Shown one piece after another: positions 1 to 64,000 of a stretch of 64,000 bases of DNA; position 1 is the first letter of the stretch; every line of letters starts with the position of its first letter. Location of the stretch: positions 1,440,524 through 1,504,523 of the forward strand of contig MU053873.1 of NCBI GenBank assembly GCA_013239625.1. Reading direction: 5' to 3'. A model generated the notes under the pieces. It did no database searches. It was not told the DNA's origin and saw only the letters and a list, made by a program, of their open reading frames with translations. The DNA comes from Lama guanicoe. Taxonomy: Eukaryota. The position numbers were made by a program, and so were the translations under genes.

Positions 1-1227
1 CTTGAGAATAATTATCCTGACACTGGGGATGTGTGATGTGTGCCTGTTTACTGCTCATCATAATACTTCCACGCTGGGGGCTTCAACAAATACTTGGGAA
101 TGAATGAAGGGGTACAAATATATTTCTGAATCTGACTTCTCTGAATTTCTTTTAAGCACATTTAAAAGCTTTGGTTTTTATTTTTATTTTGACCATATGA
201 CTTGAATAATCACTGAGTGGACAGTAACCCTGTTGCTGCTAATCTGAGGAGGTGCCTTTAATGGAAGGGCCAGTTCAGCCATTATGTATTTACTTCCCTC
301 TTATTGGTTCCCTGACTGGCTATAATGTGGCTTTGAATTTTCCCATTGTTTCTCCTTTTATCTGGCCCTCTACCAACCTTTCTTTCTGCTTCTGTAGCAC
401 ATCTTGTGTTATCTTCCTTATCATCCCTCCCTGATCCCCCTTGTTCTACTTTGACTACTTCTATCTTCTTTCTCAACTCACATATAAATGTGAATTAAAG
501 AAGCTGAAACATTAATTTAAAATAAGAATAAAACTTATGCTATTTCATTGTTTGATAAATATGTATTTGTATTTTTTAATGTTTCAGAGTCTTAAAAGTT
601 GAAGAAATTAAATTAGATCTTGTTGGATTTCTTATGTACACACACTTGTTTAGAATATAGAAGGCTGAAAGAGTAATCCTAGAAATATATTAATAAGTGG
701 CCCAAGAAGTTGGCACTACTGCTCTTACCATCTGGATTATCCTATGTATTTTAGCCAGTATTTATATTTAGATCTTCTCGATCAGTCTGGAGAATATGGC
801 CTCTAATTTAAAGGTTCTATTTTTTCCAGATTTAGGATGAATTGCTTACTAATTCAAAGACTTTGCTTTGCATTAAGCTTTTTATGTGTATGATAAGGAA
901 ATGTTTCCAAGTGCAAGGTGGTGGTGCTGTTGCTACCACTGCTGCTGCTACTAATACTACCATATACAACTCTATGTACAGTGGGGCTTAGAGGAGGAGC
1001 ACTTTTTGAGCTATTGAACAGAAGGACTTGAGCTATGCAGATTTGCAAAGGGAAGAAAGTAGGTTATATTGGGCTTGGAAGAGGCAGCTTAAAGTAAAAA
1101 ATTTGTTGATGATAATTCTAGATTTGATACTAATTTAGACAAACCAGCTGGGATCATCTGGGACATCTCAGTTTGGTCTGGGTATCAGATAAGATGAAAA
1201 CTTACTGAAATGGAAACATAAAACCTT

Positions 1228-1460
1228 TAAAAATCAGATTACAGAAGAACGTGTAGAATATAATGTTATCTTGGTGAAAATATGTGCATGAATATGTGCA
1301 TATGGGGCAAAGGGAAAGACCCAGCAGGGTATATACATCAAGATGTTAACATTGTTCATCTCTGGATGATGGGAATGTGAAGTGTTTATTTAGAAATTTT
1401 TTGCTAATCTGTATTTTCTAATTTTCTACAGTGCACATGCTTCTACTATTATAAGAGAAA
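1228..1460 (+). mobile_element. Ancient L1 (L1ME/L1MC-like) 3' UTR fragment
   Basis: The motifs 'atacatcaagatgttaacattgttcatctctgg' and 'ctgtattttctaattttctacagtgcacatg' resemble old L1M 3' ends. Boundaries approximate. Confidence 0.55.
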
Positions 1461-3059
1461 GTTGTCTTGAGAAGTGGTTGTTGAAGGGGAATATCTTGTA
1501 GAGTCTCCTTTTGGTATAGGATGAGGATGACTGTGGCGGTGGGGCCAGGTGAGGCAGGACAAGAGACTGAGTGCCCTGAAGGCTTAAATACAGTGACTCT
1601 GATAATACAAAACATAAAGAATAAAAAACTTATTATCTTTTGACTGATAGTATTTAAGGTAAATTTATCAACTTGTGTGATTATGAGCAATTTACCTTCC
1701 TAATTATGTTTTAGAGTGATAATAGAATTAATTTCTATTCTCAGATTATACACAGATTGTAGTGGAAAGAACTCAGAAATGAGCTGGGTGGCTGGAGAAG
1801 CCAGCTTGGGATTTAAATTTTACAGAGATAATGCAGAGTTCATGGTATTAAGAGTTTGGCAAAAATCCCCAGGAGTTAAGAAATTTCAAACAAAGGCTGA
1901 CAGGAGACAGTTGGCTGGGAAATGAAAAAGTCTGGTAGAGTTGAAATGCATTATATATTAGGATCATCAGCAATGCAATGAATTTTCCTTACCAAATCAC
2001 TAAAGTAAGAAATAATAAAAACTGTTTTGGTTTATTTTTTCCTATTTAAGCTTCAAAGAATCACATTATATTTGAACTAGCTATGGCAGTCCTATTTTTC
2101 TAGATTAGAGTAGAAAAAAGGGTGTAGAAATCATAAACTGTAAATTAGAAGAAGGCTAGAGATACTCAGGTGGTAGGGAAGTCATGTTCTCCCTGAGAAA
2201 AATATTATGAAGCTGCACCTTACTTGGGCAGTAGGTTCCAAAGTCAGTACTTAAAGTGAAAAATAGAATAATCAAAATAACCTTGAAAAATCTTTTTAAA
2301 AATTCCACGTTACAGATTAGTAATTTAATATAGCATATTTTTCCTCCAATGTTAGAATAAGCAACATTTCTTTGGTTGAGACTGATACTTGGCTTCTATT
2401 TATGGGTCATGATATTTAGGGAAAAGTAATGCTTTACACACTAGAACCATCCTCAGCATGGCCATGTGTTTACACCATGAGAGGCTCATAGAAACTGAGG
2501 TTAACTGAGTGGAGCACATTAATAACTTCCATCGTATTTCTACCCACCTTTATATTTCTTGTTCCTACATTTTCTTGCCTCCTTCCCCCTATATTTTCTT
2601 TTTCCTTGCCCCCTCTTGCCATCTCTTCTGAGCACTCACGTGGGACCACTGTAACCACTGGGCTCCACAGTTCTCAGGGTGACCACTGAAGATACTTACC
2701 AGATCCTCTTCAGTTTTGAATGGGTTGGGGCCAGTGTTCTAGCCTGACAAGGTTTGCTCTGCACCTGGCAATACCGGTGTTTCTGGAGCCATTTAGTCTT
2801 GGGGCAGCTGGTGTAATCTTGAAGACTGGGTCTAAATTGGGCTCTCAAGGCATCCAGTCTGGTCTGGGTGCCTTTAAGATGTTCAGATTTGGTTCACAAA
2901 TTCTGAGGATGTGTGGGATTCTAGGGATTAATTTTGAGACTACCAAGACTTGGGATGTATGCAGGGATTCTGGACTGAAAACCCTCTGGATTATTAAAGG
3001 AGTCTTTTTCCAAAGTGAAGTTCATGTGACCTTGTACTTCCTTTGTGTGATCTGAGAGG

Positions 3060-3640
3060 CTATATTTTTATAGCAGAAAGAGCACTGAATGAGAGATCAA
3101 AAACTTGGTTCTGTGTCACCGCTTATTCCCTCTGTGTTCTTTAGTCAGTGTTTCTCAGCTTTTTATATTTGTGGCACATTTTAAAATAGAGTTTTGGTGA
3201 CATAATTGAAGGGAATAAAATCTCAAAACAGCACTAAACAAATCAGTAGCATTTCAGTAGAGTTAGAATTAGAGTTATCACACGGTCTTGGCGCCTGTAA
3301 AAGCATCCTTTGTTGGTATACAGCTTCTTACATCGTCTCTCTTGCAGTGCTGTTTTGCTCTTGGAGCTGTTCACTGCCAGACTGTGCTCTCATATAATTA
3401 CGGTTCAACAGTATTTGTGGTTTCATTAAATATACTCTTTCTTTGGCACTAGCTTCGTAGTGTGTTATTCCTCTTGCCTTTTATTCATGGCAATTCTGTA
3501 CTCTGAATTTGTGCTTTCATCTGTTAAGAGGGGAAGGTTCTTACTTAACCCAGAACTGTCTTACCTACCTCAGGACTGTTGTGAGGATCAGTGAGCTATA
3601 AAGGATGCGAAGGTTTTGTAAAACTTTGATAAAGATATGA
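3060..3640 (+). mobile_element. Fragmented MIR SINE (5' part ~3060-3145, 3' part ~3505-3640) with intervening sequence
   Basis: 'atagcagaaagagcactgaatgagagatcaaaaacttgg' and 'cctacctcaggactgttgtgaggatcagtgag' resemble MIR head and tail. Confidence 0.5.
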
Positions 3641-3679
3641 AGGGTTATAGAACTGTAAGGGATTTTTGTTAGATTTTTG

Positions 3680-3810
3680 TTCACTTTCCTCTGCCTGACT
3701 AGACAGTAAGATTGTTGTAACCAGGGGCTGAAGGTTTTTCCTTTACTTTGTTCCCAGCATACAGCTCAATGTTTGGCATATAAAAGATAGTCAGTAAATA
3801 TTTATTAAGT
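3680..3810 (+). mobile_element. L2 3' end fragment
   Basis: 'ctagacagtaag...cccagcatacagctcaatgtttggcatataaaagatagtcagtaaatatttatt' matches the L2 3' tail pattern. Confidence 0.55.
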
Positions 3811-4829
3811 TAAAATTTAAAATTATTTTATTCTTAATATTGAATTGGTTTGCCGCATGGCCAACATCCTTTGTACAAAGCAGTATCAATAATGCAGCGA
3901 CCCAGCTGTGTACTGGTACATCTCATCCTGTTTACAGAGGAACAAAGTGAGTGTCTTTGGCGCTTCTGCTGGGTGTGGATGGGGAGCAGGGACAAAAAGG
4001 CAATGAGATTTAGGTGCTCTCTTTTGAGAAGCATTCTTCCTAAACGTAGTCAGCAGTATGATCGCCTGGCTGCTGTGTGCAAGTAGAGTGCAGCATTTTG
4101 TTTAGTCTGGTTTGAGATGTCCTGAGTGGTTTTTATTATTATAGTGTGTCTATTGGAGGCTCTTCCACAGCCTTATAGATTTCATTTTCTTTAATTGGGA
4201 TGGGGAGGGAGAGAGAGAACAGCATTTACTTGGCATTCTTGCCTTTTAAAGCTGTGGGTTATTGATTCAGGGGCCTAGAATAGTAATGCTTGGAAGTAAA
4301 GGTTCCCTTGGGAGCACCAATGTTAAAGGGCAAAGGGAAAATGATTAGAATTTAAATCTCCGGACTCCACTGAATTTGTGGCTTCATTAAAAAAAAGGGG
4401 AGGAGGAGGAAATGATCTAGGCAGCTGCTGTAGGCTTTGTTTAACACTTGCATCCACAAACTGATAACTCAGAATTACATCCCTACAAGTTGAGCTACTT
4501 GGCCAAGTGTGAACAGCCAAAAAGCGGACTGCTTTTACTGTCAGGCCTCAGTTTGGGCCATGTTCAGTTAGGGCCAATCGATACTAGCAAAATATCTCTC
4601 ATTTTCTAAGGGAGACAGTAACCTTTTGGCCTTCTAGTGAAATCTCTTCTGCCTATTTGTGGAACATGTTATCGCTAAATTACACACATACTTTGTTCTT
4701 TGATGTGTCACTCTTTCTCCAAAGTCAAGTTTTCCTTTTAAACTATTTGTTTGATACCTAGTGTTGCTACTTTAAATAGTACATTCTCTAGCTTGTCTGC
4801 TAGGAGAGGGGAGCAATGAAGAACAATGG

Positions 4830-4995
4830 GAGGAACATTAGACTGTAATGACAGATAGGTTCTACCACCAAACAGCTGTGTGACCTTGGACAAATCACGT
4901 AACCTTCCTGAGTATCAGTTTCTTTGTGTTTAAAGTGAAAGATTTGGATTAGTGACTTCTGGGTTTCTTTGTGATTGGAAATTTTATCATTCTAT
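4830..4995 (+). mobile_element. MIR/MIR3 SINE
   Basis: Core 'agctgtgtgaccttggacaaatcacgtaaccttcctgagtatcagtttctt' and tail 'attttatcattcta'. Confidence 0.7.
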
Positions 4996-5089
4996 AAAAT
5001 AGTGTAGTCTAGTTAATCTTTCAACTTTCAGCCAATCAAAAAAAATTCTGTTTTCTTTTGGAATGTATGATTTCCTTTTAGAGAGACCC

Positions 5090-5325
5090 TGTAGTACAGT
5101 GGTTAAGAACATGGGCTCTGGAGCTAGAACATCTGGAATGGAATCCTTGCTCTGTAGTTTACTAGTTGATAGTCAGTCCTGGCTAGCCAATCTTGTGCTT
5201 CAATTTCTTCATCTATAAAATGATGATAAAATAATGCCCATCTCCTAGTGTTGGTAAGGGTTAAGTTAGGTAATAAATGTAAAGCACTTATTATAGTGTC
5301 TGGTACTTAAGTGCTAAGTGTTACC
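5090..5325 (+). mobile_element. MIR SINE, near full length
   Basis: 'agtggttaagaacatgggctctggagctaga', 'cttcaatttcttcatctataaaatg' and 'atgtaaagcactta' match MIR head, core and tail. Confidence 0.85.
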
Positions 5326-5974
5326 ATTAATTTGTTTCCCGATGAATTTGCCTCACTAATGATTCTACTTCAATAAATATTTAATGTAACATATTTTTTC
5401 TGAGCACATCCCAATAGATGAAAAGGCTGCCAACACTGTTTAGAGTTGCAGGGGAATGTCATCTTGCTGTTACAAATATGGAACAATTTATAAGAGGAAA
5501 ATAGAGCGTTAGTTAAGTACAGTTGCTAAATTAATATATATTTCAGAAGCCTGCAAAAGGTTTCTACCAATGATATTTTACCAATGCTTCAATTTATTTC
5601 AAAATCTGTTTTAAAATCATTTTTTGAGCTGTGAGAAGAGGCATTTTTAACATTATTTTATTGAGTAATAGTCATTTTACAATATTGTGTCAAATTCTAG
5701 TGTAGAGCACAATTTTTCAGTTATACATGAACATATATATATTCATTGTCACATTTTTTTCACTATGAGCTACCACAAGATCTTGTTTATATTTCCCTGT
5801 GCTATACAGTATAATCTTGTTTATCTATTCTGCATTTTAAAATCCCCAGTCTGTCCCAACCCACCCCCTGCCCCCTTGGCAACCACAAGTTTGTATTCTA
5901 TGTCTATGAGTCTGTTTCTGTTTTGTATTTATGTTTTGTTTTGTTTTGTTTTTAGATTCCTCATATGAGTGATC

Positions 5975-6320
5975 TCATATGGTATTTTTCTTTCTCTTTC
6001 TGGCTTACTTCACTTAGAGTGACATTCTCCAGGAACATCCATGTTGCTGCAAATGGCATTATGTTGTCTGTTTTTATGGCTGAATAGTATTCCATTGTAT
6101 AAATACACCACATCTTTTTTATTCAGTCATCTGTCGATGGACATTTAAGCTATTTGCATGTCTTGGCTATTGTAAATAGTGCTGCTATGAACATTGGGGT
6201 GCAGGTGTCATTTTGAAGTAGGGTTCCTTCTGGATTTATGCCCAGGAGTGGGATTCCTGGGTCACATGGTAAGTTTATTCCTAGTCTTTTGAGGAATCTC
6301 CATACTGTTTTCCACAATGG
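5975..6320 (-). pseudogene. L1 ORF2p extreme C-terminal fragment
   Basis: Translates PLWKTVWRFLKRLGINLPCDPGIPLLGINP...DTCTPMFIAALFTIAKT, the conserved ORF2 C-terminal segment, with a premature stop. Confidence 0.9.
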
Positions 6321-6463
6321 CTTTCCTTGCTTCCCTCTCCCACTCTTAATGATTTAGATGTCTTCTTTTACAATTTTGTGTTTATTCTTTTTGTAATTCA
6401 TGGCAGTTATCACCTTTCCAGTTATGAGCTTCTCATTTTTGTAGCATCCTGCTTCTTTTCTAT

Positions 6464-7350
6464 TTAGAGTAGACCTGTCTGTATTTCTTTTAGCATGGGT
6501 TTAGTGTTGCTAAACTCTTTTAGTTTTTGCTTGTCTGTGAAGTTCTTTATCTCTCCTTCTATTCTAAAGGATAGCCTTGCTGGATAGAGTATCCTAGGCT
6601 GCATCTTGTTTTCATTCAGGACTTTGAATATATCTTGCCACTCCCTTCTGGACTGTAGTGTTTGTGTAGACAAATCAGCTGAGAGCCTTATGGGGGTTCC
6701 CTTGTAACGCACTCTTTGTTTTTCTCTTGCTGCCTTTAGGATCATTTCCTTATCCTTGACTCTGGCCATCTTGATTATGATATGTCTTGGTGTGGGTCTG
6801 TTTGGGTTCTTCCTGTTTGGGTCCCTCTGAGCCTCCTGTACTTGGATATCTGATTCCTTTAGGTTTGGGAAGTTTTCAGTCATAATTTCTTCTGATACCT
6901 TTTCAATCCCCTTTATTCTTTCTTCCCCTTCTGGAACCCCTACTATGTGTAGATTGGCACACTTTATATTATCTCATAGGCCCCTTATATTGTTTTCATT
7001 GTTTGTTATTTGTTTTTCTCTCAGCTGTTCTGATTGGGTGCTTTCTGTTGTCCTGTCTTGTAGGTCACTTATTTGTTCCTCTGCATTATCTAGCCTGCTT
7101 TGTACAGCCTTTAGGTCAGCTCTCATCTCAGCAAATGAGTTTACTAATTCTACTTGGTTCTTTATAGCTTCTATTTCATTTTTGACATATTTTATATCTC
7201 TAAACACTATTTCTTTAGTTCCTTCAGTACTTTGATCACTTCTTTTTTGAAATCTTGATCTAGTAGGCCATCAATGTTTGTTTCCTTGATCGTGCTTTCA
7301 GGGGATTTTTCTTGATGTTTTAATTGGGAGTGGTTCCTCTGCTGCTTCAT
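6464..7350 (-). pseudogene. L1 ORF1p (RNA-binding chaperone), about 295 aa, with two lesions
   Basis: Manual translation: MKQQRNHSQLKHQEKSPE...VLKELK, then a 1-nt frameshift near 7215, then ...SRLDNAEEQISDLQDR...NENNIRGL*, where * is TGA at 6974-6976 (probably from TGG). It continues DNIKCANLHIVGVPEGEE...ENFPNL...TPRHIIIKM...ILKAAREK...PIRLSADLS...RREW...YPARLSF. These are canonical ORF1 coiled-coil, RRM and CTD motifs. Confidence 0.93.
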
Positions 7351-8065
7351 ATTGCTCATATCTCTCTGGCAGTGTGGCTTAAGGAGTATCAGTTATCTAG
7401 TTCTCCTGGAGACGGTGTGCTCTTAATGATTTTATCAAGAGGTCTTTGTGTCTTTGCCCTGTTTTGCGAACTCAGCTTGCTGTTTCCAGAGGCCCTCTGT
7501 TGGTGCCGTCTTCTGTGCTGCTCCCAGTGGCTGTCGGCTAGCAGATCGTGCCCCCTCCCAACACTGGGTCAGATGCTAAGCTCTTACCGTGGGCGGGCGG
7601 GTCACTCCCCCTCCCAATGCCGCAGTCAGATGCTGTGCTCGGGGGGGGGGGTCAGGTGGGCGGATCGCGCCCCCACCCAGCCCCATGGTCAGGTGCTGCG
7701 TTCCTGCCAGGAAGGCGGGTGGCCACCTGCCCTCTCCTGGTGCTGGTCACTCTGCTGCTCTGTACAGCTGCCCGCTCCACCATGGGTCGGTGTTTCCAAG
7801 GTAGGCTTGGTGAAGACCACGGAACGGCCCCGCCTCTGCTTCGTGCCAAATTTCAGATCCTTGTTTGTCCTGGCAGCACGAGTTCTCTGAGGTGCCAGGG
7901 CAGAAAGATCGTATCTGCCTCAGGCTGTAAACAAGTCTTAGTCTTGCCTAGGAGGTTGCAGATCCCCCTGGGTGTGGATTCAGGTCTAGGCCCCACCCCT
8001 GCCCCGGGTGCTGCGCACCCAGAGAGAATATGGCGGCTGTGGCTGAGCCCCTCCAAAGAGGCATT

Positions 8066-8220
8066 ACTGTAGTCAAGAATCAGCAGATCTGGGATTCTAG
8101 CATTGTGACTTTAGACCAGTCACTTCCTCCCTGTGAGATTTAATTTTCTCATGTGAAAAGGAGGTGGTTGGAATAGCTGATCTTAAAAATACCTTCAAGT
8201 TGATATTTTAGAATTCTGGG
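8066..8220 (+). mobile_element. MIR3-like SINE adjoining the L1 insertion site
   Basis: 'gaatcagcagatctgggattctagc...tgtgactttagaccagtcacttcc...ttttctcatgtgaaaaggagg...attcta/attctg' pattern. Confidence 0.6.
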
Positions 8221-9570
8221 ATTTAGGGCCTAAGTGCATAACTTGAAAGTAGTTTATTTGTCTGTACTAGCCATAGTGGTGAATATTTTTCAGATTCTAA
8301 GAAATAGGAAATTTATCAGTGCCCTTCCTGACTTTGCCTGCTTTGACAAAAGATAGACCACAGTTCATCTCCAAATGGAGATTAGGCCTCGGTTGCATGG
8401 TGTTTTGAGATGTTGCTTTTGTTTGAATATATTTTGAATTGCAAGTAATTTGGTTGAGCAGTATATGTCAAGGATGAAATAGCCTTACAAGGACGTGAGG
8501 CTTGTTTACACAGGGTTTATATAAATACACAATAACAATGAACATTGGGAGTGTTGCTGTTTTATACAGGAAAATGTTTCTGGCACCACACCCACCTCCC
8601 TCAAGAGGAAAAGAGTGAGGAAGGAAGAAAGACTGATTTGCTTGCTCTCTGTCTCTTTTTAAAATCACATATGGCAGATATTTGTGTGTGTTAAAAACAA
8701 ATCATGTTGCTGTATCCATGAAGCTATGCACATATATGTGCACCTTTCTAAACTGAGTCAGAGGGGCATTGTCAGGTCTGACTGGGGATATAGTACAATG
8801 TACTTCTAATCTCCAAGTGTTTTAATTGAAACTCAAATCCCTGCCTAGGGACCTAAAATTAAAGCTGAAAGTGTGGAGGCTTTCACTTAAAATGATATAT
8901 TGGTTATTCATCTTGTTGACAATAAGTAGATAATTTAAGCTGATTCAGTAAGAGTCGTCTTTACTGTTATAGCTCCAATGTGTTTCTGACTATTCTGAGG
9001 AGAGAGACAAAATACCAAGCAATTGGGGACCATATAATATCCTGAAGGCTGCACTATTGAAATACTGTGTGTTCTACATGCTATTGGTTTCGTGAAAACA
9101 AAGCAAGAGACCACCCTCATTATGGAGACTGGGCAGTAGCCCAAGCAGCTGTGAAAGTGAATAGAAAACTGAGTCTGTCTCGGCTTTTCCATTCATTGTG
9201 TCCAGAAGTTTAGCATCACCAAGCAGAGAGGTCACTTTGCTTATTAGGGTTTGAGAGTCATACTGATATTGTTGCAGGTTAGATCTTTTTATAACAGTAA
9301 GTTGAATTTTATATTAGCAGAAGTGGTTTATGTAAGTAGTGGTTTTGATGTGATGAATTGACAGACACCTTAGCAGGAAAGGACTCCTTATGTGGGCATC
9401 AGGGGTTTAAGGAATCCTAGAATTGGATTTTAGATTTAAGGTCATGGGAACAGTGACAAAATAAAATATTTTTACTAGTTGTTTTTAGAATTAAATGCAG
9501 TAATCTTTAAGTGTTTTATTCACAGCAATGTGCTAATGACTTTGGATAATCAGATATTTTACTACAACAT

Positions 9571-9611
9571 GATATATATGTATATATGTGTGTGTATATA
9601 TATATATATAT
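9571..9611. repeat. (TA)n/(TG)n compound microsatellite
   Basis: gatatatatgtatatatgtgtgtgtatatatatatatatat. Confidence 0.85.
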
Positions 9612-10734
9612 TCTATGAAATTGTACACCGAAAATAATAGGAATTATGAGGAAAAAAATAAGGCTAGATGTAGACTACTCAAAATTTATGCAACTTTGAA
9701 CCATAGAACCAAAAAAACAGTAGCTTAGACAGCTCAGGCAGGCAGCTCAGCATGGGTGGGAGTTGCCATAGATTTAAAAAATGCACTAAAAAGGAGTTTA
9801 AAAATGCTGACTTGCAGAAATGTATGATAACGCATTTGAAAACAGAGCCCTGAGCCAGTGGGGTGGCCATTAAAGTGGGCACAGAAGGAAGTAAGACTTG
9901 CCCTGAGATGAGAACCAGAAATTACACCTCTCTTAGCCTGTATACAGGCATTCACTTTTTATTTTCCTTAAATAGAGCAAAGGACCTTGTCTTTGTAGCA
10001 GCCTAGCTGAAGCCATTTTACTTTTCCTTCTGAAAGATATAATTTTGTTCTACTATGCCAGTTCTTCTTGCCTAAGAAAAAATCACATATGAGCCAATAT
10101 GACTTCCACATTCTATTGACATGAGCCAAGCGGTGTTGTGGAAACATGTTGTAGCAAAACAGACTGCAAAGTGTAAGATATGAGCTCTACCTCCATGGAA
10201 TTGATCATCTAGTTGAGAATGTGAGAAATAAAGTTAAATGATGAAAGGTTTAAAAGTGGCTCAAGGGAATACTGAAAAAAATAACAAAATGGAGGACATA
10301 ACTATCAAATGATTAATGTAAATGTAATTGCTCTAGGAACTTAGAGATGGGGAAAGAACTCTTCAGAAATGGATGGCCAGGGGCAGTTAAAGACAAGGTA
10401 GATCATTGATTTTTAGTTTCTTATTCTAACTCTCTAACTTTCCAGGTGAAGCTAAATAAAATCATTTAACTGAATGCTTCTGAGGAGTTACACAATTCTT
10501 AAGATTCTGTAGCTATTAGATATTTAGTTTTCTCTTTACCTCATTCTCCCTCCCTTCCTCCTTTTTGCTCCAAGACATTTTTTTTTAAAGCTCTCAAAAT
10601 AGAATACTTCATGGAGTCATAGTTTAGAAAGAATACTTATATTTGACTAAGTCCTCATTCAGAGATAAATATTCTAGGGGTGGATCTTTAGTTTTCTCTT
10701 CTAATGTTGAGTATCTTGTGATTGTATAGTCAAT

Positions 10735-11230
10735 ATGTTCAATTCAACTCAACAGTTTATCTGAATGCCAGATATTACACAGTACTATAGTAATTGCTGA
10801 ATAAGATGGGGTCTCTACTTATCAGGAGAAAGTAGGAAAAGAGGTGTAAACAAAGTAACATAAAAGCATAAGAGAAAGAGAAATAAATGCCAGCTGGCAA
10901 AACTGGATGTCTTCTTGTAAAAAATGGGACTTGAGCTGGGCTTAGAAGGATTGTAAGATTTTGGCAGACATGCTGGAAGAGAAAAGTATTTTTGGCAGAA
11001 GAGGAGCAAAGAATAGACATAGGAAAATGCTGAATGTGATCAGAAATAGTGAGTAGAGTTGTGGGTGGAGTAAAGTTTGCATGGGGGCTAGTGGATGAGG
11101 ACATTTAGTAAAAGATAAAGTTGGAAAACTTGGTCGGAGCCAAATTGTGGAAGTCTTTGGATACCAGACTGAAGAATTTGATTTATCTGTGTATAGTGGT
11201 AAGCCAGTTAAGGTTGTGAGCCAGGGAATA
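10735..11230 (-). mobile_element. L2 fragment
   Basis: Purine-rich L2 antisense pattern, e.g. 'ggacttgagctgggcttagaagga' and 'ccagactgaagaatttgatttatctgtg'. Confidence 0.6.
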
Positions 11231-11259
11231 CAAGATCAGAGTTTGGAAAGGGAGAAAAC

Positions 11260-11620
11260 CCTTATAATAGAGTGCCTGCTATGTACAGTGCTACCTACAT
11301 TATATGCTTTATGTTCTTATTTACTCCTATAATAATCTGGAAAACTAGGTATTTTGTATCTGGAGGGAATATGTGGGAGCAGTATATACCTTCTGCTCAA
11401 TCTTGCTGTGAGCCTAACACTGTTTTGAAAAATAAAAATTAAAAGAAAATCTGTAAAAAAAAAAAAAGTCTTAAAAGTAAGTTTTATTATCTCCATTTAC
11501 AAATGAGCAAACTGAAACCCTGAAAATTTCAAATGATTTATTCAAGGTCACACAGCTGGTAATTGAGTGCTCAAGGAAAGTCTATACCTGGTCTAATTTT
11601 TAAAGCCCATCATCTTTCCA
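11260..11620 (-). mobile_element. MIR SINE interrupted by a short plus-strand L1MC 3' end (~11360-11470)
   Basis: MIR 'attatctccatttacaaatgagcaaactgaaacc...caaggtcacacagctggtaa'. The insert 'ctgctcaatcttgctgtgagcctaacactg...aaataaaa' is followed by an A-tail. Confidence 0.7.
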
Positions 11621-11834
11621 CTTAAGAAGTGCATTAGACAAGAGATTGTGCCAAAAGAGTAATGGTAAGCCTGTTGCAGAAGATGTATGATGAGAGGTAA
11701 TGGAGATGGAGAGGTGTAAAGAAGAATAATGGACACGGGTTTGAAAGAACTTAGAGACGAATGGAATGAGGATAGTAAGGGAGAGAAAGTACTGAAGATA
11801 CCCATTTAACTGGGAGGATATCTTAATTTGGTCA

Positions 11835-13235
11835 CCAAGTGTTTAATGTAGGTCTACCAAATACCTGATACTGATTTAGGCAGTGGAGATTCAGTGCTGA
11901 ACAAAACAAAATCCCTGCTTTCATGCAGTTTATCTTCCAGTGTGGAAGGGAGAAACAATACATAAATACATTGGGGTGGGATGCAATTTTATGTTGGGTA
12001 GAAGAGAAAGTTATTTCTTAAGAAGTGATATGTAAGTAAAGACCTGGAGGAAGTCAAGGAAAAAGTCACATCGTTTCTGGGGAAAAAGAAAAAAAAAGTG
12101 TAGTCAGAGTAGTCCAAGCAGAGGGTGAAGAGCCACAGTAGGAAATGTGCTTGCTGCACTCAGAATAGGAAGGAGAACAATTTGGCTGGAGGGAACAAGT
12201 GGTGGGAAGGAATGGCATAATGGCAGGTGAGGTCAAAGACATTGTTGGGAAGAGGGCAGATCATGTAAGGTTTGAACGCCATGGTAGAGAGTTTGGATTT
12301 TACTGTAATCAGAGGACATCAGAGGGTTTTGAGCAAAGTAGTGACATGTTCTGACTAATGCTCAAAATGATCACCATAGCTGCTGTGTGGAGAAGGGCCA
12401 GACCTATGAGACCAATTGGGAAGCCCTTGTTGTAACATAGGCAAGAGAAAAATGAAGGCTTGGACCAAGGTGGTAGTGACAGAATGGTAAGAATTGGTTG
12501 GGTTCTGGATCTGTTTTGAAAATAGGAGTAACTGGATTTGCTGGAGAGAAAGAATGGAGCCAGGTTATTTGGCCTGAGCCATTTATTGAGAAAGGAGAAG
12601 AAGGATAGATAAAGGAGGTTTTGAGGGAAGGGAGATTGGAATTAAGAGTTCAGTTTTTGATGCCTATTAGACATCTAGTGTGGAATTCAATGCAGTTATA
12701 AACTTGAAAGTTGTAGGTTATAACTGTAGTAGGTTACCCTGAAATCACAAACTGTAAATAGAGATAGGTAAGGGGATGTGGACAATTTAGGATGAACACA
12801 TCACTACTATAGGCAAAGGGAAGTGTCTCAAACTCAACAATGTCATTTTCATCAAAGAAAGCACACAATTAAAGCAATAGACATAATAAAGAAGAAGTCA
12901 AAACCAAGTATATACTGGGAAGTAGAATATACAGAAAAGAAGGTCGTCAGAAACCAGGAAATGGCCAGTGAATGAATGATTACGACTGCTCCTTCTGCAT
13001 CCAATCTCTTGTCTAATGCACTTCCTAACTGGACAGATGACATACTTTAGAAGGATGGAGGGAGAATGGAGCCCTTTAGTCCAAAAGAGAAAAATGTTTC
13101 AAGGGTGAGGAAGTGGTAGGTCAAGTAAGATGAGATTGAGTTTGACAACATGGAGGTCACTGGTGATCTTCCTTAGAGAAGTTTTGGTGGAGAGGGTTCA
13201 AGAAAATGTGAGACGAGATAGTGACAGAAAGTCTA
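11835..13235 (-). mobile_element. L2 (L2a-like) long fragment
   Basis: 'tgaacaaaacaaaatccctgctttcatg', 'gagggttttgagcaaagtagtgacatg', 'tgcctattagacatctagtg' and 'tttgacaacatggaggtcactggtgatctt'. Confidence 0.8.
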
Positions 13236-14120
13236 GATAGCTTCCTTTGATTTGAAGTTCTGTTACTAGGTATATATACATTTATGATGATAATGTCTTT
13301 CTGATTAATTTGCCCTTTTGCAACTATGAAATGTCTTCTTTATCTCTTTGTTTTCAAGTCTACTTTTCTGATATGAATATTGCCATTTGCTATAGCCACT
13401 TAGATATCTGTTTGGCCCAGTTGAGCTCTTATATTCATTTAATACTTAGGATTTTAAGTTGACCCTTAAGTGATAAGGGTTTGGTCATGCATTCTAGCTC
13501 TCCTGTTCATTTGCTCATTTACTTTTGTTGGATAGCTGATGAACCTAGGAACAGTTATCAAAGGTCAGGTCCACAGATAATCCTGTTGAAGAATCAAATC
13601 TACTTTGTTACCTATACTTTGAAGACAGCACAAGGTGAATTTGATATTTGCTGTGCCTCATTTATGTCAAAAACAGCTTTGTGGTTCAGGGAATACTCAG
13701 CTGATGATGGAGAAAATGGCTCAGAGCTCTTGCTAAGTCTAATAGAGAGTAATAAAATGCCTTGGTGTAGTTGTCATAATTGCTACTATGATACTGTAGA
13801 TAAGTATATTCATATTTGTATCTTGAGGGAAACTGCAGAGAATTTACTTTAATCTGACATTTGGTTGATTTGAATGATGGTTTGCTTTATTCCTTTTGAT
13901 CGCTTGGATCATACCAGCAGTCACGTTGCTTCATGACTACTGTGCCCATCCCTTAATAAGGCTCATGTTGCTAGTTACAATAGAATAATTACGTTCTTCT
14001 TTTGGGTCTGGGCTGCTTCCACAATGCTTACCTTTCAGCTATAAATCTGAATGTCATGCTGACTTTCTACTGGTGTTCATTTTATTCTTTAGCCAAATAA
14101 TGAATAGACGCTTTCTTTTT

Positions 14121-14138
14121 CAGTGCCTCCTGCTGGTG
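14121..14138 (-). promoter_or_regulatory. Candidate CTCF motif
   Basis: The reverse complement caccagcaggaggcactg resembles the CTCF core CCASYAGRKGGCRS with one deviation. Motif match only. Confidence 0.3.
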
Positions 14139-14659
14139 CACATCAAATATGTCTTAGAGTAGCAAGGAAATCGAAGGGATACTTAGTTTTTAATCTAATC
14201 TATTGAGGTATCAGAGAAGTATGTGTTTTGAAATATAAATAGAATACAATTTTTAAAGAAAAGAATAGTCTTTAAATCTTGAAGTTTTCTTTGGCAGAAC
14301 AACATTATTAACATCTGGTTACCAAACTGTGGTACCCTTAAGAGGATTGGAGGTGGTCCAATTTCTAATAAAATATCACATTAAGTGACTTCACTTGAGT
14401 TTTTATTATTTTTAAGTACATTTTTAAACCTCTATTCTCCCTGTAATTTGCAGTTTGCATTTACTTGCAAGCAGTGATTTTAGTTTACATGATGAATCAC
14501 TCTCTATACCAACATTTGTAGGATACCACAAAAAAATATCGTCAGAGTGAAAATTCCAGATTACTAAAACGCAGCAGACAGGAAGGCACCATCTACTAAT
14601 AAGGCAGCTCCATCCTTGCATCCTTGTGTTGGAAGGGAGGTGAACTGATATCATTGGGC

Positions 14660-14900
14660 ACTGATCTTGCACCAGGAGCTTTACATATTTTGTCTCTTTT
14701 AGGTTTGCTATAAGCCTTTAAAGTAGGCTCATTCATTTCTCATGATAATCTGCTGAATCAAAAAAGGTGAGATATTATAATTTTTATTGCACTGGTTTGG
14801 AATCTCAGATGGGGAGAGGTTTGTGAGATGCCTAAGACCACACAGCCAATCAGTGGTAGAGTTGGGACCAGATCCCAAATTCCTCATCCCTGGTCTATTC
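14660..14900 (-). mobile_element. MIR SINE
   Basis: 'gctttacatattttgtctc...gatgcctaagaccacacagccaatcagtggtagagttgggacc'. Confidence 0.6.
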
Positions 14901-15224
14901 CTTCTTTTGGGTTTCCTGATACTTTTTCTTTGAAAAATGTGATGACAGAGCTATAGGAAACTCGAGTGGTTCATTTTTCTAGTTTGTTCAGCCTTTTTGC
15001 CTAACATTCTGTCTTTCAAAAACTGCAGACCTTATGCATGTATATGCCTAACACCAAGGTGAATAGTGTCTTACCTTGTAGGAGTTCAGAATAGGAGGGG
15101 TAAGGCAGGCATGAAACAAATGCTAGCAGGGACATTTAACAGGTGTTGATCTCTGGGGGCCCAGAGAAGTTTTGATTCAAGAACACTTTCCCGATGACAT
15201 AGTGGAAAAGCCAGGGCTGGAGCA

Positions 15225-15365
15225 CTCATCTGTAAAAATGGGGATAACAGTATATTCTTAGACTTGTTGTGAGGATTTAATGGATTATCAGATAATCTGT
15301 ATGTAAAGTATTTGAAGCAGTACCTGGCACAGAGTAGCTGATCAATAAATGCTAGTTTCAGTATC
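15225..15365 (+). mobile_element. MIR SINE, 3' half
   Basis: 'ctcatctgtaaaaatggggataacag...ttgttgtgaggatttaatg...gtacctggcacagagtagc'. Confidence 0.85.
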
Positions 15366-15904
15366 ATGCTTTTGCTACTCTGCAATACTGCCTCTCCAGA
15401 CTGAAGTGGGTCAGAAGGTTAAGAATTAAGCATGTGGACCTCATGGACAGGAACAGGAGAGGAAAAACATGCTTTTTCTTATGGATATTTAACCAACAGA
15501 TTATTATTTTTTAGCAGAAGAGATTGATTATAAGTGATTAGATTCCATACAGCATACAGAACTACACAAACCAGTCTTGTTAGGCATGTTTCTTGGCTCT
15601 TCCTGGATTTCTTATGTAGCTGGATCCTCACATTTGTTGGGTTAGTTTTGGGATTTATTTTACTGTCACAACTTTGGTAAGGAGGCTTTTTTTATTGTTA
15701 TATATAGACCATAGTTTTTTATATTGTTCCAGCAGTGTTTGATGATCTCATTCTCCTGTATACTCCTGTTTAAAATAAACAGGCAAAACGAAATTGTTTC
15801 TCCCTCCTCTAAGTTATATTTAAAATGTGCTAACTTTGGCCTTTATTCACCAATAATAACAGTGGTAGTTTGTCTTGTTGGAAGTGGTATGCTAACTATG
15901 CTTT

Positions 15905-18424
15905 TCTTCTTTTTTTTAAACTTTTTATTTTGAAATAATTTTAGAGTTACAGAAAAATTGCAGAAATGAAACAAGAGTTCTTATATATCCTTCACATAGC
16001 TTTCTTTAATGTTAACATTTTGAATAAGCATAATATAATTATCAAAACTAATACATTAATACAGGTACAATGCTATTAACTAAACTACAGCCCATGCAAG
16101 TTTCACCATTTTTTCCCCCTAATGCCCTTGTTCTGCCCTTAGAGACAATTCAGGATCCCACATTGGACTTAACTGTCATTGTCTCCTTAAGTTACCTCAC
16201 ATATGTGACTTGTCTTCCTTATTTTTATCAGCCTTTCCTTCAGCATTTTTTTTGTAGTAGAGGTCAGCTGCTGATAAATTCTTTCACCTTAAAAAATCTT
16301 TTTGTCTTATTTTTTATTGTGGTGGAATACACATAACATAAAATTTACCATCTTTACCATTTTTAAGTGTACATTTCTGTAGTGTTAAGTGCATTCACAT
16401 TGTCATGCAGCCTATCTCCAGTGCTTTTTTCATCTTGAAAAACTCCATAGCCATTAAACAACAAGTCTTCGTTCCTGCCTCTCCCTGTTCCCTGCCAACC
16501 ACCGATTCTACTTTCCGTCTCTGTAAATTTGACTACTCTAGGTACCTCATATAAGGAGAAGCATACTGTATTTATCTTTTTGTGACAGGTTTATTTCACT
16601 TAGCAGAATGTCCTCAAGGTTCATCTTTTCTTGTAGCATTAACCTGTGTATCTGTGTTTCAGAGTTTCCTTTCTTTTTAAGGCAAACAATATTCCATTGT
16701 TTGTATATACCACATTTTGTTTATCCACTCATCTGTCAATAGAAACTTGGGTTGCTTCCACCTTTTGGCTATTATGAATAATGCTGCTATGAACATTGAT
16801 GTACAAATATCTGCTTGAGTCCCTGCTTTCAGTTCTTTTGGGTATACACCCAAATGTGGAATTGCTGGATGCTATGGTGATTCTGTTTTTAATTTTTTGA
16901 GGAATGACCATACTATTTTCCATATTGGCTTTTATATATCTGAAAATATTTATTTTTTGCTATGCTATTTGAAAGATATTTTTCACTAAGTCTAGAGATT
17001 TCCTTCATAGATTTGACGATGGTGCTTCACTTGTCTCTCTTGTACTATTTCTAGTGAGAAGTCTGCTGTTCTTTCTTAGCTTTGTTCCTGTGTAAAATCT
17101 TTATTTTCTTGGCTGCTTTTAAGATTTTTTTCTTCATTAGTATGTTTAAGAAAATAGATCGTGATGTGCCTTGTAGTTTTTATTAAATAGTTTTTATTTT
17201 TAAAATAATAGCTTTTATTAAATCTGGAGATTTTTCAATTCTTATTTTCTCAAATAAGGAAGTTTTTCCTGCCCTCTCTCTCTTCTCCTTTGGAGACTCC
17301 CAGTACACATACATTAGACTGCTTGAGGTTGTATACAGCTCACTCATGTCCTGCTGCAATTGGTACATCTTCAAATTTACTAGTCTTGTCTTTAGTTTCT
17401 TATTTGCTGTTAGTTGCATTCTCTGCATTTTTTGTTTGACACATTATGGTTTTATCGCTAGACCTCTGATACGTGTCTTTTAAAAAATATCTTCCATGTC
17501 TCCTTAACATGATCATTTTTTTCTTTATTTTCTTGAATAGCATTATAATAGCTCTTTTAATTTCCTTGTCTTCTCTGTGTTATTTCTGGTTTGGTTTCTA
17601 TTGAATTATTCTGCTCACTATAGATTGTATTTTCCTGCTTACTTGCTTGCCTGATAATTTTTGATTGGATATGAAACCTGGTACATTTTGCTTTGTTGAA
17701 TGCTGGGTATTCTTGTAGTTACAAAATATTTTTTCACTTTGTTGTGGTGCTTTGTTGCTTTTAATTATTTGGAAATAGTTTGACCTTTTTGAAGCTTGTT
17801 TTTTACATTTTACATTTCAGGTGGGACCAGAGCAACATTTTAGTCTAGGCTACTTTTGCCCCACTGTTGAGGCAAAACCCTTTAAAATACTTCATGTCCT
17901 ATGTATTGTGAAGCCTTTTCACTCTGGCTGCTAAGAAGACTATTCCTGGCTCTGTGTGAGTTGTGGAGAGTGTTCCACCTGCTCCTTTCTTGTGGTTCTT
18001 TCCCTAGCCTTGGATGCACTGCCTACTTCTCAGATTAAGGCTTGGGGTAGAGAGACCCTCTGAAGATTTCTGCAGTTTTCTCTCAGGGCAGCTGTCTCCT
18101 CTCCAGTATTCTGCCCTGTGAATTCTACCCATCACAGCCTCTTTGAGCTCTCCACGCTGTCTTCTCAACGAAGGGAGATTTGGGGGCTTTTCTTGGGTTT
18201 CCCTTCCCAGAGCTGCAGCTTGAAATTCTCTATGCAGTGAGCTTGAGCACTCATAGGGTTTACCTCTTTTTTGGTCCTCTCTCAGGGATCATGGTCCTTT
18301 GCTGCTTTTTGTCCAGTGTATGAAAAATGTTATTTCTTGTATCTTTCACCCAGTTTTTCAGTTGTTTAAATAATTAGGTAAATAAGTCTTGTCCCTGTTA
18401 CTCCATCTTGCCTGGAGGCAGAAT
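15905..18424 (-). mobile_element. Ancient L1 (L1MC/ME-like): 3'UTR, ORF1-like region and 5' end, interrupted by a younger L1
   Basis: 3' end 'tttttattttgaaataattttagagttacagaaaaattgcag', ORF1-like 'gtgagaagtctgctg...cttggctgcttttaagattttt', and 5' terminus 'ccctgttactccatcttgcctggaggcagaa'. Confidence 0.65.
16308..16928 (-). mobile_element. L1MB-like 3' fragment nested in the older L1
   Basis: 'tttattgtggtggaatacacataacataaaatttaccatc' through the ORF2 tail 'gaataatgctgctatgaacatt...gggtatacacccaaatgtggaattgctgg'. Confidence 0.85.
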
Positions 18425-18590
18425 TTGAGCCAAGTTACTTAATCTCCTTAGTTCTAGTTTACTCATCTATAAAATGAAGATAATATTTATGGATTTGTGA
18501 GGATTGAATAAGATAATACACATAAAGCTCTTAGTACAGTTCCTGGCACATACTAAGCGCTTAGTAAATGTTAGTTGTTATTATTATTGG
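18425..18590 (+). mobile_element. MIR SINE
   Basis: 'caagttacttaatctc...ctcatctataaaatgaagataat...cctggcacatactaagcgcttagtaaatgttag'. Confidence 0.85.
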
Positions 18591-18864
18591 CACCAAAAAA
18601 GGGAGAGAATGGCTTACACCAGTCTGGGAAACTAAGATCATGAGCCAGTCCTTGTCTTTCTGACTCACTTTCTCTAACTTAAAGTCAGAGTATTAAAAAG
18701 CAAGAGCTATTAGTAAAAAGTCTTTCTCTGTTCTTTCCCTCCACTCCCTCCCTGTTCCCTCCCCTATTCATTTATTTCTTTTTACCAGACCTAAAACATC
18801 ATTCTTAATACTCTAATCACTATAGAAGGTAGTAACTTTCTCTGAAACCATTTTTTTTCCCCGA

Positions 18865-19100
18865 AGTCAGAATAGTATAGTGATTAGGTGTAGTCTGTAG
18901 AACCAGGTTTGGATTGAGATTCTTCCTTTTTTACTAATCTGCAGCAAAGTTATTCTGCCTGCCTAATCCTCAGTTGCTTCATTTGTAAAATGGGGCAGTA
19001 CTGCATATTTCATATGGTTGTTGGGAAAATTAAATAAGTTAATGCATATCAAAGCCCTTTAGCACAGTGCCTGGCACATAGTTAGGACTTAATGGTGATT
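18865..19100 (+). mobile_element. MIR SINE
   Basis: 'cctcagttgcttcatttgtaaaatgggg...agcacagtgcctggcacatag'. Confidence 0.8.
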
Positions 19101-19229
19101 ATTACTTTACCAGTAGTAAAGTTCACACCAGAGATCTAAAACTGAAATAACCACACTTAAATCCAACTTTATAGGCCATGGTTTCCTTTTAGTGGTCTTT
19201 TCTTTTTAGTAGACGACTTAATAATATTT

Positions 19230-19435
19230 GTATATGACTTTATAGTGAATAGAATGTATTCACATACGTTATCTTATTTGATGGTTGAATCTTTGTCTCT
19301 ATTTTCCAAGGAAGAACCTGAGACTCAGAGAAGATAAGCAATAAACTTAAGGTCAAACGTCTAGTAAATGACAGAACCACAACTAGATCAGTGATTGGAG
19401 AACTGTTTAAGAGTTCTTTGCACTGTTCATGTTGC
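19230..19435 (-). mobile_element. MIR SINE
   Basis: 'gaagaacctgagactcagagaagataagc...aaggtcaaacgtctagtaaatgacagaacc'. Confidence 0.65.
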
Positions 19436-21852
19436 TTCCTAGCAAAACATTTTACTTGTATCTAGATTTACATACTGTGTTATCTACAATGGATTTTATA
19501 TTCTTTCAGGGCAAGGATCATGAGGAGTCTTACTCTTTTTATTTTGCTTAATGACCAGCATTCAATATATAGATACTATTTTTGTGATGTCTATGAAATG
19601 AAAAACAATTTTACTTTGACCATTCCCTTCTCAAAATGAGAGTGACTATTGAGTAATTAATACATATTTGTGTAGGACACTGTTAAATGGTAATTCTTTC
19701 TTTGAAATGTAGATTTGTAACCATAATCTTGAAAGATTTTAATTTTAAAAGTGTATATCTTCTATGCATTTTCTTTTCAGGACAAAGCTTTTGTAGAGTC
19801 ACATAAAATGGAGCTGCTATTTGCCAGTTTCTTGGAAGTTATAGTAATTCCTTTAGTAGATTCCATTTATAGATCAAATGTCTATGACTAAATATAATTA
19901 CTTACAGCTAAATCTGATCAAAGCAATAAGCTCAAAATAACCTACATGGAATTTGAAGCAAAGAAAGGCAGGATGTTTCAAATGATGGACGGTTCCAATT
20001 GTTTCTTTTGAAAAATAGTCCTTATTTTGAAAAATGTCTGTGTTCTTCGATGTTTGCTTTCAGAAACAAAACAAAACAAAATGCACTTTTAATTTTTATT
20101 TCTTGCTTTTGGCCTCTACAGTAGTAGTCTTACAGGGAGAGAAATTTCTTTGGGGCAGTTAATGATATGTTAATTATAAAGGCCTATTCATGAAACTTAT
20201 TTTTTCCCCCTTTACTTCTCTAGTATGAGAATAGTTGTATTTTTTGAAAGAACCTACTTTGACCAATTTTTGTTCTTTTGCCTATACTGCTTATAGATTT
20301 AGGAAGAGGATTGTTGTCATTTTCAGAAGCTAGTTTTGGTTGAATCATTCAGTAAACTTAGTATTGTTATTTGGTAGTAGTTTTATTTATTTCCTTAGCT
20401 ACTGGTTACAGTCTTTAAAATTACCTGTGAAACAAGCTTTAAAAACCTTTTTTTTAAATAACAGGTACGTTACTGTAGATGATAAGTCTGTATTCAGGGG
20501 TCCTTGTCTAGTGAGTACAGATGGTAAACCCTGGTCTTTTTGAAGATGTGATCAGACTCTATGGACTTTAATGTACTTTATCTTCTCTTCTCCAATAGAA
20601 GAATCCTGTCAATTGCCCTGTAGTGCCCTAGGATGCTAAATGTTACTGTGTAAGTAAAGCAGCAGCTTGAGCATTTGGAATCCTCTTGATTTGCTCATCT
20701 TTTTTTTTTTTTTGATAAACACTTGTTATTTGCATCAATGAAAGGATCAGTAAATAATGTGAAGTTACTTCTAAAGTATAAAGTTGTCTTTGGGGGTGAG
20801 CTCAGCAATTCCAGTGTCCTCATATTCTCTCTCTCACTGGTTCTCTGTGTTCGTCTGCCCTACTCTTGTGGTGTCTTTCACTGCTTGGCCCTTTGCTATA
20901 TGTTAGAAGAAAAGAGGGTCAGCTAAATGCAGGCTGCAGCCAGAAACAGAGACTGTTTTGGAAGGATCTTAGCTAACCCACATTTTACTGATCGAGACAT
21001 TCCTAGGTTTGGAAATGGCTTGTACAAGGTTATTTGGTCAATCAGTGTGTGGTCTATAGGCCTGTTTTCCTGACCAGTTTTTGCTCCCCTATAGCACAAA
21101 TACTGCTGCTTTCCAACCACTTTAGATGTTCACTAGCTAGGACATGTGGGTGGGATGAGTGGTCACTAAGACTGATTGAGAGGCAGGAGGGAAAAGGAAG
21201 AAGGAAAAGCTGACCATCAGCATCCGAGAGTTCCCATCCTGGCCCTTCTGTTAGGAACAGTTACTGTTTCTACTCAGTGCATAGAACAAAGAGCATAATC
21301 TTTCTAACACTTACTTTCTTCCCTTTTTAAAAATGATAAGTAGGACAAACCATGAACAACAGGGAGGTGGGGAGGGAGAGAAAGTGGCACTTGACAGAGG
21401 GTTCAGGGAATATGGCTGGGACTGTAGGGAGAGAAAAACATTGCCATGTGGGTGAGTGAAATGCTGAAGTTTCAAAGCGGCAGTAATTTTACACTGAAAA
21501 TCCTGTAATTATATGCTTGGCTGTTTAATAAAAACATTCTGTAGTGAAATTACTATATATTTACTCTGTATCTGAAATGCAGGATATCTTAAATATATGT
21601 GTCATCATGGGATGGGTGCTATATCTCAAATTCTTTTAAAAAGGAAATTAGACGTTTTTAGTAGTGGATGCTCAGAAATTTTCCAACTTTGAATGATCAC
21701 TTCAGAGGTATCTGATTAAATCTAGTATTTGTCAGTCTTGAGGGTTTCCTGTTTTCAGAACTCTTGAAAGAAAGTTTATATGGAAACAAATGGTTGTGCT
21801 GTTTACTTTTTAGATGTGAACCTACTGTGGGGAAAAAACAACAGCAATAGCA

Positions 21853-21879
21853 ACCACCACCACCACCACCACCACCACC
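21853..21879. repeat. (CAC)n trinucleotide microsatellite
   Basis: accaccaccaccaccaccaccaccacc, preceded by degenerate (CAA/CAG) units. Confidence 0.9.
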
Positions 21880-22049
21880 TGGTAGTAGTGGGGTTAGGCT
21901 GAATCTGCTTGTCTACATGCAGGCTACCTGGCCTGAGACTGATGTTTATCCTAGGTTTCTAAGTGATGGAACCTTGTGACTTTTCACAAGGATCAACCAT
22001 TTCACTGCTTTAATGACAGTTAAAATGACCTTGGGCAAATAGAGTTAAC

Positions 22050-22198
22050 TGTAGTAGCAACTGAATTACTTGGGGATAGTCTTAAAATAAAGATTCTGAT
22101 TCTGTGAATCTGAGACAAGACCTCAGTTTCTGCCTTCTAACCAGTTCTCGGGTGGTGCTAACGCTTCTGAGCCAAGGACAGCATTGAATAACAAGGGC
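22050..22198. mobile_element. hAT-Charlie MITE (MER5-like)
   Basis: 'agattctgattctgtgaatctgag...taaccagttctcgggtggtgctaacgct...ggacagcattgaataacaagg' resembles MER5A/B. Confidence 0.55.
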
Positions 22199-22214
22199 TT
22201 ATAGTTTTGCTTCA

Positions 22215-22485
22215 CTGTCTTCCTCTCTTCCTTCTCTGTGTAGTTCTGTCTTTCTTGATCCGTGTGTCTCTCCATCTCTCTCTCTCCATCTCTCTCTCCC
22301 TGTTTCTGTTTCTCCCTGTTTCTGTCTTACCTTCTTTGTGTATCCCTGCCTTTCTGCCTCTTTCTCTGCTTCTCTCTGTTTTCTCCTCTGCTTTCCCCTT
22401 TTCTGTCTCCTTTCTCTGACAATCTCCCTCTCTGCTTATCTCCTCTTTTAGTCTGTCCCTCTCTGTCCTTCTCTCTCTCCCTCAT
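22215..22485 (+). repeat. CT-rich low-complexity polypyrimidine tract
   Basis: About 270 nt dominated by C/T with degenerate (TC)n and (TCTG)n units, ending in (CA)n. Confidence 0.9.
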
Positions 22486-23989
22486 GTGCACACACACCCG
22501 CCCCCCCTACTCACAGAGTTACAATATAGGGCACAGAGATTCTCAGTGAAGAATGATGACCAGTATTTGATGATATTGATGATTTCCCATTTTGTGTCTA
22601 AGCCAAAGCCTTTTCTCCCTGTTCTCAGAGTTAAAGAGCAATACCAAGGGTGCCGGGGGTGTCTGAATTTTTATTTATCATTTACATTCTGGACTCTAAG
22701 ACATCCTTCTAGAGGTGATTGTGGTTCCCTTAAAAGTATTAGAAAAGCGTATAAATTCCCTAAGCTGGCTTTATCATTATAAAAATCTACAATGATAATT
22801 CAGAATCCAGCGATCTAAGCTGATAAATTAAATTTCTCCCCGAATGTAATCACTCCCCTTCAAGAAGTCATACTTCTTACAGCCATACATCCACTTGCCC
22901 CGAAGATTTAGCCCTGATAGGATTCAGACAGCTAGCTAGTAATTTTGAACTAATTACTTAAACTTTGGGCATTAAGTACCTCATCTGTAAAATGAGAGAG
23001 TTTAACTGACAGTTCCAAGTCTCCTCTTAGCTATGACATTCTGTGATTTTTAAAATCATTAGGTAAAGGGCATTTTGAATATCAGCTGTTAGTTTGTTTA
23101 AATTCTCAGTTGGATCACTTCCCTGTCATAATATAGATTTCTTTTTCTGTAGAATGGGGCTAGACTTGATATGTTCTGGGTTTAATTTGAAGATTAATTG
23201 ATATATTGCATTCATCTCTCAATTATCTCTACTAATGTAGGTAAAGGGTAATGTAAGCAAAAAATCATTTTTATTAACTTTAGAACATGTTATCTAATTA
23301 CAATTCAATTTTCTTTTCGGTCAGTTTGCTTGAGCTGATACACTGGACATAGTTTGTACTTCGGAGGTACCTGGAGTATCACTGTCTAGACAGGATATTT
23401 AACACTAGATAATCTGAAGCCAAAAAAGCCCAGCTGAATGCCTTTTAGTTTTTAGTGCTCTGGATACTCTGTACTTATTGTCACTGGACAGAAGTAGAAT
23501 TGATGACTGTTTTAGAAGATATTATGGATCTTGGAAACATCCATTGTATATCCTTTTGGTTTTGGTGGAGGAGAAGTGAGGATGTAAGACAGGATGAGCA
23601 GGGCTCAGAAAGGCTGAGTTCCTTATGTATCGGAGTCTTCTTCTGTAAATGATATACTTATTAGACGAATACTCATATACTGGTAGTATTTTGAATGTTC
23701 CTTGGAATCAGCATCTCAAAGTGTCACATTATATGTTTTCTATCAAATTATTTAATTACCAAGAAACTGTAGATGATGATTTATCTTCTGAGATGAGACA
23801 TTTCATTTTTTTCCAGGAAACCTTTGGATAAATATGAATTGTAAATGTAGTGATGATGCAAATTGGTATGTGCAGTCACTGGTATCACAATGAAAGTTCA
23901 GATAGATGGGAAATAGGAGATGGGACAAGATGTAGCCTATTTTATCCCACAAAATAGGAATATCTAGCTTTAAAGACATACAGTATGTA

Positions 23990-24473
23990 GAAAGTCAGGG
24001 TTTAACTGAAGAAACTTAATGAGGACACTGTTTACAGAGGTTTGGGCAAGGGTTAAGGAAACTGTAAAAGGATTGTGGGATACCTGAGGTTAGCATCCCT
24101 AGAAAACTGTCACCACCTCCCCTAGTCCAGAAGGAGAAAAGGTGGGCACAGAGTTACTCCAGCCTCATGAGAGCTGCTGTTGTTGACGACTTATGAGACA
24201 TAAGCTGTAACTACAGAGGAAAGAAGCCACTGAAACAATTGCAGTGAGGCAGAGGGAGCGAGCTGAGGGGTCTTGGGAGAGGGATCAGGAGTAAATAGTC
24301 CATTACTTCCCTTCTCTTGCCAGTGCCTCCCACTGACTGAACTCAACCTGAAGCCAGCGGAGTCACGGATTCATAGTTTTCCATGGGGGCTGGCCTCCTG
24401 GTGCACAGAGGGAGCCGACAAGGGTGGGTATGAATAAGTCGGGGAGGGAGTAGCAAACAGAATAATCAGCACA
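23990..24473 (-). mobile_element. Ancient ERVL solo LTR (LTR33/LTR41-like)
   Basis: The minus strand starts TGTGCTGATTATTCTGTTTGC...CTCTGTGCACCAGGAGGCCAG. Internal 'tgtttacagaggtttgggcaagggttaaggaa'. Left boundary approximate. Confidence 0.65.
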
Positions 24474-25916
24474 GAAGGGATACATTTTGATTTACAAACA
24501 GAATTCAGCCTTAGTGTAAAATGAAGCACATCTATAATTTCATCTCATGCTTGTTATGCATGCATTCCTGTTAACCTTAGGTATGTATATGTATATATAT
24601 TTAGCATCTATCCTTTAAAGTTTTTACAAATAATTTTCATAATGCCTTGGAAATATTTTAAGAAAAGGGAATTCTTTATAAATCCTAAAAGCCAAACTCA
24701 GCTTGTTCTGTAGATTTTGTTTGCATCTATAAATCTTTATAACACTTATAAAAAGGATATGTTCTAGTTGGTCATATTGTCAGTTTTTTTAAAGCTAATG
24801 AAAAGAACTTTAAGTGTGAATCTTTGAAGAGCCTGTGTGTGCATGGACTATATGAAGAAAGGATTCTTTCTATTTGAGTGTCCAATCTTTTACTAATCTA
24901 ATTATAGTACTTGCTACAGCTGATCCCACGGTGGGTAACCTTTTTCAGATATTTCTGTGGTTGATTTACCTTCATAATATAACTTGGATCTCCCTGTCGC
25001 CTACTATCTTTCTAGAGGTTTATAAGCCAAGTTTTATTTGTAACCCATCAGAGTCACATACAGTTCTGTGAGACCCTATGCCTTCAGTTTTGTGTTAAAA
25101 ATGAACAAAAAACAAACAAAAACTCCAACAACTTTTTAGTACATTTACAAACAACTAAGTGCTTCAGTTGGCTGCCCTTATATGTAGCCCTTTTGTGTCT
25201 AAGATAGGAGACTTCTCTAGCCTGGCTGGTCTCCCTTGCACTGTCTACTTAGAGAGAGCTACCTCTGATAACTAATACCCCTCACCCTGATAATGGGGCC
25301 AGATATCTTGCCAGTCACCTTAGTTCATTTCTAGTCCCTGATCATCACACTCTTTAGAGTATAATACTACTCTAGTATTAGCTTTTCAAATATAAACTTT
25401 TAAGAAATAACCTAGATTTTTTGTTTGTTTTTGCTTTTGCTCCCCCCCCGCCCCCCCCAAAAAAATTGGTTTAGGACAGACAAAAAGCAGTGGATACACT
25501 AAGTAATGACTCCTTGAAAAGCCAGACATCCTTTTAAGTCCTTCATTCATATTTAAAGTACGTTGGCCTATCACTGTAGTTTAAGAAAGTAACTTCAAGT
25601 GTATGTAACCTACCCAGGATATGACCTCATTCTAGACTGTCGAATCTCTTTCCCTTCTAGAATTGTTTAATAGTTATCTTTTTTAGAACTTTTTTTTCAG
25701 GGTACATAGGTGAGAAAGCCAAAGTATTGAAGAGTATTTATTTTGTTGGTATATTTTTATAAACTCTTGAAATGGGTGTTGTTAAAAATGTTTAAGTCTT
25801 CACACTCTTTTAAATGTTTTTACACAGTCTTTCAGCACCACCCACCGTTCTGTCTATCAGTTTAAACACTCATCTTACTAGACAGAGCATTTACATGTTG
25901 TAGTGTACACATTCAA

Positions 25917-25954
25917 ATGTGATTTCACAGTAATATGTGATTTCACAGTAATAT
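25917..25954. repeat. Perfect 18-bp tandem duplication
   Basis: atgtgatttcacagtaat x2, followed by 'at'. Confidence 0.95.
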
Positions 25955-26354
25955 TGTAGCATCCTGTTACCATGACAGGTTGGAAACATTATTTGTAGTT
26001 TTTCATCATTATAGTCAAAAAAATTAAAAAAAATAAGACTACTGTGTATCACTAGTCTTTTGCAGTAATGGGAAAAATAAGGAATCAAATAAATTGGATA
26101 GTTTACAAGAAAACAAAACAAGGAAAAGCAGTTACTTCATACATATCAGATTTCTTCTGGAGGTACTTGAAAACCTTGGTCTCTCCCAGTTGGTATATTC
26201 CATTCTTGTTTACTTTGTTCACTTTATTGTATGTAACTTTGTCACAAATAAGGAAAACTACCTAAAAACGCAGACGTCAGATAGCACTTTTGTTGTGCTG
26301 TGAGAGTGAGAGCGGGATAGAAATGAAATGATTGTTAATAAGGTTCTTCAATGC

Positions 26355-27870
26355 TTTTTTAAAAAACAGCTTTACTAAGATATTATTGACATACTACAAA
26401 TTACACATATTTAAAATGTACAATTTGATAAATTTTGACATGTGTATACAAACATGAAACCATCATCTCAATCAAGAGAGTGAACATACCCACCACCCAT
26501 AAAAGTTTCCTTGTGTGTGCCCTTTGTGGTTCCTCCCAGCAGTACCTTCCCCAGCAACATCCAGTATCCTTTCTGTAAACTACTTTGCATTTTCTCAATT
26601 TTTATATAAATGGAATCATATAGTATGTACTCTTTTGTGTCTGGCTTCTGCCACCTGGCATATTAAGCATAATTATTTTGAGTTTTATCCATGTTCTTGC
26701 ATACATCAATAGTTCATTGCTTTTTATTGTGGAGTGGCTTTCCTTTGTATTGATATACCACAATATATTTATTCACATGTTAAAGTGAACTTGAATTGTT
26801 TCAGTTTTCGGCTGTTATACATAAGACTGCTATAAGAGTTTATGTATAAATCTTTGATGGATATATATTTTTTATTTCCTCTTGGGTAAGTAGGAGTGGA
26901 GTGCCTAAATCGTATGGTGGGTATATTTAACTTTTAAAGAAACTGATCAACTGTTTTCAAAAATGGTTGTATCATTTTACAGTCCCACTGTTAGGTGATG
27001 AGAATTCTAGTTTCTCCATATCCTTGCCAACACTTGGCATGTATGGTCAGTCTTTTTTATTTAGTCATTTTAATAGCTGTATAGTGGTATTTCATTATGG
27101 TTTTAATTTGAATTCCTCTAATGACCAATGATATTGAACATCTTTGTTTTGTTTGTTTTTGTTTTGTTTTATGATGGGGAGGTAATTAGGTTTATTCATT
27201 GATTTATGTTTGGAGGAGGTATTGGGGAGGTAATTAGGTTTATTCATTGATTTATGTTTGGAGGAGGTATTGGGGATTGAACCCAAGACCTTGTGTGTGC
27301 TAACCAAACACTCTACCACTTGAGCTACACCGTCCCACCTTGAACATCTTTTCATGTGCTTATTTACCATTCATGTATCTTCTTTGCTCAGGTGTCTAAA
27401 TCTTTTGCCATTTTTTCCCCATGGAGTTGTTTGTTTTCTCATTGATGAATTTTGAGGGCTCTTCTTAACCTGAACATAAATCCTTTTTCACATATATGCT
27501 TTGCAAAGTTTTTCTCAGTTTCTGGGTTATCTTTTTATTCTCCTAATTGTCTTTTGGGGATCAGAGGTTTTTAATTTTTGTGAAGTGCTTTTTTAAAATT
27601 TTATTTTATAGATTGTACTTTTGGTGTCACGTGTAAGAAATTTTTGCTTACTCCAAAGTCATAAAGATTTATCCTGTGCTTTCTTCTAGATGTTTTTTAG
27701 TTTTAGGTCTTATATTTCAGTCTATGGTTGATTTTTCAGTTGATTGTTGTGTATGGTATGAACTGTGGGTCTACATTTTTTTTTTTTTTTTGCATATGGC
27801 TATTCAGTTGTTCTAGCACCCTTTGTTGAAAGGCCATCCTTTCTCCACTGCATTGCCTTTGTCTAAAACC
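26355..27870 (-). mobile_element. Old L1 (L1MB/MD-like) 3' fragment with ORF2 tail
   Basis: 3' end 'cagctttactaagatattattgacatac...aaaatgtacaatttgat' and ORF2-like 'ccatatccttgccaacacttgg' and 'ttctagcaccctttgttgaaa'. Confidence 0.85.
27146..27339 (-). mobile_element. Camelid tRNA-derived SINE (Vic-1-like) nested in L1
   Basis: The minus strand carries an A box TAGCTCAAGTGG and a B box GGTTCAATCC, the tail 'cctaattacctcccc', and an (AAAAC)-like tail. 12-bp TSD TTGAACATCTTT at 27134-27145 and 27340-27351. Confidence 0.88.
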
Positions 27871-28049
27871 AATGGATTTTTCTTATTGTGCCTTTTTGTT
27901 TTTCTGTTGTGTTGTTCAACACTGTGAAAACAAAACGATAAAGGCCAAATTCTTTGGAAAATAAACAAGACTTTTAATACAAATTTTGCCTCATTTTAAC
28001 TCTACTTGTTCATCTCCTGCCATCACTGGTCTCTTCCCATCTCCCTGTT

Positions 28050-28410
28050 TTACTATGTGGAATTGCTTTTTCTTCCCTGATTGTGTCGTTGGCTTTCATG
28101 TCTCTGTGCTTTTCCACAAGCTCTTCCCTCTGCCTGAGTTATTCTTTCCCCAGTGAAGCATCAACTCCTTTGTTAAGTATGTCCAAGTGCCACCTCTGAG
28201 AAACCACTCATTGCCTATGTTAACTGCTCCCTTCTTCGCCTCACCAAAGCAATGTAGACAGACCTCTACTGAGTACTTACCACTTTCTGTTATGATAATA
28301 TACTTGCATATCTGTCTTTCCTAAAACTATGGGCTCATGAAAAGACAGGGACAGGGATCATGACTAATTTATCTTTGTATCCCAGTGGGTAGAGCTCACT
28401 AAGTAAGAAA
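28050..28410 (+). mobile_element. L2 3' fragment
   Basis: 'ctcttccctctgcctgag...aaactatgggctcatgaaaagacagggac...atctttgtatcccagtg'. Confidence 0.6.
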
Positions 28411-29621
28411 ATGTTAAAAATGGGTGATTGAGAGAAAAGAGAGGAAATTAGGAGTGATAATTTTAAGAGAAAAACTCATTGAGAAGAAAACACATTGTGT
28501 TTAGATTTGGTTTGTTTTGTGGGCAGGATGTCAGATGGGCTATAGGAAATCTTAGATAGAACTGCATATTTTTCCATGCATTTATTTATTAACTGGACAG
28601 GCTTCTTGGTTGAAATTTGGTATTATTTCTTTACACAGTTAAATACAGTTAGTTAGTAAATGACAGAAGAAAATAACAGAAGATTGTAATCAGGAAAGGT
28701 ATGAGAATGGTATTTTTAACCTACATATAAAAAGAAGAAGAAAGAAGCTGTGGAACCAATAGCTACTTGAATTGGGGCAAAATGCCTTTCCTTTTTGGTT
28801 CAGTTTTATATAATATTTAGCACTTAACCATGTGCAAATTCGTGTTTAATAAATACATGAGTGATATGGGCCATGTTTTATATTATTGCTTTAAAGTTGC
28901 TTGTGAATGACATTTAATACTACTGCCTTTTTACATACAGTTTTTAAAAATTCTTAATCCTGATGAAAGGGATTTAATTAGAAATGTCCATGGGATCTGA
29001 TTTTGGTACTAATTTTACATTGTATTACTCAGTAATGTTTGGCAGGATTTCTAATGACTAATAAATTCAAGTTAAAGGGAAAAGTGACTATAAGTAATAC
29101 ACAAATATGCATGTGTACACATCAGTATCAACACATAGATTTCATTTTTTTTCGTGTTAATGAGAATGGACTTCACCAAAGAGAATAAGATTTGTTTTCT
29201 TCTAGCATTTGCAGAAATAGCCTCAAACAGAGGCCCTGAGCCCATTAGCACTAATGAAAAGAGTCCCGCAAGGGAATAAGATGGCTGCCTCATGTTTGCA
29301 TGTGGTGATCTTATATATGTTCTGCTATAGGTTCCCAAAGCTTGCTTCTGTCTTTTCAGGTTCATGTGCCTTTTTCCTGGTAGCTCTTATGAATGACACT
29401 TATGCTTCATTGCTATCAATTGTCTCATGACCTTCCTAATTTTGAGTAGTACCAAAATAAATCTGTCACATCAGAGTTGTTTGTATGTGCTGATGGTGTT
29501 GAAATAAAATGAATTGTTTCTGAGTTTCAGATTCAATATTGATGTCTTAGTGGGAAGAATATCTTTGTATCCAGCTTTGATAGTGTTAAACTTTGTTGTA
29601 AAACAAACAAAAAATGGGTGT

Positions 29622-30270
29622 AGCTCAGAGGATTTTTAGGGCAGTGAAACTACTCTGTATGATGTTATACTGGTGGGTACATGTCATTATACATTTGGCC
29701 AAACCTGTAGAATGTATAACATCAACAGTAAACTCTGATGTAAATTATGAACTTTGAGTGATAATGATGTGTTAATGTAGGTTCATCAGTTGCAATAAAT
29801 GTACGACTCTGGTAGGGGATGTTAATAGTGGGGGAAACAATGTGTGTGTGTGTGTGTGGGGGGGTATATGGGAAATCTCTGTACCTTCCTCTCAATATTG
29901 CTGTGAACCTAAAACTACACTTACAGAGAAAGACAAATATATGATATCACTTATATGTGGAATCTAAAAAATGATGCAAATGAACTCATTTACAAAACAG
30001 GAAGAGACTCACAGACATAGGAAACAAACTTATGGTTACCAAAGGGAGTAGCAGATACAAACTACTATATGTAAAATAGACAAACAACATGTATATAGCA
30101 CAGGGACTACATTCAATATCCTGTAATAACCTATAACAAAAAAGAATATGAAAAAGTATGTAAATATATTCACTATGCTGTATGCCAGAAACTAACACAA
30201 CATTGTAAAGCAATTATACTTCAATGAAAAAAAATTTTAAATGAAACTGCTCTAAAACAAGGTCTTTAAA
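29622..30270 (+). mobile_element. L1MC-like 3' UTR with internal (TG)n, interrupted near its end
   Basis: 'gaggatttttagggcagtgaaactactctgtatgat...gggaaatctctgtaccttcc...tgctgtgaacctaaaact', resuming at 30244 with 'aaactgctctaaaa'. Confidence 0.85.
29922..30243 (+). mobile_element. Younger artiodactyl-type L1 3' end nested in the L1MC tail
   Basis: 'cagagaaagacaaatat...atcacttatatgtggaatctaaaaaatgat...acattgtaaagcaattatacttcaat' followed by an A-tail. Degenerate TSD aaactacact / aaactgctct. Confidence 0.85.
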
Positions 30271-33144
30271 AAAAAAAAACACCAAACACAAGAAAATAAT
30301 ATTTTTAACTGCCATCTCAATGTGTATTTTACCAGTGTTTCAGAAATACTGTCCTAATTAGTATTTGAAACTAGCTTTATTGCAAGTTACTAAGGAAGAA
30401 TTTTGCATGATCTCAGGTACATTGTTCACAGAGTTCTGTCCAGGATCCCAGAGGAGGCTGCAGGGTCAGTTAAGCAAGTAGGATCCTCACAAGTACACTG
30501 TTTCCCTTCTCTGCATCTAAGCAGGCCGTTTTTATATATTAGACTTCTGGTTAAGATTTTGTTTGAAGATACTGGCTTCTTCAAGTTTTTGATTTTGATG
30601 TTGGTGATGGTGATATGGAGAGGAGTGGGGAAGAGGGGAAGAAAGAGGGAGAAAGAGGAGGGAGGGAGGGATGGAAAAAGAGAAGTAAAATTTTGGATTA
30701 GGCATCAGATGTTTTAGAATCAGACATGTTATCCATGTCATCTTGGACAAATAACTTCTGGGCTTTAATTTTCACTTCTGTAAATGGTGGGTGGGGGGTT
30801 GGGGGAGAGGGTTTAAAGTAGATGACCTCAGGGTAATACTTTCTGTACAATGTCCTATGTATTGCTCGGAACAGGGGCAGTCTGAGCACACGCAGATCAG
30901 AGTTCTTTGCCCTGACCTTCCCAGTCTCATACCCCTGGGCTAGATGGTTTTATAAAGAGACATTGAAGCCTGACATTGATGAGAGGCCACTCTAGTGTCT
31001 CAGAATTTCCCTGTTCTGAATGGCACTCGGTATGCTTGCCTATCATGATCCATAAGCACAGCCTCTCTGTTACCAATGTGCATCTGTTTGGCAGCTGGCA
31101 GGTGGCAGGTGGGCCTAGCAGGAGGCAAGTTCTGTTTCCTGGGATCTGCCCATACCTGCTACTTGATGGGCAGATGGATGCCACTGAATCCAGAAAGAAT
31201 TTCCCTCCCAAAAGTCTCAGGCATTAAGAAAAATGGTAGCGTAGGCAGAAGCACTTCTTCTCTAACTCCAGTAACACGTGTCTCATATGAGGAAGAATGG
31301 ATTATTGGATTCTGGCTGGGGAGCTCTTTCCTTGACCCAGTCACTAAACCAAATATACCTGATCAATTCAAAATCTGATTTGAGAGGTTATCAGACAAAG
31401 GTTGTTTAAATGGGTGAGATACATGGCTATAGTCAGTCAGGATATATGTGTTATCCTGATGTAACACCTGAGATAGCCACTAGGGATAATGGAAGGGAGT
31501 TTGACACTTTTCTTTCCTTACTATTTAATTTTAGTCATTCAATCCATATTCTAGAATTCAGCCCATAGGCTCAAACCTATTAGTAGTTAAAATTATGCTG
31601 AAGTGTTTTTACCCTTGCTGTGGGGAGTTCTTATTAATGAAATAGTTTGATTATTAGTTATCACCATTATTCTCTTTGGAATTGATTTTGCTTTATGGTT
31701 CAGTAATTTTCTGAAAGGTTAGAGGAACCAAGGTAATTTCTCAGGTAAGATCATGTCCCATTGTACTTAGAGAGCTGAAGACAGGGGATGTGAAAGGCCA
31801 CATAGGAAAGAGGACAGCAGAATAGTAAAAAGGAAGGAGTTGAGAATAAGAACCCATTGGGAACTGAAGAGAAGCCACAGGTAAGGAGGGTCAGGAACCA
31901 CAGTGGTCCTTACTCACTGCCTGCAGCTGCTGCATTACAGGCCAGTGGAATCTGCGAACCTCAGGCTGGAGGCAATTACTTCAAAATAATAAATTCCTTG
32001 GCGTGAAATGTTTCATCTACTGAGTAGGAGAATGAGTTTTGTGATATATGAGGATATTATTGGCTTAGGACAAGGCTTTCTTTCCTAATTGGAGGTGCTT
32101 TGTGGCTCACTATTAGCATACCAGCTGATCCCTCTTGTGTTGCACTGCCAATTGCTGATTAACTGCTTTTATGTATGCAGAGCTGACAAGTCGCCTCATT
32201 TAGAAACAAACAGTAGTGCTCCAAGGAACTAGTCAGAAGTTCAAACTGACATTTGGAAATTGTAAACCCCAGACTTCATGACAAGTAATGCTGTCAGTTT
32301 AAATTATAGCTTTTCTACCTAGAGATAGGATAAAAAGAGCTAGTAATACAGCCTGTGACCAGTGTATTAGAGAGAGATTCTGCTCTAGTGAGCTGAGAGA
32401 TTGTGCTATTTGGATCTAACATTCAGTTGCACTTTTTTTCCCTTGGGTATTTTCTGGGTGATCAGCCAGTGTGAAGGGTCGACACTGCGAATGGTTGTAA
32501 CAAATGCTTATTAGTTCAACCCCCCCAAAATGCTCTCTTTTTGCTTTCAGGGGAGACTTTTGAGTAACTGAATTAGGAAACGAATGACTTGAGAGTTCAA
32601 GTCTCAAAATAAAGCACTTTATGTTAACATGAGGAAGTTCAGCAACACTTTCACTATCTGGAAATATTGAATTATGTAAAATACGTGGAATGTGGGTAAG
32701 GAAGAGTCAAGATGAAGAAAATAGGTCCCTCCTCGATTTTGCAGTCTCCTAGCTAAGCACTTCCCCATCATCCCTGTTGCTACTATTTGTCTGGCATTTT
32801 GATGAACTTTCTCCCAACTAAATCAAGGAATCAGCTCTTCTGTAGTGAAAGTATGTTGTATCTCAGATAGCATGGTCTCAAGGTGCATATTGGATGGGGT
32901 ATTCTGGAAAAAAAAAACCTGACTTTACACCTGTTACTTCTTTCTCTCTCTCTTTTTAGACTACTGTTTCTATAAAGCCATTCAATTCTAGAATGTGAAA
33001 AATCAATTTAAAAAAATCTGACTGGAATTGACAGAAGTTTGATAGAAACACTTTTCACCCAATAACTAAACCAGCAGCTCAAGTACAGAATGGCCACTCC
33101 TCTAGTCCCCTCCTATCTGCCCTTTGCCTAGGAAACACATTACA

Positions 33145-33350
33145 CTGGAAAGAATCCTGGACTTGGAGTTGGGAGGCATGAGCTTAACACCTGCTTCTCC
33201 ATGCCCTGGGCAATGTAGTTCACCTTTCTGAGTCATTTTTTTAATCCATAAAATGAGGATACCTATTCATCTCTATTTATAGGTTTTTTGTGGGACTGAA
33301 ATGAAATTGAAACTATTTGTGGACTGTGATGTTTCATGCAGATGTAAGGT
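33145..33350 (+). mobile_element. MIR SINE
   Basis: 'tggaaagaatcctggacttggagttggga...ccctgggcaatgtagttcacctttctgagtc...cataaaatgaggata'. Confidence 0.7.
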
Positions 33351-33379
33351 GGGATTTTTAGGATTATTATGTGGTATAG

Positions 33380-33978
33380 CCAGGACCAGGGTCTGCAGTT
33401 AGTGTAGTTACATAAGATCTCATGCTCAGAAGGGGATCCTGTGCTTAGAATTTAATGCTGCGTGCTCATCATCTTGAAATTCTGAACAATTGTATCTTTG
33501 ATTTATATTTTGTGAGTGAAGTCAGGTGGGACAATGGAGTGTGTGCTGGGAGCATGAGCTTCCATGATATAGCCTTTTTCTACTTCTTAATCACTTCCCT
33601 GGAATGAATTCTCCACTGCCCACTCCCCGACCCCTGCCCAGAGGCTGCTGCCACTCTTCACCCTTCACAGGGCCTTGGATATGGGCACAGGAGGAGTGGG
33701 ATTTGGTGTGTATCCTACATAACAAGCTGTGGGTGGTGCCTGGCTGCCTGTGAGAATCTACATTGTCCTACAAACATCCTCATGCCCTAGTGCAATATTA
33801 AGTAGCCCAATATTAAGTAGCAAATAAAAAAAAAACATTATGACCATATAGAAAGACCACAGGGAGATAAAAAAGGAAGAAGCTCTTTTTTCTGCTTTTA
33901 AACAAGCAGCCCCACATTTTCATTTTGTTCTGGCCTCCACAAATTATGGCTACCCCACAAAATATGTAACTAGGCCCA
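33380..33978 (+). mobile_element. hAT-Tip100 non-autonomous element (MER45B/C-like)
   Basis: Left 'gctcagaaggggatcctgtgcttagaatttaatgctg...catcttgaaattct' and right 'aacaagcagccccacattttcattttgttctggcctccacaaattatg' match the MER45 ends. Confidence 0.75.
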
Positions 33979-34819
33979 AGTACAGTAATTTTCAAACTCT
34001 TGCCTTTCAGAGCCTTTAGGGATTTCTCTGGGCCCCTTCAAGTCCCCCATGGTATAGGTAAGAGTGATTATGGCAAGAACAGTTTGGTAGAGGGGAATAG
34101 GGAGTAGTCAGGTGGGGAGTGTGGAGAAGTGAGTCAAAGGTAAGGGTGTTGATAGCAATTGAAACAGAAACAAACTTACTCAAAACACTGGCCTTGAAGG
34201 GTAGGGAAGAGAGTGGCAGCTGAAGTAGGATGTAAAATAGAGGGAAGAGTTGTTTCTTTGTTTTTATGAGAGAACTGAGAATATTGAAATGTTAATAAGA
34301 TGAAGTCAGCAGAGAGGGAAAAGTTAAATACCATTTCTAAAATATTTACTAAAAATTTACCATATAGTTTTTGCTGTACATTTTTAAACTGACGTTCAAA
34401 AGTTTTCATTTTCCAAAGCAACAGAAGGCGCCTTAAGCTTCTGTTCGTTATAACCAAATAGGGGAGGGCAGTGTGAGTCCCCTTAATGTGGCTCAGGGCC
34501 ATCCATATTTGGCTGTCTTTTCAGCTGTCGGGCTGGTGTGGAGCAGAAGGCCATACAATCCGTTCTTGACTCAATAGTACAGCAGGGTGATCTTCTGCCC
34601 TGGCACACTGTGTTTGGGTGTGAGATCTGTTGGGCTTTCAAATACTCAGTCATGCAGCCTGCTAGGGGCAGCTGTCATATTGGCTCCTTCAGGTATCTGG
34701 GACAACTTTTGGCAGTGACCACTATTCTTTGACTCCCTAGGAAACTGGAATTAATTGGCTCTTACTTGAATAGAATATTTATCAGAATTTGAAAGTAGTG
34801 AATAGGAGTATTTTGGATT

Positions 34820-34965
34820 ACTATATGTCTGTTTCTTTATCTGTAAAATGGGAATAGTAATCCCTACCTCACAAATTATTGAGAGGATTAAATGGGATAA
34901 GATATGTAAAATGCTTAATACAGGGTCTGGTGCATGATTTGATGCTTGACAAATATTAGTTTCCT
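34820..34965 (+). mobile_element. MIR SINE, 3' half
   Basis: 'tttctttatctgtaaaatgggaatagtaatccctacctcac...gaggattaaatgggataa'. Confidence 0.85.
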
Positions 34966-35199
34966 TCTTCATTTCTCTCTCTTAAAAAAATAAGTGTTGT
35001 GTGGCTGTGACTTTCTTGATGCAGTAGAGATGGTTTAATAAATTATGTGCAAAATCAATTAAGAATTTCTAATTTTGTTGGGATGAAATTTCCATTAAAA
35101 GAAAGCTTTCAGTGATAATTTCTTTTCCAAAGAAGGGGAAATACTTTTGTAAAGAAAACAACTCTGGTTTATTTTTTAAAATATTTTTCTGTATAATGT

Positions 35200-35360
35200 C
35201 AAGTAGATTCTAACCTCCGTGGATCTCCCTTTTCTTACCTGTAAAATCAGGATAATAATATACAGTGTGCTATTGTATGATATGTTGTGATGAAGTTTAT
35301 GTAAGAGTGGTGGCTAGCAGCACATTGTAAGTGCTCAATAAATATGAGCAATAATGATTA
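35200..35360 (+). mobile_element. MIR SINE fragment
   Basis: 'tttcttacctgtaaaatcaggataataata...gcacattgtaagtgctcaataaatatgagc'. Confidence 0.65.
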
Positions 35361-35534
35361 TTTTCTTCAACTGTGTATTATTTTGAGATTATGTAACCAA
35401 CCTGTATTTTTAAATACTTATACCCATATTTGTGATAGTAAAGTAGTATTTTTTCTTTATTCTTAAAGATGTTTACAGTATTTTAGTACATATCAATAAC
35501 ATTAGGAAGAAGCATACTGAGTCACATGCCATTT

Positions 35535-37070
35535 ATGTTTATTTGTGGTGGTAAAATATACATATCATAGGATTTATCATTCTAACCATTTTTAAGTGCA
35601 TGATTCAGTGGCGTTGAGTACATTCACAATTATGCAAGTATCGCCACTTTTCAGGTCCAGAACTTTTTCATCACCCAAACAGAAACTTAGTACCCATTAC
35701 ATATTAACTCCCCATTCCTCCTAGGTTACTCCCAGCCCCTGGTAACCTTTGTTCTACTTTCTGTTTTTATAACTTTGCCTATTCCAGGTACATCATATAA
35801 GTGAAGTCATAAAATGTATATCCTTTTATGTCTGGCTTATTTCATTCAGCATAATGTTTTCATGGTTTAGCTGTGATGTAACACATATCAGAATTTTGTT
35901 CCTCTTTATGACTAATTTCTATTGTATGTATATGCCACATTTTGTTTGTCTACTCATCTGTTGATGAACACTTGGTTATTTCTACCTGTTGGATATTATG
36001 AATAATGCTGCTATGAATATTGACATACAAGTATCTGTTAGAGTCCCTGCTTTCTATTTTTTGGGGGTATATACCTAGCAGTGGAATTGCTTGATCATAT
36101 GGTATATCTATGTTTAACTTTTTGGAGAACTGCCAAACTGTTTTCCACAGTGGTGTACCATTTTATATTCCCACCTGCAGGGTACCAGAGTTCTGATTTC
36201 TCTACATCTTTGCCAATACCAATTTTTTATTTTTGCCATTTTTTGGATAATAGCAATCCTAGTGGATGTGAAGTGGTTTCTCACAGAGGTTTTGATTTTC
36301 CTAATATTTAATGACGTTGAACATCTTCTCTTGTGCTTGTTAGTAATTTGTGTATCTTCTTTGGAGAAATGTCTTTTCAAGTCCTTGGCCCATTTTTACA
36401 TTTTTTTGTTGTTGACTTATAGGAGTTCTTTATATGTTTTGGATATTAATCCCTTATCAGATATATGATTTGCAAATATCTTCTCCCATTTCTTTGGATT
36501 GTCTTTTCACTCTGTTGATAGTGTCCTTTGTTATGTGAAATTGTTTAGTTTTGATGAAGTCCAGTTTGTCTATTTGTTTCTTCTGTTGCTTGTGCTTATA
36601 GTGTCATATCCAAGAAAGCATTGCCAGATCCATTGTCATGAAGCTCTTCCCTTATGTTTTCTTTGAAGATTTTTATACTTTTAGCTCTTACCTTTAGGTC
36701 TTTTATCCATTTTGAGTTAATACCTTTACATAGTATAAAGTAAGAGTCCAGCGTCATTCTTTTGAATGTAGATATCCAGTTTTCCCAGCACAGTTTGTTA
36801 AAAAGACCTCTCTTTCTTTATTAGATGGTCTTGGCACTGTTGTTGAAAATCAATTGACCGTGGATATGAAGGTTTATTTCTGGTCTCTATTCTATTCCAT
36901 TGGTCTGTGTCTGTCTTTATGCCAGTATGACACTGTTTTAGATACTGTAGCTTTGTAGTTAAGTTTTGAAGTCAGGAAGTATGAGTCTCACAATTTAGTT
37001 CTTTTTCAAAGTTGTTTTGGTTATTCAAGGTTCCTTGAGATTCGATATGCATTTTAGGATAGGTTTTTTT
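35535..37070 (-). mobile_element. L1MB-like 3' fragment (~1.5 kb of ORF2 tail and 3'UTR)
   Basis: 3' end 'gtggtaaaatatacatatcatag...ccatttttaagtg'. The ORF-track peptide KRHFSKEDTQITNKHKRRCSTSL is an ORF2 C-terminal motif. Confidence 0.9.
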
Positions 37071-37109
37071 GTTCTATCTGCTATTAGTATCTTTGTTAAT
37101 TTAAATTAA

Positions 37110-38356
37110 TGAACAGCTACATGTAAAAGAATGCAATTAGAACAGTCTCTAATACCATATACAAAAATAAACTCAAGATGGATTAGAGTTAAAAAAGCAA
37201 AATGAATTAGAGTAAAATGTAAGACTAAATACTATAAAACTCCTAGAGGAAAACATAGGCAGAACATTACTCTTTGATGTAAATTGCAGCAATATTTTTT
37301 TGGATCCGTCTCCTAAGGCAAAGGAAATAAAAGCAAAAATAAACAAATAGGACCTAATTAAACTTAGAAGCTTTTGCACAGCAAAGAAAACTATCGACAA
37401 AACGAAAAGACAGCCTACTGAATGAAAGAAGATATTTGCAAATAATATGACCAATAAGGGGTAAATATCCAACATATATAAACAGCTCATACTACTCAAC
37501 ATCAAAAAACGAACAATCTGATTAAAAAATGGGCATAATAACTGAATAGATATTTTTCCAAAGAGGAAATGCAGATGGCCAACAGACATATGAAAAGATG
37601 CTCAACATTGCTAATCATCAGGGAAGTGCAAATCAAAACCACACTGAGATATCTGACTTCATACTGGTTTGAATAGCTATCATCAAAGAGAACATAAGCA
37701 ACAATAGTAGGCCAGTATGTGGAGAAGAGGGAACCCTCGTACACTGTGGGTGGGAATGTAAATTGGTGCAGCTACTGTGGAAAACAATATGGAGGTTTCT
37801 CAAAAAATGAAAAATAGTACTACCATATGACCCAGCAATTTCACTCCTGGGTATATATTTGAAAAAAATACTAATTCAGAAAGATATATACACCCCAATG
37901 TTCATAGCAGCTTTATTTACAATTGCCAATGTATGGAAGCAGCCTAAGAGTCCATCAACAGATGAATGGCTAAAGAAGATGTGGTATAGATACAATGGAA
38001 TACTACTCAGCCAAAAAAAAGAATGAAATTTTGCCATTTGCAGCAACATGGATGGACTTGGAGGGCATCACGCTAAGTGAAATAAGCCAGACAGAGGAAG
38101 ACAAATACTGTATGATATCATTTATATGTGGAATCTAAAAAATAAAACTAGTGAATAAAACGAAAAAGAAGCAGACTCACAGATATAGAGAACAAACTAG
38201 TGATTGCCAGTGGGGAAAGGGAAGAGGGGAGGGACAATATAGAGGCAGAGGGAAAAAAAGGATTATTATGGAATTATGTGAAATCATGTGTGTGAAACTT
38301 TTGAAAATTGAAAAACACTGTAGGATTTAAAGAATCTTTAGTTCATTAAAAAAAAA
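37110..38356 (+). mobile_element. Younger 5'-truncated L1 (ORF2 C-terminal region, 3'UTR and A-tail)
   Basis: 'ataaaactcctagaggaaaacataggc', 'gacatatgaaaagatgctcaacattgctaatcatcaggg', 'gcagcaacatggatggacttggaggg', and terminal A9. No TSD found. Confidence 0.92.
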
Positions 38357-38459
38357 TTGAAAAAATTTGTGAGTACTCCAAAAAATAAAGTCCTTAAAAG
38401 GCTTCCTATTGTGGCCAATATACAAGGCAATACAAAATACATTAAATTGATTCATACTA

Positions 38460-38775
38460 CAGTCATCCAATGGCGTCTTTCGGGGGTTGGTTCCAGGACC
38501 CCCTGCGTATACCAAAATCTGAGGATGCTCAAGTCCCTTATATAAAATGGCCTAGTATTTACATATAGCCTATGCACATCCTCTCATATACTTTAAGTCA
38601 TCTCTAGATTACTTACAATACTAAGCATAATGGAAATACTTTGTAAATAGATGCCAGTGCATGACAAATTTGAATTTTGCTTTTTGGAACTTTCTGAAAT
38701 TAGAAAAAAAATATTTTTCATCTGTGGTTGGTTGAATCTGCAGGTGCAGAACCTGTGGAAATAGAGGGCCAACTG
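38460..38775 (+). mobile_element. Tc1/mariner-Tigger MITE, MER2-like
   Basis: Termini TA|CAGT...ACTG|TA. Internal 'ggttccaggaccccc...ataccaaaatc...gatgctcaagtccct' and 'catctctagattactta'. Confidence 0.88.
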
Positions 38776-38889
38776 TACTTTGTAAAGATCATACTCCAAG
38801 TATGATCAGTGAGGCTGTGATGTAATTAAACTGATCTTTGAGTGTAACTTTTAGGGATGCCGTATTATTTTAAAGCGATATCATTGTAG

Positions 38890-39120
38890 AGGCATTGTTA
38901 TATAGTGACTAAGAGTATGCCTTTTAGAGTCAGACACGCCTTTGCTTGAATCCTGGCTCTGCCATTCACCACTTGGGTGACTTTGGACAAATTAGTTCTC
39001 TCTGAGCCTCAGTTTTCTTATCTGTAAAATGAAAATAATAATAGAGTTGCTTTGAAAATCAAATGTGGTAATATACAAGGATTTTAGCACTGTGTCAGAT
39101 ACACTTAAATACTCAAATAG
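38890..39120 (+). mobile_element. MIR SINE
   Basis: 'ttgaatcctggctctgccattcacc...ctctgagcctcagttttcttatctgtaaaatg'. Confidence 0.85.
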
Positions 39121-39324
39121 TAAAATAACTAAAAGAAATTTCAGGCTAATTTTTTTTTAATGGGGTTTTCCTTTCGGATAGATGTTTGATAGTGGAAGAG
39201 TGGACAGCTGATGATCTATGTTCTGCCAGCTTGCCTCTCACAAGCTGTATGACTGAAGACAATTCTGGCCTGGGATTTTCTCATTTTTAAAATAAAGTCT
39301 ATTCTAGATTGTTGTAATTCTTCA

Positions 39325-40160
39325 ATTATATCTTTCTCTCATTCTTCTCTTGGTTCTCTTCTGGAACCCTTGTTACATGTATTTTGAACTATCTTATTCT
39401 ATACTCCTTGTCTCAACTTCTTTTTCCTCTATTTATCTCCTTGTCTGTCTGCATTTTGGGTAATTTCCTTGGGTCAGTATTTGTATTCTCTAGTTGTCAG
39501 CTGTGTATTGTTCAGACCACCTGTTGAGGTCCTATCCCCCCAGATAAGGTCCCCCATCTTTTATTTCTAGAGTTTCTATTTGATTCTTTTTCATATTTGC
39601 CTGGTCATTTTCCATACTGTTCTTTTTTTTTTTCTTTAAAAACCTTCTTTCTCTTCCTGTCTTTATCTCCTGAAATATTTTAAACATAGTTGTTTTAAAG
39701 TTTCTTATAGTCTTGAATTTTGCCCAACTCTTGTGCAAATTCTCCCATCTACATCACCATTCTGGGTGGTAGGTAGAGTTTTTCTAGTCTCTGTTTCATG
39801 CACAGACCTTGGCAGTTCTTAATTTTGTTCAGATGGTTCATGTCCACCAAGCAGTGTGCATGAAGCTTGAAGCCTGGGCACCTCTCACTGAGGTTGCATT
39901 GGGGCGCCCTTCCCCTGGCTGAAGACAGTGACTAACTCCACTGCTTTTCTTGGGAGCTTTATTGGCTTCACCTCCGGCTGATCACCCTGTCTTTATTCCT
40001 TCTTTGTTTCTAGCACTTGAAGGATTTCTGTTCCTTGGATATGAGCTCTGACATGTAGCCTAAAATTGTTTTCATATATTCTATCCATTCTGTGTTTTCA
40101 TATTGAGAGCTGTCTCTTTCCACAGCCTAATACACCACTTTCTCCATATCAACCAGAAGC
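39325..40160 (-). mobile_element. Ancient L1M/HAL1-like 5'/ORF1 fragment
   Basis: 'tctcttctggaacccttgttacatgtattttgaac' and 'ttttatttctagagtttctatttgattctttttc' resemble degraded ORF1 antisense sequence. Confidence 0.5.
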
Positions 40161-42459
40161 CTCTGCAGATATCTAGACATTTACATGTATATTCCCTTAT
40201 TTAATAAGTGTTTAGAATATTTGATTAAACTTGTCTTTTTCAGCCCTGGGAGAATACTTTGTGTGGAGTTGGTACTCAGTAACTAGCTGTTGAATGAGTG
40301 AATGAATGAATGAGATCTAAGGTATTGGTTTCCAGTTTTGACATTTAATAGACCACTGATGAAACTTTAAACTTTATTGTTGCTTAATTTTTCAATTTTC
40401 TCTGCCTTATTCTCTTTTTAAATGAAGTGCATAATCTATTTTAATTTAAGTGAACTGAATTAGAGGTGGGCCATAGAGGGGAGAATACCCATAAATAAAA
40501 CATAGTGGAGAGTTCAAAATTGCATCAGGAATTAGTGATCCAAAGAGGGAGGTAAATATCAATAAGTCACTAAAAGATACTATTAGACAGGATCAGTGAA
40601 AAGCCCCCAGGGACCCTTCTGAAAGGAGAGAGCAGTGTTATCAGCTCCCCCTGTATCAACCATTTGTGTATTTTTCATGAGATTCACCTCCTTATCTTTA
40701 TAAACAGACTTTGATAAACATAGCCGATTAAGTAGTATGTTTTTCTTGACTTCCAAAGCTGCTTTAATTTTCTCATAAATACCAAGATAATCTCCCTTAA
40801 ACTAAGTGCCTCTTTCCATCTCAGACAGAGCCTATTTTCCTGCTTTTCAGCTTGAGGAGGGTTAATAGTGGCTCTGAATGAACATCTGTTGGCCTCATAT
40901 TGACACAGGAATAAATTATTCAGCATGTAGTATTTGGGAATTTAAAAGCTCCGTGATGAATTCTACAAAACTATATTATGTCTCTGACATTCTAGGGTTT
41001 CATTATTTTGTCTTCAATTATTCACAAAGGCTTTTCACCTCTCAAAGCATATATGGAATTCTTCAGATCAAGTGAGCCCAAGGCTGAAACTATGGAAGAG
41101 TATATTAAGACATGATGTTCTTTCTGTTTTGGTAGTATTTTTCTTTTTAAGTGGACCAAACAATCCTTTCTCTACACATATAAAATGGAGATCTGTTTGT
41201 TATGAGAGTGAACTCTTTTGTTTGTAGAACATAGGTTGTTAGGAGACATTTTCTATGTGCAGTGCTGCCAGTCCTTTCCTGACAGCTCTGGAGAAATGTT
41301 TCTTGAGGATTTAAAGGGTAATTCTCAACCTTCATTTACTATAAAAAATTATCTGTTTCCTATATGTGCATAGAGTGGCACATTAAGATCTAAAGGTGAA
41401 CAAGGGGCCCTGCCTGTAAAGACTTCTTGAATCATTTTCTGTTTCTCCGCTATCCATGCACGAACTCTAGCCCTCTTTGTTTCTGATTATATTGTTGTGA
41501 TGTCTTCCCATTAACTCGGATTCGTGCGTGTGTGCGTGTGTGCGTGTGTGTGATGGATCCCTTTAATAGTCTGGTGAAGCCTATGATACAGAAAAGAATG
41601 ATTAAACAAATATAGTTCCATCCATGGAGTTCTGTGTAGCTCAAAGTGTGAAATAACTTCTAGTTTAACCTAATCCAGACCTCAAAAAATTATTCCATCT
41701 AAACGAAAACTTTCCATTCTTGTGATTAACCCCAAAGCAAATTTTTGGAGAGTTTGAGCAAATCACATTAAGCCATGGAAAAAAACCAACTTTCTTTTTT
41801 TGATGAACAGATAACTAAAAACTACTAATACTTAAAAAAAGACTAGAAACTGATATAAAGATCCAGATTTTCTTAACAACATTAATCACACACACAATGC
41901 ATTTGAGTCCTAAAATTACTAGTAAATCTGCTAGATGTACAAAATGTGTAATAAGAAAATGAGTTGATATAGCTATGAGAAAACTGTACTATATCTGAAA
42001 AGCAGTTAATATTTAAACTTACTACTTCAGTACTGCGCTTACAGTCGTCTTTAGTTGCTATTTTATATCCAATGTGTGTAGGAAGGGACAAAGAAAGGTG
42101 AGAGATAATGAAATGGGTCTGTTTCTCTCCAGTGCTTATGTTGCTCTCTGCTGAGTTAGCCATGAAAAGAAGTATATTTCTTTACTCTTTCAACCTGCTA
42201 GGTACATACTAGATAGATATGCTGGTTTGGTAAATGAAGACTATTGTCTCATCTTCATTATAACATAATATTGAGTTAATTTTTTAGAAGTGTTGGGCAC
42301 TCTGGGGGATTAACAGTAACACACTGCTATCGTCATTCATCCACTTTTTTTTTTTAACCAACCGGTTGCTGGAAAGTTAATTCAGATCTTTTCTGGGCTA
42401 CAGTAAGCAACGATTTATTTTCATATTTTGCCCCCAGTACATAATGTCATAAATTATAA

Positions 42460-42680
42460 CAATTGCTTACATTTGTATCTGTTTACAGAACATTTTTACT
42501 TACTTGATCTTATTTTACTTTCACAGTAACTTGTGACACAGATATGTCGAGGATTATTTTTCTCTATTTCACAGACAAAGAGACTGAGGCCCCAGAGAGG
42601 TTGTGACTTGCCTAAGGTCAGAGTAAGTAAATGGTAGGGCTGAGACTGGAATTCAGGCCTCTTGGCTCCTTTTCAGTGCT
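42460..42680 (-). mobile_element. MIR SINE
   Basis: 'atttcacagacaaagagactgaggcccagagaggttgtgacttgcctaaggtca...gggctgagactggaattcagg'. Confidence 0.85.
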
Positions 42681-43019
42681 CTTTTCTGTAACTCCAGACA
42701 GAGAGGGTTTGCTTTCTGCTTTCCTTTTGTGCTCCTCCAGCAGATGGGTGGGCGTTTGTTCGGTCTTGGTAATGGACATGGACTGTGTCCCCATCTGCTT
42801 GGTACACAATCAGTAACCATACTGCACAGTGTCCATTTAAAATATTAAATTGCATCAAAACTTATGACATTTAAAGTGCACTTACAGTTTAGTTAAGATA
42901 ACAATTTCATCTGTTTCTATGTAATTACAGAGGTTTTCAGTCACTTTAATTTAGCGGACTGGAAAAATATGACCTTTGGCTATGTAGCCTTTTCATTTTG
43001 TGCATGCATGTGCACAAGA

Positions 43020-43041
43020 GTGTGTGTGTGTGTGTGTGTGT
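43020..43041. repeat. (TG)n microsatellite
   Basis: About 11 uninterrupted GT units. Confidence 0.9.
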
Positions 43042-44469
43042 AACTGATGAACTTGAGGAGGTTTCATTACTTTTCTGCCCTGCTTTTCCAAGGTCTCTAA
43101 TTGTCTCTTCTGCAACCCCCAAGCTTCCTCCTTCTGTCTGCTGACAGCAGTCAGGATTTCCACATGACACAGAGCAGCAGATTATTGATTTCGTTTTTTG
43201 TGTCAGGGCACTGTGTGTGTCACTTAAGGTGATCTTGTGGGCATTTAGTTCATCAGTGATTATGCACAGGCTCCACTTTAGCTTGAGCTAGGAAGGAAAT
43301 GTCAAACAGGAAAGGACTGGGATGATTCTTTAAAGTGTGAACATCAGGGAATTTATACTAGAGAGAAACACTGAGCTGTCACTTCTCCTTTAGCGTTTCA
43401 CTTTGATTTCCAGTTGGCATGTTTAAAGAGCCTGACATTTCGTTTCTCTGTGTTCACTTGAGCAGGGAGTATGGGATCAGGAGCCATCGATTGGTTAGCA
43501 GTAGTCTATACCTCTTAAGTAGCATTCGATCATGAATGAAAGCTCCACATGTTTGCAAGTCAGCTCCCAAACAATTGGGTTCATCTATGACCTGTGGAGG
43601 TCTGTCTGTTCCAATTTCAATATAGGGAAGTCAGTACAGTTCCACCAGGCTTTAGGGAAGCTTCACTCCCTCTTCGGTGAGACCTAATTCCAAGGGTTTT
43701 AGGAAATCTGCGTGCTCTATCTTGGGCTCACATAACCGCTGGAGACCTGCTAGGCTAGGCCTACACCTAGTACCCTCTGCGAGCCCTAGCGAATCCTGAA
43801 TATCATCTCTTTCCCTTGACCTCTCAGCTACACTCCACCTTTCAAGGATGAGAGGACTTGAGGGCCACTGTACATGTGGGCAAAAGCTGGAGTTCCATCT
43901 ACTGCTTTTGTGTTTCTTTTGGACAACCTGTGACCACATCTGAGTTCTACAGTTGTTCCTAGTATTTAAGAGAGTAAAGGTTGTTTTCTTCTATAGATTT
44001 TACCTGAGGGTGAATCCTCTATCACAGCCCTCAAGCACTAGGACTGTCTGAAACAAAGATACAGATCCCAGACTGACTTGGAATAGTGGAGACTCATTGC
44101 CTGGCTCTTGCCTGCTTGCTTCGTAGTCCAGTGGCAAAGCCTGCTTTCTGTTTTGACTGGTTGATACCAGTCTGACAGTTCTGAAGGGAGGTATCAAAAC
44201 CCCATTGCTATAAACCTCTCTCTCAAAATGTGTGAGATTGCATAAGTCCACCCCTCCTGGCTTTCAGAAATTTCCAATGATCATAAAGCAGACCCAGTGT
44301 TTCAAGTAAGAGCTGTTGGTCAGCACCTGTCTTCCTCCCTAGCTATTCAAGTTGCTGTCCCTGATCCAGTCTGACACATTAGAAAGAAAGCAACACACAA
44401 CAATTTTGACAAGGTTGGTAATATCTGGCATAAAGATTGATGAACTGTAAACTGACAGGTGGATAGTTA

Positions 44470-44670
44470 GTTAGACAGACCTGAGTTAATGTCCCAAATC
44501 TGCCACCTGTTACCTCCAGCCTTGGACAATTTATGTACCCTTCTGAACTTTAATTTCTTTTTAGTAAAATGGGCTAATATTACCTATTTTACAGATGGTT
44601 GCAGAGATTAAGTGATATCGTATATGAAAAGCCTCCAGGGTAGTGCCTGACCTTTAATGTTTGTTTTCCT
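44470..44670 (+). mobile_element. MIR SINE
   Basis: 'agacagacctgagttaatgtcccaaatctgccacc...gtaaaatgggctaatattacctat'. Confidence 0.75.
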
Positions 44671-45604
44671 TTCTTTCACACAAACCACTCCTATCCCCAG
44701 CTCCTACCCTGAAGATTTAATAAGAACTTACAAGTTTATAGGACAGTATGAGTGATTCAGGTTAGTTATAGCAAATAATTTCTTTCCTGTGAATACTGAC
44801 CTTTTTCTGAGAGAAGATTTTAACATTGAACGAATTCCCAATTATTTTAAATGCTTTAATACATTTTGTTTGAAGTGAAGATGGTGGTCTGTGTAACTAT
44901 TTAAGATCCCTTCAAGCCCTGTAGTTTTAAAATGATTATTTTTGAAAAACCAATATAATATGCTTTTTTGGGTTCTAAGTTCTAATTTCCATGCAGTTAA
45001 AAGTCTTTGGAAAAAAAAAAAGAGTGAGCTTCATAAGAAAATTTTCTTGTTTATGTAACCGGAGCATTAATGCTTTTGTGATGATGTTTTCTCTTAAAAA
45101 TAAAAACAACTAAAAATGAGTTTCTTTGCCAAACTCTCAAAGTTACTTTGCCCTGGGCTCTGTGAGCAAACTCAGGCAGATCCAGAAAACGGTCCTTGCA
45201 GACACCTTGGCTGATTCAGTGACCTTAGCTGTCTGAGAAGAGTGAGGCTGAGGGAAGTGGGAGGCCAGGAGGGCTGGGAAGGGAGGTGGTTCAGGACCTA
45301 GGGACTCAATGGCCCCATGCACTGTGTAAGGATCTTTAGGGGCTGATGATTAGCACTTTGGCAGCAGTTATTTTTTTTTCCTTCCTGTGAGTTTTTATTT
45401 CCGGGGTCTAGCTTTGGAAGTTCTGTTAACCAGCACTTTATTGGCTGTAATATGACATATTCCTTTGTGGTGCCAAATATTTGTGGCTGTTGTGGGTTTT
45501 CTTTTTTTTTAAATTTCAGTTCCTGTCATATTAAGACCAGCTGGTTAAAGTTATTTATCTTGATACAGAAAGGTATTATGACTCAACTGTGCTGAGTAAA
45601 ACTT

Positions 45605-45830
45605 GAGCCATGGGAGTGGCATATACTTCGATGGAAGGAGCAGGGGCCTTGAAGTTAGATCTGAGTTTGAATCCCAACTCTGCTGCTTAAGGAATATGTG
45701 TGACATGGGACAAGCTGCTTAGCCACTCAGAGGCTCCTCTCCCTCACTGGAGAAAATGAATTAGTAATTCTTATGTTTTCGGGTGGCTGAGCATTGATTT
45801 GTGTCAGGTATCCTGTATGTGAAGGTAGAC
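45605..45830 (+). mobile_element. MIR SINE
   Basis: 'gatctgagtttgaatcccaactctgctgctt...tgtgtgacatgggacaagctgcttagcc'. Confidence 0.75.
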
Positions 45831-46170
45831 CCATGTTCGTACCCGGCTTTCTTCTCCTCCTTCCATTCTTTATTCATGAAAGAATTCAACCTCTGGTTTC
45901 ACGTGGAAGCTGGAGCCTTACCAGCTCCTTTGGAGGTGAAAGGAGAGAAAAAATCCTTCCTTCCCCTCCTAACTAAGGTCAGGGAGACTCATTTTGTCAC
46001 CCCTTTGGGAAAATTCCCTGCCCTAATGGTGGGCTATCTTATTTCATGCAGATTACAGAATTAGGATGATTGTAAAATAACTTTGAGAATGGAACATAAA
46101 TGGAGTGCCTGTGTGGTTGCTAATTGTACTACTTACCATCGCTAATAATGCCAATTAGAAGAATGGATTT

Positions 46171-46395
46171 TTTTCCCTTTTTTAAAAAATTGAGTTATAA
46201 TCAGTTTACAATGTTGTGTCAATTTCCAGTGTAGAGCACAATTTTTCAGTTATACATGAACATAAATATATTCATTGTAGCATTCTTTTTCGCTGTGAGC
46301 TACCACCAGATCTTGTATATATTTCCCTGTGCTATACAGTATGATCTTGTTTATCTATTCTACATACTCCTGTCAGTATGTACAAATTTTGAGCT
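46171..46395 (-). mobile_element. Short 5'-truncated young L1 3' end, same family as 5646-8055
   Basis: Shares 'ttacaat.ttgtgtcaa.ttc.agtgtagagcacaatttttcagttatacatgaacat'. 11-bp TSD AGAATGGATTT at 46160-46170 and 46396-46406. Confidence 0.9.
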
Positions 46396-49300
46396 AGAAT
46401 GGATTTATTATTTTCAGTTATATTTTCTTTAAACATTCTGGATCTTTCAGCATGTTAGAGTCAGTCCTATAGTTTCTTAACACTTTCAGATTCTTGGGTT
46501 TGGCAGGTGGTATCATGGTTTAAATACTAACAACAAGGTATCTGTCATGTGTTAAGCATATTTCAAAAAGACCTTAATATCTGATTTGTTGAATCAGGAA
46601 GGAAAGCTGAAGAAATTTTGAGTTGAGATTATTTTAAAGAAAGCATGGTCGAATTTGCTGTTGTTTTCTTGGTAATGTTGCTTCAGGTAGTGTATGTCTC
46701 ATTATTTTCTCTGGTCAGTGGCTCTTCTTTAAGACACAGCTTGAAGGCACTTGTATTGAATATAGTCTAATTTCTGAGTTGTGTTGCAAGATGGCACACT
46801 AGATTTCTGGACCAGTGATCACAGGATTGGTATATGTGTGGTTAGCATACTTTTTCGTAGGCATAGAGCAGACACCAAATGACTGGTAGAATGACTAAGG
46901 GTGGGTATGTTCTTTTATGAACAACAACATATTCTTAATACTGATATAATCCTTTTCTTTGTCCTTTCTGTAAGCTCTCAAGGAAATTAAAAATACTAGA
47001 ACACTGGGTTAATCCAAGTTTTTACTGTTCATGTAATTTTTAAAATAGGTAGAAGCTAGTTTTATATCAGCGTTTGAAAGCTATAGGGCAGTTGTACTGG
47101 TGTGCAGAATATATAACTCAGTGAAAATGTTGCTGCAAATAGACTAGCTCCAATAGATGTTTATAGATTTTTGCACTTGTTCCAAATTAAATTATATTCA
47201 TCTCCAGTGCCACGTTCTACATATCTCACAAAAAGGACTTACCTGTGCTCCATAAAAGTAATCATTTAGAATTCTTGAATTAGACTGAGGACAATGTTAA
47301 TTCTTTGTATCAGAAACTTTTAAAGACACGTGATTTTCTTATCCAGGATTTTCTATCTAATCTCTATTCTATTTTATTTTATTCTATATTTAAACAACTT
47401 CGTTGGTTATACATTTTGGAGATCATTCTGTGCATTTTGGAGATAGTTCTTACTATTAAGTAAATCTGTAGATTTTGTATGCATCATTCACAAAGTGTTG
47501 AACCTTTCCATCATGTTTCACATGTATGTATGTTCCCTTCTGCCGCCAATTAGAAGTTGTCATAGTGAAAATATTTCTTTTTGCTTAACTTTTTTTTTCT
47601 TCTGTGAGAATAGCCTGGTTCTCTAGTAGCAGAGGCTGATGTGAATTAAAAGGTGTTTGGAATTTCCTCTCATGGGTCTAATAAAAATTTTAGTCTAGGT
47701 CTGGATATGTGTATTTTAATTTCTCACATTTATTTGAAAAATACTTCATACTTTAAGCTATTCTAGTTTCTCTTATCTGGTTATTCTCCATTGTTTAGTT
47801 ATAATATGACCAACAATTTGCTCTACAAATTAGACATGCTGCATAGATACATTTATTTGGTAGAATTATGGTTTGACTTCAGCTCTGATATGTAAATTTG
47901 ACTGGATCTGATTGAAAGAATTGTTTTCAACACATGATTTTACATATATATATGTGTATGTAATTTTACACAAACTTTTGTGTGTATCATACATTTATAA
48001 AATCATAAACAGCTTATAAATTAACTTCATCTTGCTCTGCCCACTTTATCTATGAAGATTATATAACCAAATCAGTATATTAAGCCAATTTAAACCAAAA
48101 TAAAAAGTTAAAGAAATTCCAGATTTTGCAAAATAATGTATTTTTGAATAAAAAAATATTGGTAATATACAAGCTAAAATGAAAGTGAATTCTGGATAAT
48201 TGAATTAAAGTATGAGTTTAATTATTGTTGTGCTTTTATATTTTTCCTAAATTTTCTAGAATGAAAATATATTCTTTAATATGTATCTTTAAAGTAACAT
48301 AAATGTAGTTTAAATCTCTTTGAAAGAAACATTTTAAATTTATTTGTTCTACTTAGTTGAAAAATGTTTTTTATACGATTAATAATAAGAAAAGTATATT
48401 AGCATAAAGAATTTGAGTTTAAGTTATGAAATTAACTGTAAAATAAGTTTTTAGTAATGTCACCTTTTTATTTCACCATCACATTAACATGTTAATTGTG
48501 CTCTGAGAACATAGACCATATGTAGCAATTAGGAAATTTAACACACAAAAAAAATTGTAGTTTTTATAAACCAAAGATAGGTAACTTTTTATTACGGCGT
48601 TTTAAAGTATGTCCAGAGTATAAATACATACCAAAATTGCTAATGCTAAAATATCTTTATGATATAATCTGAGCTAGTTTAAAATTACAAAAACTCATAA
48701 GGATAGAAACAGGAAGTCTGACAAATTCCAAAACAAACATGAAATTTACCCATGTTGTTATGACTTTGCAATTAATTGAGCAGCTTTTTTTCTTCGTCTG
48801 TTTTTTTGATGTATTGGTCTCTAAATGCCCACATTTCTTATGCATTTATCTTCAATTCACCTTAATTAGCTGGTTGAACAAAGGCCGTACTCTTGTGCCT
48901 CTAGAGATAGATGCTTCTTGGGATCCTCCGGGCATTAGTCATCATTAGGATTGTTTTAGCCTTGTTAAAGATGCTACAGGTTGTACTCCTTTGGAGACTT
49001 TAAAATATTTTCCCTTCCTACTCATCCAGTTTAATTCAGTATTTCAGTGTATGTGTAACGCTGAAAAAGCATCTAAACAATAAAAAATGTGATATTTTCA
49101 GAGCATTTGTTAAACCTATAAAATGTTATTTTCTCTACTCTGGTCATTTTATAGAGGACTTTGATTATAGATCCTGTTTATTAGAGATCCTTGAATTCAT
49201 AAATCAATTTTGACATTTTCTTTGGTCGAATGATAATGTGACTTATTAATAATTACTCTACTAACTTCCAATTAATGACAATTGTGACTTTATATTAGAT

Positions 49301-49624
49301 TCCTTCTAGTTAGTACTTTGTCATTTTACATCATCAGAAAATGGAGTTTGCTGGTCTGGAATTAAGGAAGCAGTTCCATTTGGCAATAGGTGGTTCATTA
49401 ACACATGGAAAGAAATAGTCTCGCTTACACCCTTCGTGCCAATTGCAAGTGTTTTTGTCAAAAGGGAAAGCTTGCCTTGCTATGGGGGAGGGATGGTTGT
49501 GGCAGATATCTAATCCAAGACTCTTATGTTAGGTTTGCTTTTTAGGAAAAAAAATATTTGAAAAAGAAGACAGTGAAATGAAACCAACAATAGCAGTTAG
49601 CCACTCTATAAATAATTAAAGAAG

Positions 49625-49830
49625 ATCACATTTCATAGAGTAGGATTTTAGAATGTTACACAGTTCTGAAGAACCTTCAGAAATCATTTAACCCAAACTC
49701 TTACTTTAGGAATAGTGGAATTGAGGCCAGGAGAGGGAAAGTAATTGAAATTCACATAAATGGTCAGTAACAAGGCTAGTAGCAGCCCAAGGCTTCTTTA
49801 CTACCTGTCTGGAATTCTAGTTCTGTGTGC
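49625..49830 (-). mobile_element. MIR/MIR3 SINE
   Basis: 'gaagaaccttcagaaatcatttaacccaaactc...ggaattgaggccaggagaggga'. Confidence 0.65.
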
Positions 49831-52524
49831 CATATTTTGTTACTATTTTAATTGCTGTGCTATCAGGAAGATTAGTCTAAATGTTTTGCAGGAAATGTGA
49901 TTATGATTGAACTCAAGTCTAGAAAATATAGTGCTTTGTTTTCTCTAGGTTTGTCAAAAGTTTGGTATAAAGTTAGGCCAGAGAGCTTTAACTTCTTTCA
50001 CCATAATTAACAAAGTAAGTGATACATAAGTATAAGGATGTTTAAATTTGACATGTAAATACTTTTTAAATTAAATGTCATTAGGAATAAGAAGCCCAAA
50101 TGTGTAATTTAAGAGGTTTTCCTATAAGTAGGTATAGCTGCTATGGAAGTGTGGATAGGGACCCAAAATGATCAGGTCAGAACTGAATGCTGGTAGAGAA
50201 ATGAACACAACCTTGCTCATTTTCATATGGAAGCCTCCCCCTAGTATAGGACGAAGGGACATTCTTACCTTATGGCTTGAAATGCTTTATTTCCTGTTGC
50301 GATGCAAGACAAACAGCTGAAAGGATCAGGTTTTGAGTAGTTACTGATGTCTCCAAACCATTTTATTTCAAGTATACTGATATCTGTTTACTAAGTTATA
50401 TCTGTTTATGTTGAAATCTAGAAGCCTTCACTCTCAGGGGAGGATGAGTGATACAGCAGGAAGAGATCAACTTTCTAAGCCTCTCTTCTTGTTTTTATTA
50501 CAAGGTGTTTGTACAGTTGTTACTTTTGTCCGGTTTTAAAAAAAATTATTTCGATTGTTTCAAATAAGCAAAAGAAAATTTGAATAATTTTCAAATAGAC
50601 TAAATTGACCTCTTGTAATTTAAAATCGTTTTATTTTTGTTTGCATTGGCTCTACTTATTGCACTTAAATATTTCTTCTGGAAGGACCTCTTCTGATCTG
50701 TGGTCTTACTGGCAAATGAAATCAGTGTAAGCACTTGAATTTCAAATGCATGTTTTTTACATTTAAATTGCTGTTCTCTGCTGTAGGAAGAGCTTATGAA
50801 AACCGTCTATAGTTCATAAGGCTGGCCTCTTGCAGTGAAATTAGAGGCCATTAGAACTATTGGTCTTATTTCCAACTGAATTAGTTAACTGCCTGTTAAG
50901 GTTCAGAGCTTATTGACCAATAGACATTTATTACTCTAGCCATAATGACACAATGATTTCCATTAAATTCCAGAGTTTATGGAAATAAAAAAGAGATTTT
51001 GCAAAGAAATTGGTTAGTGGCAACATTTAATTATTAGGATTAATTAGGCATTTAAATGTGGATATAAAGCATGTTTTAAAAACAAGTATTTCCGTTTCAT
51101 TCCTCTGAGCCAATTGTGCTGAAGGAAATGAAGATTTTGTTGTTCTTTCTTGAAAGTACTTTCTGGTTCTTTTGTTTCACAAAGTGTATACACTTGCTGA
51201 GCCATGTCTTCAGAGAGAACTTATCAATAGTATAAGATATTTGATAGTTTAACATTTGCCATGAATAATATTCAGGATAATTTTGAAAATAATCAACATG
51301 GTTGGTGTAGGATATTAAATATACTCATCTGGGAGCTTAAGAAAATGATTTGTCTTTTCTTCAAGGACTTTAATGTGAGAAATTCAGAGCCTGTATTACT
51401 ATCACTTCTATGTTTTTAAAATTACAGTCACAATTTTATAATTAATAATGGTTCTTTATATAATCTGTGAATTAAATTAGGGACTTTGTGCATTGTTTTT
51501 GAACTTGTAGTGGTTAAAAATGTATCTTAGGAGCTAGTTAAAAGAACTTATTGAAAAATTAATGTATCCTGAAAGAAGGTGCAGGGAATGACAGATTATG
51601 AAGTGGAACCTAGTTTTTAAGCTTTTGGGATTCTATCTATTACATTAAAAATTGATGTGGGATCTGAATATTCATTTCTAAGACCATATGAAATGATAAG
51701 CTGCAGAGTCAAGCTGCTTCTCCGTAGACGACTCATTTGCAAGTGTCAGCCAGCATTCCTTTCAAACAACTTGAAGCGGGTTTCTTAATTTGCTTAAGAA
51801 GTATAGTTTCAGAAACTTGATGCAACCAAGTTCATTTGCATTTCCTCTGGACAAGATAAATCCACTTCATTGATACTAGTTTGGATGATGTCTCCCCAAG
51901 GGGCACTGCATCTTTTTCAAACTCAGAGATTCAAGAGCATTGTGGGTAAAGATTCCTAGGTTAAATTCCCTGTCTAGGGAGCATGCTGAGCCCATAAAAG
52001 ATGTAAATATGGATTTAGTCTTCTGGATTTCAGTGTCTAAGGAAAGGAAGGAGGAGAGAACGGAGATTTTGAAAGACATTAGGCTCAAGGAATGAATTTG
52101 GAAGCAGTCGGGATTGCAAACTTAGGAAAAGCAGAATGAGAGATGTGCTAGCAGGATGGAATTCTTTACTAATAAATATTTACTGATGGGTAGATTATGT
52201 GTCTATGGTAGGCTGTATGTATGTATGTGTACACACACACACACACATGAATAAAAATGACCCCTGCCTTTGAAGAATTCATTTTCTGTTAATTTGTTAT
52301 TTGTTTTTTTGTTCGCTTGTTCATTCATTCAGTAATCATTGGGGACCTACTCTGTGTCAACATCACACTACCACACTGGAGATACAAAGATGAAAAGTCA
52401 TTGTTTCTGCAATTCAGGAGCTTTTAGGTTGTGAATGTATTTTTATATTTCTGACATTCCCATTTGGACTATGGAAAAAATGTTCCTTTATAAATGCTGT
52501 TTTAAAGGGAAGCTGCATGTTACA

Positions 52525-52720
52525 GGAATGGAGTCCTGGCTTCAGAACCAGACAGTCCTGGGTTTGAATCTGTTCTGTCATTACCTTGAGCTAGTTACTT
52601 AACCTTTATCAGCCTCAGGGTCGTATCTTTAAAGAAAGACATAATAATCTACCTTGCAGGATTAAGACTAAGTAACATTACTTGCATGAAAGTGCTTGCC
52701 ACATACTAACAAATACCAGT
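52525..52720 (+). mobile_element. MIR SINE
   Basis: 'ccagacagtcctgggtttgaatc...ccttgagctagttacttaacc...ctaccttgcaggatt'. Confidence 0.75.
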
Positions 52721-54619
52721 TCCATTTCTTCTCCTTTCTGTATTACTGCTAATCCTATAATCCAGTGGCATTTTGTATGGAGTAGGTCATTCTGTACTGG
52801 CTATATAATGTAGCTGCCTTTTACAGTGTAATTTTTTTAATGGAAAAATGCTTAAAACATTCTGAACAACTGGCTTGAAAATGAACTTTTAAAAAACAAC
52901 TTCTTTGTAAGTTGGGGGAAGGTCCATATTCAATTTTTATGTGCGCTTGTTCATATGTTGCTTAGAAACAATTTTGAAATTGTTTAATGTGCAGCTTTTA
53001 TTTATCTCTCCAAGTTGATTATATGCTTTCTGAAAGCTGAGATGAGTTATCTCTTCTTATATACCTCTGTAGCACTGAACACATTTATACATAGTAGATA
53101 GAGAACATATTCTTAATGAAAGGTGAGAGTTACAGGAAAATGCCAAAGATGATTTTAATTTAAAATATGAAATCATTTTGATTTTGCAGTTTAAAACTTG
53201 TCAACAAATAATACTAGAAAGTAATGTTTCAATTTAGAAGTATTTTTAGAAAAAGAGCTTAAATGATGGAACAATGGTAGCAATTTGTGATCTTTGGAAG
53301 AGGTGTGGAATCACATGCACCATTGCTGCACCAAAGGTACCTGTCAGATAGCACACCGGAAGTATTTGCCAGAGACTAGGTCAAAGGAGAACACTGATCT
53401 GAAACTGTTTAGCCAGTCAAGGGACCAGTTGTGTGTGTGTTATTCTTTATGCACGATTACCAAGACCTACGTTTATTAATTGAATTATGCACGTGTATTT
53501 GGTGGTTGTGCTTGTTTTCAAATGATTTTATAAAATGAAATTCCAGTGAATAGGTAATTTTTTAAGCACGTTGATATCATACCTCAGTAAAATTTCTGAA
53601 TGTTTCTCAATCAAAATAATGTATTACATTTCTAGTTATGTCGGAATTTCTATTCTGTTCTGGTGGCTATTTTGAAAGAGAATTCATTTGCCCCATTTCT
53701 GCTGTTTCTTTTTTGGAATTGCTGCCATAATTTCATAGGACTGCATCACCAGTAGGACTATTACACTGATGAATGAAAGCTTCCTGTGCTAGTTGGCAGG
53801 CACTAAGTAGGCTCTAAGCAAACTGAAATTCATTGAATCTTAGCAGGACTATTAAGAAAATAAGTGCAAATTGTCAGGAGAAGAGAGGCTTGTTCCTTAA
53901 CATCATCACTTGACTCTTGGGTAGGAAATGTTAGACAAGAAAGAGACTGTTTCAATTTGTCATCCTCCTGAGACCTCAAGATGTTATCTGCAGTGCTGAA
54001 ATAAACCATTCCTTTCTATAAGCAGAGAAAATGAGAAAATGGTTTATGCCCAGATTGGTCCATTTAGTTAGGAGGACAGTCACATAAATAACTACCTAGG
54101 AAAACAAAAACAGAGAAAGAAAATGGGAAACCTAAATCCCTGGTATAGATCCTTTCAGAATTAAAATATCTGTAAATACTGTGTGCAAAACAGAACTGCC
54201 TGTTTAGGATAATTATAATGTGCTAAGGGGAAGACACTGTGAACTTTAACCGCTCTCTACCTTAGTTTTCCCATCTATAAAAATAAAAGCCATTTTCTTC
54301 TCATGTTTCATAGGGGAAAGCTACATTAACTCATGATTGAGAGAAAGGCCTGGCATCAAGGGGTTACAGAGATGTAATGAGGATAATAATGTAATTATTG
54401 AATGTGTCAGCTGTAGCATGTGACTATTTAGAGGTGCATAAGGTCCCAGGATGTACACAGACAGAGAAACAGCATATATCAACTGCACTTGTTGACATCA
54501 AGTCCTATTTATTACATTTCTGTGACTTAGTTATTTTTCTTTAAGATATATAAACATATCTACCTTGGTAAGACAGGAGAATCTTTGGGAGTGAGTCATA
54601 GGACAGCAGGAAGAAAGTG

Positions 54620-55190
54620 GGAGGCAGCATGATGTAAGTGAAGGAGCGTGGATTTTGGCATCAATCCATCCTGCTTGAAATTTTGCCCACTGGCTGTGAA
54701 CCAGTGTCTTTACTTCTCTAAACTCTTGAAATTCCTCATTTAAAAAACAGAGATGACAATGCCTGCTTTCCAAAGTCGTTATGGGAACTAAAGGACTTTT
54801 CTCAGGCATTCCTTCCCACTGCAGTGGCCTTCTTTGAATTCCATGAGCATACCACACTCTTTCTAGTCTCAGGCCTTTGCACCCCTGGCTGCAGTGCTCT
54901 TTCTTCAGCTGGCTTCTTACCATCCTTAACTCTAAGCTTAAATGGTACCTTTTCTGGGCATGTTTTTAAATAAGGTATTTCTCCCCCACCAGTTATTCTT
55001 TCTTACTATACATGTTTTGTTTCTTTTTTGTACCGTTCACAATTTTTAACTATGTATTTGTTTACTCTTGCAGTAGATACGAGTTTAGAAGCGTAGGGAC
55101 AGTGTCTGTCTTCTCTCCCTTGAGTTTCATTGGCACAGTGCTTAGCACAGAGCTAATCATGCAAATATTTGTTTAAAGCATGAGTGAATG
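54620..55190 (+). mobile_element. MIR (~54620-54800) followed by an L2 3' fragment (~54810-55190)
   Basis: MIR 'gaggcagcatgatgtaagtgaaggagcgtggattttgg' and L2 'ctcaggcctttgcacc...ggcacagtgcttagcacagag...aaatatttgttt'. Confidence 0.65.
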
Positions 55191-55411
55191 TAGCGTGTTG
55201 GTAAGTTAGGAAGTACTTAATGAAGAATAGCTATTATGGGTATTGTTAGGAATTGTACCTCTACTTATAGATGTAGGTATCCATTCTTTCTCTGTTTCCT
55301 GTCTTGGAGCTCCAGGAGAGGGTAATAAACAGAGAACTTGCACATTTGCCACTACATTGGGTGTTATAGCCAAGGGTAAAATGGTTTCCTTTTCCTCTGA
55401 TCAAAATGTGA

Positions 55412-55987
55412 CAGTCAGTTCTAGTTATTCACGATGGTTATGTTCTATGAAGTTGAGCAAATACTGAACCATTGCTCCTAGGGGAAATACAGGGTTAGGT
55501 TCCTACAAGTCTCTGGTCACAACATTTTGTCAGCTGATCCACACATATCCATGTTTTATATGTACTTCTGTTTAAATATACCTGAGTTAATATCTATATT
55601 ATTGACTTATTAACATTGGACTCATGGCCAACAGCACTATAGATCATTCTTGAACAAAGCTTAATCTAACACATGCATTTTTTTCTGTAAGGAACGTAAT
55701 AGACTTGTACTTAGAAACACTCCAGCTGTACACTTGGGAGCTACTGAAATCAGCGAACTCACTAATGAAAAGGATACTTTTTACTTAGGAGAGCTGAAAT
55801 AAGACAAAGTATCAGCTTGTTTTACCTCATCAGGGAACATATGGTTGAGTGACTCAGATTTTCCGTGTTCTGCAAATGTCCTTGAATAACATGAAAGCTT
55901 CTTGAGTATTGATTGTAGGGTTACAAATACATTTTAGTCAGTAGTTGAATTCACAATTATAGATTCTGTGAATAATGACATCAGCTG
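55412..55987 (+). mobile_element. Tigger-family DNA element, MER82-like
   Basis: Termini CAGTC...CAGCTG|TA. Internal 'aatactgaaccattgctcctaggggaaatacagggttaggttcct' matches the recalled MER82 consensus. Confidence 0.85.
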
Positions 55988-56424
55988 TACATACTGCTGT
56001 CCATTTTTTATATTCTCATAACTTCATATTTTTGGCTTTCCTTTAAATAACATTTATAGACATAAAATATTCATGTAAATAAATCTTTACTTCCCCAGTA
56101 GTTTTGTTGTTTGTTTTCATACAAAGAACATTTCATTTTTATGTATCCTTTTTGTTTCATAGTAAGGTTTGCAGTGCTTGTTGTCTGTGTGTGTCTGTGT
56201 ATGTTTGTGCATGCTTGTCATTGAGATACCCAAAGCAGCATTTTACTTTTAGAAACACCTTTAACATTTTGAAATCATTCACAGGGCTCACAACCCTTAA
56301 TTGATCTTAATAGATTTAATCCCTTGACTTTGTTTGGATTGTACTTTGACCCTGTTTGGAGTAGTTAACTGGCAAATGGGCTAAATGCTACCAATGGAAA
56401 CTAGACTTGAAAAATAAAAGAGTT

Positions 56425-59165
56425 ATCTATTCACTCACTGAAGGACATTTGTATTGTTCCCTTTTGGGGGAAATTATGGATAGAGCTATGGTGAATATTC
56501 TTGTACAGGTTCATGTAAACATACGTTATTTCTCTGGGATAAATACCTAGAAGTTGGATTGATGGATCATATAGTAAATCTATATTTCACTTTATAAGCA
56601 ACTGAAAAACTATTTTCCAGAAATTTGCATTCTACCAGCAGTGTTTGAGAGTTCTAGTTGCTCTGTGTCTTCATCAGCACTTGATATTGGCATTGCTTTT
56701 TGTTTATTTGTTTGCTTTAAAATAGGTGAATAGTGGTTTACTTTGCATTTCCTTGACTAATGTTGGCTAATGGCTAATAATGTTGAACATCTTTTTTTTT
56801 TTGTGCTTACTTGTTCAAATCTGCCCATTTCTTATTGGGTTCTTTATATTTTAACTCTTAAGTTTTCATAGTTCTTTATATTTCAGCATAATTCCTGAAG
56901 GATATTTTCCTGAAGGATTATAGAATTCCAGGTGTACAGTTCTTTTCTAACAGCCCTTTAAAAGTCTGTCCACTGCTTTCTGGCCTCCACGGTTTGTGAT
57001 GAGAAATCTGCAGTAATGTGAAATGTTATTTACCTGCAGGCAATGTGGCATTTTTCTCTGGCTGCTTTCAAGATGTTTTTATTTGTTTTCAGTTTTCAGT
57101 AGTTTGATTATGATGCTTCTAGACATGGATTTCTTTGGTTAATACTGTTTAGGATTTGCTGATCTTGAATCTGTAGGTTTATGTCTTTCACAAAATGTGG
57201 GAAATTTTTAGTAATTTGTTCAAGTTTTTTCCCTGCTCCATACCCCTTATTGTCTCCTACTGGGATGACAATGACATGAACATTAGAGCTTTTGTCATTG
57301 CCCAACATATCACTAAGGCTCTGAACATTTTTGTTTTTTAATTATTTTTCTCTGTTGTTCAGATGGGTACTTTCTTTTGTTCTGTCTTTAAATTCACTGA
57401 TTCTTTTCTTTGTCATCTATGTTCTGCTATTGAGCCCATTTCTAAATATTTCACTTTACTTATTTTTATGCTTAAAAATTTTTATTTGGTTTTTCTTTAT
57501 ATCTTTTATTTCTTTGCTAGGAGTGTGTATGTTTCCATTTTTCACAAGACTATTTGCCCTTACTTTTTGCAGCATGGATATAATAGCTACTTTTAAATAG
57601 TTGTCTGATAATTTTAACTTCTTTTTTTTTTAACATTTTTTATTGATTTATAATCATTTTACAATGTTGTGTCCAATTCCAGTGTTCAGCACAATTTTTC
57701 AGTCATTCATGGACATATACACACTCATTGTCACATTTTTTTCTCTGTGATTTATCATAACGTTTTGTGTATATTTCCCTGTGCTATACAGTGTAATCTT
57801 GTTTATCTATTCTACAATTTTGAAATCCCAGTCTATCCCTTCCCACCCTCTACCCCCCTGGTAACCACAAGTCTGTATTCTCTGTCCATGAGTCTTTAGA
57901 TTCCACATATGAGCGATCTCATATGGTATTTTTCTTTTTCTTTCTGGCTTACTTCACTTAGAATGACATTCTCTAGGAGCATCCATGTTGCTGCAAATGG
58001 CGTTATGTTGTCGGTTTTTATGGCTGAGTAGTATTCCTGATAATTTTAACTTCTGTGTCATTTCAGAGTTGGCATCTGTTGATTGCCTTATTTCCTTGTG
58101 AGTAGAGTTTTGTTTGTTTGTTTGTTTGTTTGCGTTCTTCATCAGCCAAGTAATTTTGTTTATATCCTGAATGTTTTGGAATTAACTTCATTGCATCTTG
58201 TTCATACTTTAAGAAGGATGTAGTTTGTTTTAGTATACAGTTTACCTGGTTAGGTTTAGGCTATAAGTCTCAACCCATATTTTGTGGACTTTGGTTCCAA
58301 AGTCAGTTAAGTTTTCACAGTTTTTGTAGCTTTACTGGGACCTTTCTTTTGTATGCACTACCCACTGGTCAGTTTGAGAACTAGGTGGTAGTCTATTCTC
58401 CAGTTTAGTTCTCAAAACCTTGGTATGCTATTTAGGGTCAGATCCATATACTTCTTTATGGAATCTCTTATAAGCTTCCTCCTATATCTGATTTCCCCAA
58501 CACTTTCCAGCTCTCTGCCTACCCTCCTCCTTACCCATGCTCTAGCCAAAACTAGGGCTTCAGTTTCCCTGCTCTGGCATGCAAGTCCTGTAATTATGTC
58601 TTTATGAGGCATCAAGCAATGAGAGGGCAGAGAGAGAGAGGAAAGCATTGGGACTCATCCTGAGCCCCTGGGACCACAGCTCCTGTGATTAGGGTCGTCT
58701 TCCTCAGAATTTTATATGCCTGCCCAGCAACCACTGCTGTTGCTGTCCCTTCCACTGTCAGTTTCCCTGGGATGTGGCCTGGGAAAGAATGGAAAAGTGA
58801 TTTTTTAAATGGGATTTTCTCCACTCTTTCTGATCCTTAGGAGTTCTCTGTCTTGCATCTCTGACCAGAAGAAGAGGACTTTTCTTGGAGTGCATTCTGT
58901 TTTTACCAATGAGTACTTCCTCATTTTGAGTTGCCTTTGAATCCAAAATAGGTGATACCAGATGGGAAGGATAAACATAACAAAACAGGAAACCCATTGC
59001 TGATTTGGCACTACTTTGAAGTCTATTCTCCTTCCTCAATTCACCTGCTCCCATTTACTTACTGTTCAGAGTCCTCAGAGAGCTATTCCATGAAGTCTTT
59101 CCAGGATGTGGTTGTATTCAGTGGGAAAGATTGGATGCTTACTCCATCTTGCCTAGGAATGGAAC
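56425..59165 (-). mobile_element. Ancient L1M composite (ORF2-tail piece, ORF1-like piece, 5' end)
   Basis: ORF2 tail 'tctgggataaatacctagaagt', ORF1-like 'ccactgctttctggcctcc...tgatgagaaatctgc', and 5' end 'ttactccatcttgcctaggaa'. Confidence 0.65.
57623..58036 (-). mobile_element. 5'-truncated young L1, same family as 5646-8055, nested in the old L1
   Basis: Perfect 18-bp TSD CTGATAATTTTAACTTCT at 57605-57622 and 58037-58054, a T-tail, and high similarity to 5646-6092. Confidence 0.95.
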
Positions 59166-59699
59166 CCCTTCTCTCTTGAAAAGATATAAATTATATTGTT
59201 ATGTTTTTGTGCTGGTTAAGCATTGAGACGTTTTCCTTTTTCTTGTTTTCACTTTGATATGTGGAACCTTAACACATATGTGCCAATGAAGAAAGATTAC
59301 CTAACATAGGAATGGGAAAGAAGTAGACTGTGAAGTTTATTGTTTAGAAAAACGTGTGTGAAATATTTGTGGAAGTGTTTTTTTGGCATATTTTCTTGCC
59401 TTTCAGCCCTGTTCTTTCCACTTACTCATGTCACCATGTTCATTTCCCTTCCCCTGATACATCCTCTTTTCTGGAGACTCTTTCTGTGAGCTAGCAGTTG
59501 ACAAAGGTAGAAGCTGTCAGTGGTGTAGGCAGCACTTCTCAGACTTTGCTTTCCCAATTACCTAAAGAATCAGAAGAGGGATTATTCCAAGGACTGGGGC
59601 TATAGGTAGAGTGGAGATGAATGTTTGTTTATGTTTTTTTAATTGTGTGGACCCTTTTTTTCTTCCATAATTTTCATGTAAAAATAATTTTCCATTAAT

Positions 59700-59835
59700 T
59701 GTAAAGAAGTATCATTGTGGTGTAGAAAGTTGTGCATGTGTGAGAACACTGGTTACATGGGATTTCTCTACTTTTCACTCACTTTTGCTGTGAATCTAGA
59801 ACTGCTCTAAAAATAAAGTTTATTAATTAAAAAAT
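59700..59835 (+). mobile_element. L1MC-like 3' terminal fragment
   Basis: 'atgggatttctctacttttcactcacttttgctgtgaatctagaactgctctaaaaataaagttt'. Confidence 0.65.
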
Positions 59836-60457
59836 TCCCTCCCAGAAACTTCAAATAAATTTGAAATTTAGGAAATATGTTATGTTATTGTATGGCTTTG
59901 ACCTTCTCCACGGTATAATGGTTTGGACTCCCATCTGAATTATAATTTGATGAGAAAAGCAAGAGTTATCAACTGTCAGCTATCAGATCAGAAAGATCAG
60001 GGAGTGAGCCACTAATGGTGGAATTTCATCTGCTCAAGAAAGCCTTAGGTAGATCTCCTGTATCCCAGTAATGAGCACTGATGGCAATAATTTCAGAGAG
60101 ACTGCTTTCTGGAGAGAGTGGATTCCTGTTAATCTGACATGGTTTAGGTACAGCTACATTATGGTAGGTGAGATACCAAGTGTTTTTAATGGTGGTAGAC
60201 AATAATACATATCATTCACTCATGTTCACATGCCTCACTTTTAGAGGAACATGAATCAGCATTCGAGTTACCAGGATCCTTTAATGAAGGTCAAAACCAG
60301 GAAGAGAGGACAGACTTTGGATTCAGGTACTGAGACACTCTCCCCCCCCCCACCAGGTAAAAGCCAAACCAGTTCCAAAAGGCTCATTTTGATACAACAG
60401 CAGAGGCATTAGGGGCCATTTTTCTTGAGATCTCAAGAAGTACTGAGGTTAAACAGT

Positions 60458-61347
60458 GTTACAAAGAAATACCATTTTCTTTCATTTATGGAAGCAAAAC
60501 TGAAGATCTCCCAGTTTTACAAAATACACCCTAGGGGGACTACAAGATAGAGCAGTGCCCTGATTACCCATACTTAATTATTCATGGCCAGTGTTGTCAA
60601 ATATCATGCACATAAACCAATGCAATGCAAAATGTTCTCTCACGGTTGCAGTTTCCTAGCTCCAGAAAGGGAGATTCCCAACCAATGCCCCATCCATCAG
60701 CCAGAGGTGAAGGCAAATGAACAAGCGTGAGTCTGAAGGGGAGAACCCAACTAATGCTCTGTCAGAAACAGAGCCAAAGGACCAAGCCAAGTCCAAAAGG
60801 GAAAATTCCAACTAATGCTCAGCCATCGGCGAAGTCAGCCTAGTAGGGAATGGTACCCTGGTGTCATCACATGTGAACTCCCATGACTTACATAGATGTC
60901 TCAACCAGCCAATGCCAGTGCCATATTTCCTCTACTATAAAAATCTAAAGCGCCGTGGGCGAGTGATGCCTGGTTGGCAGCAAGCGCTTGGGGCTGTCCC
61001 TGAGGCAAAGGTGCTCAGGCAGCTACTGGACAGGATCCAGGAGCTGCCACTAGCCAGGGGCCGATGTGTCACCATTGAGTCTATGGTGCCAAAATTGTTA
61101 CCTCATCATCAACCAGAGAATTGTACATGAACTGATCACATAGTCTGTGGCTCCCCTCCCTCACCTGGCCTATAAAAATGCCTCCTTGAAACCTGCTGGG
61201 GGGTTTGGGCTTTTTGAGCATTAGCTGCCCCAGACCCCTTGTCTGGTGCCTTGCAGTAAACGCTGCACTTTCCTTTACCAAAAACTAGGGTCAGTAGATT
61301 GGCTTTACTGTGCTTGGGTGGGTGGACCCAAGTTTGGTTCGGTAAAA
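60458..61347 (+). mobile_element. Endogenous retrovirus solo LTR, family unassigned
   Basis: TATAAAA at 61171-61177, AGTAAA poly(A)-like signal at 61255-61260, a U5-like end 'ggacccaagtttggttcggtaaaa', and a candidate TGTTAC start. The 5' boundary is uncertain and no TSD was confirmed. Confidence 0.7.
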
Positions 61348-62799
61348 TTTTTTTCAGTAGTTAGTGAATCTTTTAATTCCCACACTGTTAGCTTCAGTGT
61401 CTCTCCTAATTCTCTCTGCTCACCATTTTTTTTTTCCATTTTGCTTCTGGTTTTACCACTTTCCCCAGGACCATTCTGTGTGTGCAAAGGCACACATCCT
61501 GTGTTCTGTGGTAGGGGGAGGATTGTTAGGGCAGGGGCACAAACCTCATGCCGAAGCCAGATGATTTCTTGGAGAATGTTCAGGAAATTCCCTGGTTTTC
61601 TTCTTGGCATGACTTTATGTTCCGCCTATGCCACACCCACAGAGCAAAGGCACAAGAGATGGGCAGTTCAGAACCATTACTCTAGAGGACTTCAAACTTC
61701 TTTCATTGTTTATTTTTAAAGCTTAGAAGAGAAACTCCAGATGATGGTACACACATTTTATAATCTGACATAAACTTTAACACTGGGAATTCCTCCAGTG
61801 CTAGAAAACAATACCTACTTAGTTATTTAACTCCTGGTTGTCATTTCATCTTTCACTGCTTATCAAATTTCTAGTTTCTTTTCAACATGATTTTCCCATA
61901 AACTTGTTACTTTAACACTTTTGATATAATTAGTTTAAAAATAATTTTGGGAAAAGAAATAGCTGATGGGACATGAAATAATCATGATTAGGAGAAGATT
62001 TCTTTTAGAAGTTGATACTGAATGTACCAAAAGCCATGGAGAGAAAAACAATTCACAGCTGCAGATTTGGTTAGAACATTTTGTTTAGGCCATTTGGGCC
62101 TCTGACTATGAGTTGCAAACTAAATAATGGTGTTTTCTAAAATAGCCTCCAATCTCTTGCATGTGCTTTCAGCATATAATAAGACAGACTGGTAACAAAT
62201 GGAAGTGTAGTTTTCTGGAGAGATAGGAATGATTACTCCCAGCTGAGCAGGTGAAACACATTGCTACATGAAGAATGTGTTCTTTGCTGATTCTCAAGGT
62301 TTTATTTATTCTTATTTTTAATATAAAGTGTCAGCAAATAGAAGCAAAAGAAATTCCACTTGAAAATATCAGAAAATAAAAGAAGCATAGCAAATTTTAT
62401 TGCAGGTAAAAATCCATTTTAGCCAGCAAACAAACAAGCATTGGCTGAGAAGCTTGCTGATGGCTCCTTTTGTTTCCCTTTGATTTAAAGCCTCATTCCT
62501 GTAATCTAATTAACATCGAACTGAGTTGCAAGTACAGTGGCCTGTTTGGTTCAATAATAATACATTTATATGAAAGGTTAATGAAATGAATTTTCCCTCC
62601 ATCCAATTCATTAAAAATTGTTCTGCAATCAACGGTTGCTAATGGAATAAAGATTAAATATTCATGTTCATAAATTTTCTGTGTCATTTCTGATTTTCCT
62701 TCATTTCTGGCTCCCTAGGTTGAATTTTGCAAGTATAAGAATTCCCAAACAAAAAGCTTGATTTCGAGGGCAATTGCATACTATTTGTTCTTTTATCAA

Positions 62800-63005
62800 A
62801 GAAGTAGTGTAATAGTGTGAAGAGTTTTTGGCAGCAGGTTGGTCTCACTTTATAGCTGCATGATTTGGGGCAAGTTTCATAACCACTTATTTTGTGCAGT
62901 AGTTGTCATAGGAACTCTTGCAGACTATTGTGAGCATTAATGATAAACTATGGAAAACAACTGGTTCGGTATTTGGCACAGGGTAGCAGTTCGACAAATG
63001 ATAGA
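62800..63005 (+). mobile_element. MIR SINE
   Basis: 'agctgcatgatttggggcaagtttcataacc...ttgtgagcattaaatgata...tttggcacagggtag'. Confidence 0.6.
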
Positions 63006-63699
63006 TAGCGTCACAGGTTTCAGAGGATACCTACATATATGCACTAAAACTTAACGACAGTTTGTAGTGGCAGGACTGATATGGTTTAAAGTTGAACTCT
63101 TGTTAATTCTAAAATAGGTGTCAGGCTTGGGCCCCACAACATCTTGTGGTAGTTCTAATCAGTGTATCAGGATGATGTCTCTGAGATGGGGGACTTTTTC
63201 ATGTTTCTACAGATAGATTTTCGGTCATCTATTTTCTGCCACCTCTTTCTTCTTTTTCCACCTAGGCCAAAGGAGTTTATTTAAGGAGCATATGATATTT
63301 CTCCCAAACAATGAATTTACTGGATGTTTGAAGCCTACTCAATCAAATGCCAAAAATGTAAATAAATAGCAATTTTGATTTAAAAATTTCCCTAAACATA
63401 TTACCTACTGTACAAACTTTTTAAATGGAAGATGCCAAACATAAATTATTTATTTCCTTAATGACTCAAGGTGATCATTATGATCATTAATTTTTGTTTT
63501 GTCCCTAATTTTTGTCACCCATTTTACCAGAGGTGATTTCTGTTCTTGAAGCTGGTACAGCAGATGAACCACTTGGTTAAATAGCAAATGCCAAATTGAG
63601 TGTAACACTGTTGGTGAGAAATTCACTTCTTCTCAACTTGTTAAAAAAGTACCCACTCTTTGTTTCAAATTTCATATGTGCTTTAATTAGCAATCATTG

Positions 63700-63860
63700 T
63701 TGCAACCCTTTGAGGTCATGATTATCATCTTCACTGTAAGTGAAATGGAACACGAAGTTGGGTGAAGTTAAGTGTCTTGGCTAAAGGCACACAGCTAAAA
63801 AGCAACTGAGGTAGGATTCTAATTCAGCCTTATGAGTCCTTTCTATTCTACTGCAGCTGC
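63700..63860 (-). mobile_element. MIR SINE
   Basis: 'gtgaagttaagtgtcttggctaaaggcacacagctaaaaagc...ggattctaattcag'. Confidence 0.65.
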
Positions 63861-64000
63861 CCTGGGAGTAAGTCACACAGCTTCAGTTCAGAGTTTTTGT
63901 AGTAGTTATTTTACTTATCTAGTATATGCCCTTTCACTTTGTGTTTGGAGATTTGTTGTTAGAGGAAGACCAAATTCTAGAACTGCTCTGTCTAATACAG

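What the first reader, a model, noticed from the sequence alone, without database searches (positions are those of the whole stretch)
5636..8065. TSD-flanked ORF1-only L1: candidate non-autonomous half-L1 family in camelids
Seen: one 2.4-kb insertion bounded by a 10-bp TSD. It contains a CpG-rich 5'UTR, a complete ORF1 with only two lesions, a 143-nt spacer, then only the last ~115 codons of ORF2 and the 3'UTR. The endonuclease and reverse transcriptase coding regions are absent. Known: ordinary L1 copies are 5'-truncated rather than internally deleted, and HAL1 elements are ORF1-only L1 derivatives mobilised in trans in several mammals. Inference: this RNA may have been retrotransposed already lacking ORF2, supplying ORF1p in cis and borrowing ORF2p, and could belong to an amplified family.
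Basis: partly seen in the sequence, partly recalled or inferred. Interest (0 to 1): 0.72.

Follow-up and report, generated by a model that had tools for sequence, protein, structure and literature searches.

The report
Dead camelid L1 missing most ORF2
This is an old, broken copy of the common LINE-1 jumping gene that has lost the middle part encoding its copying enzyme; it is most likely a one-off accident, though it could belong to an uncatalogued parasitic "half-L1" family.

Summary
The anatomy is real. A minus-strand camelid L1 sits between 10-bp TSDs (5636-5645, 8056-8065). It has a 696-nt CpG-rich 5'UTR, a full-length ORF1 broken by one frameshift and one stop, and 141 nt of spacer joined directly to the last 122 codons of ORF2. 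Endonuclease, RT and the zinc knuckle are gone (about 3.6-3.8 kb, inferred).

The family claim could not be tested: no camelid genome was reachable, and no read or contig was examined across the junction. Indirect evidence leans slightly against an established half-L1 lineage. The ORF2 remnant is no more diverged than ordinary camel-type copies (10 of 100 residues against 4-12%), ORF1 is not significantly better preserved, and no camelid HAL1 name turned up. Weak hints in favour are three stops in the remnant against one in ORF1 (p=0.075) and two rare changes shared with one dromedary copy.

Best reading (0.58): a single near-full-length L1 with a private internal deletion, made during or after insertion. 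Rival (0.30): a HAL1-like family moved in trans. Both are known kinds. One junction search of a camelid assembly would decide.

The parts
8056..8065 (.). Target-site duplication, copy at the element's 5' end (AAGAGGCATT on +)
   Evidence: chance 127 of 200,000
7360..8055 (-). L1 5'UTR, 696 nt, GC- and CpG-rich; whether it is complete is not established
8027..8037 (-). YY1-like motif GCCGCCATATT, nt 19-29 of the element; same orientation as the mouse L1 Tf motif; suggests the 5' end is at or near a real start (inference)
   Evidence: sequence; motif GTCGCCATCTTG / GCCGCCATTTTG in passages of PMC11602158
6464..7359 (-). ORF1, full length but dead: frameshift near 7213-7216, stop at 6976-6974, two single-codon gaps against P0003
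   Evidence: Pfam; tblastn with P0003; 247 of 298 residues identical
6323..6463 (-). 5' part of the inter-ORF spacer, 141 nt; a second copy of this spacer exists (P0381, 84% identity over the matched stretch)
6320..6323 (-). Deletion junction GGAAAG|CCATTG; the AG could come from either side; four codons after the last Cys of the ORF2 zinc knuckle
   Evidence: found once in the window
5952..6320 (-). Last 122 codons of ORF2 plus its stop; three internal stops
   Evidence: translation; tblastn of camel ORF2 P0376 residues 732-854 on 6323-5955, 85%
5646..5951 (-). L1 3'UTR, 306 nt, ending like the paralogue at 57.6 kb; residual poly(A) of 3 A
   Evidence: 91% identical to the fragment at 46189-46365
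5636..5645 (.). Target-site duplication, copy at the element's 3' end

Best explanation
One copy of the ordinary autonomous camelid L1 lineage was inserted by target-primed reverse transcription, reaching (nearly) to its 5' end and making a 10-bp TSD. About 3.6-3.8 kb, from inside the spacer to just past the zinc knuckle, was lost at this locus only: either the cDNA re-primed further up the same RNA during insertion, or a later genomic deletion was joined with little or no microhomology. The copy then decayed neutrally and has left no family. Shown: anatomy, TSD, lesions, camelid L1 ancestry. Inferred: TPRT, size of the loss, uniqueness of the junction. Not resolved: whether the loss happened during or after insertion.
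For: The ORF2 remnant differs from the column majority of 25 camel-type ORF2 fragments at 10 of 100 residues, inside their range of 4.0-12.4%, and 2 of the 10 are each shared by 5 of 25 copies. So it shows no extra decay from a long history in an ORF2-less source. ORF1 has 7-9 private changes in 159 columns, like P0003 (8) and P0242 (13); ORF1 against remnant is not significant (p 0.12-0.45 for replacements; p 0.15 for disabling lesions). Both UTR types match ordinary L1 copies, and the 3'UTR is shared with 5'-truncated copies in the window. Camelid non-LTR names seen in a Repbase annotation are L1-1, L1-2 and L1-3_Vpa; all 6 HAL1 entries there are short matches to HAL1-1D_Tbel or HAL1-3_ML, none camelid. 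A full-text search for HAL1_Vpa and HAL1-1_Vpa found nothing.
Against: The junction was never searched in a camelid genome, so uniqueness is assumed. The remnant has 3 stops in 122 codons against 1 in 299 for ORF1 (p=0.075). Dromedary P0168 shares two rare replacements plus two common ones with this copy (chance 7-33% over 25 copies). The camel ORF2 comparison set is small and selected by gene models. A young source with few rounds of copying would also show no extra decay. In 3,611 somatic solo-L1 insertions the passages seen (10.1101/2024.08.27.596794) describe internal deletions at inversion junctions, typically short, not multi-kb collinear ones.
Confidence: 0.58

Rival explanations
1. HAL1-like non-autonomous family: a source L1 lost most of ORF2, kept its promoter, ORF1 and 3' end, made ORF1p in cis and borrowed ORF2p from full L1s. 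This is one decayed copy among tens to hundreds.
For: The layout fits HAL1 (ORF1-only, arisen several times: passages of PMC5753468; PMC5786205; about 7,500 rat copies, PMC2241872; HAL1_Ssc in pig, PMC6501411). A probably intact 5' end with a YY1-like motif and a clean TSD suit a short 2.4-kb RNA. Three stops in the remnant against one in ORF1 (p=0.075). P0168 shares two rare ORF2 changes, as a sibling from a source with unconstrained ORF2 would.
Against: No second junction copy was seen; the window holds 1. No significant ORF1 preservation and no excess remnant divergence. P0168 may be the orthologous copy or chance (7-33%), and its upstream DNA was not seen. No camelid HAL1 name. None of the 8 notes shown (of 13 on L1 ORF1 in this genome) describes this layout; these are unchecked notes and overlapping ones are withheld.
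Confidence: 0.3
2. Spliced L1 RNA (SpIRE-like): a donor in the spacer was spliced to an acceptor after the zinc knuckle, and the product was reverse-transcribed, possibly repeatedly from different full-length sources.
For: The upstream side ends in AAG, and an older L1 in the window reads CAG just before the retained ORF2 part. Spliced L1 retrocopies are known in humans (passages of PMC5860796). An unchecked note reports spliced mini-L1 copies in this genome (e1-8045153).
Against: The putative acceptor has no pyrimidine tract: 6 of 20 pyrimidines in the in-window paralogue (an older subfamily, not the parent). The base after AAG in the intact spacer is unknown, so a GT donor was not shown. The SpIREs described in the passages seen use 5'UTR donors.
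Confidence: 0.08
3. Assembly mis-join that collapsed a full-length L1.
For: Long L1 copies are hard to assemble (general knowledge); no read support across the junction was obtained.
Against: The window has no N. The two sides share at most a few bases on the evidence available, too few for an overlap or k-mer mis-join, and both ends belong to one TSD-bounded insertion.
Confidence: 0.04

Closest known systems
Camelid L1 (Camelus dromedarius 'LINE-1 retrotransposable element ORF2 protein' models; Repbase L1-1_Vpa / L1-2_Vpa, names seen in the supplement of PMC6726744)
   Same: ORF2 C-terminus 79-90% identical to six named dromedary models; ORF1p 83% identical to the unnamed intact P0003; ordinary 5'UTR-ORF1-spacer and 3'UTR.
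   Different: About 3.6-3.8 kb of spacer and ORF2 is missing.
HAL1 (half-L1), e.g. RNHAL1 of rat, HAL1_Ssc of pig (Smit 1999; Bao and Jurka 2010: not held; known here from citing passages only)
   Same: 5'UTR, ORF1, no EN or RT, L1 3' end, TSD.
   Different: Multi-copy status unshown; no evidence of selection on ORF1; keeps 122 ORF2 codons with ordinary divergence.
SpIREs, spliced integrated retrotransposed elements (Larson et al. 2018, PMC5860796; abstract part and passages seen)
   Same: TSD-flanked L1 with a precise collinear internal loss; junction AG is compatible.
   Different: The break lies in the spacer and ORF2, not the 5'UTR; acceptor context is purine-rich; donor GT untested.

Membership tests
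Mammalian L1 | ORF1p with L1 RRM and C-terminal domains | tested here: met
   PF02994 and PF17490 above cut-off
Mammalian L1 | TPRT hallmarks: TSD, poly(A), endonuclease site | tested here: inconclusive
   TSD met; poly(A) only 3 A; site AGT|AATG is non-canonical
Autonomous L1 | ORF2 with EN, RT and zinc knuckle | tested here: not met
   Only the last 122 codons remain, starting after the knuckle
HAL1 | Encodes ORF1p but no ORF2p | tested here: met
   Layout; this copy's ORF1 is itself dead
HAL1 | Many dispersed copies with the same junction and distinct TSDs | not testable with these tools
   No genome; the searched collections gave no camelid L1 at all; no read or contig examined at the junction
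HAL1 | ORF1 kept under selection while ORF2 remains decay | tested here: inconclusive
   Single copy; p 0.075-0.45; remnant divergence ordinary
HAL1 | Match to a catalogued Repbase/Dfam consensus | not testable with these tools
   Libraries not held; no camelid HAL1 name
SpIRE | GT-AG splice sites at the borders of the lost segment | tested here: inconclusive
   AG present in an older paralogue but no pyrimidine tract; donor side unseen

The most novel reading that the evidence does not exclude
An uncatalogued camelid HAL1-like family, caught early: it keeps promoter, ORF1, part of the spacer and the post-knuckle tail of ORF2, spread in trans on L1 machinery before or around the split of living camelids, and dromedary P0168 is a sibling copy. 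It would be another independent origin of HAL1 with its parent L1 still close enough to map the founding deletion to the base and to test selection on ORF1.
Probability: 0.22. Interest if true: 0.45.

Novelty: new member of a known kind. Interest (0 to 1): 0.24.

Why it matters
As a one-off deleted L1 it matters little: dead rearranged L1 copies are common. As a family it would add a camelid case to the repeated origins of HAL1 and allow a test of whether cis-made ORF1p gives an RNA an advantage in borrowing ORF2p. That is useful to retrotransposon specialists and to camelid repeat annotation, but it is not a new mechanism.

Tried and rejected
No whole genome was held. Junction pattern: 0 matches in metagenome and viral contigs. 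ORF1 probe P0003: 185, 121 and 6 pattern hits, none confirmed, in metagenome, genome and viral contigs. Spacer pattern: 0 in genome and viral contigs. blastn of most of the element: one 62-base match in a Fusobacterium plasmid, taken as chance, and none in phages. These show no camelid L1 was reachable, not that the junction is unique.

Junction-spanning protein search: none of the 120 listed (of 5,390) hits has the spacer peptide before the ORF2 part. I rejected this as evidence because a stop shared with P0381 precedes the junction. The idea of an in-frame spacer-ORF2 mini-protein was dropped for the same reason, and P0381 lacks the start Met.

A nested 5'-truncated L1 inside an older L1 was rejected: one TSD pair bounds everything and no ORF2 body follows the 3' end. 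I looked for host exons to place the locus; a crude splice-site scan gave no convincing exon, so host gene and orthology of P0168 stay open.

RNA rows with shares 0.13-0.39 were not examined further and are not used. Earlier-finding look-ups by sequence, relatives, near and two word sets returned nothing. Bao and Jurka 2010 was not held. Supplements of PMC8605555 could not be read and may bear on whether a camelid HAL1 is already listed.

Full report
Observation. The element lies on the minus strand between two exact copies of AAGAGGCATT (5636-5645, 8056-8065), the only shared word of 7 or more bases between the end regions. A comparable pairing arose in 127 of 200,000 random trials. From the 5' end it reads: 696 nt of GC-rich UTR (CpG o/e 0.43 against 0.145 for the window); ORF1 from 7359 to 6464 with both L1 ORF1p Pfam domains; 141 nt of spacer; 122 codons of ORF2; a 306-nt 3'UTR; and three A. 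ORF1 has one frameshift, one stop and two single-codon gaps against P0003, an intact unnamed 300-residue relative with 247 of 298 residues identical. The ORF2 remnant has three internal stops. In dromedary ORF2 models the retained part starts four codons after the last cysteine of the zinc knuckle, so the knuckle is lost along with EN and RT.

Origin and age. Six of the 120 listed hits for the junction region are named Camelus dromedarius L1 ORF2, at 79-90% identity. The species of the window was not determined. The 3'UTR is 91% identical to a truncated copy at 46189-46365 and 81% to one at 57627-58037, which suggests about 4-5% divergence from its source (inference). Fourteen DNA rows from five studies and five coded organisms hold 0.69-0.74 of 391 sampled words of 5000-8700. 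Flanks plus words shared with paralogues would give only 0.46-0.56, so the insertion itself is probably present in them. One may be the window's own source, and nothing in that call speaks to the junction. A YY1-like motif at nt 19-29 resembles the mouse L1 Tf motif (passages of PMC11602158), so the 5' end may be genuine. A size budget from the L1-1_Vpa coordinate 6207 and an unchecked spacer length implies a UTR nearer 900 nt, so it may be slightly short. Most pig spacers are 390-529 nt (passages of PMC6501411); the loss is therefore put at about 3.6-3.8 kb (inference).

Family or one-off. The direct test could not be run. No genome was held, no read or contig was examined at the junction, and the collections gave no camelid L1 with any probe. 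In the window the junction occurs once. A protein search found no spacer-ORF2 product among 120 listed of 5,390 hits. That test is blind: a second spacer copy, P0381, ends at the same stop just before the junction.

Indirect tests. A long-lived ORF1-only source should leave a remnant more diverged than ordinary ORF2 and an ORF1 better kept. The first 100 remnant codons differ from the majority of 25 camel-type fragments at 10 positions, against 4.0-12.4% for those fragments. ORF1 shows 7-9 private changes in 159 columns, against 8 and 13 for its two close relatives. Fisher tests give p 0.12-0.45 for replacements, 0.15 for disabling lesions and 0.075 for stops alone; the direction favours the family reading, but none is significant. 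P0168 (KAB1266627.1) shares two rare and two common replacements. The chance of that is 7-33%, it was retrieved by similarity to this copy, and it may be the orthologue.

Mechanism. I favour (0.58) a near-full-length L1 inserted by TPRT that lost its middle at this locus only, by cDNA re-priming during insertion or by a later deletion; I cannot separate these two. The junction GGAAAG|CCATTG allows about two shared bases, judged from an older paralogue that reads CAG before the retained part. A HAL1-like family moved in trans is the main rival (0.30). Splicing (0.08) fits the AG, but the acceptor context is purine-rich (6 of 20 pyrimidines) and no donor was seen. An assembly mis-join is unlikely (0.04). 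These odds also rest on my judgement of how common each kind is, not on a count.

Known systems. HAL1 is described as an ORF1-only L1 derivative that arose several times (passages of PMC5753468; PMC5786205; PMC13756887), with about 7,500 rat copies (PMC2241872) and a pig entry (PMC6501411). The element is built like HAL1, but the defining multi-copy feature is untested, so I do not file it there. No camelid HAL1 appeared in searches for HAL1 with alpaca or camel, for HAL1_Vpa names, or in supplement 4 of PMC6726744. Repbase, Dfam, Bao and Jurka 2010 and the supplements of PMC8605555 were not seen, so absence from catalogues is not shown. Other papers seen as passages only: PMC3183009 (alpaca lists no young families), PMC8605555 and PMC6726744 main text, PMC5860796, 10.1101/2024.08.27.596794, PMC2912911. 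PMC13192797, PMC5203782 and 10.1101/2022.02.16.480772 gave nothing used.

Verdict. A real, old, dead camelid L1 with a large internal loss. It is ordinary if unique and a new member of a known kind if amplified. Interest 0.24; the novel case has probability 0.22 and would deserve 0.45.

Noticed in passing
window 15900-18400 (-): An ancient L1-type element whose ORF1 (tblastn hits 17330-16938) resumes near 16285 and is followed within about 350 bases by what looks like an old L1 3' end, an ancient HAL1-like layout (the 3'-end label is recalled, from no call; sequence).
   Followed up: partly
window 16310-16932 (-): A 5'-truncated L1 3' fragment nested in that old ORF1. Its 5' break falls within a few bases of the same ORF2 position as the junction studied here, also after AAAG. 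Coincidence or a preferred break point; one case only.
   Followed up: partly
window 57600-58053 (-): A 5'-truncated camelid L1 of another subfamily (81% to the element) with a 10-A tail and a duplication of about 17 bases at its ends, next to an ancient ORF1 at 56943-57608.
   Followed up: partly
window 46160-46410 (-): A short 3'UTR-only copy, 91% identical to the element over 177 bases, with an apparent TSD and a few extra bases at its 5' end.
   Followed up: no
window 27175-27334: A perfect 48-bp tandem duplication (27175-27270) overlapping a weak tRNA-like match on the minus strand (27262-27334, 34 bits), probably a tRNA-derived SINE; the duplication may be recent or an assembly artefact.
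   Followed up: no
window 36400-38240: Old L1 ORF2 pieces in opposite orientation (inverted arms 36402-36490 and 37421-37509; ORF2 hits on both strands), possibly a 5'-inverted L1.
   Followed up: no
window 1-64000: Steady G>C and T>A skew on the + strand with most L1 copies on the minus strand, as in a long intron transcribed on +; no convincing exon was found.
   Followed up: partly
protein P0126: A protein labelled Chrysemys picta bellii (turtle) in UniRef is 86% identical to the camelid L1 ORF2 remnant; probably contamination or mislabelling.
   Followed up: no
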